From the NCBI GenBank assembly GCA_018303885.1, contig JAGVXG010000009.1, positions 27,611 to 91,610 on the forward strand: DNA of 64,000 nt, in the 5' to 3' direction. This DNA comes from Candidatus Pacearchaeota archaeon. GTDB lineage: Archaea; Nanobdellota; Nanobdellia; Pacearchaeales; GW2011-AR1. Position 1 is the stretch's first letter. Every line of letters starts with the position of its first letter. Positions 1 through 64,000 of the stretch are shown here, piece by piece. The notes below the pieces were generated by a model that did no database searches, was not told the origin of the DNA, and worked only from the letters and a program-made list of their open reading frames with translations. The translations under genes were made by a program, and so were the position numbers.

Positions 1-65
1 AAGGAGCAGTATTAAGTATACTACAACACAATTATTCTTTTAAAGTGGAATAAATTTCTAAGAAA

Positions 66-596
66 ATGGCAATAAGAATGGATGAAGGCATCGTTGCCGA
101 AACATATTCGATTGGTCCTTTAACTGATAGAGAAACCTATGAATTAGCCAGGAGAGTATGTTGGCTTGATGAAACGCCAATAAGGGGTCTAAGAGGAAAA
201 ATAGAATTAACATATTCTGGGTTTGGGCTTTTATTAGAAAGGGGCGAAAAATTTGATTTAGGAAGCTTTGTTAACAATGAAGAAATAAATAATTTTATTA
301 ACGAAGTAATTGAACACGAAAAAGACACTTGGCAGATACATGGAAATGAACTTCGTATAGAGGAATATGAAAATCGAACTAATTTTACATTTTTATGGCC
401 AAAAGGAGATGGATATCGTTACCAAATAGCAGACTTAAGTAAAATTCCTGAAGAAAAAGTAAAGAGAGACCTTGCATTAATAAGATTATTTTGTACGGGA
501 TTCACTCATGGTTTTAGTTTGGGATACTTAAAAAGTGCTTATAAAACAAAAAATAATTTATCAGTATTTGAATTCTACTACGAATCTGGAGATTAA
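66..596 (+). CDS. hypothetical protein (176 aa)
   Basis: Long ATG-initiated ORF with clean spacing to the downstream tRNA. No family motif recognised. Confidence 0.45.
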   Translation: MAIRMDEGIVAETYSIGPLTDRETYELARRVCWLDETPIRGLRGKIELTYSGFGLLLERGEKFDLGSFVNNEEINNFINEVIEHEKDTWQIHGNELRIEEYENRTNFTFLWPKGDGYRYQIADLSKIPEEKVKRDLALIRLFCTGFTHGFSLGYLKSAYKTKNNLSVFEFYYESGD

Positions 597-603
597 ATTA
601 AAA

Positions 604-676
604 TAGCCCCACCAGGATTCGAACCTGGGTCGCGAGGTTCAAAACCTCGCATTCTTGACCACTGAACTATGGGGCT
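604..676 (-). tRNA. tRNA-Gln (anticodon UUG)
   Basis: The reverse complement folds as a cloverleaf. Acceptor AGCCCCA/TGGGGCT, anticodon stem CGAGG/CCTCG with loop TTTTGAA (UUG), T-arm CCAGG-TTCGAAT-CCTGG. No encoded CCA. Confidence 0.85.
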
Positions 677-780
677 TTAAAGAAAAAGATTTAAACGATT
701 TATAAGGGTTTCTTTATTAACCTTTTAAGACATCGTGTACATTACCTATAAACTTAAAAATCATAATTCTAAGTTATTTT

Positions 781-1329
781 ATGTCACACCCAGAACAAAA
801 CTATGTTTTTGAAATCGCAAGGGAACTAGGAATTGAGATAAAACCTTTAGATCATAAAGAACCAACAAGAAGCTGTAAAGAAAAACTTAATTTATTACAA
901 GAAGATTCCTCTTTTAGAGATTGGACATTAGAAAGAATAGTAAAAGCCCTCTATTTTTCAAGAAATAATAATCCTCTAATAGGAATTATAACGCCTGAAC
1001 TTGATAAAAATCCCAATCATAGAAAAATTTTTCATGAGGTATTAGGAATGTCCAAATCAAACGCAGAAAGATATTGGCCTAATAAGGTTCCAACGGGGAT
1101 GGTTTATGGAACATGCACCCCTTTTCCTTTAGAATCAGGTATGGGAACAGAAATAAGTGATTTAATAATTATTAATCATCCGAGTATAGACCATAAACTA
1201 GTAGACATTTCTGTTGGCGGAACAGATGAAAAAAGCTTCATGACATCAATGCACCTGCCTTACGGCGCCATATATCAAATTTTAAGAAGACAATTTGGTG
1301 ATAGAGTTCATTTATATCGAGCTACTTAA
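781..1329 (+). CDS. YbaK/aminoacyl-tRNA deacylase-like domain protein (tentative)
   Basis: 182-aa ORF. Size and general pattern (GTCTPFP, VSVGGTD-like segment) resemble YbaK/EbsC-type editing domains. Recalled similarity only. Confidence 0.35.
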   Translation: MSHPEQNYVFEIARELGIEIKPLDHKEPTRSCKEKLNLLQEDSSFRDWTLERIVKALYFSRNNNPLIGIITPELDKNPNHRKIFHEVLGMSKSNAERYWPNKVPTGMVYGTCTPFPLESGMGTEISDLIIINHPSIDHKLVDISVGGTDEKSFMTSMHLPYGAIYQILRRQFGDRVHLYRAT

Positions 1330-2113
1330 AAACCCCGCTATAAAAAATCTCTCTGTTAACTTCTTCTATTTTCGGGGATATTCTAAAAAAATCTCTGAAG
1401 CTGAACGGGTTATATTTCTCTCCAATTAGAACAGCGGCAAGTTTTTTATATTCAACACTTCCTTTTGACCTAGGGCTATGAACCGTAGATGGTTCCATGC
1501 TAGAAAGAGCCCTAAGTGCATTGATATCATAAGGAATTACTGCGAGAACAGGAATGTCCAAAACTTCTTCAATGTCGCTAAGAGAAACTTCAAAATCTTT
1601 ATCATGAACCTTATTCAAAACAATTCCTGAAATTGGTGTCCCCCGTTGCCTTGCTAATTTCACGGCTTTAATAGTTGCGCTCAATGTTGCATGATCTGGT
1701 GTTGTAACTGTCAAAATTTGGTCAGAAGCCAAAATGACTGCAAGAGTTTCTTCGTCAAGGCTTGGGCTTGAATCAATAAGAATAACGTCATAACTCCTCT
1801 TCAAGCCCTTAATTTTATCTTTTAAAAGAAAAGGATTAATTTCTGTTTTTTCAAATATCGAAGCAGGCATTACATGAAAATTTCCGTGTTCATAAATTGC
1901 GTCTCTTGCCTCTGCCTTCCTATTCAAAACATGATGAAGCGTTGTTTTGGGTTCAACAATACCAAGATGAAGTCCTAAGCTGGGCGAAGAAAGGTTTCCA
2001 TCAATCAAAAGAACCTTTTTTCCAAATTCAGAAATTGCGGAGCCAAGGGCTGCAACAACACTTGTTTTCCCAACGCCTCCTTTTAAGCTCACCACCCCAA
2101 TTGTCTTTCCCAT
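1322..2113 (-). CDS. MinD/ParA-family P-loop ATPase
   Basis: N-terminal deviant Walker A (VSLKGGVGKTS), followed by LLIDGN and ILIDSSPS (Walker B-like). Typical 263-aa size. Confidence 0.85.
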   Translation of the reverse strand: MGKTIGVVSLKGGVGKTSVVAALGSAISEFGKKVLLIDGNLSSPSLGLHLGIVEPKTTLHHVLNRKAEARDAIYEHGNFHVMPASIFEKTEINPFLLKDKIKGLKRSYDVILIDSSPSLDEETLAVILASDQILTVTTPDHATLSATIKAVKLARQRGTPISGIVLNKVHDKDFEVSLSDIEEVLDIPVLAVIPYDINALRALSSMEPSTVHSPRSKGSVEYKKLAAVLIGEKYNPFSFRDFFRISPKIEEVNREIFYSGVFK

Positions 2114-2252
2114 AAATAAATGATTTCAGTCTATAATAATAAAATTTTAATGTTTAAATTCTTTTACTTTTAAAACACACATAAGATTTAAAAACAAACT
2201 CCTTTATGTAATAAAACACCAAGGAAACAAATCTGATAAAATCATTTTTAAA

Positions 2253-2612
2253 ATGCTGAAAAAACAAGAAACCAAAAAGAAAGAAAAAGTAGAAAAGGAC
2301 TCTAAAAAGATTTCCCAAGAAGAATTTGAAAAAAAAGTCTTGGAGCTTTCAAAAGAAGGGTTAACCAGTGAAAAAATAGGCGAGAAGTTACGACGCGAGG
2401 GAATTCATCCTAGCGAATATGGAAAAAAGATTTCAAAAATATTGAAAGAACGAGGTAGTTATGCTTCTCCTGATCTAAAAAACGTGGAAGCGAAACTTGA
2501 AAGGGTAAAAAGGCATTCAGAAAAAAATAAACAAGATAAAAGAGCCATGAGGGAAAAAGAAAGGGTATTTTCACAATTAAGAAAACTTAAGATGTACTAT
2601 AAAGCAGCTTAG
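2253..2612 (+). CDS. rps15: ribosomal protein uS15 (S15P/S13e)
   Basis: Conserved archaeal S15 blocks: KEGLTSEKIGEKLRREGI, ISKILKERG, and the C-terminal KRH..KNKQDKRAMR...QLRKLKMYYK. The N-terminus is shorter than in euryarchaeal homologs. Confidence 0.8.
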   Translation: MLKKQETKKKEKVEKDSKKISQEEFEKKVLELSKEGLTSEKIGEKLRREGIHPSEYGKKISKILKERGSYASPDLKNVEAKLERVKRHSEKNKQDKRAMREKERVFSQLRKLKMYYKAA

Positions 2613-2744
2613 GTTAAAAACGCGGTTAGTTTAGAAAAATAAGTTTAATTCAAATAATAAACAGAAGAGTTAGTTTGGTAAAGGATAAATAAAAGTAGTT
2701 GATATTAACAGCTTTGTATCTTATGTCCCAAGTTAAAACTAAAA

Positions 2745-4124
2745 ATGGAAAAAGAGGGTGATTTTTTGGTAGATAAGGGTGAAATTTCTTTAGAAGAACA
2801 AATAAAGGCTGTTGCAAAAAAATTTCTTCAAAAATCAGACGGCAAAGAAGTTATTGTGGTAAGCCATTTTGATACAGATGGAATAACTTCTGCTGCTATA
2901 ATGATAAAATGCCTAAGAAGATTGGACAAAAAATTTTCTATAAAAATTGTTAAATCTCTTGAAAAACCGTTTATCGATTCTCTTCCTAAAGACAAAATAA
3001 TTCTTTTCCTTGATTTATCCTCGGGAAGCTTAAATCATATAGAAGACGCTGGCTTGAAAGAGGTTTTCATAATAGACCATCACGAATTAATTCAACAGGT
3101 ATTTGAAGGAATTGAAATAATCAATCCACAGCTCCACAATAAAGAAAAAATAAGCAGCTCAGGCTTAACTTACCTTTTTTGCAAAGAAATAGATCCTGAA
3201 AGCAAGAAATCTGCAAAGCTTGCGGTTTTGGGCATGATAGGAGACTTGCTCGAAAAAGAAATAGACAAATTGAACAATGGTATTCTTGAAGAAGGGGAAA
3301 TAAAGAAGAAACGCGGACTGTTAATTTATCCCTCGACAAGGCCAATAAACCGGGCTTTGGAGTATTGCTCAAATCCTTATATTCCTGGAGTTACCGGAAA
3401 CCCCGTAGGAGTTCTTGAGTTATTAAGAGAAGCAGGTATAGAAAATTCGCGCGGGCAGTATAAAAGTCTGATGGAAACGACTGAGGAGGAAATGAAACGT
3501 TTGGTGACGTCCATCATGCTAAGAAATCCAAAAGCAGTGGAAATGATCGGAGATATTTTTCTGATAAAATTCTTCAATAAATTAGAAGATGCCCGAGAAT
3601 TAAGCGCCATGGTCAATGCATGTTCCAGACTTGGTCAAAGCGACGTTGCTTTGCGATTTTGCATGGAAGTTCCGGGTTCAAGAAAAGAGGCGGAAGCAAT
3701 TCACATAAAATATAAGCAGCACATAATCTCTGGCCTTAATTTTATTTCCAAAGCCGAAAAAATCATTGGAAAAGACTTTGTAATCATAAACACAAAAGAC
3801 CAGGTAAAAGACACAATTGTTGGAACAATAGCAAGTATACTGTCAAACTCTCCTGTTTATGAAAAAGGGACAATTATAATAACAATGGCATACTACGACG
3901 ATAAAATAAAGGTCTCTGCAAGAGTTTGCGGAAGAAATGGTAATGGCGATAATGGTAACGGCGGCAGAAACGTCAGAGAAATATTAAATACAGTAATAAA
4001 AGAAATTGGCGGCGAAGTCGGAGGCCACGAACTTGCTGCCGGATGCATATTAACCAAAGATAAAGAAGAAAAATTTATCGACGCGTTAAAGAATGCTCTC
4101 GAGATAGAGCTGGTAAAGATTTAA
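2745..4124 (+). CDS. DHH/DHHA1 phosphoesterase, archaeal RecJ/GAN (Cdc45-like)
   Basis: DHH motifs VVSHFDTDGITSAA and IIDHH. DHHA1 motif GGHELAAG near the C-terminus. 459 aa. Confidence 0.75.
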   Translation: MEKEGDFLVDKGEISLEEQIKAVAKKFLQKSDGKEVIVVSHFDTDGITSAAIMIKCLRRLDKKFSIKIVKSLEKPFIDSLPKDKIILFLDLSSGSLNHIEDAGLKEVFIIDHHELIQQVFEGIEIINPQLHNKEKISSSGLTYLFCKEIDPESKKSAKLAVLGMIGDLLEKEIDKLNNGILEEGEIKKKRGLLIYPSTRPINRALEYCSNPYIPGVTGNPVGVLELLREAGIENSRGQYKSLMETTEEEMKRLVTSIMLRNPKAVEMIGDIFLIKFFNKLEDARELSAMVNACSRLGQSDVALRFCMEVPGSRKEAEAIHIKYKQHIISGLNFISKAEKIIGKDFVIINTKDQVKDTIVGTIASILSNSPVYEKGTIIITMAYYDDKIKVSARVCGRNGNGDNGNGGRNVREILNTVIKEIGGEVGGHELAAGCILTKDKEEKFIDALKNALEIELVKI

Positions 4125-4157
4125 CTAAACCAGAACAAGAATTCTTAAAAACTATGT

Positions 4158-4742
4158 TTGTATAGAAAATTTATGCCTAGAATTGAAGATGTCGCTCTTT
4201 TTGATATGGATGGGACTCTTTGTGATTATGAAAAATCCTTATTAGAAAAGCTTGAAGAGTTTAGGTCCCCTAACGAACCAATATGGAACTCTCCTGTAAA
4301 GGATGATGCTCCCGAATACATAAAAAGGAGGGCCGATATGATAAGGCATTCTGAGGAATGGTGGACAAATCTTCCAAAATTACAATTAGGGTGGGATGTC
4401 TTGGGGATTGCCAAAGAATTGGGATATAAAATAATGATATTAACACAGGGACCCAAAGCAAATCCATTTTCTTGGTCAGGTAAAAAAATGTGGATAGATA
4501 AACATCTCGGACAGGACGTGGATTTAACAATCACAAGAGACAAGGGGTTGGTGTATGGAAGGGTTCTTGTTGATGATTTCCCAAAATATATTGAAAGATG
4601 GCTTACCTGGAGAACAAGAGGAGTAGTTATAATGCCTGCAAACGATTCTAATCTTAATTTCTCTCATTCACAGGTAACTAGATATAATGGCTCAAACCTG
4701 GAAGAAGTAAGAGCTATGCTGACTAAAGCAAGAAGGAGATAA
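4158..4742 (+). CDS. HAD-superfamily hydrolase, 5'(3')-deoxyribonucleotidase-like
   Basis: HAD motif I (LFDMDGTLCDY) and a late VLVDDFPKY motif. The true start may be the internal Met at 4173. Confidence 0.55.
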   Translation: MYRKFMPRIEDVALFDMDGTLCDYEKSLLEKLEEFRSPNEPIWNSPVKDDAPEYIKRRADMIRHSEEWWTNLPKLQLGWDVLGIAKELGYKIMILTQGPKANPFSWSGKKMWIDKHLGQDVDLTITRDKGLVYGRVLVDDFPKYIERWLTWRTRGVVIMPANDSNLNFSHSQVTRYNGSNLEEVRAMLTKARRR

Positions 4743-4781
4743 TTTCAAAACCTTTAAAACTCCTATTTCTCTTCCTAAAAC

Positions 4782-5498
4782 ATGGCATTCGAAGAAGGCG
4801 ATGTTGTTTTTTGCACTGTAGATCGCATAGTCGGAACTAATGTGTTTGTAAAAATCTCTGAAAAAGATAAAGAGGTAGAGGGTTGCATTGTTATGAGCGA
4901 GATTGCTCCTGGAAGAATTAGGAATATAAGAGATTACGTTGTTCCGAAGAAAAAAATAGTGTGCAAAGTGCTAAGGATATCGGGCGACAGAATAGATCTT
5001 TCTTTAAGAAGAGTTACTCAAAAAGAGCAGAAGGAAGTAAAAGAGATATACAATCAAGAAAAAAGTTATGAAAGTATATTAAAAAGCGTTCTTGGAGAAC
5101 GCGGGCAGGGGATTATTGAAGTCATATCTAAAAATTCCAGAATTTATGATTTTTTGAACGAAGCAAAAGAAAATCCAAAAAATCTGGAAGAGTTAATTGG
5201 AAAAGGGGACGCAAAAAAAATTTTGGATATAATGAACGCTCAGCAAAAAAACAGAAAAGTGGTCTTAAAAAAAGAGATATTACTAACAACGACAGATCCC
5301 GATGGAATTGGAATAATAAAAAAACTTTTGGGTAAAATAAAAGAAATTGAAGTAAAATACATTTCTGCTGGAAAATATGTCTTAAAAACAGAATCCAATG
5401 ATGCAAAAAAGGCAGATCACCAACTTAGAGACATCCTTATTGAAATTGAAAAAGATGCAAAAAAGGCAGGAGCTGAGTTTAGTATTGTCAAGAAGTAA
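4782..5498 (+). CDS. eif2a: translation initiation factor aIF2 alpha subunit
   Basis: N-terminal S1 domain with the conserved IRNIRDYV...IDLSLRRVTQKEQKE block typical of a/eIF2-alpha. Confidence 0.8.
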   Translation: MAFEEGDVVFCTVDRIVGTNVFVKISEKDKEVEGCIVMSEIAPGRIRNIRDYVVPKKKIVCKVLRISGDRIDLSLRRVTQKEQKEVKEIYNQEKSYESILKSVLGERGQGIIEVISKNSRIYDFLNEAKENPKNLEELIGKGDAKKILDIMNAQQKNRKVVLKKEILLTTTDPDGIGIIKKLLGKIKEIEVKYISAGKYVLKTESNDAKKADHQLRDILIEIEKDAKKAGAEFSIVKK

Positions 5499-5574
5499 AA
5501 GAAATAAAATTTTATTCTCTTCCTGTGAAATTATAAATCACAAACCTTAAAAACAAGGTTTTTTATGGAGTGAT

Positions 5575-5985
5575 ATGAAAAAATTGGATGATTTTAATGT
5601 TATTGTCCTTGGAATAATCTTTGACCCTAAAAGGAAAAAGATTTTGATAGGAAGGAGGGGGGATGACCCTTTTGTTAAAAAGCTTAAATGGACGCCTCCT
5701 GGAGGAAGAGTCGCTCACGGAGAGGATTTAGAAATTTCCCTTAAAATCAAAATAAAAGAGCAAACAGGGCTTGAAGTAGCAAATCTTGGGCATATCTTCT
5801 CAATGATTCCTAAGGAAAAAAAGAATTTCGTCCTAATTCTTCATCTATGTGAAGTTGTTAAAGGAAAGGAAAGGGTCGGGGGCAACTTAAAGGAAATAAA
5901 ATGGGTAAATCCAGAAGAGCTAGATGATTATTTCGATATAGCTTATCATCCCCATTTAAGAGAATACATTCTAAACTTGAAATGA
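5575..5985 (+). CDS. NUDIX hydrolase
   Basis: Nudix-box-like segment PGGRVAHGEDLEISLKIKIKEQTGLEV. 136 aa. Confidence 0.7.
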   Translation: MKKLDDFNVIVLGIIFDPKRKKILIGRRGDDPFVKKLKWTPPGGRVAHGEDLEISLKIKIKEQTGLEVANLGHIFSMIPKEKKNFVLILHLCEVVKGKERVGGNLKEIKWVNPEELDDYFDIAYHPHLREYILNLK

Positions 5986-6095
5986 AACTAAAAAAGTGCA
6001 AATCTTGTAAAAGTTATACTTTAAAAGAAGTCTGTGATAAATGCGGAAACAAAACTTCTGACGCGCATTACAAATTTATTAAGGTAAAAGTTTAA
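5982..6095 (+). CDS. nop10: Nop10-like zinc-ribbon protein (H/ACA RNP), C-terminally short (37 aa)
   Basis: Not in the ORF track (<60 aa). My translation is MKLKKCKSCKSYTLKEVCDKCGNKTSDAHYKFIKVKV. The CxxC..YTLKE.C..CG.KT pattern matches the archaeal Nop10 zinc ribbon. The ATG overlaps the Nudix stop (ATGA). The aIF2alpha-Nop10 neighbourhood is conserved in archaea. Confidence 0.6.
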   Translation: MKLKKCKSCKSYTLKEVCDKCGNKTSDAHYKFIKVKV

Positions 6096-7318
6096 ATCAA
6101 AGTTCCCTGCTTCTCCCCAAGCAAGGCTTTTCCGTATTCGCCGTCGTAGCCAGGAACGACTTTTATTTTTGCCTCACGGTTTTTTATAATTAAATCTACG
6201 AGTTTTTCGTCAAATCCTTTTCCAAGTAAAGTTTCTTTGGGAATTTTTAATAAAATATCAAGTTCATTTCCAAATTCTGCTATAAGCTTGTTATAAACCT
6301 GCCAGACTCCGTTGCTGCTCATGCTGATTCCTTTCTGTAAGGCAACAACCTCGTGTAGAGGAAGAATTTTATAAAATGGTTTTGGATTTTTCGGCTTAAA
6401 TCCCTTAGGATGCGCCGCAATTTCTTCAACTCTATTGTCAACGCCGATTGTCATTGGTTTTTTACAAACAGGACAGATTCCTTTCAAAGCTTTTGTTTTT
6501 TCAGGATCTGAAGAAAAACCACAGTTCCTATGTCCGTCATAATGATACTTTCCATATTCTGGTGGTGTTTCAATTGTTGCTCGAAGCCCCTGTCCAGTTC
6601 TTATCGCTTTGATTATGTTTTCGTAGCTCAGTTCAGGAATTTCAAAAACCGTTGCTTCGCGCCCAATGCGCCATGGCCACATTGAGTGAGCATCACTAAA
6701 CGAAACAACATTGGCTTTTCCTGAGGCTATTTCTTCAAAACGCCAAAGCATAGAAGGGTCTGCACTCATTCCTGATTCAACCGCGTATATGTTTTTTGTT
6801 TGATCTCCAAAACATTCTTGCAAAGAATCAAACCCGCTTTTTGAGCCAAATAAACCGAAAAATGGCGTCATACAATGAGCAGGAATAATCTCAATTTTAT
6901 CGTCAATTTCCTTTAAATCTCGAACAACATCAATACAGGACATGCCAAATATAGGCCTTCCATCATAATCAAGCCTACCCTTGCTTCCCAGATATTTTGT
7001 GATTTCATCGGCAATTTTTGTATTTGGAGCAAAAATCAATAAATGAATAGCTCTTCTTTTCCCATCTTGAGAATACATTAAACTAACTTCTGTCTGCCAT
7101 AAGAAAGGAAAACCATTAGCTGTTCTTAAAATTCCCTTATCATCTTCAATAAGTTTTTCGTCAATTTCCTTTCTTCTCAAAGGATGTTGAAAATCTCCCA
7201 CACCAAGAAGCCCAAGCCCTTTGATTCTTGCGTATTTCTCAAGGTTCTCTATAGAAATGTCTTTGCTTGTGGCTCTAGCATATTTAGAATGAATCTGCAG
7301 ATCTGCAATCACTTCCAT
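6092..7318 (-). CDS. PHP-domain endonuclease Q (EndoQ)-like protein
   Basis: N-terminal PHP motif ADLQIHSKYARATS, GVGDFQHP, and a later zinc-finger-like CPVCKKPMTIGV. The layout recalls Pyrococcus EndoQ (TIGR00375 family). Confidence 0.55.
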   Translation of the reverse strand: MEVIADLQIHSKYARATSKDISIENLEKYARIKGLGLLGVGDFQHPLRRKEIDEKLIEDDKGILRTANGFPFLWQTEVSLMYSQDGKRRAIHLLIFAPNTKIADEITKYLGSKGRLDYDGRPIFGMSCIDVVRDLKEIDDKIEIIPAHCMTPFFGLFGSKSGFDSLQECFGDQTKNIYAVESGMSADPSMLWRFEEIASGKANVVSFSDAHSMWPWRIGREATVFEIPELSYENIIKAIRTGQGLRATIETPPEYGKYHYDGHRNCGFSSDPEKTKALKGICPVCKKPMTIGVDNRVEEIAAHPKGFKPKNPKPFYKILPLHEVVALQKGISMSSNGVWQVYNKLIAEFGNELDILLKIPKETLLGKGFDEKLVDLIIKNREAKIKVVPGYDGEYGKALLGEKQGTLI

Positions 7319-7378
7319 TATGAATTTAATTAATGAGAAACGATTTTTAAGGATTTAGATGATGTTAAGGAGTTTTTA

Positions 7379-7852
7379 TTAATAATCAGCTAGTTTCATA
7401 TGTAAAGAAAACGGTTCAAACCCAAATTTTTTATAGATTTCGATTACTTCTTTATTTTTTGCAAATACATCTAATCCAATATATTCAACTTTATTATCTT
7501 TAAACCAATTCATCATTTTTCTCATTAATTCAGAGGAGACACCTTTTCCTCTTTCTTTTTTTGTTACAAAAAACTCTTCAATATAGCCTACTTTATGATT
7601 ATTAAAATTAGATACAATTCCTTTAGCATATCCTGTTAATTTTTCATTTTCAGAAACCAATACTAAAACGTTCTTCTTTCTAATCTCTCTTTTAATGTTT
7701 TTTATCCACTTCTCTTTTTCACTATTATTCATTTCCCAAAGAAAAAATATCTTAAATTTTGAACCCAAAATTTTTCTATCATAAAGTCTGTTTTCCTTCT
7801 CGAAGTTCCATAATTTTGGTATATCTTTAAGATTTACTTTTCTTATAACCAT
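7379..7852 (-). CDS. GNAT-family N-acetyltransferase
   Basis: 157 aa. Acetyl-CoA binding-type motif (KKERGKGVSSELM) and typical GNAT length. Confidence 0.75.
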   Translation of the reverse strand: MVIRKVNLKDIPKLWNFEKENRLYDRKILGSKFKIFFLWEMNNSEKEKWIKNIKREIRKKNVLVLVSENEKLTGYAKGIVSNFNNHKVGYIEEFFVTKKERGKGVSSELMRKMMNWFKDNKVEYIGLDVFAKNKEVIEIYKKFGFEPFSLHMKLADY

Positions 7853-7882
7853 TTTAAATAAAATAATTAAGAATATTAAAAA

Positions 7883-9556
7883 CTATCTCTTCTTTCTCAT
7901 AAAGAACCAAACCAAAGCAATAACAAGAACAGCAATCACAATCCAAAGCCATGTTAAACTTTTTCCAGTTTCTGTTGTTTCAGTCGTTCCCGTAGTTCCA
8001 CTACCTGTTCCAGAATCAGTTCCAGTACCAGGAGCAGCCTTCTCTGAAATTGCAAAATAACTAAAGCTCGTTACTTCAGCATCGTAATAATAGTATGTAG
8101 TATCTTCTGAAGAATATGTTGTAGGCAACTCATTCCATTTTCCATTGGTTTCATCAAACTTAGATATCACAACATTGTTTTTATCAACTCCATTTGACGT
8201 TACCCATAACTTCTCAACCTTAGCAGTTACTTTTGCCTTACTAAGCTTGCCCGCAACATTTGAGACATTTATCTGCATATATTGATAGACTTTTCCTGAT
8301 TTTGAAACGGAAACAGCAGCTGGCTTTCCATCGTATTTCGTCACAGTAATTTTAACATTTTGCGCTTCATTGTTTACTTCTATTTCTATTTGTTTCAATC
8401 CTAAGTCAGGATCAAAATATTTTGAAATTGTAGCAGCACCAGGAGTCACCTTCGTAAATGAGTTTACTTGTGGTTTAGGAGTTGTTGTTCCGCTGCCTCC
8501 GCCGCCGCTTCCGCTACCTGGATTTTGTGTAACAGTATATGTTTTTGACGCGCTTGCTGTTAATCCTCCGTTATCTGTTACAGTACAAGTATAAGTAAAG
8601 CCGCCTGTTGAAGAAGGCTTCGCAATTCCATCTGGAGATGTTGAAGTGCCTGTTGACGTGCTTACACCAGAGGTTGCGTCAGTTCCAGCACAAGAGCATG
8701 GGAAAGCGTCTCCTGTCTGGGCTGTTGCAGGAGAACATGTTGCCGTCGCAGTTGGTGCAGTAGCATCTATCTGAACAACTAATGTGTTGTTTAAACGCAT
8801 ATTGTTAAGTGTGTCATTTATATAAATATTAACGGTTTTATTTCCATCAGTCAAGCCAGTAACATTTATGTCAGAAGAATTACACCATCTGCCAGCTAAA
8901 AGCGGAACAGAGTGATTATACTCTCCAGCAATGTTAATGAAACAGAAAAGGTTGCTTGTATTCAGCAATCCCACAGTTGCATCAGTAACAGAAATGTTTA
9001 ATGTTATATTATTAGGCCAGAGTGCCCCTGTAAGAGTAGTATTTGTTTTAATTGATGTTCCATTTGCATAAGCTGTTAAAGTCGCACCACTATAGGCAGT
9101 AGTCAAAGGAGGTGTATTATCTATCGTCATATTTGCACTTACATTGGTTGCATTAACTGTTCCTCCGCTATAATCATAAGCAGTAAAATTCAAAGTATAA
9201 TTCTTCCCATCATCAAGAGCTGTTGTGGCCCATGTAGCATTAAAATATGGCTGGCTTGCCGTAACATTATTTGTTGTTGCAATTGATATCCATGTAGCGT
9301 TGGCTGCATAACTCCATGGCTTATAATAAAAAGTTACATTTCCTGTTGTATTCCCAGCAGCACCACCCCCAAGAATAGTTGCATTAAGAGTATACGAGCC
9401 AGAAATATTAGTGCTGTTCACCGCAGGCAATGTTGGATTTATTGTGGTGGCCGCACTAACCATAAACAAAAAACTAATCGCTACTATTGCAAATAAAATC
9501 GATAAAAAAATTCTTTTACTAATCATCTCATCCTCTTTTATTAAAAGTAGTAACAA
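7883..9556 (-). CDS. secreted surface (S-layer-like) glycoprotein with C-terminal TM anchor
   Basis: Signal peptide MISKRIFLSILFAIVAISFLFMVSA, so the start is probably at 9526. Dozens of N-x-S/T sequons and Thr/Ser/Gly linkers. A PGF-pre-PGF-like beta domain is followed by the C-terminal TM WLWIVIAVLVIALVWFF plus MRKKR. Confidence 0.7.
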   Translation of the reverse strand: MLLLLIKEDEMISKRIFLSILFAIVAISFLFMVSAATTINPTLPAVNSTNISGSYTLNATILGGGAAGNTTGNVTFYYKPWSYAANATWISIATTNNVTASQPYFNATWATTALDDGKNYTLNFTAYDYSGGTVNATNVSANMTIDNTPPLTTAYSGATLTAYANGTSIKTNTTLTGALWPNNITLNISVTDATVGLLNTSNLFCFINIAGEYNHSVPLLAGRWCNSSDINVTGLTDGNKTVNIYINDTLNNMRLNNTLVVQIDATAPTATATCSPATAQTGDAFPCSCAGTDATSGVSTSTGTSTSPDGIAKPSSTGGFTYTCTVTDNGGLTASASKTYTVTQNPGSGSGGGGSGTTTPKPQVNSFTKVTPGAATISKYFDPDLGLKQIEIEVNNEAQNVKITVTKYDGKPAAVSVSKSGKVYQYMQINVSNVAGKLSKAKVTAKVEKLWVTSNGVDKNNVVISKFDETNGKWNELPTTYSSEDTTYYYYDAEVTSFSYFAISEKAAPGTGTDSGTGSGTTGTTETTETGKSLTWLWIVIAVLVIALVWFFMRKKR

Positions 9557-9702
9557 ATTTAAAGTTTATAAATGTTTTTTTTTAGTTTGTTAGGATTAAT
9601 TAATAAGGATGGTGATAAATTAGCGACCCAAGTTTAAATTTTTAAAAAATTATAAATATGTAGATATACTTTTAAGGTTAAGAATTAGTTAATTGAAAAC
9701 AC

Positions 9703-9774
9703 GCCCTCATAGTTCAATGGATAGAACGCAACCTTGCGGAGGTTGTAATCGGGGTTCGAATCCTCGTGGGGGCA
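9703..9774 (+). tRNA. tRNA-Arg (anticodon GCG)
   Basis: Cloverleaf: acceptor GCCCTCA/TGGGGGC, anticodon stem CAACC/GGTTG with loop TTGCGGA (GCG), T-arm CGGGG-TTCGAAT-CCTCG. Confidence 0.85.
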
Positions 9775-9787
9775 TTAATCCTTAGGA
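9764..9787 (+). repeat. att-like direct repeat, copy 1 (tRNA-Arg 3' end plus 13 nt)
   Basis: TCGTGGGGGCATTAATCCTTAGGA recurs at 10695-10718 with one mismatch. It overlaps the hairpin TTAATCC-TTA-GGATTAA (9775-9791), which is itself repeated at 10674-10690. Confidence 0.65.
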
Positions 9788-9923
9788 TTAAGACACCAAC
9801 GCAAACCGAATAACTGGAGAGCAAAATGGTTTAACGCTTCTTCAGAGAATATTACTAAATGGTTTAACGCTCTAACAGAGAGTTAAACTCTAATTTTATA
9901 AACTTAAAATAGTTTAACTTTAT

Positions 9924-10640
9924 ATGAAAAGGGTTAAATGGGAACAACAAGTTAAAGAATGGGAAGAAAGTTTGAGATATTCGGACCCTGAAAAAATAGA
10001 GGTAAACACTTTACTAAATGAAATTGATTTTAAAAATAAAATTGTTTTAGATGTTGGGTGCGGTATAGGAAGATTAACAATTCCCATCTCAAAACATGCT
10101 AAAAAAGTTATTGGAATAGATTCTGAAAAGGAAACAATAGATTACTGTAACAAACACAAACAAAGAAAAAATATTAAATATATTCACAAAAATATCTTGA
10201 AATTTGGAGGTAAGGATTTTGATATAGCCATTTTAGCTCAACCAGTTTATGATAATTTCGATAAAATATTAGACTCTATTAAAAAAGCCCTAAAACAAAA
10301 TGGAAGACTCGCCATAATTAGGTGGATAGATAAAGGAAATCATTACAATGAATTATTAAGTCCGTTTTGGAGTAAAAATAAACCACTTACAAAAGATGTT
10401 GAAATTTTTTCAAAAAACTTTACAAGATATCTGAAAAAGAAGTTTATGACACAAAAAGTAGTATTAATTAACACTTATGATTCTTACCCAAATAAAGAGA
10501 TATTAGCTCAAAATATAATAAGAGATTCTCCAATAAAGTTTACAAATAAAGATAAAATTAAATTAGAGAATCTTATTAAAAAATATAATTATCATAAAAT
10601 CAAGATAGCTATGAAACTTTACATCTTAAAGAAAAAATAA
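9924..10640 (+). CDS. class I SAM-dependent methyltransferase
   Basis: Motif I VLDVGCGIGRLT, followed by VIGIDSE. 238 aa. Confidence 0.8.
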   Translation: MKRVKWEQQVKEWEESLRYSDPEKIEVNTLLNEIDFKNKIVLDVGCGIGRLTIPISKHAKKVIGIDSEKETIDYCNKHKQRKNIKYIHKNILKFGGKDFDIAILAQPVYDNFDKILDSIKKALKQNGRLAIIRWIDKGNHYNELLSPFWSKNKPLTKDVEIFSKNFTRYLKKKFMTQKVVLINTYDSYPNKEILAQNIIRDSPIKFTNKDKIKLENLIKKYNYHKIKIAMKLYILKKK

Positions 10641-10694
10641 TTTTGTAGTTTCGTAGAGGAAAAAGTTGGGGAGTTAATCCTTAGGATTAACTAA

Positions 10695-10718
10695 TCGTGG
10701 GGGCATTAATCATTAGGA
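10695..10718 (+). repeat. att-like direct repeat, copy 2 (partial tRNA-Arg 3' end)
   Basis: TCGTGGGGGCATTAATCATTAGGA matches 9764-9787 at 23 of 24 positions. Confidence 0.65.
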
Positions 10719-10764
10719 CATGTGCAAAGAGTAGTTTTTTATAGTTTCTTTTTTTATTCCTTTT

Positions 10765-11064
10765 ATGAAACAGCTATATAAAACGCTGCTTGTGACGAGC
10801 AGTGTTAGCTTGTTTATTATTATCGTTGCCGTGTTTGTACAGCTTAATGGAGCTAAGGTAATCGTGTTACAATGTAGTTATTTGGACCCATGGATTATTG
10901 ACGCGTTGGCATTTTTGGCCGCGGTTTTTTTAATTATAGAAGGCTATGCCCGTATTTTTGAGCATCCTACTGCCTCTCTTTCTCGTCAGTCAACGAGGAT
11001 CATTAGGGTTGCGTTTGGTTTTGCTATTTTAACGCTTCATATCATACAGGTGATGCATAAATAA
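10765..11064 (+). CDS. small integral membrane protein (99 aa, about 3 TM)
   Basis: Hydrophobic segments LLVTSSVSLFIIIVAVFV, ALAFLAAVFLIIEG and VAFGFAILTLHII. Confidence 0.5.
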   Translation: MKQLYKTLLVTSSVSLFIIIVAVFVQLNGAKVIVLQCSYLDPWIIDALAFLAAVFLIIEGYARIFEHPTASLSRQSTRIIRVAFGFAILTLHIIQVMHK

Positions 11065-11215
11065 TTTTTTCAGAAAATTGGAAAATACGGGAAATTTTTA
11101 ACGTCCGGAATAAGGCACAATATAAAAAGGCATAAATTTCACAAACACGCAAAAGAAAAATTGAAAAGGCGCAGAATTAAAAAACGCGCTAAAAAGAAAA
11201 TTAAAAAACAATAAA

Positions 11216-12058
11216 TCACTCAGATAATGTTCTAACTTCTCTTTGCGTTATACAGGAAAATCTTTTAACATAGAGCTTAATCATTTCTTCTGTCGCGTTT
11301 ACAAAGTCAATTGACATATCAAATGCGCCATCTATATCATTTAAAATTCCAAAATATGCTTGCGGACTTCTTCTTAAAGAAAGAGCTTTCTCATACTGCC
11401 TTGAATTGTATTCTGGAAATATTTCCATAAATGCCTGGAAAAATGCTCCGTTCTCAAATACAAGTTCTTTGCCAATCGTCTCTAAGATTTTTTTAGGTGT
11501 TGAAAAAAGGAGTGTTGTAGATGATAGAATATTTCTTTCAGCTTTTTCCTGATTTCTCCCCCTATCGAGAAAATGCGTAAGCAAACCATTCCTAACTTTT
11601 CTTAAATTAAATGCCGCAGATCTTAAGGAGTCTCTTGAATAATTCAGCCCACACATTTCTCTTACAAAATCTGGGCCAGCGTGAATCTCTGCCTTAATTT
11701 TTAAAAAGTCCGCATATGTGTCATCGTAGGCTAGAAATCTTCCATCTCGATTTGTTGCCCTATCCATCAAATTAAAACTTGCAGATATCCCCTCATCTAG
11801 TGGAGAAAGTCCAGCAACAAGTTCTGTTTCTGATAAAGATTCATTTAATATTTTCGCTAAACTAATTACCTCTTGTTTTGGTAAAATAAAATTTGAATTA
11901 AGTATTAATCCTCCATCAATATCGCTTCTTCCTGGAACAAAATCTTCTCTTATAAAAGAACCATAAATATAGAAACAAGTTGTGGGGTGCCTCATTGAGA
12001 TATTGTCTGAAAATCTTTGAATAAAATACTCATAATCTTCTAGGCTTGGAAATTTCAT
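11216..12058 (-). CDS. nucleotidyltransferase-domain protein (minimal NTase fold with helical C-terminal domain)
   Basis: GS-x10-DxD signature IYGSFIREDFVPGRSDIDGGLIL. The C-terminal helical region contains RNGLLTH (Rx5H, HEPN-like). The ATG overlaps the upstream stop (ATGA). Confidence 0.6.
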   Translation of the reverse strand: MKFPSLEDYEYFIQRFSDNISMRHPTTCFYIYGSFIREDFVPGRSDIDGGLILNSNFILPKQEVISLAKILNESLSETELVAGLSPLDEGISASFNLMDRATNRDGRFLAYDDTYADFLKIKAEIHAGPDFVREMCGLNYSRDSLRSAAFNLRKVRNGLLTHFLDRGRNQEKAERNILSSTTLLFSTPKKILETIGKELVFENGAFFQAFMEIFPEYNSRQYEKALSLRRSPQAYFGILNDIDGAFDMSIDFVNATEEMIKLYVKRFSCITQREVRTLSE

Positions 12059-12369
12059 TTTTTATAATCAGCTTTTTGCATTATTTCGTTAAATCTTGCT
12101 CTGTAATCTTCAATTTCATTAATCAAACGGAGAACAACGGCAGAATATCTATTGGAAAAATCCAAGCAAGACCAATTATGCCTATGGGCTTCATCACATG
12201 TAATGCTTACTGTTTCTGTAGTCCTTGGATCTAAATCAAAGGCTTGTTTTATTTCATGTAAAGCTTGGTCACTTAAAACTTTTCCATCTAAAAATTGTTC
12301 TTTCCATTTTCCAAAACGTTCATCTGTTATTTTTTCTATATCTAATTTCTTTCCAGTCATTTTTTTCAC
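12055..12369 (-). CDS. hypothetical protein (101-104 aa) coupled to radA
   Basis: ORF wedged between radA and the NTase gene. Either a GTG start overlaps the radA stop, or an ATG at 12360 lies 5 nt after it. No motif recognised. Confidence 0.5.
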
Positions 12370-14852
12370 TCTAACTCATCAACAACGCCGGCATCAGAAA
12401 CATTAAATACAATTTCATTTTCCGGTAAATTCGGCGAATCAATCAGTTTGGCTACACGGCTCCCTGCCTTACCTCGACGCAAATAGATACGGTATGTGGA
12501 ATTGTGAACTATAAATCCATTAGCAACATAATTTTCTCTTTCTGGGACAGAAAAATCATATAAAAATTCTTCATTATTTGGTTTAATGTTTATTTCTCTT
12601 ATTTTCTCAAATTTTATTTGACCATTTAACAGTTTTTCAATGAAGCCAATCTTTTGTTTAATTTGCCTATCTTTAATCTCAGTATTAATTAATTTTCTAA
12701 AGGCAAACTCGAGCTCTTTTTTGCTTACCCATTCATAGTTTTCTGGCCTTGCTTTTATTGCTTTTGTAAATCTAATTCCACAGAATTCAAGGAGCTCTCT
12801 CAATTCTTTTCTTCTAACGGGCATCATTTCATATGAATAAGTTTCCAGAACTTTTGCAACCTTTTCTATGAAAATCTTTTGTTTATCTTTTGCAGTAAAT
12901 CCAATTTGTATGTAATCTTTAATATCTTTATCAATAATCCTTAAAACATTCATTTTCTTTCTTCCGATGCCAAATTTAATGGTGCTTCTTACCCCTAATC
13001 TTAACAAAAAAAGCTGTAAATATATCAATATTTTTTCTTTTTTTTGGACCGCGCTTATGTAAGCTCTTCTCTTATTAATGTGACCTTCAGCATCAAAAAA
13101 GCCCCGAATAAAGGCGCTGACGACTTCGTTCTTGGACTTTCCTACATAATTGTAAATTTCTGGTAAAAGCAAAGCAAATAAATCGCTTATTTCTTTAGAA
13201 TTAATACTCAAATCATAGCAGTTTTTTTCATTAATTTTTGATATTTTTCCATATATGTTGAATGTCTGTTTAAATAAAGAGTTATAATGTTGCAGCACTT
13301 CTTCTCTTGCATCTCTAAATCTTAAACCACTTTTCTCTAAATTACCGTCTCCTATAAAATAACCGAACATTTGTGCAAAAGAAGGTGTAAAAAATTCAGG
13401 AACCATTAAATCTCTATGCTTATGGCTTATCACTGGAATTACCTGCAAAATCTGGTTTCCTGTGTAGGATTGAATATTGTCTAAAACCTCAATAGAAGTT
13501 GGCCACTCCTGATTCAGTACCCTTCTTAATTGTCTTTGGTTAATTCCAATCTTTTCGCATAACTTTTTTCTTGTAATTTTATTTTCTTCTAGTTTTTTCT
13601 TAATTGTTTCTGAGTCTTCTTTGCTTAATTTTCCAATTTTTCTGATTTTAAAATCGGGAATTCTTATTTCTTCTCCTTCAATATCTATTCTTCCTGTTTG
13701 AGCCACAAAACTCCCTACATGCAGGTTTTTGGCTTCTTTTTCAACAACTGAAAAGTTCTCAATGCTAAAGAATCTATGTAATCCCGAGCAGTTTATCTGT
13801 AAATTAGTTTTTATATTATAAATTTCTTTAACATTTGGATTGGTGAAAACTTTTTCAGAATCGTTCTTAGATGTATTCATTTCAAAAAAATCGGCTGAAA
13901 TGACTTTATCACTATTTATTTGGCTTATTTCTTTTATACTTCCATCTGACAATTGTATCAGACTGTCCCCTGTTAAACAGGCATGTCCAAGTATGTGCCC
14001 ACCAATTGGCGTAGTTGGATCTCCAAACATCTGAGCAGGATTAGCCATTACCTGATTAGTAACATACACTGCTAAATTGTATGTCTCTGCGATTTTCATT
14101 AATTGATGGATGTACCTATTTAGTTTCTGCTGTCTGTCTGCTAGTTGTCCGCGTCCGGAAAATTCTGCTCTAAAGTGTGCTGTCAGGGAATCAATAATAA
14201 GTAATTTTATTGGCTCTCCTGCTTTAATCATCTCTGCAATCTTGTCGAGAAGAAGAATTTGATGGTCGGAATTAAAGGCGCGAGCAACAAAAATATTTTT
14301 AAGAACTTTCTCCGGATTCAAGCCAAGTTTTTCTGCAATCTGTTTTATTCTTGAAGGCCTGAAAGTTCCTTCTGTGTCTATGAAGACGCATTTTCCATTC
14401 GCGCCTCCCATATCCAAAGGAAGCTGTGTGTTGACTGCCAAAGTCAATCCAACTTGTGTTTTACCGCTACCATATGCGCCGAAGGCTTCTGTAATAGACC
14501 TGCTTTCAACCCCCCTCCCACCAAGAAGACCATCGAGATTCTTGCTCCCTGTTTTTATATAAAGAATATTTTCTCTTCTTTTCGCATATTCTGTTCCATC
14601 AACAAAGCCAAGATCAAGCATTTTTCTTGCGGCCTGAATTGCTTTTCTGGCAACAGCAGGACTCACGCCAGCACTGTCTCCTAAGTCAGAAGGAGTCATG
14701 ACAGCAATAGTCATAAGATCGTAGATTCCAGCAGCCTCGAGCTTCGCAGAAACCGCAGGGCCTATTCCCGGCAAGTCAGTCAGCTTCAGCTCCTTTTTTA
14801 CATCATCAACAATATCAGAAATATCTTCTTCATCTTTTTTATCCTTCGTCAT
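12366..14852 (-). CDS. radA: DNA repair and recombination protein RadA, interrupted by an intein
   Basis: HhH N-domain [19 protein letters not shown], Walker [10 protein letters not shown], Walker [16 protein letters not shown] is followed by the intein, then [13 protein letters not shown]. Confidence 0.95.
12501..13979 (-). mobile_element. RadA intein (493 aa) with LAGLIDADG homing endonuclease domain
   Basis: Starts CLTGDSLIQ (Cys1, codon at 13979-13977) and ends FIVHN (Asn codon at 12503-12501), followed by Ser+1. LAGLIDADG motifs [10 protein letters not shown] and [11 protein letters not shown]. The exteins rejoin as [15 protein letters not shown], which is the canonical RadA sequence. 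Confidence 0.9.
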
Positions 14853-14927
14853 AAGGGCTCAAAATAAGGCTTCTTTATAAAAATTATTGGCTTTCAGATG
14901 TATCTTAGAAACATAGTTTTAAGTCTC

Positions 14928-15878
14928 TCAAGCCTTATTTTCCAGGCTAATTATCAATTCATCTAAATTAATATCTTTTATATCATTCACGATAAACTCG
15001 GGTGTGTTGAAAAACGCATTGTTACGGACATTTCCAGAGAAAATCATTTCTTTTCCAAGAATAGCCTCTTTTTGTCTTAAAAGAGCATCAGGGTCATTAA
15101 ATTCAGTAATTCCCAATTTATTGAGAACTTCGTGAAACAATACTGCACGAATTGATTCTGTGCCGTCGTCAAGAACAATGCTTGAAACAGCTCTTTTTTC
15201 GGGCATGACTTTTTCATGTTGCAAGCATACAAAGGTATCTCCTTCACTAGTGACTTTTTTTCCGCATTCAGGACAGACATTAAAAAATCTCGGCTCAAAC
15301 GCCTGGACTATGAAAGCCCTTGTAGAAACATTCTCGCCTTTCTTAAAATCAGATATATTCTTTTCTCGCAAGACTCTTTCTGTAACAACATTTTCAAAAG
15401 ACTCGCTGCTTGGCTTTATCTCTGAAAAATTTCCTAGATGGAGTTCGCTTTCCCTCATTGCCGCGTTTTTAATATCGACAACAGTTCCTTCTTTTATCTC
15501 GCCGGCTTCAATCAATTGGACATGATGGGTGTCCCACAAAACTACTTTGATATTTGAAGAATCATCCGCAATCCACATGTTTGCAACCTTACTCTCATCG
15601 CCGCGTTTTGTCTTGAAGCTTCTCACTGGAAAAAGGGTGATTACCTTGCCAACGACATTAACGCTTCTCATTCCGGGAAGAAGCTCGTCTATTTTCAATT
15701 TTTCATTTTCAAAAGAAACTCCGAGCTCGGCGGCAATAACTTGTGCTGCGCCTTCTCTGCTAATCAAACCAGAAAGCTTTGAACGCCTAGCTTCAACCAT
15801 GTTTTCAATCTCGCTTTTGTCTAAGCCAGATGCCTTCGCAATCTTTTCTAAAATCCTGTCATAGTTCCCAGTTGTCAT
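14928..15878 (-). CDS. rpa: replication protein A (RPA)-like ssDNA-binding protein
   Basis: Two OB-fold-like segments (VVGKVITLFPVRSF...VVLWD and FIVQAFEPRFF). Zinc-ribbon CPECGKKV...FVCLQH. Lies directly upstream of radA. Confidence 0.7.
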   Translation of the reverse strand: MTTGNYDRILEKIAKASGLDKSEIENMVEARRSKLSGLISREGAAQVIAAELGVSFENEKLKIDELLPGMRSVNVVGKVITLFPVRSFKTKRGDESKVANMWIADDSSNIKVVLWDTHHVQLIEAGEIKEGTVVDIKNAAMRESELHLGNFSEIKPSSESFENVVTERVLREKNISDFKKGENVSTRAFIVQAFEPRFFNVCPECGKKVTSEGDTFVCLQHEKVMPEKRAVSSIVLDDGTESIRAVLFHEVLNKLGITEFNDPDALLRQKEAILGKEMIFSGNVRNNAFFNTPEFIVNDIKDINLDELIISLENKA

Positions 15879-16071
15879 TTTTTATTATGATTTATTTATT
15901 AACTAATCTTAATTTAACATGTTATAGTTATGTTTACTAGTCAACCTTTTTTATATTAATTATTTAACCTAATTTCAAAAACTTCTTCATTTTTAAGCAT
16001 TTATCTTCTATATAGCATGGCTACAAAATAGAAACATAACATTTTATAAACCTCAATCCTTCTGTTAAAAC

Positions 16072-16344
16072 ATGAGTATCGTAGCGGTAAAAATAAAACT
16101 TATGCCGGCTTCTCCTGAAACAAATTTGAAGGAAGTTGAAGAAAATGTTGGAATGGTTTTGGGGAAAAACAATGTTAAAAATCCTCAATTTGAAATACAA
16201 CCCATTGCTTTTGGCTTAAAGGCATTAATCGTCATGTTTGGTTGGCCAGAAGAAAAAGAACTTGAAACTTTAGAAGAGGAATTAAAGGAAATCGATGGTA
16301 TTGGTTCTGTAGAGGTCGTTGATATGAGGAGAGCTATTGGTTAA
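16072..16344 (+). CDS. ef1b: elongation factor aEF-1 beta
   Basis: 90 aa. VKIKLMPASPETNL...IAFGLKALIVMF...VEVVDMRRA closely follows the archaeal EF-1beta pattern. Confidence 0.8.
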   Translation: MSIVAVKIKLMPASPETNLKEVEENVGMVLGKNNVKNPQFEIQPIAFGLKALIVMFGWPEEKELETLEEELKEIDGIGSVEVVDMRRAIG

Positions 16345-16438
16345 TTTGATTTCTTAATATTAAATGCGCTCGCTTCTTATTAATTTCTTATTTTTGGAAG
16401 CTCGCTGAATTGATGATTTTAGGTAAGAAAAGTAATGA

Positions 16439-16621
16439 TTAACGCGGATATTTTGGGTGTGAGAAGAGAAACACAAGCACCCCTAATACAATAAAACCTA
16501 ATGCTATCCAAGGTACTAAAAAAGGGTTTAGAAAAAAAAGAAGGTTGTAAGGAGAGAACGCCATCATAAGGATAATCGCAAAACCGATAAGAATTAAAAT
16601 GAATCCCAATAATTTACCCAT
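16439..16621 (-). CDS. small 2-TM membrane protein, paralog family member 1 (60 aa)
   Basis: MGKLLGFILILIGFAIIL... ending in PKYPR. Shares the N-terminal MG(K/R/I)..G.(I/L).(I/L/V)IG pattern and the promoter cassette with the 38.4-39.2 kb copies. Confidence 0.6.
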   Translation of the reverse strand: MGKLLGFILILIGFAIILMMAFSPYNLLFFLNPFLVPWIALGFIVLGVLVFLFSHPKYPR

Positions 16622-16630
16622 TCCTCAGTA

Positions 16631-16656
16631 AGAGAGAGAGAGTTTAAAAATATTTC
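16631..16656 (-). promoter_or_regulatory. conserved promoter cassette: GAAATATTTTTAAA(CT)6, TATA-like box about 20 nt from the ATG
   Basis: Plus strand reads (AG)6-TTTAAAAATATTTC. Near-identical copies at 38672-38698, 38909-38934 and 39191-39214. Confidence 0.6.
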
Positions 16657-16661
16657 GCCAA

Positions 16662-16853
16662 TTAACGATAAACGTAAGCAGGTCTTCTTCGCGTAATATA
16701 AAGGGATACCACACTAACAAAAAATATAAGCATCCCAATAGCAAAATATATTACAGGATTTTGATTAGTAGGAAGAAGTTCCGGATTGGTAAATGGAACA
16801 ATTGCAATTGTTGCGCCTATAAGAACAAAAAGAAATCCTAAAAACCTGCCCAT
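16662..16853 (-). CDS. small 2-TM membrane protein, paralog family member 2 (63 aa)
   Basis: MGRFLGFLFVLIGATIAIVPF... ending in PAYVYR. Same family pattern, but it lacks the (CT)n cassette. Confidence 0.55.
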   Translation of the reverse strand: MGRFLGFLFVLIGATIAIVPFTNPELLPTNQNPVIYFAIGMLIFFVSVVSLYITRRRPAYVYR

Positions 16854-16903
16854 TTAAAATTCAATTCATTAGAATTTAAAAAGTTATCTTTATTAAAAAT
16901 ATA

Positions 16904-17572
16904 ATGTTAACTGAAACACAAGTACGCGACATAAAAAAGCAAATAATCTCGCAGATAGAAGCCAGTTTTCCTGCCGATAAGAAGGATTTTGCCAGAAAAA
17001 GAATAGAGTCAATGAATTCTGAAGAATTTGAAGCTTTTCTTGTGAAAAACAATCTTGCAATGTCACAAACTGGTTCAAACCCGCAAACGACAAATCAAGG
17101 CGTTTCACAACAATGCATTTTCTGTTTAATTGTTTCTGGAGATATTGAATCTCATAAAATTGCAGAAAACGAATATGCAATTGTGGTTCTTGAAATAAAT
17201 CCTGTTTCTCGTGGCCATACATTAATTATTCCTAAAGAACACGCTTTAATTCAGGGAAAAGAAAAAGAAGGCAGCATTAAAAAACTGATGAAAAGCGTTT
17301 CTAGCATAATAAAGAAAAAACTCAAGCCAAAAAGAATTTTAGTATCTAAATCAAACTTATTCGGCCACGAAACAATAAATATAATACCTCAGTTTAATAA
17401 CGAAACCGCCAATTCTCCAAGGCACCAGGCAACACCTGAAGAACTTATTCAGCTAAAAGATCTTTTAACATTCTCAGAAAAAACAGCACGGAAAACGATA
17501 TTAAAAAAACAGCCAAAGAAAATAAAAATCAGGCCAGAAGAAAAAGTTTGGCTACCAAGAAGAATTCCTTGA
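16904..17572 (+). CDS. HIT-family protein with N-terminal extension
   Basis: CIFCLIVSGDIESHKI...NPVSRGHTLIIPKEH is HIT-fold N-terminal consensus. The histidine triad region is degenerate (LFGHETINIIPQ). Confidence 0.6.
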   Translation: MLTETQVRDIKKQIISQIEASFPADKKDFARKRIESMNSEEFEAFLVKNNLAMSQTGSNPQTTNQGVSQQCIFCLIVSGDIESHKIAENEYAIVVLEINPVSRGHTLIIPKEHALIQGKEKEGSIKKLMKSVSSIIKKKLKPKRILVSKSNLFGHETINIIPQFNNETANSPRHQATPEELIQLKDLLTFSEKTARKTILKKQPKKIKIRPEEKVWLPRRIP

Positions 17573-17774
17573 GTTTTCACTCGCCTCGCTATATTCTGCT
17601 CTTTAATAAAATTTCTAATGCAAATAATAGAGGATAATTCAATTTTATTCTAGCATTAACTTAAACTTTTTCAGGTTAAAGGTAGTTTTTGGGCGGGAGA
17701 GTGAAGAAAAGATTGTGAGATTAAATCAAATCTTACCCGAGCATTTTATAAATTTGATATTCTAATTTATCTTT

Positions 17775-18614
17775 ATGATTGAAATGATATTTTTGTTTTC
17801 TCTTGCGCTAATTTGGATAGTTTTTGCAGTTGTCCAAGATTTGAGAAAAAGAGAGGTAGCAAACTGGCTTAATTTTTCTCTTATTGTCTTTGCTCTTGGC
17901 TTCAGGTTTTTTTATTCATTATTCTCATTAAATGGCTTTGGGTTTTTTTATCAGGGTCTTCTTGGGCTGCTAATCTTCCTTTTATTGGGAAATTTGCTTT
18001 ACTATAGCAAGGTTTTTGCCGGCGGAGATGCTAAATTAATGATTGCTCTTGGAACTGTTTTGCCTTTTTCTCAAAGTTTCCTTACCAATCTTAAATTTTT
18101 CTCTGTTTTCTTTATTTTGTTTCTTTTTGTTGGTGCTGCATACAGCCTTGCCGGCAGCATGGTTCTTAGTCTAAGGAATTTCCAAAAATTTAAAAAAGAG
18201 TTTTCCAATCAAATAAAGAAAAATAAGAAATTTATTATTCCTGTTCTTCTTTCCGCAATAGTGCTTATGGCTCTCGGATTTTTAGAAATCCTTTTTTTGT
18301 TTATAGGTGTTTTAGTTTTTATTCTTCCTTATCTGTATGTTTATGCTAAAGCAGTCGATGAATCTTGCATGATAAAAAAAGTAAAAACTAGCGAGCTAAC
18401 AGAAGGAGATTGGCTTTACAAAAATGTTCGTGTTGGCCGAAATATCATAAAAGCGTCATGGGATGGGCTTAGAAAAGAAGACATCAGCCAATTAAAGAAA
18501 AAGCATAAATTTGTTTTAATAAGAATGGGTATTCCTTTCTCTCCTGCCTTTTTAATTAGCTTTCTGATTCTGGTTTATCTTTGGAAAACCAATTTGTGGG
18601 GTTTTTTGTTTTAG
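17775..18614 (+). CDS. A24-family class III signal peptidase (prepilin/preflagellin peptidase, PibD/FlaK-like)
   Basis: Polytopic membrane protein carrying both catalytic Asp motifs: VQDLRKREVANW and FAGGDAKLMIALG. Confidence 0.8.
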   Translation: MIEMIFLFSLALIWIVFAVVQDLRKREVANWLNFSLIVFALGFRFFYSLFSLNGFGFFYQGLLGLLIFLLLGNLLYYSKVFAGGDAKLMIALGTVLPFSQSFLTNLKFFSVFFILFLFVGAAYSLAGSMVLSLRNFQKFKKEFSNQIKKNKKFIIPVLLSAIVLMALGFLEILFLFIGVLVFILPYLYVYAKAVDESCMIKKVKTSELTEGDWLYKNVRVGRNIIKASWDGLRKEDISQLKKKHKFVLIRMGIPFSPAFLISFLILVYLWKTNLWGFLF

Positions 18615-18637
18615 GTTAAAAATATTTCTTTTCAAAA

Positions 18638-18973
18638 CTAAACCAATTTAACAAATTCGGATTTAACTTTTTCAAAAGTTTCTTTATTGATTCTTCCTAC
18701 TTTTTTATTAACAATATTTTGACTTATAGTAAAAAGTTTATCAACTTTTATCCTGCTCAGTCTAGGAACTCCACCTTCGACTAAGTTTTTATTATCAAAT
18801 AAAACAGAATGTTTTGAATCCTTTAAATTGGATGTTATACCACAAGTTATCACATCTTCAGAACTCTCATTATCTACATTTTTGGATAATATCAGGACAG
18901 GTCTTTGTTTTATGCTACTCAAATCAGAAAAAGGAAAAGGAACAACAACTATTTCGCCTTGTCTATACATCAT
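18638..18973 (-). CDS. mazF: MazF/PemK-family type II toxin
   Basis: GEIVVVPFPFSDLSSIKQRPVLILS is the PemK/MazF N-terminal signature. The likely start is at 18973 or 18970, overlapping the antitoxin stop (ATGATGTATAG). The ORF track extends to 19015. Confidence 0.75.
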   Translation of the reverse strand: MMYRQGEIVVVPFPFSDLSSIKQRPVLILSKNVDNESSEDVITCGITSNLKDSKHSVLFDNKNLVEGGVPRLSRIKVDKLFTISQNIVNKKVGRINKETFEKVKSEFVKLV

Positions 18974-19196
18974 TCCAAACCTCATCTTCTTTATTATCCC
19001 AAAGTTTCTTAGCAACCTTTTCAGAATGCTTTAATAAATAGCTAAAATCTTCCTTTTTTACTTTTTTTATAACAATCGCATCTTCGTTTTTTGTGATGAA
19101 AAGCTCGTCTCCGCGTTTAATCTTTAAAGAATCCCTTATTCCTACCGGTAAAGAAATTTGCCCTTTATCTGTTACTTTAATTATTTTAGTCTCCAT
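18963..19196 (-). CDS. mazE: AbrB/MazE/SpoVT-family antitoxin
   Basis: 77 aa. The swapped-hairpin motif KVTDKGQISLPVGIRDSLKIKRGDELF sits upstream of, and overlaps, the toxin gene. Confidence 0.75.
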   Translation of the reverse strand: METKIIKVTDKGQISLPVGIRDSLKIKRGDELFITKNEDAIVIKKVKKEDFSYLLKHSEKVAKKLWDNKEDEVWNDV

Positions 19197-19381
19197 AGAA
19201 AAGTAAGAATTTCCTTACTTATAAATTTTTCGCTGTTTCACTTCGTCCTTCTCTTTCCGCCATGCCTGTAAGGATGTTTTTTTCTTTCTTTTCTCTTATC
19301 CTTACCTTTGTTGCGTCTTCCAGGAAAAACATAATCTGACATGATTCAATTAAGAAAGCATTATTTAAAAAATTTAAGGGT

Positions 19382-19813
19382 TCAAGGTGCAGGGGGGGTT
19401 TCGGTAGCACATGTTATCGCAGAACAGATTTCTACTCCATAATTTCTTCCGGTATATTTTCCACCAGAAGCCAATTTTTCACAAGTAGTATCTGCGTCTT
19501 TAATCTTTGGATTTGTTCCATCATTAACTTCTCTTTGAACAGTACAATAATCATACTTTGCTCCAGTTGTACACGCTGTTTCGCAAGCAGTTACTATATT
19601 TTGAACATTATTTGACTTTACAAATGGAAAAATCTTGTTCCATCCAACAGTAAATCCTAATATCAAAATAACAAGAACAACGAGCCCAAGGATAATCAAA
19701 ATAATAGCATTAACACTTAAACCTTGTCCTTTAATGTCTTTAGGTAAAAAATCACCTCTTTTCTTTTGCATATGAAATTGAGGGTTATTTTGTTTAAAAA
19801 TGTTTTTGTTCAT
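19382..19813 (-). CDS. prepilin-like protein with Cys-rich ectodomain (143 aa)
   Basis: Class III signal peptide-like KGQG|LSVNAIILIILGLVVLVILILGF. The C-terminal domain has about 7 Cys. Confidence 0.6.
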   Translation of the reverse strand: MNKNIFKQNNPQFHMQKKRGDFLPKDIKGQGLSVNAIILIILGLVVLVILILGFTVGWNKIFPFVKSNNVQNIVTACETACTTGAKYDYCTVQREVNDGTNPKIKDADTTCEKLASGGKYTGRNYGVEICSAITCATETPPAP

Positions 19814-19818
19814 AGTGT

Positions 19819-20118
19819 TTATGGGATGTTGTATCTGACTCTTATTCCTTCTTGTTCTAATAGAAGATGTTTTCCGAGCCCATCTGATGGCTTAACCTCG
19901 AAGATTTCATTTATTTCCTCTTCGCTAAACTCAAGGCTTTCCTTGTAAAAAGATATTTTCTCCCCTATGACTGCTGCTTTTTCAACCAGTTCAATATCAA
20001 AGCCCTTCTTTGCATCTCTGTCTGAGATATAGAAACTCACAATTGCCAAAATACATATTGCAACAACCCCCATTACTAGAATCGTTACAGGAATGTCTCC
20101 GCGTTTGTTTTTTGTCAT
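19819..20118 (-). CDS. prepilin-like protein (99 aa)
   Basis: MTKNKRG|DIPVTILVMGVVAICILAIVSF. Tightly packed in the operon. Confidence 0.6.
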   Translation of the reverse strand: MTKNKRGDIPVTILVMGVVAICILAIVSFYISDRDAKKGFDIELVEKAAVIGEKISFYKESLEFSEEEINEIFEVKPSDGLGKHLLLEQEGIRVRYNIP

Positions 20119-20119
20119 G

Positions 20120-20680
20120 TTATTTACCGATTAAATTTAGTTCTAAATTTCTTTTGTCATCTAACATAATCTTTTCATCAGCAAAAGGTACTGTATGGTA
20201 ACCTAATTCGGTATTTCTATCTCCGGCGACTCTTTTGCCAAAATAGTTATTTTCAATAGAGTTAAATATACAAAATTGTGGCTCTGGGGCACATGGCTTT
20301 CCATTAGCATTTTCTTCCGTGTTTATAACAAATCCTAACCATATATTGTTGGGATTATTTAAGTAATCTTTTTGAAAAAGTCCTCGGAAAACCTTCAGGG
20401 CAAGGTTTCCATTGAAATAATTAAGATTTTCTTCTTCCTTAAGCTGTTGATAAACTAACTTTCCGCTAGCATCTTTAGTTACTGTATAAGAAAAAAGGGA
20501 TTTTGATGCTAAGGTATCTACTGATTTAAAATAATTAGATTTCAAATCTTTTTCGTTGTGAAAAAAGGCAGACGCCGCAAAAATCGAAACAGCAAGAACA
20601 ACAACTATAACAACAGTTGCAACTAGCCAGGTTATCGTATCACCCGTTTGCGCTTTTTTATTTTTAACAAGTTCCCGCAT
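20120..20680 (-). CDS. prepilin-like protein (186 aa)
   Basis: KKAQTG|DTITWLVATVVIVVVLAVSIFA N-terminus. 1-nt gap to the downstream gene. Confidence 0.6.
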   Translation of the reverse strand: MRELVKNKKAQTGDTITWLVATVVIVVVLAVSIFAASAFFHNEKDLKSNYFKSVDTLASKSLFSYTVTKDASGKLVYQQLKEEENLNYFNGNLALKVFRGLFQKDYLNNPNNIWLGFVINTEENANGKPCAPEPQFCIFNSIENNYFGKRVAGDRNTELGYHTVPFADEKIMLDDKRNLELNLIGK

Positions 20681-21182
20681 TTTTTTCTGTCTTTCTTACA
20701 ATAGAAAGTATATTTACTTGATATTGTGTATTTTTTCTATCAATAACATAAAGGCTTCTTTTTAGACAGAAAGGGAGGCTTTCTCCTTTATCTGCACAAA
20801 AAATTTTTAAATTGGAATTTCCTGCGGATATTTCAGGAATTTTTTTTCCATTGGGAGGATTAAAATCAAGAATTTCTATTTCAACATAATACTGTCCCTG
20901 TTCCTTCCAGCCGCAAGCATCTTCAACTTCAAAATTCAAGTTACATTGTTCAAGAAGGTTTTCATTAAAGCCTTCTATTAAAACTTCTTCTCGTAAATAT
21001 CCTGTTTGAGAAACACAATCTGCAACTCTGTTTGTCAAAGCATTTGCCTCCAATTCTCGTATGTCATATGGCTTTCCATAAAAAGAAAAAACCATGTAAA
21101 CAATTGCAGCAGCCACTATGAAAAGTATCACAAACCAATACACCGAAATTATCTTATCTCCGCCGGTTTTATTCATTGTCAT
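20664..21182 (-). CDS. prepilin-like protein (172 aa)
   Basis: MTMNKTGG|DKIISVYWFVILFIVAAAIVYMVF. Cys-containing ectodomain. Overlaps the next gene by 17 nt. Confidence 0.55.
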   Translation of the reverse strand: MTMNKTGGDKIISVYWFVILFIVAAAIVYMVFSFYGKPYDIRELEANALTNRVADCVSQTGYLREEVLIEGFNENLLEQCNLNFEVEDACGWKEQGQYYVEIEILDFNPPNGKKIPEISAGNSNLKIFCADKGESLPFCLKRSLYVIDRKNTQYQVNILSIVRKTEKNAGTC

Positions 21183-21183
21183 T

Positions 21184-21585
21184 TTATTCTATGAAAAAAT
21201 AAAATTCTTTTTTGTTTTCAGTAAGCTTGGGGGTTGCCTTAACTCCATTAAAAAAACTGTACGAATACCCTCCTTTTTCCCTAAGTTTAACTGTAACAAC
21301 ATTATTCTCAATAGTTACAATTTCACCAACAGGCCAGTTTTCTTTTTCTGCTTTGCTGATGGCATTTTCCATATTAAGATAAATCGTCATTCCTGGTTTC
21401 GCAGAATCTATAACAAGAGCTATTTGTTTTGCATATCTTTCCTCAAGAACAGCAGCGCTTCCCATTTTTAAAAATAAAAATAAAACCAAGGTTGATAAGA
21501 ACACAAGATTAAGAATAATAAAAATAAGGTTTTCCATCAAAATGGTCCCTTTTTTTCCTATATTTTTTGGCTTGGTTAGTTTCAT
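21184..21585 (-). CDS. prepilin-like protein (133 aa)
   Basis: NIGKKG|TILMENLIFIILNLVFLSTLVLFLFL. Confidence 0.55.
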   Translation of the reverse strand: MKLTKPKNIGKKGTILMENLIFIILNLVFLSTLVLFLFLKMGSAAVLEERYAKQIALVIDSAKPGMTIYLNMENAISKAEKENWPVGEIVTIENNVVTVKLREKGGYSYSFFNGVKATPKLTENKKEFYFFIE

Positions 21586-21586
21586 T

Positions 21587-22357
21587 TTATGCCTTTGTTA
21601 TGAACTCTCCTTCATCAAGACGAGAAGAAGTTTCAGAGGTTGGGATTATGTAAACCTTAAAAATAATATCTGAATCAATGGGATTATCATCTATTCCTGT
21701 AATAATAGAGTATTTTTCATTTGTCATAATCTTATCGTTATTAACATTTATTTTAAACTGGGAGTTTACTATCACAAAATTTACATCATTAACCCCATAC
21801 AAATAATTAAGATAACTCTGAGAACTTTGCTTTTGGGTTTTTCTTAGATAATCATAAAATTCGGCGTATGTTATTTCTGGGTATTTTTTCTGGATTTTTT
21901 CATCAAATTCAACCACAGAGCAAATAGCATATTTTATAGTTGAACTTCCAATTTCTCCGTAATTTACTTTTCCCTCGCCAAACATATACCAGCAATCAGC
22001 CATTTCTTTTGCAACGGCTTCTATAATTTCATTTTCACTGTCTTTATTGTTTAGATTTACTTCTACCTTAGATGCAGAAGCCAAGTTTTCACAATCATCT
22101 CCTCCAGAAATACAAAGGTAGTTTGTCCTGCAGTCTAGAGGCCCTCCTGATGTCGCTCTTAAAACAAGATTTCCTCTTAACACAACAGAATTATGGCAGA
22201 TTTCTTTGTTTGACTGCTCTCCGGGATTCAATCTAAAAATAAGGAAGAGTATAATGATAAAACTTACAATAAGCACTATGATTGTTACAAGTTGAGTCGT
22301 TGTTAATTCCCCTTTTTTATTTTCCATTATTTTTACCATGTTTCTACATAACTCCAA
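21587..22357 (-). CDS. prepilin-like protein (about 246-256 aa)
   Basis: MENKKG|ELTTTQLVTIIVLIVSFIIILFLIF. The probable true start is Met11 at 22327. Cys-containing ectodomain. Confidence 0.55.
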   Translation of the reverse strand: MELCRNMVKIMENKKGELTTTQLVTIIVLIVSFIIILFLIFRLNPGEQSNKEICHNSVVLRGNLVLRATSGGPLDCRTNYLCISGGDDCENLASASKVEVNLNNKDSENEIIEAVAKEMADCWYMFGEGKVNYGEIGSSTIKYAICSVVEFDEKIQKKYPEITYAEFYDYLRKTQKQSSQSYLNYLYGVNDVNFVIVNSQFKINVNNDKIMTNEKYSIITGIDDNPIDSDIIFKVYIIPTSETSSRLDEGEFITKA

Positions 22358-22454
22358 GTTTTTTTAAAAGCAAGTAAATTCCTGCTAAAGCTAACCCAAA
22401 AATCACTGCCCAAGTTAAATATTTTATTAATACTTCTATGTTTTCATTTTCCAT
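22347..22454 (-). CDS. possible 35-aa single-TM peptide
   Basis: My translation: MENENIEVLIKYLTWAVIFGLALAGIYLLLKKLGVM. It starts 9 nt after the upstream gene's stop. Too short for certainty. Confidence 0.3.
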
Positions 22455-22463
22455 GTTTATTTT

Positions 22464-22985
22464 TTATGCTTTTGAAATCATTTTATTTTGATAATCTATT
22501 TTAAGATTCAAAGGCGGTTCTATTGGTATTGGCTGTTGCTGAATGCCGTCTTTTCTGACAGTAAGTTGTTTTGAATTTTCCATGCAAATTCCATTATCAT
22601 CTGAATTTTCCAAAAACTTTTCTCTTACATTTCCCGTAAATGGTAAAGTTGACCATAACTGGCTTCCTAAACTAACATCTTTTACTATACAAACGCAACC
22701 ATCCCACCCAAGATTAGAGCAAGACCTTGGAAGTTTTCCTTCATTTTGATAAGGCCAAGATAAGATAACCCATCCTTTAGGATTGTAAATATCAACACTA
22801 GTTTTTTCAGCATTTATCTCCTGTTCAAGAAAATTCAGGGATTCTTTCGCTAGTTCAAGGTCTTTCGAGTCCTTTCCAGCTTTGTAAAGTGAAAAAAGAA
22901 GAAAAACCAAAAATCCTATAGCAATAACAGCAAGTATCACCTTCAACGTTTCTTCGGCAAGTAAAAAACCTCTTTTTGATTTCAT
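22464..22985 (-). CDS. prepilin-like protein with bacterial-style G|FxLxE N-terminus (173 aa)
   Basis: MKSKRG|FLLAEETLKVILAVIAIGFLVFLLF. Phe at +1 and Glu at +5, as in bacterial type IV pilins. Confidence 0.65.
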   Translation of the reverse strand: MKSKRGFLLAEETLKVILAVIAIGFLVFLLFSLYKAGKDSKDLELAKESLNFLEQEINAEKTSVDIYNPKGWVILSWPYQNEGKLPRSCSNLGWDGCVCIVKDVSLGSQLWSTLPFTGNVREKFLENSDDNGICMENSKQLTVRKDGIQQQPIPIEPPLNLKIDYQNKMISKA

Positions 22986-22987
22986 TT

Positions 22988-23161
22988 TTATTTTAATAAG
23001 CTTAAAATCAACTCAGGCGCGTCTTTTGGTTTATCAGGAACAAGATTATTAAAAAAGTCTATTAAATCTTCTTTAAAGAAAAAATAAATGCCAAGGACAA
23101 CGACAACAAACACGAGAACTCCGATGATTATTTTAATCAGGTTTTCTATTGTTAGTTCCAT
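22988..23161 (-). CDS. possible 57-aa single-TM protein in the pilus operon
   Basis: My translation: MELTIENLIKIIIGVLVFVVVVLGIYFFFKEDLIDFFNNLVPDKPKDAPELILSLLK. Its stop lies 2 nt before the next ATG. Confidence 0.4.
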   Translation of the reverse strand: MELTIENLIKIIIGVLVFVVVVLGIYFFFKEDLIDFFNNLVPDKPKDAPELILSLLK

Positions 23162-23194
23162 TTTATTTTAGTTCAGTATACCTTTTCCTCTGTT

Positions 23195-23347
23195 TCATCT
23201 AAACAAGTCTTTTATTTTGTCTATTAAAATTACTCCTTTCCCTTGTAAAATAAAAACCGTAATCATTAAAATCACAAGAACCGCAACCGCTATCAAAATC
23301 CATGGAAGATACTCAGAAATAATACCCCTTACGTCTCTTTTCTTCAT
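23195..23347 (-). CDS. possible 50-aa prepilin-like peptide
   Basis: My translation: MKKRDVRG|IISEYLPWILIAVAVLVILMITVFILQGKGVILIDKIKDLFR. Confidence 0.45.
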   Translation of the reverse strand: MKKRDVRGIISEYLPWILIAVAVLVILMITVFILQGKGVILIDKIKDLFR

Positions 23348-23386
23348 AAGTAAGAAAAAATAAAACAAATTAATAAACTTAACTCT

Positions 23387-25564
23387 TCAAGCCAGATTTC
23401 CAAGCACAATACTTGTTAAAATAAACAATGCCAATGTAGCTGCTAAAGAAGTTATAAAGTAAAGCATTATACTTTTTGTAAGGTTTTTCCCTGTTTTATT
23501 TGTTCTTTCAAGCTTATCTTCTCCAGAGTCTATTGCAACTAAAGCGCGTGTTAAAATGAAGACTATCTGTACAAGATAAATGCCAATTATAATCTGAAGG
23601 AAGTAAGGAGGAATCATCTTAGCAACCTCGAATATATCCGAGATTGTTCCAATATTTCCGAAGCCGGCAGCAGCCTCGCCTTGTAGCTCTGGTAAATCAA
23701 GTTTAGTTAAAATAGCAGTTATCATCGCTGCCAAACCAACAACAACGCCTGAAAGCAGCGGCGCTAAGAACGACATATTTGATTTCATGTCAGAAACAAC
23801 TTCTGCAAGCATGTCTCTCAACCTAGAATTTATCTTGTGAATATTTCTCACATATTCAGAAATGCTCATCATGCTTATGGCCGCAACTTGAAGTCCTTTT
23901 TTTGCCGACTCAACAAGAATCCTCATGCTCGTGGCAATCAAATCAGATGGATAATAAATTATGGCGCCTTTTCTGGAATCGAAAATAGCTTTTTCAACGC
24001 TCATTCCCATTTGCCTTATATTGTAATTAACTCTCATGAAAAAATCTTCTGACATCAATCCTTTAGACGACTCTGCGATTTTGCCAAAGGCTATTTCTGG
24101 AGGGACTTCATTGCCAATTCTGTTTCCCAACTGAAACAGCGAATTATTAAATTCCATTTCAAGCTGTCTTGTTCTTTCTCTTTCGACAATCAGCTCTTTT
24201 GTTCGTTCTCTAAAGGATATAGAAAAAAACAGGGCAATTCCAAGAGGAATAAACATGCTCAATATCAAAGCCCCAATTCCAAATGGCCCTGAAACGCCAG
24301 AAGCATCAGAAGTAAAACCAAAGAATTTTTCATCTCCAAAAAACCCAAATCCTAGTTGGGAAAAGGTGTAGTCTTTCTGTAAGCCGATTAATTCTGGAAA
24401 AGACGTATACTGAAAAATAAACGGCAAAAGTCCGAGTATGAAAAAAGGCAAAGTGATTAAAAACGCATTAATGTAAGGCGCTTTACTTTTGTATTTATAA
24501 TAAAGAGGGTTTTTTTCCAGCAAAGATGTTTCTCCATAACCCCCTGGCCTTAAAAAAATTATCTTATCTGTTAAATAAAAGACAAAAAACGGAATTACCA
24601 AATTAAAGAAAATAAAAACATGAACCCATGTTAACAAACCTCCTAACATTGCTGTTGCCAAAGGAAGTAATGCAAGCCCAAGTGTTGGTAATACAACTCC
24701 CAACATGTAAACATTAGTCAACGGACTTTTAACATCATGCGTAAATTTCAACATCTTGTCATAAACCCCATCAAGAACTACTTTCAATGATTTTTCCAAA
24801 GTCAGAATGCGCCTTGAGTTGTCTGGCTCATACAAGCTGCTTTCTATAAGATGGAAGGCTTCTATAAACTCAATAGAATAATCTCTCCATGCCTCTAAAT
24901 AATTATCGAGGCTTTCTTTAATCGTTGAAAACTTTCCTATTTGAACATTGTAAAAAACCTTCTTGAAATCCAATGCCAAAGGATAACTCAAATGTTCTGA
25001 GGCAAACGCGACTGCCCTTTCCAAATTTGACGTATGCCGCATGTAAACAACGATATACAAAATAGCAGGAACCATTTGGCTGGATGCTTTCAGCCGCCAT
25101 TTATTCGCAAGCCTCGCCGGATAATCTTTCATAAAATAAAAAATGAATAAAGAAAGAATAATACAAAGAAAGAAAAATAAAAATGGAAACGAACTTAGGC
25201 TCCCGTTAATTAAAACAACTGCCAAAGAAATAAGCAACCCAATGAAAAAAATACTGAGAAACGATACAACGCTTAGAGTCAGGGGCTGCCATGGTTCTAA
25301 ATCTAAGTGCGCAATATCGAGATGCTTCTTAATTTTTGCCTCATCAGCTGCAGAGACTTTCAGTCTTATGAGATTTCCTAAACTTTTGCACCATCGTTCA
25401 TATCTTGAAATTTCCGGCGCCATCTCTTCTTTAAATTTAATGTAAGATTGGCTATAATCAACTTTAATATTGCCTCTAACGTTAAACGTAGCCATGCGAG
25501 CTTCTATCTTGCTTCCATATTCATTAAGAATATCATCAACCTGTTTTTTTGGCGGTGCTGGCAT
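23387..25564 (-). CDS. polytopic membrane platform protein (FlaJ/TadC/PilC-like, 725 aa)
   Basis: Many TM helices arranged in two clusters separated by cytoplasmic helical domains. It lies immediately downstream of the secretion ATPase, which is the usual position of the platform gene in archaeal type IV pilus loci. The family assignment rests on context. Confidence 0.55.
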   Translation of the reverse strand: MPAPPKKQVDDILNEYGSKIEARMATFNVRGNIKVDYSQSYIKFKEEMAPEISRYERWCKSLGNLIRLKVSAADEAKIKKHLDIAHLDLEPWQPLTLSVVSFLSIFFIGLLISLAVVLINGSLSSFPFLFFFLCIILSLFIFYFMKDYPARLANKWRLKASSQMVPAILYIVVYMRHTSNLERAVAFASEHLSYPLALDFKKVFYNVQIGKFSTIKESLDNYLEAWRDYSIEFIEAFHLIESSLYEPDNSRRILTLEKSLKVVLDGVYDKMLKFTHDVKSPLTNVYMLGVVLPTLGLALLPLATAMLGGLLTWVHVFIFFNLVIPFFVFYLTDKIIFLRPGGYGETSLLEKNPLYYKYKSKAPYINAFLITLPFFILGLLPFIFQYTSFPELIGLQKDYTFSQLGFGFFGDEKFFGFTSDASGVSGPFGIGALILSMFIPLGIALFFSISFRERTKELIVERERTRQLEMEFNNSLFQLGNRIGNEVPPEIAFGKIAESSKGLMSEDFFMRVNYNIRQMGMSVEKAIFDSRKGAIIYYPSDLIATSMRILVESAKKGLQVAAISMMSISEYVRNIHKINSRLRDMLAEVVSDMKSNMSFLAPLLSGVVVGLAAMITAILTKLDLPELQGEAAAGFGNIGTISDIFEVAKMIPPYFLQIIIGIYLVQIVFILTRALVAIDSGEDKLERTNKTGKNLTKSIMLYFITSLAATLALFILTSIVLGNLA

Positions 25565-25754
25565 TTACTATTTCTCTCTCTTTTTATATGATGAAAAGAA
25601 TGAAAAACAATTAATAAATCTTGGGATAATTGCAATTGTTGTAAAAATAAGTTTCTAATAAGTGATTAAATTTAATTATAAATCGGGGTTTTACTTTAAC
25701 CTAATGTGTTAATTTTTTCTTATATTAAAATAAAAGTAAATATTTATTTAAATC

Positions 25755-28100
25755 TTACATCTTCCTCTCTTTAATCTCATCATTCAACCACTTCAGCCAA
25801 AGAGGAAAGACTTTTTCGCTCAATGGCAAACCAGCTTCTTGGCGGACTTCATCTGAAATTCTATGAAATGCATGATTGGATTTCGAGCTAAATTCAGCCT
25901 CGAGAATCTTGTAATTGCCCAGTCTTTTTGCAGTATTCACGAGCTCTTCTTTTATCTTTGCTCTTAAAAGAATATTATCCCAGACAGCGTCCCAGTTTCC
26001 AGCCCAGCCCTTCACATTGGAAGCAACATCTTTGATTACTTCTGAGTCTCCGTTAATTAAGTCTTCTGTGGGCTCCAGCTCGTCAGTTTCAACATTATAC
26101 TTAAATAAATCCACGAAGCCTTTCTCTTCTAAAGGATCTTCTTTCCAATGCTTTCTTACCTCGGAAATTTGGACAACTCTTTTCCATGAATGCAGTCCAT
26201 CAGGACTTTTTATTGGATTAGCCACAATAATTATATCTGTTGCCTTGAAGCTCGTTGCAGGAACTTTGAGATCATTTACAACCCTGTCAAAAACTCCATA
26301 AGGCGAAGCGCCATGAATTGTTCCTGCAACAACATTTGCTAACGCGCCAACACGCATTGCTTCATAAAGCGCTTGCGCCTCAACGCTCCTGACTTCTCCA
26401 ATAATCAAACTCGAGTCTCCCAAACGCAAACTTGTTCTTATTCCGTCGTCGGCAGAAACTTCTGTAGATTTTAAAAGCGCACTGCGCACTTTCATTCTTA
26501 AAATATCATACTTTAATTTTCTTAAAGATTCTACGGGTAACTCGGCTGTGTCTTCTATCACTATAATCCTGTACTTAGGAATTATTTCAAGCATTAGACT
26601 TCCCAAAAGGCTCGTCTTTCCAGAGCTTCTTGTTCCCGCTACGAGCAATGTTCGAGAACCGTCAATCAAAAAACTTAAAACTCCTGCTGCAAGGGGATTT
26701 ATCATCTTATTCTCGACGAACAAAGGCAAAGTCCACGGTTCTTCTCTATGTCTTCTTATAGCATAAGATATTCCATCAGGGCTCAAAGGACGCTGAACAA
26801 TGGCGATTCTTGCCCTGACTCGGCCAAGCTTGGACGAGTCTCCCATTTCAAGTTGTGTATCGAGTATTGGATTTGCTTCGTCAAGAGGCCTTCCTGAAAT
26901 CAATCTGAATTTCGCTGCCCATGAATCAACATCTTCCTGGCTAGGAATTATATTTGTTAAACATTCATCATAAGTTTCATGGCGCACAAAAATAGGAATC
27001 ATTGAAACCGGCGCATTCAATGAAATGTCCTGAAGTCTCTTGTCCTGCAAGAGAACTTCTATTAGCCCAAAGCCAATAGTATGCCTTACGAGAATCGTGG
27101 CAAGCTTATTCAAGTCCTGATAAGAAATATTTACTCCTTTACTCTGCGCAAGATCCTGCAATAGGTCTTTTGAAATATTAAAAAAAACCTGTCTCGTCCT
27201 TTCTGTGTCTGTAAACTCTTCTGCTTTGGGCTGATGCTCTATCAGAACACTCCGCGCAAGATTTAGAAGCATGCCTTGATCTTCATCAAGAATATTTTCA
27301 GGAGGAACAATATGATAAATAAATTTTGGCTCGTCTTTCTTCTTTAGAATTGTCACAAGTGAAACATCGTATTCTTCGCTGGATATTTCATATTGGTCTG
27401 TAATTTCTGCATCCTCTGGCAAATCAGAAATAAGCCTCGTAAAGGTGAAATTAGGGATAACATCTGACCTAAATAGTTTTTCATACACTTCTCTGCTGCC
27501 TTTTCTATAATCTTTCATGTAAGGCGCTGCTTCTCTAAGGAGGCTAGTCTTTTCCATGAGCATCAAGGTCTTTTCAAGCAAGTTTATGTATCCAGACTGG
27601 TCTGTTTTATAAGAAACGGGCATTTTTTCAAGGGCTATTCTTCCTTGTATGATGATTTTTTTTAATTCAAAATGCGCAGCCAAAGGATCTCTTTTAAGAA
27701 AAGAAAGAAAAGAAAAAACTTCATTGTATCTTCCTGGGAAGAACCCATCATGCCCCATAGTTAATTTGTCTCTTGAGAGAATCCTTTCTTGTTGAACAAG
27801 ATAGACATAAAGCTGGGCGATCTCTAAAAGAAAATTTGTTTCCCTGAAATCATAGTTATAATTTTTTTGCTGAACAAAAATAATCCTGGAAACATTAGGA
27901 TTTTCAGTCAGGGCATCGATTGTTTTTTCCATAACATCTGGTGATTCAGAAAGACTCGGGACAAACGGAGCCCCAAGATAATTTATGTAAAGAATGTCTT
28001 CACCGCCTTCACGCTTAACTTCGTAAGAATACAACGGCTTCGTTCCTGGCGTTTCCATCGGCTCTTTTCCCATCAATTCTTTTTCTTCTGCTAACACCAT
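25755..28100 (-). CDS. type II/IV secretion-family ATPase (FlaI/PilB/VirB11-like) with long N-terminal extension (781 aa)
   Basis: Walker A LLVAGTRSSGKTSLLGSL. Asp-box/Walker B RIIVIEDTAELP and LIIGEVRSVEAQALYEAMRVG. His-box GTIHGASPYGVFDRV. About 430 aa precede the ATPase core. Confidence 0.85.
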   Translation of the reverse strand: MVLAEEKELMGKEPMETPGTKPLYSYEVKREGGEDILYINYLGAPFVPSLSESPDVMEKTIDALTENPNVSRIIFVQQKNYNYDFRETNFLLEIAQLYVYLVQQERILSRDKLTMGHDGFFPGRYNEVFSFLSFLKRDPLAAHFELKKIIIQGRIALEKMPVSYKTDQSGYINLLEKTLMLMEKTSLLREAAPYMKDYRKGSREVYEKLFRSDVIPNFTFTRLISDLPEDAEITDQYEISSEEYDVSLVTILKKKDEPKFIYHIVPPENILDEDQGMLLNLARSVLIEHQPKAEEFTDTERTRQVFFNISKDLLQDLAQSKGVNISYQDLNKLATILVRHTIGFGLIEVLLQDKRLQDISLNAPVSMIPIFVRHETYDECLTNIIPSQEDVDSWAAKFRLISGRPLDEANPILDTQLEMGDSSKLGRVRARIAIVQRPLSPDGISYAIRRHREEPWTLPLFVENKMINPLAAGVLSFLIDGSRTLLVAGTRSSGKTSLLGSLMLEIIPKYRIIVIEDTAELPVESLRKLKYDILRMKVRSALLKSTEVSADDGIRTSLRLGDSSLIIGEVRSVEAQALYEAMRVGALANVVAGTIHGASPYGVFDRVVNDLKVPATSFKATDIIIVANPIKSPDGLHSWKRVVQISEVRKHWKEDPLEEKGFVDLFKYNVETDELEPTEDLINGDSEVIKDVASNVKGWAGNWDAVWDNILLRAKIKEELVNTAKRLGNYKILEAEFSSKSNHAFHRISDEVRQEAGLPLSEKVFPLWLKWLNDEIKERKM

Positions 28101-28189
28101 ATAACTAAATAAAAAATCAGGTTAAAATATTTTGTGTTTGTGAGTTATTTTGAAATAGAAATCCACGTTTGAATAATTACGCTCTCTTA

Positions 28190-31063
28190 TTAGGTCAATC
28201 CTCTTTCAGAAATAGTTGAATCGCCACTATTTTCTCCTGTATCACTTCCCGTGTCTCCCAACTCAATAGGAACTTCTTTGCAGAAAGGCAAAAACTTAAA
28301 CCATTTACAAAAAACAGATGTCGTCTTTTTTACACAAGCGCCGTCAGAGCAGCCGTTTGGGCATACCACTCTTTCTGCAGCTTCAAAAGTATCTTTATAA
28401 CAATACAGTTCAACTAAATCTGATCCTTTTGTAACAACAAGGCCTGAGGAGTCAGCACAATAGTCGGTAGTAGAAAATTCATTTCCATAGATATCAAAAC
28501 CATTTAATTTTCCTTTAATATCATAATTCTGACCGCCATCAGAGTCAGTACATGTTGGTGTTTTAGGTGTTTTTATAATGCCACAAATAACTTTTATTGT
28601 TGCAGATGTATCTGATGCAGAAACAAGTTCAATAGTATAAAGTTGTTGGCTATAGGAGTTATATAATAATGACGGATTATCACTGGTTAAAGTAAATAAT
28701 CCTCCTTCAAGTTTGATATTTGCTAATAATTTTAAATTATTTTCATCGGCTTCGGCTAAAGAAATTTCCAAGCCCATAATGTTTTTTGTTTCCAATTCTT
28801 GAAGTTCTACATAATTAAGGTCTCCTTCTTTACAAGCTGGTTTTGGTGTTGAATCTGTTGCACATGCACCATCAGAGCAGCCGTTTGGGCATTCATACTC
28901 TTCTTTAGCAAGATTATTAGTTGTATCACAAGAAAATTCAAATAATGTATTAACTTTGTCTGAAGTTCCGGACCAGTCTTTATGACAAATATCCATTCCA
29001 ACATTAGTGCCAGATGAACTAATAACTGTCGTAATTCCCCCTATATTGTAATTTATTCCACCATCAGAATCCGTGCATTTTGGAGTTTCAATCTGACATA
29101 TACTCGAACAACCATCACCGTTTACAGTATTACCGTCGTCGCATGTTTCTCCACTATCAATAATTCCGTTTCCGCAAACAGGTCCGCCACCCCCAGGGCA
29201 ATCTTGAAAACAACTAGCTGGAGTTTCGCCAGCTTCACAGATACTATTTCCACAAATAGGTCCGATAGCCTGACTTACCCTTAACAATCCACTTTTAGCT
29301 GTTACGTCCTTGTTTTTTGTTGATTGTGCAATGAAATAATATTCTGGATCGCCGGCAAGTCCATCATTTTGCCATTCTGCTACCCAGCTTCCTGTTGCAG
29401 TATTTCCTGAAAATACAACATTGGCTGGATTTACATTTACAGCGTCGTCAGAGCTCGTAGTATCGTCCTCCCAAACCCCAAAAGAAACACTTTGTCCATT
29501 ACAATTATTTCCCTGGACACTTAAGTTTACTGTTTGCCCTTCTGTTGTCTGCGTCGTACTCCACGATGCAGATGTGAAAACACAAGTTGGTTTAGTTATA
29601 TCCTTTATGCAAGCGCCATCAGAACAACCATTTGAACAATAAAAAGCCTCCTGATTCTGAGTATATTCTGTTTGGCTGTTGCAGACTCCCTCAATTAAGA
29701 AATATTTATCAGTACAGTAATCATCAAACTCTTCAACAGTACCATAAGGATTATTCGTGTATGTTAAAGTTCCTTTCACATCGTAATTCAATCCGTCATC
29801 ACTGTCAGTACATGTTGGTTCTGGTTTATCTGGTGTTAGTGGCCTTTGTGTAGTACCCCCAATTGTTTGGCAAGGTGTGTTTGGTTTTGCAAGAAGTGCG
29901 TCAAAATACTCCCAATGTTCTGTAAGAATCCAATAATCATTGTAGTCTATAAGACCTGCCATTATGAATCTACCTCCTTGATCCCAACATACTTTTACAT
30001 CAAGATTTGGATTAGATTTTTTTATCCATTCTGCATCTTGTTGCGCCCACGCATCATTTGTATGGCTTTTTAGTCTAGGTTGTGTAAATGAAAGTGTATT
30101 TGTTATTGGAGCAGTATTTACATCGGGAAAATAATCAAATGGCTCGCTAACTTGTGATGCCATTGCAAAAACCCCAAAATCAGGAATTGTTACTAAAACA
30201 TAAGTTCCTCCAGTTAATGTTTCAGGTGATCTTGTGCCCCAAACATATATTGCGTGATTATCTATTCTATACTGTGAAGTTGCAGTGCTTTTAACTTGAA
30301 CTTCTGTTGTACATTTGCCATCTAAACACCTATTATCTTTGAAAGTGATATAATTAGGAGTTACTGAGAGTTCTCTCCCAGCAGTAGGAAGAAGATCTGC
30401 TGAACTTGTTGTCAAGGAAGCTTTGTTATTCAGAGCCTCAAGTACTTCTGGCGGCCAATTTATTTTTGGAATGTTGGAAGTCCCAGCAACTAAGGATGCC
30501 GGCGCCACTGAAGAAATTTGGCCAGAGGGGGAGATGTATCTAACTATTGCTACTTTGTTTGAAGAGCTCGTTGCATCAGTAGTTTTTGGTTGGATATTTG
30601 TAGCTGGTGTATTATTTACTGGTTTTGGACAATCAACTAAACAAGACGTAGAGCTTTCACCGCTGTTGCAAATTCCATCGCCACAATATGGTCCTTGAAC
30701 ACTAACTGTTTGACATTGTGAAGAACAATAATTACAACTGCTTCCATAATTAGCACCACAAACAATACCATTTCGGCTTCCAGAATCACATTGTTCTCCT
30801 GATTCAACAATTCCATTACCGCAAACTGCCGCAGTTGGTTTAGCAACACATCTTGAAGTATCAAACCTACAGCTAGTGCAACTTAAAGTTCCGCTTGCAA
30901 ATCCAAAATCAACACAAGAAGTTATATCTCCTAATGGATCTTCTCCATCGCATAATTCTCCGGCTTCAAGAATTCCGTTGCCGCAAATTCCCGCAGTTAC
31001 TTTTCCCGTAAATCCTTGCGGTCCGAATAAATCCGAAAACCAGCTAGCGGAAATAAACGTCAA
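28190..31063 (-). CDS. large secreted modular cysteine-rich protein (957 aa), candidate adhesin
   Basis: Five CGNG(I/L)xExGExCD-type repeats. Three modules of about 70 aa each, CTDSDGG.NY...YC...C.NGCSDGAC. No TM anchor. The only in-frame start as assembled is TTG at 31063, so the start is uncertain. Confidence 0.7.
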   Translation of the reverse strand: MTFISASWFSDLFGPQGFTGKVTAGICGNGILEAGELCDGEDPLGDITSCVDFGFASGTLSCTSCRFDTSRCVAKPTAAVCGNGIVESGEQCDSGSRNGIVCGANYGSSCNYCSSQCQTVSVQGPYCGDGICNSGESSTSCLVDCPKPVNNTPATNIQPKTTDATSSSNKVAIVRYISPSGQISSVAPASLVAGTSNIPKINWPPEVLEALNNKASLTTSSADLLPTAGRELSVTPNYITFKDNRCLDGKCTTEVQVKSTATSQYRIDNHAIYVWGTRSPETLTGGTYVLVTIPDFGVFAMASQVSEPFDYFPDVNTAPITNTLSFTQPRLKSHTNDAWAQQDAEWIKKSNPNLDVKVCWDQGGRFIMAGLIDYNDYWILTEHWEYFDALLAKPNTPCQTIGGTTQRPLTPDKPEPTCTDSDDGLNYDVKGTLTYTNNPYGTVEEFDDYCTDKYFLIEGVCNSQTEYTQNQEAFYCSNGCSDGACIKDITKPTCVFTSASWSTTQTTEGQTVNLSVQGNNCNGQSVSFGVWEDDTTSSDDAVNVNPANVVFSGNTATGSWVAEWQNDGLAGDPEYYFIAQSTKNKDVTAKSGLLRVSQAIGPICGNSICEAGETPASCFQDCPGGGGPVCGNGIIDSGETCDDGNTVNGDGCSSICQIETPKCTDSDGGINYNIGGITTVISSSGTNVGMDICHKDWSGTSDKVNTLFEFSCDTTNNLAKEEYECPNGCSDGACATDSTPKPACKEGDLNYVELQELETKNIMGLEISLAEADENNLKLLANIKLEGGLFTLTSDNPSLLYNSYSQQLYTIELVSASDTSATIKVICGIIKTPKTPTCTDSDGGQNYDIKGKLNGFDIYGNEFSTTDYCADSSGLVVTKGSDLVELYCYKDTFEAAERVVCPNGCSDGACVKKTTSVFCKWFKFLPFCKEVPIELGDTGSDTGENSGDSTISERGLT

Positions 31064-31086
31064 AGATAATAAAATAATATTCCTTA

Positions 31087-31107
31087 AATAATAATAATAA
31101 TAATAAT
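31087..31107. repeat. (AAT)7 trinucleotide microsatellite between the TATA-like box and the start of the Cys-rich protein gene
   Basis: aataataataataataataat read directly. An identical (AAT)7 lies at 48728-48748, upstream of another Cys-rich secreted protein gene. Confidence 0.9.
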
Positions 31108-31289
31108 AGCATTTATATATTTTTATGTAAGATTAAAGGCTTTTAAATTTTAATTCAATCACAACAAATTTAACTTAAATCTGGGAATCAATTAACATGT
31201 TTTGCTGAGAGCTCCATTCTTTGTCAGAATGTGATTTAATATAATTCACCCAAAATTTAACAAAGTTGATTCTCTCTTCTTTGTTATCT

Positions 31290-31922
31290 TTACCGGGCTT
31301 TAAAAAAACTCTTTTTTTCTTCATTTTTCTTTATTTTGATAAGCTCTTTTAATTTATTAATTTTACCATGATCAATTTTATCTTTAAACAATTCTTCTAT
31401 ATGTAAAGCGTCCTCTATGTCTTTATCAGAAGCGAGATAATATCTTTTGAATGCAATATGTCTCTCCAAAGATGAAATCTTTAACTTTCCCTTCGGAAGA
31501 ATTATTGTAATAAAATCACCAAATGTTTCTTTATCTAGAGGGTCTTTTGGAAATTTAACTTCAAAGTTTGGAACTGGTTTTTCTTTGCGGGAAAATCTTG
31601 CCGCCATTTTATTTTTAAGAAAATCAAAAATCTCCGCTCCCTTTTCAGCATTTAAGCACCAGAAACCCCTTTTTTTAATATCATCATAAAGTTTCAAAAA
31701 TTTCTCTTCAGAAATTTCCTTTATAAAAATATCAACATCTTCTGTTATTCTTGTTCTTCCTAGTACTATAGAAACATATCCTGAAATTATAACATAGTCT
31801 ACATGTTTCTCTAAGATTCTTATAAAATCCAAAACAAAACTATCTAACTTATTTAGTTCTCTATTAAGAATTATCTCTTTCTTTTTAAGGTCATATTTCA
31901 TTTTATAATAAAAAGCTATCAA
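31290..31922 (-). CDS. hypothetical protein, possible nucleotidyltransferase fold (210 aa)
   Basis: IISGYVSIVLGRTRITEDVDIF resembles the minimal NTase G[SY]-x(n)-DxD signature. Weak call. Confidence 0.35.
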   Translation of the reverse strand: MIAFYYKMKYDLKKKEIILNRELNKLDSFVLDFIRILEKHVDYVIISGYVSIVLGRTRITEDVDIFIKEISEEKFLKLYDDIKKRGFWCLNAEKGAEIFDFLKNKMAARFSRKEKPVPNFEVKFPKDPLDKETFGDFITIILPKGKLKISSLERHIAFKRYYLASDKDIEDALHIEELFKDKIDHGKINKLKELIKIKKNEEKKSFFKAR

Positions 31923-31977
31923 TTTTTAACTCTTTCTAATCCAAAACCCTTAAATAACTCTTTTCCTTTTATTCTTC

Positions 31978-32334
31978 ATGGCTGACGAGCAATTTTATGG
32001 CGACGCACAGGCTGGATTCTTCTCTGATTTTTCAACAAAGCTTCGTGACCTAGAAGAAAAACAGAGAATGTTAAAAGACAGGCTTCTGCTTATAGGGCAA
32101 AATCTTGTTGAAACAAAAGAAAAAACAGGCAAAGACATTCTTGAAATGAAAAAGGACCTTGAGATAATCAAAGCAACGATGGAACGTCTCGTTACGTTTC
32201 TGGAAACAGCTTCAGCAGAATTTTCCAAGTTCGCTCGTAAGGAAGACTTAGAAATATTATCAAAACAGGCAAAAATGTTCCAGCCTTTGGAATTCGTCAT
32301 GAAAAAAGATTTAAAAAAATTAAAAGATAATTAA
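31978..32334 (+). CDS. coiled-coil protein (118 aa)
   Basis: Heptad-rich, charged sequence (LRDLEEKQRMLKDRLLLIGQNLVETKEK...). No enzymatic motif. Confidence 0.5.
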   Translation: MADEQFYGDAQAGFFSDFSTKLRDLEEKQRMLKDRLLLIGQNLVETKEKTGKDILEMKKDLEIIKATMERLVTFLETASAEFSKFARKEDLEILSKQAKMFQPLEFVMKKDLKKLKDN

Positions 32335-32546
32335 TATGATAAAAATAGTTAAATAAAAGTAAGATAAGCATATATTGATTAAAATAGAGATGATAGTAAT
32401 TGATAAAAAATAAAAAGGTTAATGCTCAAAATTAGATTAGATAACTATTAAATAAAAAGGGTATCATAAGATAAAATTAATATAACCTAAGTATCACATT
32501 AAAAACTAAAATCAATGTGCATTAGCACGAAATTACAAAACAAAAA

Positions 32547-33449
32547 ATGGGTGTTTTAGAGCAGGTAATGGATTTGAAAAATAAAGGGGTTTCTGACAGT
32601 GAAATCATCGGTATTTTAAAGGAAAAAGGAAGTTCTCCTAAGGCAATAAGCGATGCTCTCAGCCAGGCTAAAATAAAAGATGCTGTTTCTTCTAAAGGAG
32701 AAAATGATGAAGAAATGGAGCCGTCTGTAATGGGGCCTGAACGGGCAGAAGAACTTCCGACAGAAGGTTCAATTTCAGATGAAGACTTAACACCTCTTCC
32801 TAGTGGGCTGCCATCTTCAATGCAGCAACGCAGCTATGTGCCAATGCATCAGGAAGAAGATGAACAAGGAGAAGAATACGTTCCTCAACCTCAAGCAGAG
32901 TATTCTCCACAACAATATGCTTCTCAAGAACAATATCCTGCTTACCAGCAGCAAGAATACGTGCCTCAAGAATACACTCAACAAGAATATATCCCTCAAG
33001 AAGGGTATGAATATCAACAATCAACAGGAGCAACAACAGATGCAGACACAATAATAGAAATTTCAGAGCAGGTTTTTGCAGACAAAATGAAAGGTGTTTT
33101 AAAACAGCTCGAGTCTCTTAACGAATTCAAAACTCTTTCAGGGATAAAAATAGAAAATATCTCTGATAGGCTAAAACGCATCGAGATGTCAATTGACAGA
33201 CTTCAGATAGCAATACTTGAAAAAATAGGCTCTTATGGCCGTGGCCTCGACACATTAAAAAAAGAAATGGACATGGTGCAAAGTTCGTTTGGGAAAATAG
33301 TAAATTCTGTTGCAGAAAAATCAAATAAACCTGAAACAGAAAGACGTCAACCGCAAAGCACGACGCCAGCAACAAACACAATTCAAAGAATAGAAAAGAA
33401 GACAACTGTTGTTCACAAATCAGCGCCAAAAACTTCTAAGAAAAAATAA
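32547..33449 (+). CDS. coiled-coil protein with Q/E/Y/P-rich low-complexity linker (300 aa)
   Basis: Small helical N-domain, then repeats (QQEYVPQEYTQQEYIPQEGYEYQQ), then a C-terminal coiled coil (LKRIEMSIDRLQIAILEKI). Confidence 0.55.
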   Translation: MGVLEQVMDLKNKGVSDSEIIGILKEKGSSPKAISDALSQAKIKDAVSSKGENDEEMEPSVMGPERAEELPTEGSISDEDLTPLPSGLPSSMQQRSYVPMHQEEDEQGEEYVPQPQAEYSPQQYASQEQYPAYQQQEYVPQEYTQQEYIPQEGYEYQQSTGATTDADTIIEISEQVFADKMKGVLKQLESLNEFKTLSGIKIENISDRLKRIEMSIDRLQIAILEKIGSYGRGLDTLKKEMDMVQSSFGKIVNSVAEKSNKPETERRQPQSTTPATNTIQRIEKKTTVVHKSAPKTSKKK

Positions 33450-34061
33450 TTAAGGGCCAGTATGCGGTGCAGCAGCACCACCTCTCCAAACCTGAGGGCC
33501 TGTCCACTGTCTTTGCGGTTTGCCAATTCCAATAACTGCTCCAAGAGCAATAACGACTAAAGCGACAACCAAAATTGCCGGAAGATTGGCATTAACCCAA
33601 TAAGAAAAACTTGTACCGTATCCTAAATAGCCAAAGGACTTTGTTATTACAACAATAAATATGATTACTCCTACAGCCAGTAAAAGCCAGTTAGAAACAG
33701 ATTCGCTTTGAGCCGGCAAGAAAAGTCCAACTAAGATAAACAGTGCCAATATAACAGAAAGCCCAATACCTAGCCGAGGAAAAATCTCAGCGAAGAAAAT
33801 AGGCACAAAATCAAACTGTAATGCAAGTAAACCAACTGAAATTGCAATGACTGCATTGATTCCTTTAGCTTCACTTCCAAAAACTTTTACTTTTGATAAA
33901 ATCCCATAAGTAATTGCGAATATTAATAAGAAAGGAAGAACATAAGTAAAAAATCCTGCCTGTTCCCAAGAAAGCAGTATATTTCCTATGCTTCCGCCAT
34001 AGTAACCGCCAATCTGAAACATAAGAACATCACCTATTGAAATCATAACATCAATTGTCAA
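33450..34061 (-). CDS. integral membrane protein, paralog A (203 aa)
   Basis: Shares the block PFLLIF.I..GIL.K.K.FG....NA.IA...GL with 34283-34780. Confidence 0.55.
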   Translation of the reverse strand: MTIDVMISIGDVLMFQIGGYYGGSIGNILLSWEQAGFFTYVLPFLLIFAITYGILSKVKVFGSEAKGINAVIAISVGLLALQFDFVPIFFAEIFPRLGIGLSVILALFILVGLFLPAQSESVSNWLLLAVGVIIFIVVITKSFGYLGYGTSFSYWVNANLPAILVVALVVIALGAVIGIGKPQRQWTGPQVWRGGAAAPHTGP

Positions 34062-34282
34062 ATATTCTTTAAATAGTTTTCGAGACTAAAGTATAGAAAA
34101 GTATTTTTGAAAAAACCCGATTTTTGATTAAATATGTTTCGGGGATTTAGTAATATGATGATTTAAGTGCCAACACTCACTTCGTTCGCTTATTATATAG
34201 AATAAAATTGCTAATCTAAGAAACTGCCAAAGCTCTTAATTTAAATGTTAATCACCGAAATAAAATTATAACAATTAAAATC

Positions 34283-34780
34283 TTAAGCAGCTTGTTTTTT
34301 CAGAACAGCCGCCAAAGCAATTACTATGACAGCCACAAAGGCGAAATTTGTCCAGAATTCTGTGCTCCATTTTTGCCTGAATAAAAAATCAAGAAGATTC
34401 CCTTCGACTCCTGTAGCCCACAATGTTGCAATTACCACAGCAATAAGAATAACGATTCCGATAAGATATTTTAAATTTTTTGGAGCATCTCCAAATTTCA
34501 ATCCTCCTTCGCCAGCAACAAATCCCCAAAGCAGAAGCCCAACAAACATGACAACTATTGCAACTGTCAAAAATAAAATAAGGTTTCCGACAACTAATTT
34601 AGGAAAGACAGCTCCGACAAAAATCAAGCCAATTACAAAGGCAATAAGCGCATTAAGCTGTTTACGATTATCTCCAAAAAGCTTTGATTTTTCCAGGATT
34701 CCGAAAGCTATGAAAAATATCAAAAGAAAGGGGAAAACGAAGCTGGAAAAAATCCAATGCTGTAATATTGTTTCAACCAT
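34283..34780 (-). CDS. integral membrane protein, paralog B (165 aa)
   Basis: FVFPFLLIFFIAFGILEKSKLFGDNRKQLNALIAFVIGLIF aligns with paralog A. 4-5 TM. Confidence 0.55.
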   Translation of the reverse strand: MVETILQHWIFSSFVFPFLLIFFIAFGILEKSKLFGDNRKQLNALIAFVIGLIFVGAVFPKLVVGNLILFLTVAIVVMFVGLLLWGFVAGEGGLKFGDAPKNLKYLIGIVILIAVVIATLWATGVEGNLLDFLFRQKWSTEFWTNFAFVAVIVIALAAVLKKQAA

Positions 34781-35030
34781 TTTTCTTGTATGTTATAAAA
34801 ATCCCGATAGTATTTATCTAATTAGAAGTAAAAAAGTCTATTTAAATATTTTGATGTTTGTTGTTTATTGCAAAAAGATGTAGTTAAGTTAGAGTTTAGA
34901 GTTACGCAAAGATAAGTTAATATAGTAAAACCGCTATTTTTACTTCAATATAAATCTCGTTTGTACCCAATTAGAATTTATTTGAATTAGTCTTCAAAAT
35001 CAAAAACCGGTAACTCTTGTATCTTCAATC

Positions 35031-35318
35031 TTACATCTCTGTTACTTCTTCCATTCCGACAGATTCAGGGCTAGGAAGAGCTGACTTGTTTATGATAAAG
35101 ACGTCGCTTATCGCTCTAACAAACTGGTGAGGAATTATAACACCTCTGGCTCCGCCAATAAGAGACATAACACTTCCGCCAACTCTTATGCGCCAGCCGT
35201 CAATCTTATTCTCCTGCAGGTTGGCTTCCTCAATTTCTCCAAAATATTCTCCTGAATCAGTATAAACCTTAGCGCCAAGAACCTCTGTTATTTTTCTTAC
35301 TCTCATAATAAAATTCAA
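35031..35318 (-). CDS. PRC-barrel domain protein (95 aa)
   Basis: LGAKVYTDSGEYFGEIEEANLQENKIDGW...IIPHQFVRAISDVFIINKS is a typical small archaeal PRC-barrel pattern. Confidence 0.65.
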   Translation of the reverse strand: MNFIMRVRKITEVLGAKVYTDSGEYFGEIEEANLQENKIDGWRIRVGGSVMSLIGGARGVIIPHQFVRAISDVFIINKSALPSPESVGMEEVTEM

Positions 35319-35483
35319 TCAGACTTATTTAAATACTTTTCCGTAATTCAATGTTATAATTACCGAGGAAATTATAAGCACAAAAACCAGTAAAAAATCT
35401 AAAAAAGAACCCGGAAAAATAAGGAAATAATGATATAAACCAATCATGACAAACTTTATAAAAAAATTATACGTGACTAAAAC

Positions 35484-36110
35484 ATGCTAAACGCTAAAGA
35501 AGTCCTTGTAATTTTAATCGCAACAGTCATTCTTGCCCTAACACTCAGTTTTGCAAAAGGCGTAAGCGTTTTACTTATTATTCTTGCATCTGTTTTCTTG
35601 ATCATTTTAATAAATACAGCAGCTAAAAAAATCGCGAGTTTTTATCTCGATTCAGAGATAGAAGTCGATATATGGAAAATACAAAGATACGGATTTAAAC
35701 CCGATAAATATCTAAAAAAACCTTTCCCTGCCGGAATTTTCTTTCCAATAATACTCGCTATTTTGACTTTTGGAAGAGTAGTTTGGATGGCTTCTCTCGT
35801 TTTTGAAGTGAAACCCACAACTTACCGTGCGGCCAAGCGTCACGGACTTTATTCTTATTCAGAAATGACCGAAGCCCATATAGGGTATATTGCCGCTGTT
35901 GGGATTCTTGCAAACCTCTTTTTCGCATTCATTGGTTATCTTCTCGGCTTTTCTGAATTTTCAAGGCTGAGCATTTTCTATGTTTTTTTCAACATGCTTC
36001 CTTTTTCTGACTTAGACGGCAATAAAGTTTTCTTCGGAAACATAATTCTATGGAGCTTCCTCGCAGCACTTACATTAATCGGTTTGGCTTACGCTTTTTT
36101 CTTGATATAA
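35484..36110 (+). CDS. M50 (site-2 protease)-like membrane protein lacking the HExxH motif
   Basis: The C-terminal FNMLPFSDLDGNKVF matches the M50 NxxPxxxLDG motif. The position expected for HExxH reads INTAAKKIA. Confidence 0.5.
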   Translation: MLNAKEVLVILIATVILALTLSFAKGVSVLLIILASVFLIILINTAAKKIASFYLDSEIEVDIWKIQRYGFKPDKYLKKPFPAGIFFPIILAILTFGRVVWMASLVFEVKPTTYRAAKRHGLYSYSEMTEAHIGYIAAVGILANLFFAFIGYLLGFSEFSRLSIFYVFFNMLPFSDLDGNKVFFGNIILWSFLAALTLIGLAYAFFLI

Positions 36111-36161
36111 AAGAATTTAAACCGAAACTCCCAAATTCTTTAGCGCGTTTAAAGAGGTAAA

Positions 36162-37745
36162 ATGGAATTTTTAGAAAAAACAACCCCAAGAGAATATCAA
36201 AAGGCAATTCTCGATATATGTGTAGATAAGAATTGCCTTGTCGTGTTGCCCACCGGACTTGGAAAAACGCTGATAGCACTCATGCTTACTATCGAACGCA
36301 TGAAATCTTTCCCTGGAGAAAAAGTTCTTTTTCTTGCACCAACGCGCCCTCTTGCAGAACAGCATTTAAGATATTTTAAAGAAAATCTTACAGAACTTTT
36401 TGCAGGCATGGAGTTGTTCACCGGCAGCGTAAATCCAGAAAAAAGAAAGGAAATATGGCAGACAGCAGACATTGTCTTTTCAACGCCGCAATGCATTGGT
36501 AATGACTTGAAAAAAAATCTTTACAACTTAAACGGCGTCTGCCTTCTTATTGAAGACGAGGCTCATAGGTGCATAAATAATTATGATTACAGATATGTGG
36601 CCGAGAAATACAAGGAACAATCCAAAAATCCAAGAATTTTGGGAATGACTGCTTCTCCTGGTTCTGAAGCAAGTAAGATTAAAGAGATATGCAAAAATCT
36701 TTTCATAGAGGCTGTAGAACTTCGCACAAGGGAAAGCTCTGACGTGAAAACCTATCTTAAAGAATTAAAATTCGAAAAAATAATGGTCGATCTTCCTGAA
36801 GAGTTTCTAAAAATGAGAGAGGCTCTGCTGCGTCTTTTTCAAAATTATGTAGATGAATTGCGGAATAGAAAGGTTTTCTTCGGTATGCCAACAAAAACAG
36901 AGCTCATAAAACTCCAGAAAAAACTTTTTTTAAGAATTGCTCAAGGCAACAGAAATTTCAACTACATGTTATCATCAAGCGCATGTGCGCAGGCCATAAA
37001 AATACAGCATGCCATAGAACTCTTGGAAACGCAAACCCATCTTGGATTCAATAAATATCTAAGGGAGTTATTCAGGAGAGCCGCAAGCAAAGAAAGTAAA
37101 GGTATTGTAAGGCTTGTTTCCAAACCAGAATTCAACTATGTTTTTATGAAATCAAATGAACTTCTTACAAAGGATTTAGAACACCCAAAAGTCCTGAAGC
37201 TAATCGAATTAGTAAGTTCTGAAAAAGAAAAAAATGAAAACATAAAAATAATTGTCTTCACGCAGTTTAGGGAAACAGCGAGGTTTATTTCCAAAAAAAT
37301 AAATGAGATTTCAGGAATTAAATCAAAGGTTTTTGTTGGACAGGCAAAAAAAACAGATTCAGAAGCAGACAAAAAAACTAAAATAAAGGAAGTTTCCGGC
37401 TTGAGTCAAAAAGAACAGAAGCAGATTATTAACGAATTTTCTTCTGGAGAAATAAATGTATTATGTGCCACAAGCATCGGAGAAGAAGGGCTAGATATTC
37501 CTGAGGTTAATATTGTGGTTTTCTATGAACCTGTTCCAAGCGCAATAAGAACAATACAGCGTGGTGGACGAACAGCTAGATTAATAGAAGGAAAAATAAT
37601 TATGCTAATAACAAGAAAAACCCGTGACGAAGCATATTTTTATATATCAAAATCAAAAGAAAAGAAAATGCATTCTGCAATACATTCTATCAAAGAGGGT
37701 TTTTCTAAAAAGATAAAATCAGAAAATCAAGAAAGATTGCCATGA
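36162..37745 (+). CDS. hef: Hef-type SF2 helicase (helicase half only)
   Basis: Motif I VLPTGLGKT, motif II LLIEDEAHRC, motif VI QRGGRTAR. Inserted helical domain typical of Hef/FANCM. Confidence 0.8.
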   Translation: MEFLEKTTPREYQKAILDICVDKNCLVVLPTGLGKTLIALMLTIERMKSFPGEKVLFLAPTRPLAEQHLRYFKENLTELFAGMELFTGSVNPEKRKEIWQTADIVFSTPQCIGNDLKKNLYNLNGVCLLIEDEAHRCINNYDYRYVAEKYKEQSKNPRILGMTASPGSEASKIKEICKNLFIEAVELRTRESSDVKTYLKELKFEKIMVDLPEEFLKMREALLRLFQNYVDELRNRKVFFGMPTKTELIKLQKKLFLRIAQGNRNFNYMLSSSACAQAIKIQHAIELLETQTHLGFNKYLRELFRRAASKESKGIVRLVSKPEFNYVFMKSNELLTKDLEHPKVLKLIELVSSEKEKNENIKIIVFTQFRETARFISKKINEISGIKSKVFVGQAKKTDSEADKKTKIKEVSGLSQKEQKQIINEFSSGEINVLCATSIGEEGLDIPEVNIVVFYEPVPSAIRTIQRGGRTARLIEGKIIMLITRKTRDEAYFYISKSKEKKMHSAIHSIKEGFSKKIKSENQERLP

Positions 37746-38425
37746 AAACAATATTTAACATCTTCTCAAGAAAAACAACAACCAAAACTGTTGAAAAGCC
37801 CAAGATATTAATAGACTCTAGGGAGAAAAATTCGCTTGTAAGTTCAGAGCTTGTTTCTTTAGGACTCGAGATTGAATTTCAAACATTAAAAGTCGGGGAC
37901 TATCTTATAAACGGCGTTGTGGTGGAAAGAAAAACAGTCTCTGATTTCATTTCTTCTATGATAAATCGACGGCTTTTAAATCAGCTTGAAGAACTTCAAC
38001 AGTATGAAAATCGTTTGCTTATAATAGAAGGCATTGACGAGCAAGAGCTTTATACTGATTCGGAAAGTCTGATAGGAATGCATCCTAATTCTGTGCGTGG
38101 ATTCTTGCTTTCAATCTTATTAAACCACAAAGTTCCCATAATCTTCACAAAAGACTATGCAGATACTGCAAAATTCATTTCTGTTCTGGCAAAAAGAAAA
38201 CCAAAAGAGCTTCCATTAAATGTGGGAAAAAAGACATTAAATAAAAAAGAACAAATGCAATTCATAATCGAGGGCTTTCCAGGCATTGGTCCAAAAACAT
38301 CGAAAAAGCTTTTGAAAGAATTCAAGACAATACAAGGTATAATTAATGCTCCTGAAGAAGAGCTTAAGAAGATTTTAGGGAAGAGGGCAAAAATCGTGAG
38401 AGAAATAATTGAGCGTGGTTATTAA
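37742..38425 (+). CDS. xpf: XPF/ERCC4-family nuclease with C-terminal (HhH)2
   Basis: ERCC4 signature VGDYLI...VVERKTVSDFISS. HhH segment GFPGIGPKTSKKLLKEF. The ATG overlaps the helicase stop (ATGA). Confidence 0.8.
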   Translation: MKTIFNIFSRKTTTKTVEKPKILIDSREKNSLVSSELVSLGLEIEFQTLKVGDYLINGVVVERKTVSDFISSMINRRLLNQLEELQQYENRLLIIEGIDEQELYTDSESLIGMHPNSVRGFLLSILLNHKVPIIFTKDYADTAKFISVLAKRKPKELPLNVGKKTLNKKEQMQFIIEGFPGIGPKTSKKLLKEFKTIQGIINAPEEELKKILGKRAKIVREIIERGY

Positions 38426-38450
38426 TTGAGGAACATATTAAGTTTTAATA

Positions 38451-38663
38451 TCACTGATAGGCATAAGGGTATTTTTTCTTCATGTATACGCCAATGCCAA
38501 TAAAGAGTAAGGCCCCACCTATTATCACAAACCACATGGTACTCATATCTTCAAAAAAAGGTGTTGAGTCATTGTACCCAAAAATACCTTGGTAAATTCC
38601 AAAAGGGAGAAGCATTACACCGACTCCAATCAAAATAAGAATAACCCCAAAAATTTTCCCCAT
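38451..38663 (-). CDS. small 2-TM membrane protein, family member 3 (70 aa)
   Basis: MGKIFGVILILIGVGVMLLPF... ending in KKYPYAYQ. Preceded by the conserved promoter cassette. Confidence 0.6.
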   Translation of the reverse strand: MGKIFGVILILIGVGVMLLPFGIYQGIFGYNDSTPFFEDMSTMWFVIIGGALLFIGIGVYMKKKYPYAYQ

Positions 38664-38671
38664 AACATTCT

Positions 38672-38698
38672 AGAGAGAGAGAGTTTAAAAATATTTTC
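38672..38698 (-). promoter_or_regulatory. conserved TATA-(CT)6 promoter cassette
   Basis: (AG)6-TTTAAAAATATTTTC on the plus strand. The TATA-like box lies 20 nt from the ATG at 38663. Confidence 0.6.
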
Positions 38699-38701
38699 TT
38701 T

Positions 38702-38899
38702 TTAACGTGGGGGGTAGAATCTTGGCCTATGAGAAATATAAGCTCCGACCAATATTATAATTACTCCTATCGCGACTAGAATCATAGATGTTCCAGAGAT
38801 TACACAAAAATTTAGAAATTCTGGCGCGAAATCAGCATAAGGAAGGAGGAGAATAAATATTCCAACAACTACAATGAATGGTCCAGTAAAAATTCCCAT
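38702..38899 (-). CDS. small 2-TM membrane protein, family member 4 (65 aa)
   Basis: MGIFTGPFIVVVGIFILLLPY... ending in RFYPPR. Confidence 0.6.
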   Translation of the reverse strand: MGIFTGPFIVVVGIFILLLPYADFAPEFLNFCVISGTSMILVAIGVIIILVGAYISHRPRFYPPR

Positions 38900-38908
38900 C
38901 CCCTATCA

Positions 38909-38934
38909 AGAGAGAGAGAGTTTAAAAATATTTC
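38909..38934 (-). promoter_or_regulatory. conserved TATA-(CT)6 promoter cassette
   Basis: (AG)6-TTTAAAAATATTTC on the plus strand. 21 nt lie between the TTTAAAAA box and the ATG at 38899. Confidence 0.6.
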
Positions 38935-38983
38935 TTTTATTGAGTTGATATAAATTTTTAAGAAGAAAAAATTAGGTAATCTA

Positions 38984-39181
38984 CTAACGCGGGGGCATAA
39001 GGTACTGGACATTTTTAAGTGCTAAAAACCCAAGTATAGTCATAACGACTCCAAGTATTATGTCAAAAAAGTCACCAGTTGTTTGCCCTATAATTGGAAG
39101 ATTAGGCGAAGCAAAACCAACATAAATATTAAGTATTGCGCCAAGAATTATTATGTATATCAATACTTTTGCTATTCCCAT
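38984..39181 (-). CDS. small 2-TM membrane protein, family member 5 (65 aa)
   Basis: MGIAKVLIYIIILGAILNIYV... ending in YLMPPR. Confidence 0.55.
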   Translation of the reverse strand: MGIAKVLIYIIILGAILNIYVGFASPNLPIIGQTTGDFFDIILGVVMTILGFLALKNVQYLMPPR

Positions 39182-39190
39182 CTCTCAACT

Positions 39191-39214
39191 AGAGAGAGAG
39201 TTTAAAAATATTTC
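39191..39214 (-). promoter_or_regulatory. conserved TATA-(CT)5 promoter cassette
   Basis: (AG)5-TTTAAAAATATTTC on the plus strand, which is one dinucleotide unit fewer than the other copies. Confidence 0.6.
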
Positions 39215-39223
39215 TTTTATGTG

Positions 39224-39745
39224 CTATACTAAATCATAAATCTCCAAATCTTCATAAACCGAACCATTTCTAGTTAACTTTGACCGCTTCAATTTAAAAT
39301 TCTTAACTTTAAGCTTTATTTTATCAAATTTGATTTTTTTAATTTTCTCTAAAAAGATATTTTTATCTTTAATGCTTTTTACTCTAGCTATTGTTAAATG
39401 TGACATAAATCTTCTTTCGGGTTCAAAAATTGGAGAAAGTTTTTCGTCAATTTCTTTCTGCAACGCATCACAATTATTCATGTGAAGCCAAACTATTCTT
39501 ATCAATTTTGGATGAAAAATGCCTAAAGAATCAATTTCTGTCTCAAAGCTGTTAAATTTAATTTCTTTTAATTTTTTCTTTATCTGCTCGATATCTTTTT
39601 CATCAACTTCGCCGAGGAATTTCAAAGTAAGATGTAGGTTTTCTTGTTCTGTTTTTTTGCCTTTAAGCTCCGGTAAGGCGGCTTGAATTTTTATAATTTC
39701 TCTTCTTACTTCTTGTGGAATATCGATTGCAACAAAAGCTCTCAT
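39224..39745 (-). CDS. thpR: RNA 2',3'-cyclic phosphodiesterase (2H family, ThpR/LigT)
   Basis: Two HxT/S motifs: HLTLKFLG and HLTIARV. 173 aa. Confidence 0.8.
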   Translation of the reverse strand: MRAFVAIDIPQEVRREIIKIQAALPELKGKKTEQENLHLTLKFLGEVDEKDIEQIKKKLKEIKFNSFETEIDSLGIFHPKLIRIVWLHMNNCDALQKEIDEKLSPIFEPERRFMSHLTIARVKSIKDKNIFLEKIKKIKFDKIKLKVKNFKLKRSKLTRNGSVYEDLEIYDLV

Positions 39746-40344
39746 TTTCTTTTTCTAACTCTTCGAATTTTTTGGGGCTTCTTTTTCATTTCAATCCTAT
39801 CAAGAACTATAAGAATCAAAAAACCCAAAAATGCTATAAGACCCACAAAGAAAAATAAAACTCTAAAGCCTAAAAGCTCTGCAATTTTTGCTCCAAAAAA
39901 TGCCGCAAGAGCAGAGCCAACCCCAACACCAGTACTCCATAGAGTATACTCAAATCCTTTATGCTTTTTATCAATATAACTTGTAAAAAGAGTGAACCAT
40001 GCCGGATAAGCTAATGCCGCTCCAAGTCCATAAACTGCTTGAGCTAGATAGATAGTGTTAACATGTTTTGCAAAAAAGTAAATAAAAGGAACGGTAATAA
40101 TCAAAAAAGTTCCAAGAAGAAGGGATCTTGTCTTATGTTTTTCTTTGTCAACAAAATATCTTGATAAAGGAAGCTGTACAGCAGACTTGACAACTAAAAA
40201 AATCGTCGTTGCAAGGCCTGCGGCAACTATGCTTCCTCCTTGAATACTACCTGTTATAAAAATAGCAAATATCGGCGCCAAAAGCCCGAAGCTGCTCAAT
40301 ATTAAAACGTCTGAAAGAATCAGCAGCAAAAGTTTCTTGTTCAT
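39742..40344 (-). CDS. 6-TM membrane protein, MFS-like half-size transporter
   Basis: Six hydrophobic helices and a Lys/Arg-rich C-tail. MFS-like loop LPLSRYFVDKEKHK. Tentative. Confidence 0.4.
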   Translation of the reverse strand: MNKKLLLLILSDVLILSSFGLLAPIFAIFITGSIQGGSIVAAGLATTIFLVVKSAVQLPLSRYFVDKEKHKTRSLLLGTFLIITVPFIYFFAKHVNTIYLAQAVYGLGAALAYPAWFTLFTSYIDKKHKGFEYTLWSTGVGVGSALAAFFGAKIAELLGFRVLFFFVGLIAFLGFLILIVLDRIEMKKKPQKIRRVRKRK

Positions 40345-40385
40345 TTTTCATCAAAGACAAAAGGAATTTATAAATTTAAGTCCGC

Positions 40386-41585
40386 TTATTTAGGCACCAA
40401 AGCAAAAAAACTATACTTCTTAATTTTTGCCAAGTTTTTTACATCGCGTAGTTTAACGTTTCTTATGTTTTTCTCAAATTCATAAGCATCTTCTGCATTT
40501 CTGTCAATTTCATGCATGAGAAGGTTAACCATCTGGTTTTGGGAATCTTCCATAGATATCTGGTAATTTCCTATCATCTGTTCTTTAACCTGATTTAGCT
40601 CTTTTTCATCAAGTTCTTTTGAAACTTTCCTAAATTCATCAAGGATTATTTTTTTTATTAACTGAACGTTTTCTTTTTTCGTTCCAGCATAGACTAACCC
40701 ATAAGAAAAATTACGAAGAATAACGCTTTCTCCTTTTATAGCATAAGCCAGATTTCTTTTTTCTCTAATCTCATGAAAAAGTCTGGAAGACATTCCTCCT
40801 GCCATTAGAACATTAAGAACATTAGCTGCGTGGCTTATTTTCTTGTCAGACGTAGGGAAATGATATGCCAAAATAAGATTTGCTTGATCTATTCCTTTTC
40901 TTTTTTCTATTTTGGAGCCGTTTCTTTTGACTATTTTGTGTTTGAATGCTATTTCCTTCTTGCCGCTAAAATTCTTTTCTGCAAAATCGACAATATCTTT
41001 GAAATCTGCATCTCCAACGACGCACAAAATCATATTATTTGGCCCGTAAACACCCTGAAATCTCTCCAATATTTTTTTTCTTGTTAAAGATTTCAGTGTT
41101 TTTTCTGTTCCAATTAGAGGAGAGCCAAGAGGTTCTTTATAGAGAAGGCGCTGTATTTCTTTAAATGAATGATTAGAGGGGTTATCCTTGCCCATTTTAA
41201 TTTCCTCAAAAATAACCTTCTTTTCTTTTTCCAATTCCTCTTCATCGAACAAGGGGTTTTTTACCATGTCGCCTAAAACATCCAAAGCAATATCAAGATG
41301 CCTGCTTGGGATCTTACACCAATAAGCAGTTACTGTTTCATCGGTAAAACCATTAAGCAAGCCACCTTTTCTTTCTATTTCTTCCGCAATCTGTCTTGAG
41401 TTTCTTATGGGAGTTCCTTTATACAATAGATGCTCAATAAAATGAGAAATTCCTTTTTCGTGGGAAGCCTCGTTAATTCCTCCGTATCTTACCGCAAACG
41501 CGACGCTGACGACAGGGTTTTCTCTTTTTTCAAAAATTATTGTCATGCCATTCTTTAGAACTTTACGATAAAATTTTGGTTTCAT
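40386..41585 (-). CDS. M16-family (pitrilysin-like) zinc peptidase
   Basis: Inverted zinc motif HFIEHLLYKGT (HxxEH). 399 aa. Confidence 0.8.
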   Translation of the reverse strand: MKPKFYRKVLKNGMTIIFEKRENPVVSVAFAVRYGGINEASHEKGISHFIEHLLYKGTPIRNSRQIAEEIERKGGLLNGFTDETVTAYWCKIPSRHLDIALDVLGDMVKNPLFDEEELEKEKKVIFEEIKMGKDNPSNHSFKEIQRLLYKEPLGSPLIGTEKTLKSLTRKKILERFQGVYGPNNMILCVVGDADFKDIVDFAEKNFSGKKEIAFKHKIVKRNGSKIEKRKGIDQANLILAYHFPTSDKKISHAANVLNVLMAGGMSSRLFHEIREKRNLAYAIKGESVILRNFSYGLVYAGTKKENVQLIKKIILDEFRKVSKELDEKELNQVKEQMIGNYQISMEDSQNQMVNLLMHEIDRNAEDAYEFEKNIRNVKLRDVKNLAKIKKYSFFALVPK

Positions 41586-42388
41586 TTTTTATTCTCAAAC
41601 ACAATATACCTCTCTCCTCCTATCTCAAAATCATCAGTTATTTTAAAGTTTTCCTGAATAAAATTAATAAGCCAGTATCTTTTTACTTTAAATCTTGTTC
41701 TTTTGTTAAAACTTTCTGTGGCAAAGCTTACAACAACTCTTTCAACTAAAGGCGAAATTTCAAGAAGCAGTTCTTTAGAGTAATTTTTCTTTAACATTTC
41801 AAGAGAGTCAAGCACCTTAAATAAAAATACAATTTTCTTTCCTTTAACTTGGCCACGCTTGGACAAGTTTCCTTCTTTTTTTATTAGGTTCTTTATTTTT
41901 TCCAACTGGAATAAGCTTAAATGAATTGTCTTGGCATTAACGTTCTTTTGTGTATGAAAGTAATTATTCATTAAATTAACAAGCTGTCCGATTCCTTCAA
42001 TGCCCACATATTTGACTTTTGGGATAAAACCCAAAGAAAATCCATTGACGCCTGCACCTAAATCAAAAATAGTTCCTTTAAAATTTCCTAAAATCCTGCT
42101 ATAAATCGTGTTATAGTGGGGCAGCCTCTCCCTGGTGGATAAATGCTTTCTTAAAATCCATTCAGGATCTCTTTCCTTGTTCTTTCCTTGAACAAGAAGC
42201 TTTCTACTTCCAAATGCCCCATACACATCATGAAGTAATTTCCTGGCACGAGATATAACTTCTTCATCTGAACTATCTTTTTTGATGCAAAGAGAAATAG
42301 CCATTTCAACATCTTCTATTGGAATTTCTCTTAACTCTGGTTTTTCCATGATTTTGCTTATCAGCCGCTCTTTATCCATTGTATACAA
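41582..42388 (-). CDS. SAM-dependent methyltransferase, possibly Rmt/FmrO-like 16S rRNA methyltransferase family
   Basis: KHLSTRERLP and IFDLGAGVNGFSLGF resemble the Arm/Rmt family layout as I recall it. Its stop overlaps the M16 peptidase ATG (ATGA). Confidence 0.4.
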   Translation of the reverse strand: MYTMDKERLISKIMEKPELREIPIEDVEMAISLCIKKDSSDEEVISRARKLLHDVYGAFGSRKLLVQGKNKERDPEWILRKHLSTRERLPHYNTIYSRILGNFKGTIFDLGAGVNGFSLGFIPKVKYVGIEGIGQLVNLMNNYFHTQKNVNAKTIHLSLFQLEKIKNLIKKEGNLSKRGQVKGKKIVFLFKVLDSLEMLKKNYSKELLLEISPLVERVVVSFATESFNKRTRFKVKRYWLINFIQENFKITDDFEIGGERYIVFENKK

Positions 42389-42431
42389 AAAAGCAAATAA
42401 ATCTTTATAAGGGTTTAAGAAATATAATTCT

Positions 42432-42857
42432 ATGGCGCGTCCTGATTATGTTGGTTCTTGGGAGCCCGTTAGCATTGAGGAATTATGTAGGTATCCATGT
42501 CCTGTTGAAAAACTTCCAGAGCAAGGAAATTATTTTCATCTCTTTCTTGAAAATATACAAGAAAATCGGTGCCAAGGAGTATTTAGAGGCAGGTGTTTAG
42601 ATACCTATGGAGAATCTCTGGTTTGGGGAGAAATAACCCCTGAAAGATTGAGATTTAGTAAGGGCTATACTGAAGAAGCAAGAAGAAAGGGCGGAAGTAG
42701 ATTTGAATTGATATTTGATGGGATGCATAAATTTATTCGTGCTCCTGCTCCGGGAAAAGGCTTAATCGAGGCTGTTGTCGGTCTCGTTACGTGTGAAAAA
42801 TCTAATGAGTTTAAACCAAGAGTTTTTGTGATGATAAACAGAGATTCAATAGTTTAA
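42432..42857 (+). CDS. hypothetical protein (141 aa)
   Basis: ATG-initiated ORF with several Cys. No motif recognised. Confidence 0.45.
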   Translation: MARPDYVGSWEPVSIEELCRYPCPVEKLPEQGNYFHLFLENIQENRCQGVFRGRCLDTYGESLVWGEITPERLRFSKGYTEEARRKGGSRFELIFDGMHKFIRAPAPGKGLIEAVVGLVTCEKSNEFKPRVFVMINRDSIV

Positions 42858-42899
42858 TCATACCAAAAAGTTATTAATAATTCTAAACTTAAAATATGT

Positions 42900-43805
42900 A
42901 TGGCTTCAACAAACCAATCCCCGCAATATCTGAAAGCGCAGTCAATGTTCTTTCAAGCGAAAACTAATGACGAGAAGTTGCGTTGGCTAGAAGAAATGAT
43001 TAGAGAATGCCCCAAGCACAAATCTTCAGAGAAGATGCTTGCAAATTTAAAAACAAGATATATAAAACTAAAAGAGAAAATAGAAAAGATTAAGAAAAGT
43101 GGAAAAGCTTCTTCTAAATCTGGAATAAAAAAAGAAGAAATGCAAGCCGTGATTATCGGCTTCACAAACTCTGGAAAATCGTCTCTCCTAAAGGCTTTGA
43201 CAAACGCTTCCCCAGAAATAACACCATATAATTTCACGACAAAACGGCCAGTTGTTGGAATAACTGACTATTTAGGAACTAAAATCCAAATAATTGAAGT
43301 TCCGGCTTTCAGTTCAGAATATTATGACAAAGGCTTGGCAAACAGTGCAGACGTAATCCTAATTCTTGTAACAGACATGAACCAGATAAAAGAAATAGAA
43401 TCCAGCTTAGAAAGATCTGTTGGAAAAAGAATAATAGCTTTCAACAGTTTTGGAAAAAGTTATGAAGAGCTTAGAAAAATAGAGGCAACACTTAAAAGTA
43501 AAAAATATAATTTCATTATTTTAGATATAAACAGAAATCTAAATGAATTAAAAGAGAAACTTTTTAGTGGCTTCGGCAAGATAAGAGTATTCACAAAAGA
43601 ACCAACGCATAAGACGCCGTCAGATAGACCAATGATTTTGGAAAAAGATTCAACTGTAAAAGATATTGCGCAAAAAATTCTGAAAAATCTTTCCTTTCTT
43701 AAGGAAACCAGGATTTGGGGGCCAAGTTCAAAATTCCCTGGGCAAATAGTCGGTTTGCAGCATAAACTAAAAGACATGGATACTATTGAGTTTAAGACGC
43801 GTTAA
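42900..43805 (+). CDS. DRG/Obg-family GTPase with C-terminal TGS-like domain
   Basis: G1 motif IIGFTNSGKSSLL. N-terminal helical KLKEKIEKIKK region as in DRG. C-terminal beta-grasp-like IRVFTKEP...VGLQHKLKDMDTIEF. Confidence 0.7.
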   Translation: MASTNQSPQYLKAQSMFFQAKTNDEKLRWLEEMIRECPKHKSSEKMLANLKTRYIKLKEKIEKIKKSGKASSKSGIKKEEMQAVIIGFTNSGKSSLLKALTNASPEITPYNFTTKRPVVGITDYLGTKIQIIEVPAFSSEYYDKGLANSADVILILVTDMNQIKEIESSLERSVGKRIIAFNSFGKSYEELRKIEATLKSKKYNFIILDINRNLNELKEKLFSGFGKIRVFTKEPTHKTPSDRPMILEKDSTVKDIAQKILKNLSFLKETRIWGPSSKFPGQIVGLQHKLKDMDTIEFKTR

Positions 43806-44771
43806 TTATTTCCAATTTTTCCTTATTGGCTCAATTACCTTCCAAAGATAGTCTGTAACGCAGTTTTTCAAATCCAAAGGATGTAACTTACCCGAAGCGT
43901 AAGTTTTTTCCAAAGATTCATAATTTGAAAAATTTAGATTTCCTCCAAATTTCTCTTGCCTTTTAATTTCTATTTTTTCAAATCTTGGAAAAATTATTAG
44001 TCTCAAAATCTGCAGAATAGGATTTTCCTTAATCTCTTTCTCAGGGCAATACGCACCCTTAATCGTTTTCTTAATCTCATCAAGAGAATCTGTAACACTT
44101 ATTCCTGAGCCAGGAATACTTTTAGACATTTTCTGTCCGGGCCCTTTTAAAGAAGTTATTAAAGGTGTGTGTAAAGCAATGAAACCATGATTCAAAGTTT
44201 TTTTCATTTCTCGGCCAATCATATGAATCTTTCTCTGCTCCAAACCTCCAAGAGCCACGTCAAGCTTTAGATGTTTTATGTCAACAACCTGCATTAAAGG
44301 ATACCAAAGTTGGGATATCGTTGCATTTTCAACATCTCTTGCAATTTCTTGCATGCTTCTTAACCCACGATTAATCGTTGAATCCTGTGCAAGCCTCATC
44401 ACATCAAGCTGATATTCTTTGCTAAATTCAAAATCGCTTCCTATTGCAATTTCTGTTTTTATTCCGATTGCCTTTATTGTTTTTTTCCAGTTTTCAACTT
44501 CTTTTTTTATTTGTTCTTCCTGGCCTTTCCGGTTTAATAAAGCATGAATGTCTGCAAGAAGAATCACAATCTGAAACCCTGCTTTCTGTAAATCCATGAG
44601 TTTGGTAATTGTAACAAAATGCCCGAGGTGCAAAGGTCCGCTTGGTTCATACCCACAATAGACTCTAGGATTTTTCTTAGTCTTCAATAAATTCCTTAGC
44701 TCTTCTTCTGTGACTATCTCTTCTGTATTTCTCTTAATCAACTCAAACCTTTCTTCAACACTCATTGCCAT
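43806..44771 (-). CDS. tyrS: tyrosyl-tRNA synthetase (archaeal type)
   Basis: HIGH-type motif GYEPSGPLHLGHF and KMSKS motif (QKMSKSIPGS). 321 aa. Confidence 0.9.
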   Translation of the reverse strand: MAMSVEERFELIKRNTEEIVTEEELRNLLKTKKNPRVYCGYEPSGPLHLGHFVTITKLMDLQKAGFQIVILLADIHALLNRKGQEEQIKKEVENWKKTIKAIGIKTEIAIGSDFEFSKEYQLDVMRLAQDSTINRGLRSMQEIARDVENATISQLWYPLMQVVDIKHLKLDVALGGLEQRKIHMIGREMKKTLNHGFIALHTPLITSLKGPGQKMSKSIPGSGISVTDSLDEIKKTIKGAYCPEKEIKENPILQILRLIIFPRFEKIEIKRQEKFGGNLNFSNYESLEKTYASGKLHPLDLKNCVTDYLWKVIEPIRKNWK

Positions 44772-44811
44772 TTTAATATAAAACCAAAAAGAGATTAATT
44801 ATTAAATCTTT

Positions 44812-46641
44812 TTATTTGAAATAATAATCCAAAAAGCCGTTACCACTAATTACAGAGCCAGTTATACTGCCTGAGCCTTCGCCAGAAGAACTAGAAGTTC
44901 CTGATGATTCCGACGTTGTTGTCGATTCTGTTTGAGTAGTTGTTCCCTCGCCAGAAGTTGTTCCTGACGATTCTGTAGGGGGTTGTGTAAATTCTGATGG
45001 TGGTTGTTGGAATTCCGGAGGCGGTTGCTGCTGGAATTCTGGTGGCGGTTGTTGTTCTTCTCTAAATTGATCTCTGAACTGACTATCGTCAAAACGCTCT
45101 GAAGCTCGGCAATTACATTGTCCGTTAGAGAAGTCCCATGCAGATCCCTGGCTTAAACATTTTTCTGCGCATTGTCTTTGTGCGTCTTGTGTTTCTCTGA
45201 ATCTTGATTCAAAATTTTCTCTATGTTCTTGGGCGCCTTGTGAAGCGCCATCATAACACTTCAATCTTTCCATCTGATCTTGTATTCCTTGGCAATTTCC
45301 TCCCCCAAATCCTCCGCCAGGTCCTCTAAAGCCTTCGCGTCCTTCACCTCTTCCTTGTGCGTCCATGATTTCTCTGCATTTCTTTTCATCGCCTCTTGTT
45401 TCGCCAGTCAAGCCAGCATCTAAACATTCTTGGGGAGCGTTCAATTGAAACATTAATTTTCCACATTCCCTTGGGTTCGTCAATCCTTTTTCAATGCATT
45501 CTTCTGGTGCATTTTGTTCAAACATGATTTTCTCGCAAATTTTTCTTGCTTCTCTCTCATTTTGAGGGTTTGCCTCTAAAAGGGCATCGCGGCATTCTTC
45601 AGGAGCATTTGTCTGAATCATTATTTTCATGCATTCTTTTGGACTCGTTGCGCCTGCTTCTCTACATTCTCTAGGCATATGTAAATCAATTTGAGACCCT
45701 GACACATCATTTTCCAAACTATCCATAATATCTTGTAAATGCTCTGGAAGTTCAGGCATTTCTAAATTATCCATCTGTTCACACGCTTCCTCATCTCCTT
45801 CAATTTCGCAGGCTGTTGCTAATGGCGCAGCTATTGAGCACATTTCTGCAAACTCTTGAAATGGAATTTCTTCACATCTGCATTCTTGTCCAGCTGTCCT
45901 AAAACATTGGCTCATGATATCTCCAAACAATTTCGCTTCTTGCCTTTGTCCTTCTGTTAATCTTTTATCAAGCTTTTTATGCCAGTTTGGGGAGTCTTCT
46001 CCTGTCAAACAAACTCTAGAGTATTCCATCGGGTCGATTTTTGAAAGCTCCTCACAAAGTTCTTTTATCTTAGAAGAAATTTCAGCGGCAGTAATGATTC
46101 CCTCTTCTGATTCCAGGACTCCGGCGACAAATTCCTCTCTAAATTCTTCGGGAATTTCTGACTCAAGTTCATTTACCGCATTTCTAATCGCCACAGCACT
46201 TCTTCTTGTATCATCTCTTCTGTCTGGATCGCTTTCTGTTTCAAGCTTTTCTGCCAGGGCCAAATAACTGTTAAGCGCTTCACGAGCCTCTTCAACTTTT
46301 CCTTGTTGTATCATTTCTTTTATTTCCGCGATTCTTTCTTCTCTTACATTTAAGTCGTCGCCAAATCTATCGAAAAACTCATCAATAAAATAAAGAGCGC
46401 TATCCGGAGTTGTTCCTGCTTCTGCTCCAAGCTCTGCATCTTGATATTCTGACTCAACTTCAGAAATAATATCTGATTCGACTTCTGCGTCGACTTCGAC
46501 GCCGGTTTCTGTATCAACTTCTGTAGTTATGTCTGTGTTATTTGTATCTGTATCGTTTGTTGTTTCTTCTTGTGCAGAAGTAGCTACTATCGAAAACAAT
46601 GCAAAAAATAGGATTAAAATTAATATGCCTCTTTTATGCAT
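44812..46641 (-). CDS. secreted acidic protein with NAPEEC-type Cys repeats and PPPEFQQ repeats (609 aa)
   Basis: Signal peptide MHKRGILILILFFALFSIVATSAQ. Four tandem units of about 35 aa (QxNAPxEC...GLT..(R/K)EC.K(I/L)M). QQPPPEFQQQPPPEFQQPPSEF, then a Ser/Thr/Gly tail. Confidence 0.65.
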   Translation of the reverse strand: MHKRGILILILFFALFSIVATSAQEETTNDTDTNNTDITTEVDTETGVEVDAEVESDIISEVESEYQDAELGAEAGTTPDSALYFIDEFFDRFGDDLNVREERIAEIKEMIQQGKVEEAREALNSYLALAEKLETESDPDRRDDTRRSAVAIRNAVNELESEIPEEFREEFVAGVLESEEGIITAAEISSKIKELCEELSKIDPMEYSRVCLTGEDSPNWHKKLDKRLTEGQRQEAKLFGDIMSQCFRTAGQECRCEEIPFQEFAEMCSIAAPLATACEIEGDEEACEQMDNLEMPELPEHLQDIMDSLENDVSGSQIDLHMPRECREAGATSPKECMKIMIQTNAPEECRDALLEANPQNEREARKICEKIMFEQNAPEECIEKGLTNPRECGKLMFQLNAPQECLDAGLTGETRGDEKKCREIMDAQGRGEGREGFRGPGGGFGGGNCQGIQDQMERLKCYDGASQGAQEHRENFESRFRETQDAQRQCAEKCLSQGSAWDFSNGQCNCRASERFDDSQFRDQFREEQQPPPEFQQQPPPEFQQPPSEFTQPPTESSGTTSGEGTTTQTESTTTSESSGTSSSSGEGSGSITGSVISGNGFLDYYFK

Positions 46642-46801
46642 AAATGCTTTTAATGAATAAACGTTTATAAAATTATTGGAATATTTTGGGAACTCATTTT
46701 CAGCTGTTATATTGACTAAACCAGGTTTATTGCAATTAAAATAAGTTAATTATAAACTCCAAAGCATATAATAATATAAAATAAAAAACTTTTGTGCTTA
46801 G

Positions 46802-48001
46802 ATGCTAATTGAAATAATTCTTTTTCTGTGTTTCGGAGTTCTCGTGGGAATTTTCACTGGTTTAATCCCCGGAGTTCATATAAACATGATAGGAACTCTG
46901 ATTGCTTCTTCGTCTTTGTTTATCCTAGCAGCAATAAACCCAATTTATCTAATTGTTTTCATAGTTTCTATGTCGATAACTCATGTTTTCATTGATTTCA
47001 TACCAAGTATTTTTTTAGGAGCTCCGGAAAGCGGAACAGAGCTTTCTGTTTTGCCTGGACACGAAATGTTAAAGCAAGGCCTAGGATTCCAAGCAGTAAA
47101 CCTTGCAGCTCTTGGCTGTTTAATTGGACTTTTTATCTTTGTTTTAATGATTTTTCCCTTATCTTTAATTGCAAAAGCTTTCTCTGGCGCTGGCACAACA
47201 GTTCAAAAGATAATTCCTATTGTCTTGATTCTTGTTTCTTTGAATGTAGTCTTCAGCGAAAAAAGAAAATTCTCTGCTCTATTGGCATTTGCCCTTTCCG
47301 GAATTCTCGGTTTAATTGTTTTAAACCTTGATTTAAAAGAACCGTTAGTTCCTCTTCTTACAGGGCTTTTTGGGGCATCAAGTGTTCTTTTAAGCATAAA
47401 ATCAAAAACAAAAATAGGGAAACAAAGTCCAAATAAAAAAGTTAAAGTAAAAAAACTGAAGCCGATTTTAGCTTCTACTATTTTCTCGCCGTTAAGCTTA
47501 TTTTTTCCAGCATTGAGCAGCGGACAGATTGCAGTAATGGGAAATAGATTCGCTAAGGCAGATAAAAAAGAATTCTTATTTATGCTCGGTGTTATCAACA
47601 TTTTAGCAATGTCTTTTTCTTTTCTAGCCTTGTTTTTAATATCAAAAACTAGAACCGGCTCTGCAGCAGTAATAAAAGAGCTTATTGGCGTTCCAGAAAT
47701 CAATGTCTTTGTTTTAATTGTTCTTGTTGCATTAATCTCAGGGGTTGCTTCATTTTTTATAGTAAAATTTTTATCTAAAAAATTTCTTTTAATTCTTGAA
47801 AAAGCAAATTACACAAAAGTGTCTTATTCAGTTCTTGTAATAATGTCTATCGTAACTCTTTTTATTTCTGGTTTTTTTGGTTTCCTTGTTTTGCTCATTT
47901 CAGCAGCCACTGGTATTTATTGTATAATGCTTGGCGTTTCAAGGATTAATATGATGGGTTGTTTGCTTCTGCCAACAATTGTTTTTTATTTGATGATTTA
48001 G
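46802..48001 (+). CDS. polytopic membrane protein, possibly TctA/DUF112-like
   Basis: About 10 TM helices. GLIPGVHINMIG near the N-terminus resembles TctA-family motifs. Tentative. Confidence 0.4.
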   Translation: MLIEIILFLCFGVLVGIFTGLIPGVHINMIGTLIASSSLFILAAINPIYLIVFIVSMSITHVFIDFIPSIFLGAPESGTELSVLPGHEMLKQGLGFQAVNLAALGCLIGLFIFVLMIFPLSLIAKAFSGAGTTVQKIIPIVLILVSLNVVFSEKRKFSALLAFALSGILGLIVLNLDLKEPLVPLLTGLFGASSVLLSIKSKTKIGKQSPNKKVKVKKLKPILASTIFSPLSLFFPALSSGQIAVMGNRFAKADKKEFLFMLGVINILAMSFSFLALFLISKTRTGSAAVIKELIGVPEINVFVLIVLVALISGVASFFIVKFLSKKFLLILEKANYTKVSYSVLVIMSIVTLFISGFFGFLVLLISAATGIYCIMLGVSRINMMGCLLLPTIVFYLMI

Positions 48002-48004
48002 AAT

Positions 48005-48727
48005 TTAATTTATACTACCAAATAGCTTGCCAAGCCATTCTTTAACAGAATCAATAAACTGAAGTGAGCCTTCTTCACAGCTTCCATCTTCTTTACATGT
48101 GCATGGTTTTTTCTCTGTCAATAAAAGACCGCCGGAACAGTAATATTCTGTTAGACCCCCATTCAGGCAGGTATCAGTCCTCTTAGTTTCATGAATCCCC
48201 TCCTTATCTTCTGAAAGTTCTGTCGTAATGCCCTCTTTATAATAATTTCTGCCCCAATTTCCACTTGCTAATTCTAAGGCAGTATCCCCAATAGTGTAAG
48301 CATCAGTATCTGTACAAGAGTATAACGCTCCCTCTGAAACTTCAAGGGTAACTTTATTACTGCCTTTTTGAAGCGGTTGGATTGTAAAATGAAAACCAGA
48401 AGTGAAGGTTCTTATTCCTTCTTCCTTTGAATAAAGATTGGCAACAGGAATGCTATCTCCATAATAATCTATATTACCTTCTTTAGTAAAAAGGCTTATT
48501 GTAGCCAAATTATCTGTCGCAGATACTCCCCCTAACACATAATACTGAACATTCTCCTGATAACTAAAATATTTAACCCTATATCCTTCATTAAGATTAA
48601 TTACGTCTCCAGGAAAAAGATTATATTCTCCAACACCCCTATATGTTTTAGCTTGAGATAAAGAAATTAATAGAATAAATAAAAAAGAAAAAAGAAATAT
48701 AAAAACCGGTCTCTTCTGTATTCTCAT
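48005..48727 (-). CDS. secreted Cys-containing protein related to the CTDSDGG module (about 240 aa)
   Basis: Best start is the ATG at 48727, giving the signal peptide MRIQKRPVFIFLFSFLFILLISLSQA. The C-terminal CTDTDAYTIGD...YYCSGG...CTCKEDGSCEEG resembles modules of the 957-aa protein. The ORF-track extension to 48823 reads through (ATT)7 as poly-Ile and into the polD 3' end. Confidence 0.6.
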   Translation of the reverse strand: MRIQKRPVFIFLFSFLFILLISLSQAKTYRGVGEYNLFPGDVINLNEGYRVKYFSYQENVQYYVLGGVSATDNLATISLFTKEGNIDYYGDSIPVANLYSKEEGIRTFTSGFHFTIQPLQKGSNKVTLEVSEGALYSCTDTDAYTIGDTALELASGNWGRNYYKEGITTELSEDKEGIHETKRTDTCLNGGLTEYYCSGGLLLTEKKPCTCKEDGSCEEGSLQFIDSVKEWLGKLFGSIN

Positions 48728-48748
48728 AATAATAATAATAATAATAAT
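48728..48748. repeat. (AAT)7 trinucleotide microsatellite abutting the ATG of the secreted protein gene
   Basis: aataataataataataataat read directly. A TATA-like TTTAAA follows at 48754-48759 (48753-48760 with one flanking base each side). Confidence 0.9.
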
Positions 48749-48776
48749 AAGCTTTAAATTTCTTTTGGCTGAAGTT

Positions 48777-51700
48777 TTAAAACCACTTCCCCAAGTCTTT
48801 CTGGGTTTCGGCTTCTTTTCCAAATACAGAGTCTATGTGACGCTTTGTAAGTTCAAGGCTTTGTATAATATACGTTGAAAGATTGTATTTCTTTGCGAGG
48901 GCTAAAGCAGGTTCTAGATATTTTTTTATTCCGCCTTCATTTGTTGTGAAAATAATCTTTCCATTGCATTTTATACATGTTCCAGACAACGGCGGGCGCC
49001 TCATAATTTCTCCACAGGCAACGCAGCGAAATTCCTGCATAGAAAACTTCCTCAGATTTCCCCTCATGTCTTTGATAAAATGTCTTTCAATCACTAATCT
49101 TGCTGTATCAGAAGTATTTGCAGCGCGGATTTTTTCGACGAGCTCCATTTGCCGCTGGACTTTTTCCTGCATGGTGGCAAGAAGTTTATAATTCGAACAA
49201 ACAACTCCTTCATTTATGTTTGAAGTTTCATGCGTGTGCCCCATATTTATGAATGGGTCTTTTCCTTCTTTCAAAGCCGTTCTCACATCATAAACTTTAA
49301 TTTCAGAAGAATGCTTTCTCTGTTCAGCTGCCCTATACAACTCAAGAGGATATTCGTTAACAAGCTCAAAATCAAGTATCTGATCGTCCACCTCGCCAGC
49401 ATCGATCTTCGCGTTTAAAACTAATGGAGAATCTTGGGTTCCTCCCCGATGACTAGGCAAAAACTTTCTTGAAAAATTTAAGAGAACATCGCCAAGAAGC
49501 ATTATTGCCGCCTCGTCGCCGTCACATCTAGTATTTATTATCTGTTCTCCCCAAAGAACATTTCTGTCTTTTTTGTCTTTCCATTCAATTTCAACACAAT
49601 AAGAATTTCCCTTGTCTTTAATCATCTCGACATTTTTTACACGGTCTTCAACATAATCGCTTTGTGCAGCCATTAAAATTTGTTTTCCGTTATATTTTAA
49701 GTATCTGTTTTCGCATCCTTTCAAAATCTCGAGTTTATTTCTTTTAGAACTATTTACAACATTTAAATACTTGGAAAGAAGATAAGAATCGTAAACACCT
49801 AAAACTAAATGATTCAATATGTGTTTTTTTGGTTCTTTTCCTAACGCTTTATACCTTTCCAAAACAGTTTTTCCTGGCAATCTCTCCTTTGTTTTAAGGT
49901 ATCTTGAAATAACTTTAAATTTACTCATTAATAAAGAAGTGTCGTCCAATAAACTTCTTGAAACAGAATAAAAAACAATATTTCTATCTTTTACTACACT
50001 GCCATCACCTTCAAAAAATGCAGAGAGATATTCTCCTGCAAGACTTTTATCTAATCCAAATATGAAACTAGGAACTCTTTTTTCATAAGCGCCCTTTCCA
50101 CAGCCTAAACAATCAAATAAGTGGTAAACAAGCTTATTGCATATAGTTATCTTGCTGTTTTCTTCGCCTAAACTTGGGCTGCTTCCGAAAACTTTTTTAA
50201 TTAAATAAATAATATGGTCTTGCATCTCACTATTGCATATTCTAAAAGAAACCTGAGAAACCCATTTATTTGTTCTTGAGTGTCCCTCTGCAGCATAATA
50301 CCCAAGCAATCTCGCAAATTCTGGGCTTATTGTTAAATTTGACGGTAGTGTATGCTTAGAAAACTTGTGCCTTAATTTTAAGTTATCTAAATCTGTTTGC
50401 AGCGTAATGTTAAATTTGTCAAGGCCTGTAACATCCCCCCCATTTACGACAAATATCTCCTTTTGTTTTTCTATTGAAATTTTTTCTTTAAATAAAGTAA
50501 TCAAATTGATATTTTTTACCCTTGTTTCAAAATCGAAGTTTTCTAAAATCGGGATTTTATCATCAACTTTTGCTTCTTTGGCGTTTTTAAAATTAAACTC
50601 GCCGTTCTCAATATGCATAAATTTGTGTGTTGGGGTCACAACATACTCTCGATTAGTGGCAGTTGTTATTTTAACCCATTCTTTTGTTTCTGGCCCCTTG
50701 ACAAAATACCTTATTCTTTTTTTCTTTAGTTCATGAGTGTCTGGGTCAATTCCAACAGCAAATATATTTTCTTTGTTTTCAACAGATATAGTTCCAAAAG
50801 AATCTATTTTTTTTGTTCTGGCTCCTTTACTGATTAATTTATCAACATAATCTCCAATATTATCATAAAATATCTCTTTTGTATCTTCATTATAATAAAA
50901 AAACTTGGTTGTCGGATGCACGCAATCCCTTCTAATTGCAGCATGCATGTACGGACTCGCGAAAAGCCCGAGCGTGTTTGAAAATCCAACAATCCTGCAG
51001 ACAACCCCTGCACAATTATGCGGTGCAATGCACACCCCAAGTTTTCCTACAAGATCTTCTCTTTTTTTCACGTTGTACATTGGCCTCAATCCATAAAAAC
51101 TCTCTAAAAGCTCGTCGGTAAAATGGCATATTCTCATAAAAATCTCATCTGCTCTTGATTCTGGTGACTCAGATGGACACGGCAAAAGTATGTCATGCGG
51201 TTTCAATTCAAGAATTTGGTTTTCATCTCTTAGTTCCTTACCGAAAATATCTATATCATAACCAATTTCCTTTAATTTTTCAACACTTACAAATGCTTCT
51301 TTTGGCTTGAATGAAACTAAAGGCATTTCTGTCGCATCAAATCTTATTGTCCCGTCTTTATTCACCTGTAAATTAAATAATGCTCTAAGAATTCCTTTAG
51401 AAAGATGTTCTACAACATGCCCGTGTTTGTCGCATGGATTTAGCAAAGTAGTTTTGCATTCATAACAATAAAACATTTTTATGCACTGTTTTTCACACGT
51501 TTCGCAAATATTTTGTATTGTTTCTTTCTTGCAATTTTCACAGAAATAAACAGGAAAATCAGAGGTAACGCTTCCTGCTTCACATGCTGCCTGAACACTT
51601 CTCAGTCTGCCGCCTTCTTTTCCAACAGGAAATAAAACATTCGGGCTTCCCGTAAGCTTTCTTAGCTTTGCTTTTTCAGGGCGCCCCATTCTTGCTCCAA

Positions 51701-53507
51701 TAAAATCTCCTGCCTTGTCTTTAATTTCAAATTCAGAAACAGAGTTTATAATACTTAAAACATCTTCATCTTTATCAGATTTATATCTCTCGGCGTTTAT
51801 AATTTCTTTTAAATTGTTTTCATTTTCTAAAATATCCTGGCTTATTCCCAAATTCGCAAACAATGCCTTGCTTGTCTCATGGTTAATTACAACATTTTCT
51901 ATAACAACATCATGTTCAACCCCTAAAAGCTCCAGCGCCCTTTTTCCAACATTGAATTTTTCTTCTTCTTTTTTATTGTAAGGGAGAATTACTTTTTTAT
52001 CGACTCTTGAATTTTTCAGCCAGTAAAGAAGTCCTTCTAAATGCTCGCTTGAAATTTGCGTCCAGTAAAAAATATGCCTCGGATTCAAAGGAACTTTATT
52101 CTCGTTGCTTATTTTAGCAGATTCATCAAAACTCAAGGTAAAGGCGTTTATCGTATTCTCAAGACTAGGGTTTTTTTCTCTAAGCTCCAGCGCCCAGATT
52201 TCCTCTACATACCCCGGCTTAATCAAATTAGAATTCCTATTTGCAAGGTCACTGAAAGGAAAAAGTATGTCACCAAGATAAATAATTTCTTCTGTGTCTT
52301 TGTAAAATCTTTTTGCTTCTTCCAGTGTTTTTACCTTTTTCACACTTCCATTAAAAAGTTTTATTATCGGCCCATCTATAACATCACAAGTTGTCACAAT
52401 ACATCCTTTAGTTGGCTTCTCTATCTTGAGTTGGGTTCCTATCGCAATAAAAGAATCTGTAATCCCCATTGTTGCTGGATGCACCGACGCTCCGCTAAAG
52501 CCAGAGCTTCTACCTCTTCCGTATCTAAATCTAAATGCTCCTGACTCTGAAGGATGCCCGAAAACAGGACGCCCGGCAACAAGGTCATTAATGTATGTTG
52601 GAGATTCTTCTGTTTTGCCGGTGTCTCTTTTTTCATGCAGTTTAACATATTCATTAAGAAAGTCCCAATCACTTAACTTAAATCCTTTTTCCCTTAAAGA
52701 ATAAACATACCTGGAAATTTTTTTTGCTTTTTGTGCTAGTCCTTCGCCAATAACAAGGCAAAGACCCCCTCTTATGTAATTTGTTTCTATCCTTTCCTGG
52801 TTTTTATAATTAGAAACTTCCATTTTTTCAGTGGCTTCCCCGTTGACCTGTAAAGGAATGTTTCTTGCAAGGAAATCTGTTTCATTGTCTGTAGGCATAT
52901 ACTGTAAATTCGTAATTCTTTCATGATAATCGTGGAGTTCGACTACAGTTCTTTTTACTTCTATTTCTCGAGGATCGTATTTTGCATAGCCGAAAATTTC
53001 CCTGAGATGATCTATTATCACTAATGAAAATGCTGCTCCTGTACCGCCCGCACTTCTTATTGGCCCTGAAAAATACGGTGACAGATACTCTTTTCCGTCG
53101 CTGGTTTTCATGATTTTTATTGAAGTCATTCCTTCTATAGGACTCGAGACAACACCAAGAGTAATGTATGCTATTCCTGTTCTTGAGCCCGCTTCAATTG
53201 CTTCTAAAAGACCGGAAAATCCACAGAATTTTTGCTTCGCGATTTCTTCTGCAATCTGAAGGCAAATAGCCGGGTTTAGCTTGCCCCATTTTCTCTCAAG
53301 TTCCAAAATTCTCTCGACAATTCCAGAGCCATCCATTTGCGGATATACCGAAGAAATAAGCCCTACGACTTTTTCTGCAAGGCTTCTGGCAAGAGGAATC
53401 TCTACTTTGTTCACGGGATCAAATCCTTTTTTCCTGGCTTCTTCTGCAATTTCATAAATCTTTTTCGTTTCTTCTTCTATTGATTTTAGGTATTGTTGTG
53501 TGTTCAT
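48777..53507 (-). CDS. polC: DNA polymerase II (PolD) large subunit DP2, interrupted by an intein
   Basis: Typical DP2 N-terminus (YLKSIEEETKKIYEIAEEARKKGFDP). Zn clusters. The catalytic region ...SPYMHAAIRRD is followed by the intein, then (TR)CDGDEAAIMLLGDVLLNFSR. Confidence 0.9.
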   Translation of the reverse strand: MNTQQYLKSIEEETKKIYEIAEEARKKGFDPVNKVEIPLARSLAEKVVGLISSVYPQMDGSGIVERILELERKWGKLNPAICLQIAEEIAKQKFCGFSGLLEAIEAGSRTGIAYITLGVVSSPIEGMTSIKIMKTSDGKEYLSPYFSGPIRSAGGTGAAFSLVIIDHLREIFGYAKYDPREIEVKRTVVELHDYHERITNLQYMPTDNETDFLARNIPLQVNGEATEKMEVSNYKNQERIETNYIRGGLCLVIGEGLAQKAKKISRYVYSLREKGFKLSDWDFLNEYVKLHEKRDTGKTEESPTYINDLVAGRPVFGHPSESGAFRFRYGRGRSSGFSGASVHPATMGITDSFIAIGTQLKIEKPTKGCIVTTCDVIDGPIIKLFNGSVKKVKTLEEAKRFYKDTEEIIYLGDILFPFSDLANRNSNLIKPGYVEEIWALELREKNPSLENTINAFTLSFDESAKISNENKVPLNPRHIFYWTQISSEHLEGLLYWLKNSRVDKKVILPYNKKEEEKFNVGKRALELLGVEHDVVIENVVINHETSKALFANLGISQDILENENNLKEIINAERYKSDKDEDVLSIINSVSEFEIKDKAGDFIGARMGRPEKAKLRKLTGSPNVLFPVGKEGGRLRSVQAACEAGSVTSDFPVYFCENCKKETIQNICETCEKQCIKMFYCYECKTTLLNPCDKHGHVVEHLSKGILRALFNLQVNKDGTIRFDATEMPLVSFKPKEAFVSVEKLKEIGYDIDIFGKELRDENQILELKPHDILLPCPSESPESRADEIFMRICHFTDELLESFYGLRPMYNVKKREDLVGKLGVCIAPHNCAGVVCRIVGFSNTLGLFASPYMHAAIRRDCVHPTTKFFYYNEDTKEIFYDNIGDYVDKLISKGARTKKIDSFGTISVENKENIFAVGIDPDTHELKKKRIRYFVKGPETKEWVKITTATNREYVVTPTHKFMHIENGEFNFKNAKEAKVDDKIPILENFDFETRVKNINLITLFKEKISIEKQKEIFVVNGGDVTGLDKFNITLQTDLDNLKLRHKFSKHTLPSNLTISPEFARLLGYYAAEGHSRTNKWVSQVSFRICNSEMQDHIIYLIKKVFGSSPSLGEENSKITICNKLVYHLFDCLGCGKGAYEKRVPSFIFGLDKSLAGEYLSAFFEGDGSVVKDRNIVFYSVSRSLLDDTSLLMSKFKVISRYLKTKERLPGKTVLERYKALGKEPKKHILNHLVLGVYDSYLLSKYLNVVNSSKRNKLEILKGCENRYLKYNGKQILMAAQSDYVEDRVKNVEMIKDKGNSYCVEIEWKDKKDRNVLWGEQIINTRCDGDEAAIMLLGDVLLNFSRKFLPSHRGGTQDSPLVLNAKIDAGEVDDQILDFELVNEYPLELYRAAEQRKHSSEIKVYDVRTALKEGKDPFINMGHTHETSNINEGVVCSNYKLLATMQEKVQRQMELVEKIRAANTSDTARLVIERHFIKDMRGNLRKFSMQEFRCVACGEIMRRPPLSGTCIKCNGKIIFTTNEGGIKKYLEPALALAKKYNLSTYIIQSLELTKRHIDSVFGKEAETQKDLGKWF
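49533..50924 (-). mobile_element. PolD DP2 intein (about 464 aa) with LAGLIDADG homing endonuclease domain
   Basis: Starts CVHPTTKFF (Cys codon at 50924-50922). LAGLIDADG motifs LLGYYAAEGHS and LSAFFEGDGSV. The C-terminal junction reads GEQIIN|TRCDGDE. The exact 3' boundary is ambiguous, at 49533 or 49527. Confidence 0.8.
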
Positions 53508-53522
53508 TTGGCACTCCTGTGG

Positions 53523-53541
53523 CGCGAACTTCCTGTTCGTG
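53523..53541 (-). promoter_or_regulatory. GC-rich hairpin in the polD (DP2) leader next to its Shine-Dalgarno-like AGGAG
   Basis: A 7-bp stem (includes one G.U pair; core CGAAC/GTTCG) with a 5-nt loop. AGGAG lies 6 nt upstream of the ATG at 53507. The surrounding intergenic DNA is otherwise AT-rich. Confidence 0.35.
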
Positions 53542-53580
53542 GAGCTCTTTGACGAATGAATGAAAATCTTTGATTTGTTT

Positions 53581-54555
53581 TCATTTTATTGGAATTATCA
53601 AAAATTCTTGTTTAACTGAAAAATATTGCCTTTCTTTATCCAAAATGTCTTTGTATTCCTTCGAAGCTTCAGACAAACGAACTATCTTATTATTATGAAT
53701 AAATTCCGGATCAATATATCTAAATTTATTTTTTAAAATAACACCCCTGCTTTCTGTCTTTTTTAAAGAAAAACCATTTTTCAACAAGCCTAATCCGAAT
53801 ATGATATTTTCATCCCTGCTTTTTTTTAAAATGTTTAGAATTTCATTGTCTGTTTTCATCATGTCTTCTATAGTAATTATTTTTTTACTTAGGGCCCTTT
53901 TTAAAATATTTGCAAAAATATAGAAGTGGGCTTTTGCTTTATCTTCGCCCCAATGATTTCTATTCATATAAACATAATATTTTGCAAGCAATTCTGCAGA
54001 TTCCAAAGAATTCAAAATAATTTTTCCTCCAACGTTTTTTAAATCTTCAAAAATTTTCTTTGCGTCTTCTATACTATGCATGTGTAAAATTTCTCTTAAG
54101 GAATAGTCTACCCTATCTGCGCAGAGATTTGGGGTGGGTTGTTCTAGCAAAGAAAATTCTTCTAATTCTGCTATTTTTTGTGGGCTGAACCCATATTTTT
54201 TTAAAATAGAACTAATTTCAGTTTTTTCAAGTGTCTTTAAAAGAGTTTTATCTTGGTAATTTTCGTTCGTTGAATCTTCAAAAACCCAATCAATAACATG
54301 AGAGAATGCGGTGTGTGAAGCATCGTGCAACAGTCCCGCTACTTGCTCCTCTATCTTAGCATTTAACCTTCTAAGAAGGATTAAAACACCTACAGAATGG
54401 TCAAATCTTGAAAAGCCTTTTTTATGATAATTCTCGTCGACTATTCCCCACTGGGAAATTTCCTTTAGCCTCTGAATTGGTGGGGAGTTAATGAGTTCTA
54501 TCAAGATTGGTTCATTTATTTCTTCTTCTCCATAAACGATGTCTGTTATTTTCAT
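53581..54555 (-). CDS. HD-domain phosphohydrolase, SAMHD1/EF1143-like (COG1078-type, putative dNTP triphosphohydrolase)
   Basis: ITDIVYGEEEI...SPPIQRLKEISQ...FSRFDHSVGV...GLLHDASHTAFSH parallels the FQRLR...TRFEHSLGV...HD.GHGPFSH layout of this family. Confidence 0.65.
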   Translation of the reverse strand: MKITDIVYGEEEINEPILIELINSPPIQRLKEISQWGIVDENYHKKGFSRFDHSVGVLILLRRLNAKIEEQVAGLLHDASHTAFSHVIDWVFEDSTNENYQDKTLLKTLEKTEISSILKKYGFSPQKIAELEEFSLLEQPTPNLCADRVDYSLREILHMHSIEDAKKIFEDLKNVGGKIILNSLESAELLAKYYVYMNRNHWGEDKAKAHFYIFANILKRALSKKIITIEDMMKTDNEILNILKKSRDENIIFGLGLLKNGFSLKKTESRGVILKNKFRYIDPEFIHNNKIVRLSEASKEYKDILDKERQYFSVKQEFLIIPIK

Positions 54556-55166
54556 TTTAATTTTTGTTTTAGATGTTCTAAAATTTCTGCCCAGCTAAAG
54601 ACTCTTTGAACTCGGGGGTGCAAAGAACCGTTTTGATTCCAAGGCTTGTCTAATAAAAGAGCGTTAATCCCCTTATCTGCACATTCGCTTGCATATTCCA
54701 AAACGTCTTCGACAATTACCTCATAACCATGCTCAAGGCAAAAATCTGACTTATTTTTTCTAGGGCCATTTCCCCCATAGTGGTTTGTAAAATATACGCC
54801 TGAAAAGGTCTCTGGAAAATGTTTCCTCAAAGAAATTAACGTTTCTTCGTAGATAAAATCCGGTCTTGAAGTTATCACGCCTAAAAAATTATTTTGAGAG
54901 AGTTGTCTTACTGCTCTTCGGGCGCCCTTTATTAATGGAAGGCTCCTAAAAAGCGGTGAACTATAAAATTCATTCATGTCTCTTCTAAATTGTTCCTCAG
55001 TTGTTTGAAATGCTGTTGGAAAATCGTATGTAGTTATGTCCTCAACTTTAAAACTTGTTCCATGTTTTTTATTATAAAATATAACAAGGGGGTTATGAAA
55101 ATTAATCAAAATACCATCTATGTCAAAAGCAATTTTTCTATTTTTGCCGTTTATTGCGATTTCCAT
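54552..55166 (-). CDS. HAD-superfamily hydrolase, 5'-(deoxy)nucleotidase-like
   Basis: HAD motif I IAFDIDGILINF and a late VIVEDVLEYA. Its stop overlaps the HD gene ATG (ATGA). Confidence 0.55.
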   Translation of the reverse strand: MEIAINGKNRKIAFDIDGILINFHNPLVIFYNKKHGTSFKVEDITTYDFPTAFQTTEEQFRRDMNEFYSSPLFRSLPLIKGARRAVRQLSQNNFLGVITSRPDFIYEETLISLRKHFPETFSGVYFTNHYGGNGPRKNKSDFCLEHGYEVIVEDVLEYASECADKGINALLLDKPWNQNGSLHPRVQRVFSWAEILEHLKQKLK

Positions 55167-55168
55167 TT

Positions 55169-56794
55169 TTATTCAAAATCCAAAATTTTTATCGCTCCTG
55201 TTTTAAGATTTACCATAGGTACTTTGCAAAAATCAGGTGTATTTCCTTTTCGCTTTTGATATTCTGTTTCTTCCTCCCACCCACTAACAGAAATCACAAG
55301 TACATTATTGTAATAAGAAACAGCACATTTATGAGTGTGTCCAGAAACAAAAATATCCGGTACTTTTTTTATTACAAGCTCGTCTTTTTCAGATGGAAAA
55401 GCCTGAACAGAGGAATAAGTCGGGGCTAAATGCCTATTTTTCAAAAGGTAGGACATTACTTTTTCAGGGGAATTAAGGCCTTCAGAAACGAGGCTTGGAA
55501 CAACATTTGCATAGTAAGGGTATGAAAATCCATGATAAGTTAAAACATCAAATCCTGAAAAATCCTTTCCAGAAGCAATGTTGACGTATGAAGGATTTCC
55601 CGTCAATATGACGTTTTTGAGGTTGTAAAGGGGCCAGGAATATTTTTCATCTAATGCTGGCTGCGGTTCTAAAAGTCTGACCCCATCATGATTTCCGGGA
55701 GAAATAATAATTTTAATGTCTTTTTTTATTCTTCCAATAAGTTCGGCAAAACCACGAAATTGTTCTTCTAAATCATCTATCTTAAGATCTTTTTTCTGAG
55801 AAGGATAAACACCAACACCAGAAACAAGATCTCCGACAATAAAAATGTATTTTATTTTATCGGCTTCTTTAGAATTTGGAACTTTTCCATTAACGTAATT
55901 TATAAATCTGAGAAAATTTTCTTCCATGAATACGTTGCTTCCATAATGAATATCACCTATAAACAAAGCATATTCTTCGGCGGGGGCTTTTTTTCTTTCT
56001 GGGTTCACGGCGCCTGGAAAAACAATATTGCTGGCAAAAAGAATTTCCCTGTCTCCATTTCCGCTAAATCCAATAATAGAATCCAAAGCAACTTCTTCTG
56101 CTTTCTTATACAATTCTGGTTTGTTTTGATTTATTAATACTTTTGTCCTTCCTGTTGAATCTTCGACGCTAAAGATAATATTCCTATTCTTAGTAACTCT
56201 CTTTTCAAATACCATCCCGATTATGGAAAACTTTTTACCTCCAGATAGTTTGTTAATCGAAACAAGATTCTCAAGCTCTGAGTGTTCCTGTAGGATATTT
56301 TTCATCTCAGCGAACCTGTTTCTAAGATTTTTAACAAAATCATCAACTTCTATTTTTTTCTTTGTTGAAATTGGCTTTAAAAGAACCTTAACGCTACTGT
56401 CTTCGTCTTGTTCTAAACTGTCGTCGCTCTGTGTTTCGTCTAATTGTTCTTCGCTATACTGCCTATCTTCTTTAGCTTGGCTAATTGAAGGTATCTCGGA
56501 TTGAACTTGTGAAAGTCTTGAAATTTCAATTTGCAATCCTAGCTTGATTTTTAGTTTTTCTAGGCTCTTTTGGTTCTCCTTAGGCAATGTTAAAAAAAAC
56601 TCGGTTACCTGTTCTTTGTTTTGTTCAAATAAGCTTCTTGTTATAATTCTCTTTTGTGTATGGCTTTTTATTTTCTCTATAATAAGCTTAACAGACTCTG
56701 TATCGTCGACTATCTCATTAAATAAACTAAGAACATCCGGCTCTATTAGTAAGCCGCGTTCAATACAAAACTTAAGGATTTCTTTTTCATCCAT
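55169..56794 (-). CDS. polB: DNA polymerase II (PolD) small subunit DP1
   Basis: OB domain plus calcineurin-like phosphoesterase motifs: FIGDIHYGS, VGDLVSGVG, SPGNHD, SGHTH. Confidence 0.9.
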   Translation of the reverse strand: MDEKEILKFCIERGLLIEPDVLSLFNEIVDDTESVKLIIEKIKSHTQKRIITRSLFEQNKEQVTEFFLTLPKENQKSLEKLKIKLGLQIEISRLSQVQSEIPSISQAKEDRQYSEEQLDETQSDDSLEQDEDSSVKVLLKPISTKKKIEVDDFVKNLRNRFAEMKNILQEHSELENLVSINKLSGGKKFSIIGMVFEKRVTKNRNIIFSVEDSTGRTKVLINQNKPELYKKAEEVALDSIIGFSGNGDREILFASNIVFPGAVNPERKKAPAEEYALFIGDIHYGSNVFMEENFLRFINYVNGKVPNSKEADKIKYIFIVGDLVSGVGVYPSQKKDLKIDDLEEQFRGFAELIGRIKKDIKIIISPGNHDGVRLLEPQPALDEKYSWPLYNLKNVILTGNPSYVNIASGKDFSGFDVLTYHGFSYPYYANVVPSLVSEGLNSPEKVMSYLLKNRHLAPTYSSVQAFPSEKDELVIKKVPDIFVSGHTHKCAVSYYNNVLVISVSGWEEETEYQKRKGNTPDFCKVPMVNLKTGAIKILDFE

Positions 56795-56813
56795 TTTTAT
56801 TTTTAGTCTGTTT

Positions 56814-58019
56814 TTAATTTAAAGATTCTTCAATTATTTTTTTTGCTTTTTCAACAATACTTTTGGCGATTGCGAGTTTTATTTCTCTCATTCGCCCACC
56901 GCGCCCCTTTGAAATAACTCTCACATTAATAATTCCAAGCATGTCAAATTCTTGTATAATATCTGAAACTCTTCTTTGTGTAAGGATGTCTGACTTATTT
57001 TTTAGGCAAACTTCTTGGTAGTGATTATAGACGTCGCCGGTAAAAATTGGCGTTCCATTATTTTTTTCACTTAAGCTGATAATTGAATGAAGGACATATT
57101 GAAACTGTTTTGGCTCTGTTTTTATTACATCGAGAATCTTGTCTCTTTCAATCTTGGTATTTGCCTCGTCTATATGCTTCAATAAGATTTTTTTTGAGTT
57201 GTCTCTCTCAGCAAGCTCTCCTGCTATTCTCAAAAGGTCCAATGCCCGGCGAGCGTCTCCGTGTTCTCTAGCTGCAAAGGCAGCGCACTTTTGTACAACC
57301 CCCTCCTGAACAACCCCTTCTTTAAACGCGGCCCCAGATCTCTTATTCAAAATTTCCTGGAGTTGTATCGCGTTATAGGGGGGAAAAACAATTTCTTCTT
57401 CTGATAAAGAACTTCTGACTCTTGGGTCAAGCCCATCTAAAAAAGTTAAATCGTTGCTTATTCCGACGAGACATATCTGTGTTTTGGACAGCTCAGAATT
57501 TAATCTAGTAAGATTGTAAAGAAAGTCGCTTGATATTTTTTTTACTGCCTGGTCTATTTCATCTAGAATCAAAACTAAAGATTGTTTTTCAGAGTCAATT
57601 ATTTCTATAAATTTATTGTAAACAGATTCTGTAGGAAGCCCTGTGTTTGGAACTTCTCCTCCCATTTTTTTAATAAGCTCTGCAAGAATTCTATACTCTG
57701 TATCAGAAACTTTTTTCATTTTGCAGTTTAAGTACTCTATCCTCAAATTAAAGTCAACGTCTTTCTTTGCTCTTTTTAACAGTTCATCTCGAACATATAA
57801 TGCAGAAAGTGTTTTCCCGCTTCCGGTTTTCCCATAAAGGAATATGTTGCTTGTTTTGTCTCCTCTTAGTACGGGGGCTAACATCGATGCTATTTGTTTT
57901 ATCTGGTCTTCCCTATGAGGAATCTCTTCTGGCCTGTGGTTCGCCTGTAAAATTGATTTATTCTTGAAAATTCTATTTCCGTCAAAAGATTCAAAAATTT
58001 TGTCTAGTTCTGATCCCAT
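56814..58019 (-). CDS. cdc6: Orc1/Cdc6 replication initiator
   Basis: AAA+ Walker A LYGKTGSGKT and Walker B LILDEID. C-terminal winged helix. Adjacent to ORB-like repeats. Confidence 0.9.
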   Translation of the reverse strand: MGSELDKIFESFDGNRIFKNKSILQANHRPEEIPHREDQIKQIASMLAPVLRGDKTSNIFLYGKTGSGKTLSALYVRDELLKRAKKDVDFNLRIEYLNCKMKKVSDTEYRILAELIKKMGGEVPNTGLPTESVYNKFIEIIDSEKQSLVLILDEIDQAVKKISSDFLYNLTRLNSELSKTQICLVGISNDLTFLDGLDPRVRSSLSEEEIVFPPYNAIQLQEILNKRSGAAFKEGVVQEGVVQKCAAFAAREHGDARRALDLLRIAGELAERDNSKKILLKHIDEANTKIERDKILDVIKTEPKQFQYVLHSIISLSEKNNGTPIFTGDVYNHYQEVCLKNKSDILTQRRVSDIIQEFDMLGIINVRVISKGRGGRMREIKLAIAKSIVEKAKKIIEESLN

Positions 58020-58058
58020 ATTAAATTGTAAATTTCTATTGTTTAACTCACACGTTTA

Positions 58059-58074
58059 TTTCCTGTGGAAAATG
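58059..58074. promoter_or_regulatory. mini-ORB-like element TTTCCTGTGGAAAATG
   Basis: Resembles the archaeal mini-ORB core (TTCCAnnGGAAA) and lies 40 nt from the cdc6 start. Two related GGAAAA-containing units sit at 58155-58172 and 58200-58216. Confidence 0.5.
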
Positions 58075-58159
58075 TTTTTTTCCGGGAAATATTATCGGTA
58101 AAACTTTTGTTTTATTATAAACACTTATAACCACTAAGAAAGAAAGACACCTTAATTTC

Positions 58160-58242
58160 TGATGGAAAATAGCCCGCTTTAATTGAATTTGGTCTGAAGT
58201 CTTTGACGGAAAACAGCTTGTTTTAATTGAATTTGGTCTGAA
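58160..58242. repeat. two 39-bp direct repeats (ORB-like), 44-bp period
   Basis: TGATGGAAAATAGCCCGCTTTAATTGAATTTGGTCTGAA (58160-58198) versus TGACGGAAAACAGCTTGTTTTAATTGAATTTGGTCTGAA (58204-58242). The 3' 20 nt are identical. Confidence 0.8.
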
Positions 58243-58439
58243 ATTTTAATATCTCTGACATTTTATTTGTATTCGGGGCTATATTATTTCTGTCTAAAAT
58301 AGGCATCTGTTTTTATTGTAAATTTTATTAAAATTTATGTTAATTTTGAAAGGACACGCATATTCTAAGGGGGTGTAGATAGATAGTAAATTAAAAAATT
58401 ATAAGTTGAGCTAAAAAGCAAATAGTTTAAATTAAATTT

Positions 58440-58680
58440 TGTTTGGTTTAAGTTAAAGGAATAAATTAAACTAAAAAGTAAGGAATAAAAAAGAGTATAT
58501 AGAAAGGATGTATAATTTTAAGTAACCTATAAAAAATAAATGTATCTATATCTATATCTATATTGTATAATACAAACATATATACTATATAATATAAATT
58601 TTTATAAAATAATAATATAAATAAAAAAATTAAAAAATTCTTTATAAATCTTTCCATGAGAAACAAGGGGGAGAGGGAGT
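58440..58680. other. near-pure A/T stretch, candidate duplex unwinding element of oriC
   Basis: About 240 bp almost devoid of G/C, with TATA/ATAT runs (tatctatatctatatctatattgtataatac...). It lies between cdc6 and the divergently oriented genes. Confidence 0.55.
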
Positions 58681-58907
58681 AAAAAACGATGAGAAGCAAA
58701 ACCCAAAACTAAAAAACCAAAGCCAAAACGAAGAATTCGGGTCTAAAAACCAATTTTAAAATTAAGAATCCAGACTAAATAATCAAAAAACCAAGGTAAA
58801 ATTACCATAAAACAGACAAAAAAACAAGAAAAAACCACAACTTGTTGCCTGTGAAATCTATTTAATTTCACAGAAAAGTTTATATATTATTTTCTTTTAA
58901 GTTTTAC

Positions 58908-59168
58908 ATGGCTGGAGACAAAAACCCCTTTAGCGCGATTGTCGCGAAGATGATAGTCACAAAAGAGGGAAAAAGGCTTGGTTTTGTTCGAGACGTTACA
59001 TTTGAAACAAAATCAGGAGAACTAATAAGCATAGTGTTAAAAGATCCAACACCATATACAAAAAATCTTAACTTAGAAAGAACTTCTTCAAACGAGCTTC
59101 TTGTTCCATATAGCTCAATAATAGCCATAGGAGACTTTGTCATCGTCTCTGAAGAAGACCTAGTTTAA
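58908..59168 (+). CDS. PRC-barrel domain protein (86 aa)
   Basis: KMIVTKEGKRLGFVRDVTFETKSGELISIVL...LLVPYSSIIAIGDFVIVSE is a PRC-barrel pattern, as in 35031-35318. Confidence 0.6.
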   Translation: MAGDKNPFSAIVAKMIVTKEGKRLGFVRDVTFETKSGELISIVLKDPTPYTKNLNLERTSSNELLVPYSSIIAIGDFVIVSEEDLV

Positions 59169-59277
59169 TCAACCACTTCTTATCCCTTGTAATATATCTT
59201 AAATCTTACCCACCACAGTATACTTTAAAACAGATTTGAAGACAAATGTTTAAAAATACTTTTTATCATAGAGTAAT

Positions 59278-59685
59278 ATGAAAGTCATTGGTTTTAATTT
59301 TACTAAGTTGAGCGCAGAAAGGTTAAAAGAAACTGTAGAGGATATAAAAATCAACACAGAATTAGACTTCCCCGAAATCAAAGAAACAAAATCACCTTTC
59401 TTAAAGATTAAAGAGGAGCTCCTCGAAGCCAAGTTTGAATACAAAGTAAACTACGAGCCAGGCCTAGCAAAGGTTGTAATTCAGGGGAAGGTACTCTTTT
59501 CTGTCGACGAAAAAACAGCGAACGAAGTTCTTAAACAATGGAAGAAGAAAAACCTACCAGAAGATTTTAGAATACTTTTAGTTAATGTTGTCATGAGAAA
59601 GTCGGCCTTAAAGGCTTTAACACTTTGTGACGAGCTTAATCTTCCAGTTCATGTCCCTCTTCCCACACTAAGGAAAAATAAGTAA
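59278..59685 (+). CDS. hypothetical protein (135 aa)
   Basis: ATG-initiated ORF. No motif recognised. Confidence 0.45.
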   Translation: MKVIGFNFTKLSAERLKETVEDIKINTELDFPEIKETKSPFLKIKEELLEAKFEYKVNYEPGLAKVVIQGKVLFSVDEKTANEVLKQWKKKNLPEDFRILLVNVVMRKSALKALTLCDELNLPVHVPLPTLRKNK

Positions 59686-59751
59686 CAACGAATTAAAATT
59701 CAAGAAAAAACAAAGAAGAAGGTTAATAAAATCTAATTACCGATTCTTGCT

Positions 59752-60018
59752 ATGAAAATATCTTCAGAAAAGAGAGAGAAAATTTCAGAACAAATACTCG
59801 CGCTTCTTTATTCTGTTTCACCAAAGTCTATGTTTACATATGCCGTAGCCAAAGAGGCAGCAAGGGACGAAGAGTTTACTAAAGAAATTCTGCTAAGCCT
59901 AAAGAAAAAGAATTTAGTGCTAGAGATCAAAAAAAGCCCAAAAGGCAAACCCTATCTAAGAAGGTCTAGATGGGTGTTAAGCGACAAAACCTACAAAGCA
60001 TACCAAGACAACCAATAA
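59752..60018 (+). CDS. small winged-helix-like DNA-binding protein (88 aa), tentative
   Basis: ILALLYSVSPKSMFTYAVAKEAARDEEFTKEILLSLKKKNLVLEIKK fits a wHTH helix-turn-helix-wing layout. Confidence 0.4.
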   Translation: MKISSEKREKISEQILALLYSVSPKSMFTYAVAKEAARDEEFTKEILLSLKKKNLVLEIKKSPKGKPYLRRSRWVLSDKTYKAYQDNQ

Positions 60019-60117
60019 AGCCAGGAAAATCATCTTAAGAGCCCACAACCCTAAATAAGCCAGATATATGTCCTAGAACATCTTAAAGTTTTTATATTAC
60101 ATCCCCTTACATTTACA

Positions 60118-60957
<840 letters not shown>

Positions 60958-61020
60958 TTTAACTCACTTTCTCGCACACCGAATAACTATTCTTTTAGAC
61001 TCCACACTAGAATTTTAATG

Positions 61021-61040
61021 CCTTTTTTCGCCGAAAAAGG
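61021..61040. terminator. hairpin with T-run between convergent genes (candidate bidirectional terminator)
   Basis: CCTTTTT-tcgccg-AAAAAGG. Lies between the 3' ends of 60118-60957 (+) and 61198-61869 (-). Confidence 0.35.
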
Positions 61041-61197
61041 TTTATTTAGGCACTACAAAACACCCCAAACCACAAAAAACCCGGCTTTAACCACTACATT
61101 TTCCTATCTTCACTTTTTTGCTCCGAGCTTAAAATCTTGATTTATTCTCACTTTCTGCCTTCCAGCAAGCGTCATTTTTCTATTTTTCTGTCTTTTT

Positions 61198-61869
61198 TCA
61201 CTTTTCCTCTGAATTTTTGTCCCTTCTAACTCTCACTTTCTGTCTTTTGAGGAGTTTTTCCTTCATATTTTCAGGTATAAACACCCTCTTTTTCCCATTT
61301 TTCTCTACTGCCTCCTCTATCAAGCCCTCACTCTTCTGTTTTATCCTATTTAAATGTCCCCTGATGGTTGATCTCTCCTTTCCAACAATGGCCGCAAGAT
61401 CATCATAACTTAGTTTCATATCCGAATTTAAAAGAATCCAAATAATAGCTCTTTCTGTTACTGAAAATTTATCTAAATTTGGTGTTTGAACACCTGTTTG
61501 AACACCTGTTTGAACACCTGTTTGAACAGCATAAACACCTGTTTGTTTATCAAACACCTGTTTGGTTGTTCTAAACGGCCTGTTTGGTTTTAGATCACTC
61601 ATTATGGAAATGACATTTTTTATTCCTTCAATTTCAGAATTTATCGTCGACAAAACGTCTTTTATCTCATTTATCTCTTTTCCTTGTAATTTTTTTTCAG
61701 AATCAAGGTGTTTGATCCATGCACTCATAGATGTTATATCTTTTTTAACAGATTCAAAACCCCTTTTGGTGTCTTCTTTAAGGCTATCAACACCCCTTTT
61801 ACCAAATAACCATTCAAACATATTAAGTATTATATATTCTAATTTAAAAATCTTTTCCTTTTTCGTCAA
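61198..61869 (-). CDS. coiled-coil / repeat / C-terminal wHTH protein (223 aa), same architecture as 60118-60957
   Basis: N-terminal coiled coil, QTGVQTGVQTGVQT repeat, and a C-terminal VTERAIIWILLNSD...LSYDDLAAIVGKERSTIRGHLNRIKQK wHTH. The start may be the internal Met (MFEWLFG) at 61821. Confidence 0.55.
   Translation of the reverse strand: MTKKEKIFKLEYIILNMFEWLFGKRGVDSLKEDTKRGFESVKKDITSMSAWIKHLDSEKKLQGKEINEIKDVLSTINSEIEGIKNVISIMSDLKPNRPFRTTKQVFDKQTGVYAVQTGVQTGVQTGVQTPNLDKFSVTERAIIWILLNSDMKLSYDDLAAIVGKERSTIRGHLNRIKQKSEGLIEEAVEKNGKKRVFIPENMKEKLLKRQKVRVRRDKNSEEK
61482..61588. repeat. seven copies of CACCTGTTTG(A/G/T) (four tandem at a 12-nt period, three dispersed) inside the coding region
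   Basis: ggtgtttgaaca / cacctgtttgaa x3 (61491-61526), then cacctgtttgtt (61536), cacctgtttggt (61555) and cctgtttggt (61579). Two more copies lie upstream of the gene at 61985-62006. Confidence 0.85.
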
Positions 61870-62150
61870 TAAAAAACCAAACTCTTTAGTTTAAAACAGA
61901 TATTTATTCCAAAAAATTTTCCGGAGAAAACACAAAAAACCAGCAAAAAATCAGAAAAATCCTCTATAAAAACACGCCAAACAGCCTGTTTAAACACCTG
62001 TTTGGTTAAATAAACACCCAAAAATAAATTATAACGACTATGCACAAAGCCTACCTAAGTGCACAACCTTCCCCCAACAATAAAAAAATACAAATTTTTT
62101 AGCGTCAATTTTTTGTCTGCAACCACAAAAGAATAAAAAATAAAACAAAA

Positions 62151-62468
62151 ATGGCCCTTATAGCAAGATTTAATAATTCAAAAAATTTATTCATTACTAT
62201 GTACCCTTCAATTAACGGCCTTTCACGAGAGGTGTCTCAATTTAAAAGAGAATTTCGACGGCAGATACGAATGTTAATTATCGTAGCCTTAGGCTTCACA
62301 ATCGCATTCACTTGGCGTCAAACAGTCTTTGATATTTCTCAAAATTTCGTAAAATTCATCACAAAGATCCAAGGATCCTCAACTCTAAGCATTTTAACCT
62401 CACTTTTCATCACAATTTTATCTCTTTTGATAATATATGTCGTAGCCCACTTTCTAAAAACCGAGTAA
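62151..62468 (+). CDS. small 2-TM membrane protein (105 aa)
   Basis: Amphipathic basic N-region (FKREFRRQIRMLIIVALGFTIAFTW), then a second TM LSILTSLFITILSLLIIYVVA. Confidence 0.5.
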   Translation: MALIARFNNSKNLFITMYPSINGLSREVSQFKREFRRQIRMLIIVALGFTIAFTWRQTVFDISQNFVKFITKIQGSSTLSILTSLFITILSLLIIYVVAHFLKTE

Positions 62469-62546
62469 GCCGCTCGCGAACTTTGGGCTTACGGAGAAAG
62501 GTTTATAATTACATTCCCCCTAACCTAAATAAGAAGGAGGTGTGAT

Positions 62547-62717
62547 ATGGCAAAATTAAGTGCTTGGCTTGTTACTTTGATTGGAGTTCTATGGCTTGTG
62601 GGCCCATTGGGAATGTCTTGGATTACTGGAGCTTGGGTTAGCATAGTCATAGGATTGGCCTTTTTGGTAATGGGTATAGGTAAGCTTATGAGAAACTACA
62701 GCGGAAAAAGAAGATAA
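62547..62717 (+). CDS. small 2-TM membrane protein (56 aa)
   Basis: Not in the ORF track. A strong SD (AAGGAGGTG) lies 5 nt upstream of the ATG. My translation: MAKLSAWLVTLIGVLWLVGPLGMSWITGAWVSIVIGLAFLVMGIGKLMRNYSGKRR. Confidence 0.55.
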   Translation: MAKLSAWLVTLIGVLWLVGPLGMSWITGAWVSIVIGLAFLVMGIGKLMRNYSGKRR

Positions 62718-62841
62718 ACCCCTATTTATTTAGATTTTAATTAATTTATTATTTATTAGTACCCTATTTCACTAAGTTAACCTAAGTGAACATGTTTTTA
62801 ATTACATAAAAGCTTAAATAATTTTGGCCCTTAGAGTTTAA

Positions 62842-62979
62842 ATGGCAACAATTATAACATTAAGCTCCGCAGTCATTTCAATCATATTTGGAATACTTGT
62901 GCTGGCTTTTCCAAGATTTCTAAGGTTTTTCGTAGGATTTTACTTCCTCATAATTGGAATTTTGATGTTTCTTGGATAA
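62842..62979 (+). CDS. small 2-TM membrane protein, DUF3096-like (45 aa)
   Basis: Not in the ORF track. My translation is MATIITLSSAVISIIFGILVLAFPRFLRFFVGFYFLIIGILMFLG. The pattern recalls DUF3096. Confidence 0.45.
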   Translation: MATIITLSSAVISIIFGILVLAFPRFLRFFVGFYFLIIGILMFLG

Positions 62980-63230
62980 TGCAAACAAAGCCCACCCAAA
63001 GAAACACCACACTATGGGCGGTTAACCAGAAATAAGACTTTTCCTCATAAAAACGAGATTTATGTGTAAAACCTTCTTCTAATGTAGACTATGCGAAGCG
63101 TTCAAAGACACTTTCAAGGTAAAATTTATATACTTAGGGCACCCTAAGTGAACGTGAACCAGCTTATTCAGACCCTAAGTTCACAAAAAGGAGGAAATAA
63201 ACAACTAAATTCTAGCTGTTAGTATTAAAA

Positions 63231-63782
63231 ATGAAGTACGCCATTTTCTATCGCCTAAAAGGCCAGGCACAGAAGACACATCAAAGACTTATAAAAACAA
63301 TTGGACCAAAGTTTGGAGAAAATTTTGTGGTTGAGCACCCAATACCACCTCATATAACATTAAAATATACTTTTCAAACAACTCAAATAAAAAAGACCGA
63401 AAAGGCAATCAAAGACTTTCTAAAAACCCAAAAACCACAAAAATTCAGAATAACAGGTTTTGGATATTTCAATAGACCAAAATATGATGTAATCTATCTC
63501 AAAGTCGTTTTTTCAAAACAAATACAAAAAATCAGACTAGGTCTTGTTGAACGAGTGAAGAGTGAAAAGGGCATAAAGGATCTACATCCGAGAAAATTTG
63601 ACAAAGACCCAAGACCCCATATAACAATTGTAAATCGAATTCACAAGAAGAATTTTAATAAAATATGGAATTATTTAAAGACACAGAAAAAACCACACTT
63701 TAATCTTAATTTTGATGCAATAGCACTTATGAAAAAGCCCAAAGACTACTGGTTGCTGTATAAGGAGTTCAAGATAAAATGA
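63231..63782 (+). CDS. 2H phosphoesterase-family protein (LigT-like), second copy in the window
   Basis: Two HxT motifs: PPHITLKYTF and RPHITIVNRI. Its stop overlaps the recombinase ATG (ATGA). Confidence 0.65.
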   Translation: MKYAIFYRLKGQAQKTHQRLIKTIGPKFGENFVVEHPIPPHITLKYTFQTTQIKKTEKAIKDFLKTQKPQKFRITGFGYFNRPKYDVIYLKVVFSKQIQKIRLGLVERVKSEKGIKDLHPRKFDKDPRPHITIVNRIHKKNFNKIWNYLKTQKKPHFNLNFDAIALMKKPKDYWLLYKEFKIK

Positions 63783-64000
63783 ATTCCGCAAAACCCCTAG
63801 CAGCAATTTATGTAAGAGTTTCGACTCAAGAGCAAGCACAGCAAGGATTCTCATTAAATGCCCAACAAGAAGCTTTAGAAAATTACGCTAAAGCCTTAGG
63901 TTACGAAATCCATAAAATTTATCGTGATGAAGGAAAGTCTGCAAAAGACCTGAAGAGACCGGAAATGACTAATCTTCTCCAAGATGCAGAAAAAGGAAAG
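63779..64000 (+). CDS. serine recombinase (resolvase/invertase catalytic domain), 5' partial, runs off the window
   Basis: My translation: MNSAKPLAAIYVRVSTQEQAQQGFSLNAQQEALENYAKALGYEIHKIYRDEGKSAKDLKRPEMTNLLQDAEKGK. This carries the canonical YxRVS(T/S)xxQ catalytic-Ser motif and the D.G.S(A/G)....RP block. Confidence 0.85.
   Translation, partial: MNSAKPLAAIYVRVSTQEQAQQGFSLNAQQEALENYAKALGYEIHKIYRDEGKSAKDLKRPEMTNLLQDAEKGK

Follow-up and report, generated by a model that had tools for sequence, protein, structure and literature searches.

In the genome of a tiny Candidatus Pacearchaeota archaeon from groundwater and in its relatives, a conserved class of envelope-gene promoters is probably present in which a spacer of CT dinucleotides sets the register between TATA box and ATG, and in which an expanded tract would become a slippage-driven tuner or switch, while the copies in the window, that is the whole stretch of 64,000 nucleotides that was analysed, are fixed. 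We give this reading as a whole a probability of roughly 0.55. The principle of a repeat within a promoter is known from bacteria; here it is archaeal and is found on a previously undescribed family of small proteins.

The small-protein family and its promoters in the window

According to the open reading frame list of the window, five small open reading frames of 60-70 amino acids with two predicted transmembrane (TM) segments are present, all on the minus strand, at the positions claimed by an earlier sequence-only reading of this DNA (Table 1). Equally, the CT counts of 6, 6, 6 and 5 and the location of the box 19-21 nt from the ATG stated there were recovered, with the distance from TTTAAA to ATG being 21, 20, 21 and 19 nt behind an A-rich BRE-like element. 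Four of the five open reading frames carry GAAATATTTTTAAA(CT)5-6 and a search for further copies gave none in the 720-kb genome of 17 contigs; within the window, GAAATATTTTTAAACTCTCTCT matches four times, thrice exactly and once with a single mismatch, where 0.01 matches would be expected by chance. The fifth gene, with the tail YVYR, has the box TTTTTAAA at 21 nt as in its paralogues, but lacks the CT repeat. Its predicted promoter is common to this gene and to a HIT-family gene which starts at 16904 on the plus strand and whose promoter falls into the spacing-23 class of generic promoters described below. G-rich bases before the ATG (GAGG, GGGG) that resemble a Shine-Dalgarno (SD) sequence were rejected as ribosome-binding sites as, judged from the sequence, they lie 0-1 nt from the start codon, which is too near.

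Table 1. Two-TM family genes of the window and their predicted promoters (positions within the window)
Feature	Position	Strand	Promoter parts	Basis and remarks
60-aa two-TM family gene, tail ...HPKYPR	16439..16621	-		ORF; family HMM matches; identical to cluster representative P0010
CT-cassette promoter of 60-aa gene	16622..16656	-	9-nt spacer 16622-16630; (CT)6 16631-16642; TATA box TTTTTAAA 16643-16650; BRE-like GAAATA 16651-16656	box-to-ATG 21 nt
63-aa two-TM family gene, tail ...RRRPAYVYR	16662..16853	-		ORF and family HMM; without CT repeat
Putative symmetric bidirectional leaderless promoter	16854..16903	both directions	21 + 8 + 21 nt; palindromic box TTTAAAAA/TTTTTAAA 16875-16882	read from sequence
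70-aa two-TM family gene, tail ...KKKYPYAYQ	38451..38663	-		ORF, HMM; AF2 model helical hairpin
CT-cassette promoter of 70-aa gene	38664..38697	-	8-nt spacer; (CT)6 38672-38683; TATA box 38684-38691; AAAATA 38692-38697	box-to-ATG 20 nt; unchanged in 8 samples
65-aa two-TM family gene, tail ...HRPRFYPPR	38702..38899	-		ORF, family HMM
CT-cassette promoter of FYPPR gene	38900..38934	-	spacer TGATAGGGG (9 nt); (CT)6 38909-38920; TATA box 38921-38928; GAAATA 38929-38934	box-to-ATG 21 nt; unchanged in 8 samples
65-aa two-TM gene, tail ...YLMPPR	38984..39181	-		ORF; family member by architecture and promoter only
CT-cassette promoter of LMPPR gene	39182..39214	-	spacer AGTTGAGAG (9 nt); (CT)5 39191-39200; TATA box 39201-39208; GAAATA 39209-39214	box-to-ATG 19 nt; unchanged in 8 samples

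That the five proteins are paralogues stands for four of them, each of which was the best non-training match among the 4185 open reading frames of the genome in leave-one-out HMM searches (E-values 3e-6 to 4e-3). The LMPPR protein was not recovered by profiles built without it, including a 30-sequence profile, and can be considered a member only by its architecture, namely size, MG start, two predicted TM segments and PPR tail, together with its tandem position and its cassette; a close variant of it (P0015) is found elsewhere. A 12-sequence profile run against 1.84 billion cluster representatives identified 31 proteins, all 58-82 amino acids long and matched over their full length, which share the signature MG(K/R)GxG(V/I)(I/L)L..G, a variable loop, a second glycine-rich helix and the tail FSRPK(Y/P)PRY, the consensus FSRPKYPRY of this tail being conserved, basic and rich in proline and tyrosine. 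Members occur in 9 of 42 genomes of the genus, and other genera of the same taxonomic family hold weak cousins only, which end in VPIY..GKK.VGYRR and are preceded by an SD-like GAGG and not by the cassette. The sequence-only reading had named a lack of conservation of the small open reading frames in relatives as grounds to abandon it; conservation was found, and dN/dS values of 0.16, 0.37 and 0.21 between orthologue pairs indicate purifying selection on the proteins. As judged from these comparisons, the five open reading frames are genuine genes of a narrow, lineage-specific and unnamed family. In the metatranscriptomes of the same studies, nothing from this organism was found across 12 kb.

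No model of Pfam or NCBIfam reached threshold with any of the five window proteins. The nearest resemblance is to DUF3185 and similar hairpin families, which equally possess about 60 amino acids, two glycine-rich TM helices and a short loop, whereas only the window family has the MG(K/R) start and the RPKYPRY tail and the scores stay under the cut-off: the 70-aa protein matches DUF3185 with E = 2.1, none of the five reaches the gathering threshold and a cousin protein scores 22.9 bits against a cut-off of 25.3 bits. AlphaFold2 with the family alignment models the 70-aa protein as a helical hairpin (H2-28, H40-61; mean pLDDT 73). By charge count, loops in the family are net acidic and tails net basic, so that by the positive-inside rule both ends would be cytoplasmic, with the short, variable and acidic or aromatic loop facing outwards. 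A prepilin-type signal or an N-myristoylation signal at the MGK start was considered and dismissed by inspection, as the motifs do not fit. With low confidence, our best guess is that the proteins might be abundant small envelope components with an exposed variable loop and a basic-tail anchor, perhaps part of the surface repertoire of an attached symbiont.

The CT tract as the distinctive part of a conserved cassette

In a survey based on crude gene calls, the upstream region was free in 416 genes. Of these, 69 have a TTTAWA whose end is exactly 23 nt from the ATG, and in a second class TTTTTAAA ends 21 nt before it; in both classes, an 8-bp box preceded by an A-rich BRE lies 21 nt from the ATG in a sharp peak. 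Because of this peak, the predicted leaderless geometry is a genome-wide rule in this organism and not a property of the family. The proposal of leaderless mRNAs for the small genes thus fits the geometry, although as a distinguishing trait it is lost to the generic genes. Equally, GAAATA followed by TTTTTAAA is the consensus BRE/TATA of the organism, and of the cassette singled out by the sequence-only reading the GAAATATTTTTAAA half is ordinary and the CT tract alone special. Archaeal promoter elements have been summarised elsewhere (PMC7289017). Not one of 67 canonical generic spacers contains CTCTCT. Furthermore, dinucleotide repeats of at least five units are restricted to six in the 720 kb, namely the four window cassettes, one (GT)5 and one (GA)13 inside a reverse-transcriptase gene; (AT) repeats of at least five units are absent from the genome despite 65% A+T. 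A G17 run adjoins a scaffold gap and was set aside as an assembly artefact. An alternative initiation factor dedicated to the CT tract was also discarded, as the genome (85% complete) encodes a single TBP and a single TFB; the latter is split into two fragments at contig ends, which overlap with near-identical protein sequence and represent one gene.

A scan of public genome and metagenome collections for ATATTTTTAAA(CT)n with at least four units gave 106 loci, among which 19 distinct family-linked promoters were recognised, several more being cut or below threshold. The same 19-22-mer recurs in six or more further species of the genus, where the gene behind it is almost always a family member. 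On the other hand, on DPANN-like contigs from four other genera of the taxonomic family, the cassette precedes unrelated genes of 225-667 codons, so that it is not exclusive to the small-protein family as had been proposed. The products of these genes are Cys-rich and have similar signal peptides (MK..GLFLLSFVL...), with one Mucin2_WxxW domain and one DUF4215 repeat among them. Matches of the 19-mer in bacteria and elsewhere all had (CT)4 and no gene structure downstream and were treated as chance. The cassette is rare, with one to four copies per genome, and in the genome under study it is found before no unrelated genes, contrary to what a generic strong promoter, named in advance as the refuting case, would have given. 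As every cargo is either a two-TM membrane protein or a signal-peptide Cys-rich protein, the cassette is, on predicted protein features, a promoter class for envelope proteins, serving the two-TM family in the genus and Cys-rich proteins with a signal peptide in its sister genera.

The sequence-only reading had further claimed that the cassette is better conserved than the coding sequences and had left open whether selection or recent copying of the promoter is responsible. The higher conservation was confirmed, and selection is the half of the alternative that stood: the cassette is identical between species although the orthologous open reading frames have a dS of 0.5-1.1, and this holds even where synonymous sites approach saturation. 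In orthologues at dS 0.51, the 22 bases AATATTTTTAAA(CT)5 are identical, and there are four differences among the nine bases that precede the ATG. Such cross-species identity is impossible by gene conversion within a genome and therefore argues for selection on the cassette; the CT tract, as part of it, would be under selection and so functional. Copying was not without grounds, as the genes lie in tandem arrays and as the cassettes share up to 30 identical bases with proteins only 22-40% identical, which is what conversion would give. A functionless tract, a neutral microsatellite hitch-hiking with a strong promoter copied by duplication or gene conversion, is nevertheless highly improbable in view of the identity between species, of the cassettes before unrelated secreted-protein genes in other genera and of a genome that otherwise avoids dinucleotide repeats.

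The main rival to a role in register is that the CT tract is primarily an operator through which a dedicated regulator co-regulates a small envelope regulon, its length variation being a tolerated by-product. Archaeal repressors usually bind between the TATA box and the start, which is where the tract sits. In line with an operator, AATATTTTTAAACTCTCTCT is invariant across species and unrelated cargo, and a TCTC-rich segment is present in 6 of 10 family promoters without a perfect repeat compared with 13 of 67 generic ones (p = 0.012 in a post hoc comparison). The known archaeal operators (MDR1, Phr, LrpA and TrmB-type) resemble the tract in promoter position and in conservation across a gene set; however, they are dyad-symmetric and of fixed length, whereas the tract is non-palindromic and varies from 8 to 38 bp. 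No candidate regulator was found linked, the neighbours being the housekeeping-type genes for aEF-1beta, the HIT-family protein, an XPF-like nuclease and LigT. Neither was a broad TCTC 'envelope regulon' upheld among the ordinary promoters of the genome, in which TCTC in the generic spacers shows no enrichment ahead of genes for membrane or secreted proteins (p = 0.55). We therefore regard an operator as the primary role as rather unlikely, while operator and register roles are compatible with each other.

The slot between the genes for aEF-1beta and the HIT-family protein holds family genes in many species, as at 16.4 kb in the window. At 11 or more distinct loci, a palindromic box is shared by the family gene and the HIT gene, which starts exactly 21 nt from it; on the CT side the distance is 19, 21 or 23 nt. 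A first test of canonical against non-canonical spacing gave p = 0.21 with a generic distribution blurred by overlapping box matches, and the HIT side of the shared box was preferred to it as an internal control for spacing. The constant 21 nt on the AG side in these relatives, and the palindromic box of the window, which two genes share at 21 nt in either direction, can equally be read to mean that the tract acts for the other strand, as (AG)n in the BRE position of a palindromic box, in divergent HIT transcription or in an antisense RNA into the upstream paralogue. Yet all four window cassettes are without a divergent gene and their reverse direction enters the 3' end of a co-directional gene; (AG)n fits the local A-rich BRE consensus worse than does the GAAATA side; the cargo-linked cassettes mostly lack a divergent partner; and among distinct TTTTTAAA(CT)n contexts with at least four units such a partner occurs in 18 of 73, chance bacterial matches included, which make up several of the 18. 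A role for the other strand is thus, by a small step, even less probable than a functionless tract.

Tract length, spacing and variation between samples

Across all loci, the tract has 4 to 19 units. The 19 family-linked promoters combine CT count and post-tract length as (CT)4 with 13 nt (n = 2), (CT)5 with 9 nt (n = 8) or 11 nt (n = 4), (CT)6 with 8 nt (n = 2) or 9 nt (n = 2) and (CT)7 with 9 nt (n = 1), which results in spacings of 19 nt (n = 8), 20 nt (n = 2), 21 nt (n = 8) and 23 nt (n = 1). The cargo-linked promoters mostly have (CT)7 and 9 nt, i.e. 23 nt. A spacing of 19 nt, rare among generic promoters, is yet the commonest in the family (8 of 19, tied with 21 nt); either many copies are in an 'off' setting or another spacing rule applies to the CT promoter. 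Paralogues have related post-tract 9-mers with different CT counts, TGATAGGGG with (CT)6, TAATAGGGG with (CT)7 and TGATAAGAG with (CT)5, from which it follows that the repeat number has changed between fixed flanks during evolution.

On the time scale of the available samples, the short tracts do not change. All three tracts of the 38.4-kb locus are gapless in the dominant contigs of eight groundwater and sediment samples, among locus pairs whose flanks are at least 90% identical, 238 agree in CT number and none disagrees, and orthologues keep (CT)5 despite diverged flanks. The window's copies behave as short, fixed elements and not as switches.

A different picture is given by a long-tract locus in another genus, where the reference contig L130 has (CT)8 before a gene for a secreted protein. 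The same locus has gained CTCT in sample X33 (2021), CTCTCT in X29 (2025) and CTCTCTCT in X31 (2025), resulting in (CT)10, (CT)11 and (CT)12, respectively, and in sample X34 the contig breaks inside the tract, which points to a longer tract whose length is not read through; as samples were compared as contigs, this variation is between dominant alleles, possibly of closely related strains. The flanks of the locus differ by 0-3 mismatches over about 350 nt across samples, and in the representative genome of this genus, identical surroundings, namely the same flanks and signal peptide, accompany a (CT)19 tract at this locus. A family-linked (CT)5 was spanned without a gap in those same samples. 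Instability is thus real and length-dependent, with short tracts fixed and tracts of at least eight units varying between samples. The suggestion that dinucleotide slippage could tune expression consequently holds in part: CT tracts do slip within the promoter class, at the long-tract locus, while the 5-6 units of the window stay unchanged in the eight samples. Two other loci of interest, a (CT)11 locus (L091) and a family-linked (CT)7 locus from a sister species (L012), belong to organisms hardly represented in the samples, and at the (GA)13 of the reverse-transcriptase gene unitigs break at the repeat in all samples, in a region crowded by foreign k-mers. Neither MutS nor NucS was detected in this genome (85% complete), which fits the avoidance of repeats as well as the instability of the few that exist.

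From these observations, a mechanism can be proposed in which each family gene would be transcribed from its own promoter as a leaderless mRNA. The class consists of the consensus BRE/TATA (AATATTTTTAAA) directly followed by (CT)n, which fills the first part of the spacer between TATA box and start. From the genome-wide geometry, RNA polymerase should start approximately 22 nt after the box and, as the ATG is fixed 21 nt after the box in this lineage, each CT unit would move the start codon by 2 nt relative to the transcription start. With 21 nt, the mRNA would begin at the AUG; with 23 nt, it would have a 2-nt leader; with 19 nt, it would start inside the codon unless the polymerase or the TBP register adjusts; and with 27-45 nt, a CU-rich leader lacking a ribosome-binding site would precede the AUG. 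Speculatively, the long AT run AATATTTTTAAA might let TBP bind in shifted registers. The CT tract being a slippage-prone microsatellite by nature, tracts of 4-7 units would represent stable, gene-specific settings (19, 20, 21 and 21 nt in the window), and tracts of at least eight units in relatives should grade or switch expression like a contingency locus.

Relation to known systems and meaning for DPANN archaea

In the interaction of bacteria with their hosts, phase variation through slippage of repeats plays a central part. In promoter spacers, the bacterial cases include (TA)n between the -35 and -10 boxes of the divergent hifA/hifB fimbrial promoters of Haemophilus influenzae, poly-G or poly-C at porA and opc of Neisseria and poly-A at the vlp promoters of Mycoplasma. 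The CT cassette has much in common with these loci: a simple repeat in the core promoter, in a region where generic genes hold 21 nt from an 8-bp box, whose length would set a critical spacing; a connection with surface or envelope genes, often in multi-copy families; a length-dependent hypervariability between samples; and, as with hifA/hifB, a bidirectional promoter in many relatives of the window organism. It differs in being an archaeal TBP/TFB promoter with the repeat between the TATA box and a leaderless start, where a change in length would shift the start relative to the AUG and not the contacts of a sigma factor. It differs equally in that the window copies are short and stable and in that CT variation is known between samples and not within a clone. 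CT repeats are also found in the 5' coding region of the outer-membrane protein genes oipA, sabA and hopZ of Helicobacter pylori. These share the unit, an envelope cargo and similar numbers (about 5-12) with the archaeal cassette, but are situated within the reading frame and act by frameshift, whereas the archaeal tract is predicted to be untranslated, upstream of the start codon.

With very small genomes and, apparently, no mismatch repair, DPANN archaea live in attachment to other cells. More tentatively than the reading as a whole, and as a possibility that we place somewhat short of even odds, the loci might be archaeal simple-sequence contingency promoters, in which slippage unopposed by mismatch repair switches or grades envelope proteins and in which the promoter together with a similar 5' end coding for the signal peptide forms a portable module across genera, set in front of variable secreted proteins as well as of a private family of two-TM proteins. 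In a 2025 review, the distribution of phase variation in archaea has been put as a question for the future (PMC11868660), and one preprint mentions in a general way that archaea are known to have contingency loci. A search of the literature gave no paper on a repeat located within the core promoter of an archaeon.

The analysis defines a family of small membrane proteins overlooked by gene callers and domain databases. Beyond that, the natural allelic series from (CT)4 to (CT)19 might reveal how rigidly the distance from the TATA box is kept by archaeal RNA polymerase and, equally, how leaderless translation tolerates short leaders. If the proposed reading is true, a heritable yet changeable control of envelope proteins would provide DPANN archaea with a cheap substitute for regulators.

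A palindromic box between two divergent genes

Between the 63-aa member of the two-TM family, which lacks the CT repeat and lies on the minus strand, and the HIT-family gene, which starts at 16904 on the plus strand, the palindromic box TTTAAAAA/TTTTTAAA occupies positions 16875-16882 of the window, at a distance of exactly 21 nt from each of the two ATGs. The use of one common palindromic box by a HIT gene and a CT-cassette gene has been found in at least 11 relatives.

Features discussed, with their locations
Feature	Location	Strand	Remarks
Perfectly symmetric bidirectional leaderless promoter	window 16854-16903	both	21 nt + palindromic box + 21 nt
Candidate sixth family member, divergent, 82 aa	contig C5:14814-15062	minus	profile scores borderline
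(GA)13	contig C11:46562-46587 (locus L045 763-788), outside window	coding strand	within reverse-transcriptase gene, YVDD motif
Cousin two-TM proteins, 81-90 aa	loci L159, L161, L164, L165		other genera, same taxonomic family

A possible sixth member and a cousin family

About 12.5 kb ahead of the window start, a gene with a canonical promoter and TATCTTTC inside its 21-nt spacer encodes a protein with an N-terminal extension rich in Pro, Met and Gly, followed by two TM helices and the C-terminal end ...VIRPRY. It is possibly a sixth, divergent member of the family, and its scores with the profile are borderline (E between 1e-4 and 0.3). The cousin proteins conserve the C-terminal motif (E)VPIY..GKK(I/V)VGYRR, and no Pfam model reached its threshold with them, DUF3185 scoring 22.9 bits against a cut-off of 25.3. 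Every cousin ATG is preceded at 6-7 nt by an SD-like GAGG instead of the leaderless CT cassette.

Repeats and assembly breaks

Dinucleotide repeats are strongly avoided throughout the 720-kb genome, with only six cases of at least 5 units and not one (AT) repeat of this length, although A+T amounts to 65%; homologues of MutS and NucS were not detected in this genome, which is 85% complete. The (GA)13 tract cuts the reverse-transcriptase gene into overlapping ORFs (47168-46518 and 46608-46027) with frames 2 nt apart, which the loss of one GA unit would join. Unitigs break at this tract in all four samples examined. A frameshift switch, a pseudogene and an error in the assembly are all possible explanations of the split gene. 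The single-copy TFB gene is divided between the end of contig C14 and the start of contig C5, with a 297-nt overlap of 91.6% nucleotide identity and one amino-acid difference, a pattern in which strain heterogeneity has probably broken the assembly. Immediately ahead of the window (C5:27335-27380), 29 N are followed by G17; the N mark a gap in the scaffold, and the G run is a poly-G artefact of sequencing and was rejected as a biological repeat.

Cassette-driven secreted proteins

In other genera, the secreted proteins driven by the cassette (L130, L170, L174, L169, L172, L152, L104) carry similar signal peptides, MK..GLFLLSFVL.... At L130, where the public contig is apparently chimeric, two different loci are identical over the opening 20 nt of their ORFs. 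This is a hint that the promoter and the 5' end encoding the signal peptide act together as a recombining module.

Follow-up and report, generated by a model that had tools for sequence, protein, structure and literature searches.

A candidate self-recognition array of palindromic DNA sites in the linker-coding region of an origin-proximal archaeal winged-helix gene

The window, by which we mean the whole stretch of 64,000 nucleotides (64 kb) analysed here from a Candidatus Pacearchaeota archaeon, contains an orc1/cdc6 gene (56814-58019, minus strand) next to genes for the PolD small subunit, a class I tRNA synthetase, a GTPase and tRNAs. Beside orc1/cdc6 lies a canonical oriC (58040-58680, no strand assigned), with origin recognition boxes (ORBs) at 58059-71 and 58156-68 on the minus strand and at 58651-72 on the plus strand, the last with a G-string. 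Between these ORBs, in the spacer separating orc1 from a PRC-barrel gene, is the only stretch of about 90% AT (58520-58640). When loci are averaged, it is in this PRC-orc1 intergenic region that GC content is lowest and the skew changes. The GC/AT skew averaged over 80 oriented loci mostly reflects which way the genes point, and supports no origin other than the canonical oriC in the orc1-PRC spacer. The cluster runs orc1, oriC, PRC-barrel, p135, w88, w279 and gene X, an order that is kept in almost all of the 80 other species compared and partly in a divergent clade. The X locus is chromosomal and lies about 3 kb from oriC and orc1. A first-pass annotation had taken this DNA for a putative mobile element, a view contradicted by the nearby orc1/cdc6, PolD small subunit and tRNA synthetase genes and by synteny on contigs of up to 623 kb; a scan of viral contigs found no relatives. 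Searches of Pfam and NCBIfam detected no NTPase domain in the PRC-barrel, p135, w88, w279 and X proteins, which gave PRC-barrel or weak HTH matches only, and none for p135; X, w279, w88 and p135 matched no family above threshold.

Gene X (61198-61821, minus strand), described here from its homologues, an AlphaFold model and fold matches, encodes a protein of 207 aa, and DPANN MAGs contain more than 3125 homologues of it. Its true start is almost certainly the ATG at 61821 rather than the TTG at 61869, because homologues start at MFxW and a conserved BRE/TATA block lies 22-29 nt upstream. This archaeal promoter-like block, GGAAAAG-ATTTTTAAA (61843-61858, minus strand, about -22 to -38 from ATG 61821), recurs as GAAAAGATTTTTAAA at the same distance from the ATG across 80 loci, and is the probable promoter of X. 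The mRNA would by implication be leaderless or carry a short leader, and would exclude the upstream boxes described below. In the AlphaFold model, X consists of a coiled-coil helix (residues 9-77), a linker (about 82-113), a winged helix-turn-helix (wHTH) domain (121-191) and then a basic tail. The wHTH domain is modelled with a pLDDT of 86-92, and the linker at residues 82-113 has a pLDDT below 50 and is predicted to be disordered. Foldseek matched the wHTH to structures of MepR, MarR, AbfR2 and SlyA over about 85 residues (E 1e-4 to 3e-3), and as modelled the domain is MarR-like, with the fold of MarR-type regulators; sub-threshold sequence matches of X were to HTH_11, HTH_29 and HTH_5 in Pfam, with weak sigma, MsvR and Sta1 matches in NCBIfam. 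MarR-type proteins are dimers that bind palindromes.

The DNA that codes for the linker of X contains an array of short repeats (61480-61586, no strand assigned), and the repeats coincide with the segment predicted to be disordered. The first-pass annotation had counted nine copies in the same orientation, seven of them inside the ORF and including an exact 12-nt tandem, with inverted arms in the core, and each of these features was recovered. All nine share the plus-strand core STGTTTR, which occurs seven times in the ORF (61482, 61494, 61506, 61518, 61539, 61558 and 61580) and twice upstream of the gene (61986 and 61998). Six are exact copies of the 10-mer CACCTGTTTG, all on the plus strand (61491, 61503, 61515, 61536, 61555 and 61995), and three are degenerate versions of it (GGTGTTTGAA, GGCCTGTTTG and AGCCTGTTTA). 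No further exact copy occurs elsewhere in the 64 kb window, and with one mismatch allowed there were 11 matches against 2.6 expected, a number reached in none of 100 shuffles; enrichment over a shuffled background was one of the conditions that the annotation had set for its reading. TRF reported a perfect tandem of 12 nt at 61483-61528 (3.8 copies, 100% match), which read on the minus strand gives the peptide VQTGVQTGVQTGVQT. The unit of the array is the palindrome AACA-SS-TGTT, and the proposed search for the motif elsewhere found this palindromic core at the present locus alone, with six occurrences of AACASSTGTT in the window against 0.2 expected. The array is real and exceeds chance expectation. 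Within the coding sequence, five to seven boxes, hereafter X-boxes, are spaced 12, 19 and 21 nt apart and so form multiple direct repeats of the kind found in iterons. They comprise 10-mers of AACACCTGTT at 61489-98, 61501-10 and 61513-22 (the 12-nt tandem), 61534-43 and 61553-62, an 11-nt variant AACGGCCTGTT at 61574-84 and a terminal half-site GGTGTTTGA at 61480-88. The DNA scanned for the box amounted to about 64 kb of this genome and ±6 kb in 80 other genomes, and further targets may lie elsewhere in these genomes.

A second cluster of X-boxes lies upstream of the gene (61978-62019, no strand assigned, about 160-200 nt before ATG 61821), and consists of an 11-nt perfect palindrome AACAGCCTGTT (AACAG-C-CTGTT, 61980-61990), a 10-mer AACACCTGTT (61993-62002) and a half-site TAAACACCC (62011-19). 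The two upstream copies originally described are therefore present, but they lie at about -160 to -181 from ATG 61821 rather than at -120 to -135, because the start has been moved to that ATG. Homologous upstream clusters occur in nearly all of 80 loci, so that the sharing of a motif between the gene body and its own upstream region, first seen in this one DNA, is an arrangement kept in about 80 species. In the 500 nt upstream, the 10-mer is about 100-fold denser than elsewhere (2.4 versus 0.025 per kb), and the 11-mer has densities of 1.9 and 0.006 per kb in the same comparison. Upstream, 400 nt contain 5.9 half-sites, compared with 0.4, and their spacings peak at 10, 13, 20 and 30 nt. Relative to the ATG, boxes are located at -110 to -290 and at +258 to +340, with BRE/TATA at -22 to -38. 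Archaeal repressors usually act over the BRE, TATA or TSS, and the upstream boxes of X, in contrast to this typical mode of repression, overlap none of them. The upstream arrays travel with X irrespective of the gene located upstream, and asymmetric versions of the box occur in both orientations.

Presence in homologous elements had been a further expectation, and the same boxes were found in the same place in the orthologous gene of 80 other Nanoarchaeota/Pacearchaeota species. In the 79 of these used for codon-level conservation, the consensus segment reads AAA CAG STG TTT ... AAA CAA ACA GST GTT TAT GCT GTT, and continues as CAA ACA GST GTT CAA ACA GST GTT CAA ACA CCA. Third codon positions are conserved at 0.93 in this box segment against 0.6-0.7 elsewhere (Mann-Whitney p = 1e-6). 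Codon choice in the segment is opposite to the local bias, with GGT used at 0.88 inside the box region and 0.32 outside it, GCT at 0.94 and 0.36, ACA at 0.91 and 0.52, and CTG at 0.33 and 0.06. The box word is read in three frames, as AAC AGG GTG TTT, AAA CAG STG TTT and CAA ACA GST GTT, giving the peptides NRVF, KQ[VL]F and QT[GAP]V. The sole frequent change in the box is non-synonymous, an exchange of Gly, Ala and Pro (GG/GC/CC) at the palindrome centre, and this variable residue is encoded by GGT/GCT/CCT in 99% of cases. Such freezing of synonymous sites, together with the use of three reading frames, shows that the motif is selected as DNA, apart from the peptide. An overlapping ORF as the source of synonymous constraint was rejected, as no other ORF, in any frame or on either strand, covers 61480-61586. 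The number of 12-nt units is four in the window and in P0002, three in the otherwise identical P0001 and two in P0065. Expansion and contraction of the 12-mer in frame, as had been envisaged, is therefore seen among alleles, but exactly three units are present in 117 of 120 homologues, and the idea of a hypervariable, phase-variable contingency repeat was rejected on these counts.

In a divergent subfamily, the recognition helix of X is VTVRRHINDIKK in place of STIRGHLNRIKQK, and the linker palindrome is TGAACGTTCA/CGTTCA, again in three frames. In this subfamily, TGAACGTTCA-type motifs are found 15 times per kb within the gene, 2.2 times per kb in the upstream DNA and 0.09 times per kb outside these regions. 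The switch of motif appears to follow the recognition helix of X, a correlation between protein and DNA sequences. As in autoregulatory operators, the palindromes are tied to a regulator gene and conserved with it. Upstream copies are present in only 5 of 23 divergent loci, and so promoter-proximal control is not universal.

The convergent neighbour w279 (60118-60957, plus strand, 279 aa), described from HTH matches, alignment and synteny, has the same architecture of coiled coil, linker and wHTH as X, and is found beside it in 79 of 80 loci. The N-terminal helices of the two proteins are homologous (hhalign probability 87%, E 3.7e-6); BLASTP detected no direct sequence similarity between X and w279, and the profile-profile match is limited to this N-terminal helix. 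The DNA coding for the w279 linker contains a consensus ORB, TCCAGTGGAAACGAAGGGGT (60394-60413, plus strand, peptide AFSSGNEGV), followed by (ACAG)x9 (60418-60452, plus strand, peptide TDRQTDRQTD). This ORB agrees at 20 of 20 positions with the 'Common' archaeal ORB motif of Ori-Finder 2, TCCA[CG]T[TG]GAAA[TC][GA]AAGGGGT (PMC4164010). A regex search found an ORB in the w279 region at 72 of 81 loci (80 species and the window), most of which have it as a linker element followed by ACAG-type repeats; locus L045 is an exception, where the regex first hits another ORB, with cttcgacacacc after it. The repeat after the ORB resembles the X half-site of its own clade, being (ACAG)n in the main clade and (AATC)n/CAATCA in three divergent loci. 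The 279-aa protein had been put forward as a second box binder, but w279 does not fit this role in any simple form, as it carries a different embedded element, the consensus ORB. A clear ORB between the X-boxes and the X promoter occurs in about 10 of 81 loci, the window not among them, and an ORB upstream of X was therefore rejected as a universal feature. The X-box as an ORB variant was also rejected, AACASSTGTT being unlike the published ORB motifs (TCCA..GAAA..GGGGT). No stretch of about 90% AT adjoins either X-box array in the manner of the unwinding element next to iterons.

Our preferred explanation, held tentatively and at somewhat short of even confidence, is that the repeats are predicted double-stranded DNA sites for a dimeric winged-helix protein, and that they form a self-recognition array, autoregulatory or origin-associated. 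In the full X-box, the palindrome would be AAACAG|CTGTTT, its S-S centre being free to vary, and STGTTTR would be the half-site. The candidate binder is most probably the product of the box-containing gene X, whose boxes would be placed in a disordered linker where protein sequence hardly matters. With a second cluster about 160-290 nt upstream and half-sites at 10 bp phasing, oligomers of X formed via the coiled coil may load cooperatively on both arrays, which are about 470 bp apart and would flank the stretch that holds the promoter and the gene's 5' half. The X complex could then limit its own transcription in a negative feedback, by looping and/or a roadblock to elongation, and could mark a fixed site about 3 kb from oriC. 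The original suggestion of iterons or of an autoregulatory function is reasonable given DNA-level selection and the sharing of the motif between gene and upstream region, but the boxes neither match an ORB nor adjoin an AT-rich element. Something more than simple feedback is suggested by how deeply the array is conserved, by its place near the origin and by the ORB in the paralogue's linker. More speculatively, and with considerable doubt on our part, the Nanoarchaeota (Pace- and Woesearchaeales) may possess a lineage-specific origin-proximal module in which the paralogues X and w279 hold cis elements in their own linkers, X acting with Orc1 as an accessory initiator, origin-organising or segregation factor, with co-evolution of protein and site. 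Such a module would be a cellular counterpart of lambda O/ori-lambda, with X-box iterons in X and an ORB and X-like half-site repeats in w279.

Several other explanations need to be weighed against a self-recognition array. Slippage of the 12-nt unit, and the standing of CAA, ACA and GTT as the commonest codons in these AT-rich genomes, would suit an ordinary low-complexity QTGV peptide repeat, due to protein function or slippage, with the identity of the DNA following from codon bias. However, codon bias accounts neither for the near-exclusive GGT/GCT/CCT at the variable residue nor for the rare CAG/GTG/CTG codons of the KQ[VL]F copy, the three-frame word and the non-coding upstream copies are left unexplained, and free variation is seen at the very residue that the palindrome centre encodes. 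The analysis of synonymous sites and frames effectively refutes this reading, to which we attach almost no credence. We also regard as very unlikely a constraint at the level of RNA, with the palindromes acting, between the halves of the mRNA that code for the two domains, as hairpins or as a platform for protein or sRNA, for example in ribosome pausing or mRNA stability. An 87-nt segment does fold far more stably than its shuffles (mean MFE -21.7 kcal/mol, mean z -3.5), but in single sequences palindromes give such stability as a by-product. The consensus fold is weak (alifold -2.35 kcal/mol), yet lies below all 100 column-shuffled alignments (mean -0.10, minimum -1.98), and given this result a weak structural RNA signal is possible. 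Hairpins would not explain why the GG/GC/CC centres lack a compensatory pattern, GG/GG being the commonest combination, why boxes and phased half-sites are also found upstream of BRE/TATA and thus outside the predicted transcript, or why asymmetric boxes are not confined to one orientation; a search of Rfam gave no matching family and two tRNAs only.

The boxes may instead be bound by another protein of the cluster (w279, w88 or Orc1) or by an unlinked factor, with X as the regulated target, although we consider this improbable. As wHTH proteins that are co-inherited with X in both clades and whose sequences diverge between the clades, w279 and w88 could be alternative candidate binders, and the w279 linker has repeats of the ACAG type. 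Against this, the motif switch tracks the recognition helix of X, if only as a correlation, and the boxes are always in or beside X; Orc1 is an unlikely binder, as its own ORB is present and distinct. The strongest of the rivals, though less likely than the preferred reading and well short of even odds, is that the arrays are primarily a platform for origin function or segregation, made of iterons or centromere-like sites together with Orc1 at the w279 ORB, with X as an accessory initiator, remodelling factor or centromere binder and autoregulation as secondary. Such a platform would be a cellular system analogous to lambda O/ori-lambda or to the parS site within spo0J, and is consistent with the conserved order from orc1 to X, the exact consensus ORB in the w279 linker and its frequency across loci, the bona fide ORBs between X-boxes and X promoter in about ten species, the iteron-like direct half-site repeats at 10-bp phasing, and the occurrence of the box at no other locus in the scanned DNA. 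The array form and the origin-proximal position would also suit centromere-like sites with an adjacent gene for a putative binder. The resemblance of the w279 repeat to the X half-site of its clade points the same way, but its covariation is based on three loci. Further against such a platform, an AT-rich unwinding element stands beside neither array, the X-box matches no ORB consensus, the five scanned cluster proteins have no NTPase domain in Pfam or NCBIfam, and the viral contigs contained no relatives hinting at a replicon module.

Among known systems, the closest precedent for the self-recognition array that we prefer is the lambdoid phage ori in the O gene, a dyad-symmetric site array in the middle of the gene for its own DNA-binding protein. 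In lambdoid phages, the iteron sequence co-varies with initiator specificity. The number of sites alters protein length in lambdoid O, and likewise in X, which gains 4 aa per extra 12-nt unit; Stx phages, with 2 additional iterons, have an O protein longer by 13 aa (PMC7466680). The lambda array, which is part of a phage replicon, has 19-bp iterons, a proven initiator and an AT-rich unwinding region (DUE) beside it, whereas X is a single-copy chromosomal DPANN gene with boxes of 10-12 bp, without an adjacent DUE and with a separate Orc1/ORB origin 3 kb away. The parS site within spo0J/parB is an origin-proximal site in the gene of its binder, and the wHTH centromere binders TubR (on the 12-bp iterons of tubC) and AspA oligomerise on tandem short repeats. 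X resembles these systems in having origin-proximal tandem short repeats in or beside a winged-helix gene, to which its product is predicted to bind, but is not related to ParB, TubR or AspA by sequence or family, and Pfam and NCBIfam found no partition-type NTPase among the five scanned proteins of the cluster. E. coli purR and gal OI are examples of autoregulated repressors with intragenic operators, one or two in number. As in these, the X palindromes lie both upstream and in the transcribed region, and an oligomeric repressor could bridge the clusters; unlike these, X has five to seven tandem boxes, kept synonymous sites, three frames and conservation over phylum-level divergence. The archaeal ORB of Orc1/Cdc6 provides a comparison within the cluster itself, the w279 linker showing the same trick of a conserved site in linker-coding DNA. 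AACASSTGTT, the X-box, is distinct from the ORB, and literature word searches on the motifs and on DPANN origin papers gave no relevant match and no described archaeal motif like it.

The X locus would be a natural dual-use sequence, both coding and candidate protein-docking DNA, in which the best-conserved-looking peptide segment of the family appears to be kept for its DNA and not for its peptide. It offers a defined cis motif 3 kb from oriC, and with it a candidate trans factor, in DPANN archaea, whose chromosome biology has hardly been studied, and the divergent subfamily offers a second independent pair of motif and protein. The consensus ORB within the neighbouring coding sequence bears on the distribution of Orc1 sites around archaeal origins. 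For annotation, it is a warning that a linker which looks like conserved low-complexity sequence can in fact be an array of binding sites. Extra X-box matches 2-3.4 kb upstream in 12 loci encode the peptide KQLF (AAA CAG CTG TTT) in serine/tyrosine recombinases and HAD hydrolases, and were treated as coincidence.

Comparison across species indicates that the linker-coding DNA of gene X (61198-61821, minus strand), whose product joins a coiled coil to a MarR-like winged helix, is conserved as DNA and not as peptide. In an alignment of 79 species with protein identity of only 62-89%, it follows a near letter-for-letter consensus (AAA CAG STG TTT ... AAA CAA ACA GST GTT TAT GCT GTT CAA ACA GST GTT CAA ACA GST GTT CAA ACA CCA AAT), and third-codon-position identity peaks at 0.93 at the linker vs 0.6-0.7 in the rest of X (Mann-Whitney p = 1e-6). 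Codon choice in the linker region deviates from the usage of the gene itself, for GGT (0.88 inside vs 0.32 outside), GCT (0.94 vs 0.36), ACA (0.91 vs 0.52) and the rare CTG (0.33 vs 0.06). The X-box, a palindromic word AACA-SS-TGTT with half-site core STGTTTR, is read in three frames, as AAC AGG GTG TTT (NRVF), AAA CAG STG TTT (KQ[VL]F) and CAA ACA GST GTT (QT[GAP]V), and the sole freely varying position is the non-synonymous Gly/Ala/Pro choice, GG, GC or CC, at the centre of the box. No overlapping ORF covers the array region among the ORFs of the window. Peptide selection, codon bias and slippage were rejected as the source of this pattern, as they cannot yield a third-position freeze together with a three-frame word and a variable centre.

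Within the window, CACCTGTTTG occurs in six exact copies, all on the plus strand, five of them intragenic (61491-61564) and one upstream (61995); with one mismatch there are 11 matches vs 2.6 expected, a number equalled by no shuffle. The first-pass annotation had listed nine same-strand copies, seven inside the ORF and two upstream. All were found again, in that placement, with the core STGTTTR, but three of the nine are degenerate. The 12-nt tandem that it described is perfect at 61483-61528 (TRF), and the inverted arms of the core hold up, the palindromic AACASSTGTT occurring six times vs 0.2 expected and being absent from the rest of the 64 kb. Upstream, the copy at 61980-61990, AACAGCCTGTT, is perfectly palindromic over 11 nt. 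Since homologues of X begin at MFxW, which here falls at ATG 61821 and gives a product of 207 aa, and a GAAAAG-ATTTTTAAA block lies 22-29 nt 5' of the equivalent ATG in every species, we adopt this ATG as the translation start and infer that the promoter is of the leaderless type. In the AlphaFold model of X, residues 9-77 form a long helix, residues 82-113 are disordered (pLDDT <50) and residues 121-191 form a winged helix, for which the nearest solved folds in structure comparison are MarR-family dimers. More than 3125 homologues were found, in DPANN MAGs only (Nanoarchaeota, Pacearchaeota and Woesearchaeota) and on contigs reaching hundreds of kb; the family is narrow (187 clusters at 50% identity), and distant members retain both the architecture and VQT/KQ-type linker peptides.

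The earlier suggestion that the gene body and its own upstream region share the motif is borne out by enrichment across 80 loci, with the 10-mer at 2.4 per kb in the 500 nt upstream of X vs 0.025 elsewhere, a difference of about 100-fold. In most species an 11-nt palindrome, AACAG-N-CTGTT, is located near positions -155 to -171 (1.9 per kb upstream vs 0.006 elsewhere in the 80 loci), and the upstream 400 nt contain on average 5.9 half-sites STGTTT vs a background of 0.4. As the spacing of these half-sites peaks at 10, 13, 20 and 30 nt, they are helically phased direct repeats with a full palindrome at the end. The upstream arrays remain with X regardless of the divergent neighbour gene. The few X-box matches elsewhere were set aside, as there the DNA encodes the peptide KQLF in genes for recombinases and HAD hydrolases.

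In a divergent subfamily of X, represented by 53 metagenome loci, the recognition helix STIRGHLNRIKQK is replaced by VTVRRHINDIKK, and the linker, with peptides ERS, VQSFNRS and QSFMNVQ, holds a different palindrome, TGAACGTTCA (half-site CGTTCA), again in three frames (AAC GTT CAA, TCG TTC A.. and GAA CGT TCA). Within the gene its density is 15 per kb, compared with 2.2 upstream and 0.09 elsewhere; upstream copies are present in only 5 of 23 loci, and two loci (L091 and L100) carry tandem TGAACGTTCATGAACGTTCA about 120 nt 5' of the gene. Because this subfamily has both another recognition helix and another palindrome, the motif moves and changes along with gene X, and this co-change is the best evidence, albeit indirect, that X recognises its own boxes.

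The surroundings are chromosomal. The orc1/cdc6 gene (56814-58019) adjoins the PolD small subunit (55169-56794) in an arrangement like that of Thermococcales, and tRNAs and a tRNA synthetase also lie in the window. Beside orc1, the spacer at 58040-58680 is likely the canonical oriC, with three ORB-like elements (origin recognition boxes; 58059-71 and 58156-68, minus strand, and 58651-72, plus strand, with a G-string) flanking a stretch of about 90% AT (58520-58640), and a 44-nt direct repeat at 58160-58247. The order X, the convergent 279-aa wHTH gene w279, the wHTH gene w88, the gene for the 135-aa protein p135, a PRC-barrel gene, oriC and orc1 is retained in essentially all 80 species representatives, and no relatives were found in the viral collection; the premise of a mobile element was mistaken. 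Two members of this conserved origin-proximal cluster, the PRC-barrel protein (58908-59168) and the uncharacterised p135 (59278-59685), might, at a guess, be tied to cell division, as archaeal division elsewhere involves PRC-barrel proteins.

The w279 protein (gene 60118-60957, plus strand) has the same layout of coiled coil, linker and wHTH as X, and the N-terminal helices of the two proteins are homologous (hhalign probability 87%). The w279 linker contains TCCAGTGGAAACGAAGGGGT (60394-60413), which agrees at 20/20 positions with the archaeal ORB motif that Ori-Finder 2 names 'Common' (PMC4164010). It is followed by (ACAG)x9, giving the peptide TDRQTDRQTD, and the ORB and repeat together span 60394-60452. 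By regex, an ORB is found in the w279 region of 72 of 81 loci, in most with ACAG-type repeats after it, and about 10 species also carry a full ORB in the stretch from the X-boxes to the X promoter. Because a consensus ORB is also embedded in the linker of w279, the hiding of binding sites in linker-coding DNA appears to be a property of the origin-proximal cluster, beyond X alone. The repeat after the ORB differs at three loci of the divergent clade, being (AATC)n/CAATCA, which is like the X half-site of that clade and tentatively suggests that the repeat tracks the half-site. We note that TCCAGTGGAAACGAAGGGGT within the w279 coding sequence is an Orc1-type site about 1.7 kb from the unwinding region of oriC. 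The w279 linker also carries repeats CCAACACAT (60321-60352; peptides PTH/STH), similar to the tail ...GGGGCTTCGACACAT that follows ORBs upstream of X in other species.

These comparisons show the X-boxes, at the level of sequence, to be locus-specific, palindromic, arrayed DNA elements lying in protein-neutral coding DNA and upstream of it, and to covary with changes in the X HTH. An ordinary peptide repeat can in effect be dismissed, as the conservation sits in DNA, in three frames and in upstream copies. Our preferred reading, held with somewhat less than even confidence, is that X dimers bind the boxes, bridge both arrays, limit X transcription and mark a point near oriC. The coiled coil would support higher oligomers and cooperative loading, such oligomers could bridge the upstream and intragenic arrays about 470 bp apart, and the bridged complex would limit transcription by looping or roadblock while serving as a fixed landmark 3 kb from oriC. 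The chief rival, somewhat less probable, is a complex concerned mainly with the origin or segregation, iteron- or centromere-like, that works with Orc1 at the embedded ORB. The association with ORBs, the phylum-deep synteny with oriC and the confinement of the boxes to one locus favour it; against it, no unwinding element adjoins the arrays, and Pfam and NCBIfam give none of the five cluster proteins scanned an NTPase domain. That another cluster protein is the binder seems improbable. A constraint acting on RNA is more improbable still: although individual sequences fold stably, they share only a weak consensus structure and show no compensatory pattern, and box copies lie outside the inferred transcript.

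It had also been proposed that the tandem expands and contracts in frame. Slippage does occur, with four VQTx units in the window and in homologue P0002, three in the otherwise identical P0001 and two in P0065, but 117 of 120 homologues hold three units, and a contingency locus was rejected on this ground. Analogues of the X-box arrangement exist: parS sits inside spo0J, the TubR-tubC system has 12-bp iterons, and purR provides an example of an intragenic operator. The nearest design is the lambdoid origin in the O gene, where the coding sequence of the initiator contains, mid-gene, the iterons for that protein, which gains residues when iterons are added (PMC7466680). In contrast to these analogues, X is a conserved chromosomal DPANN gene, its boxes are short and maintained in three frames, no DNA unwinding element adjoins them, and a separate canonical Orc1/ORB origin lies close by. 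No paper on the X-box motif or the X family was found in the literature searched.

Other nucleotide-level features accompany the gene. Codons 195-198 of X (61228-61239), AAA GTG AGA GTT (KVRV), hardly vary at synonymous sites (among species with Val at these codons, 100% use GTG at the first and 94% use GTT at the second), and this segment near the 3' end is possibly a further embedded DNA or RNA element. A CpG-bearing word, TCGWCG, lies directly 5' of the X BRE/TATA in most species (TCGTCGAAAAAGAAAAGATTTTTAAA; X promoters of L001-L080). It is found again halfway along the upstream spacer and, as TTA TCG TCG ATA, within the coding sequence (61644-61650, codons 57-60), where the rare codon TCG has a usage of 0.93-0.97. 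The word, which is similar to the CAATCGTTCA half-site of the divergent subfamily, is possibly a second element of this gene at the nucleotide level. A conserved inverted repeat, GTGCAC(T/A)(T/A)AGG-N5-CTTAGT (62041-62070), which might act as another operator or form a hairpin in the 5' UTR, is located, with unchanging orientation, between the cluster of X-boxes and the divergent gene for a membrane protein. It has 76 matches over 81 loci, and in L001-L080 its distance from X is roughly -230 to -400 or -700 to -1100.
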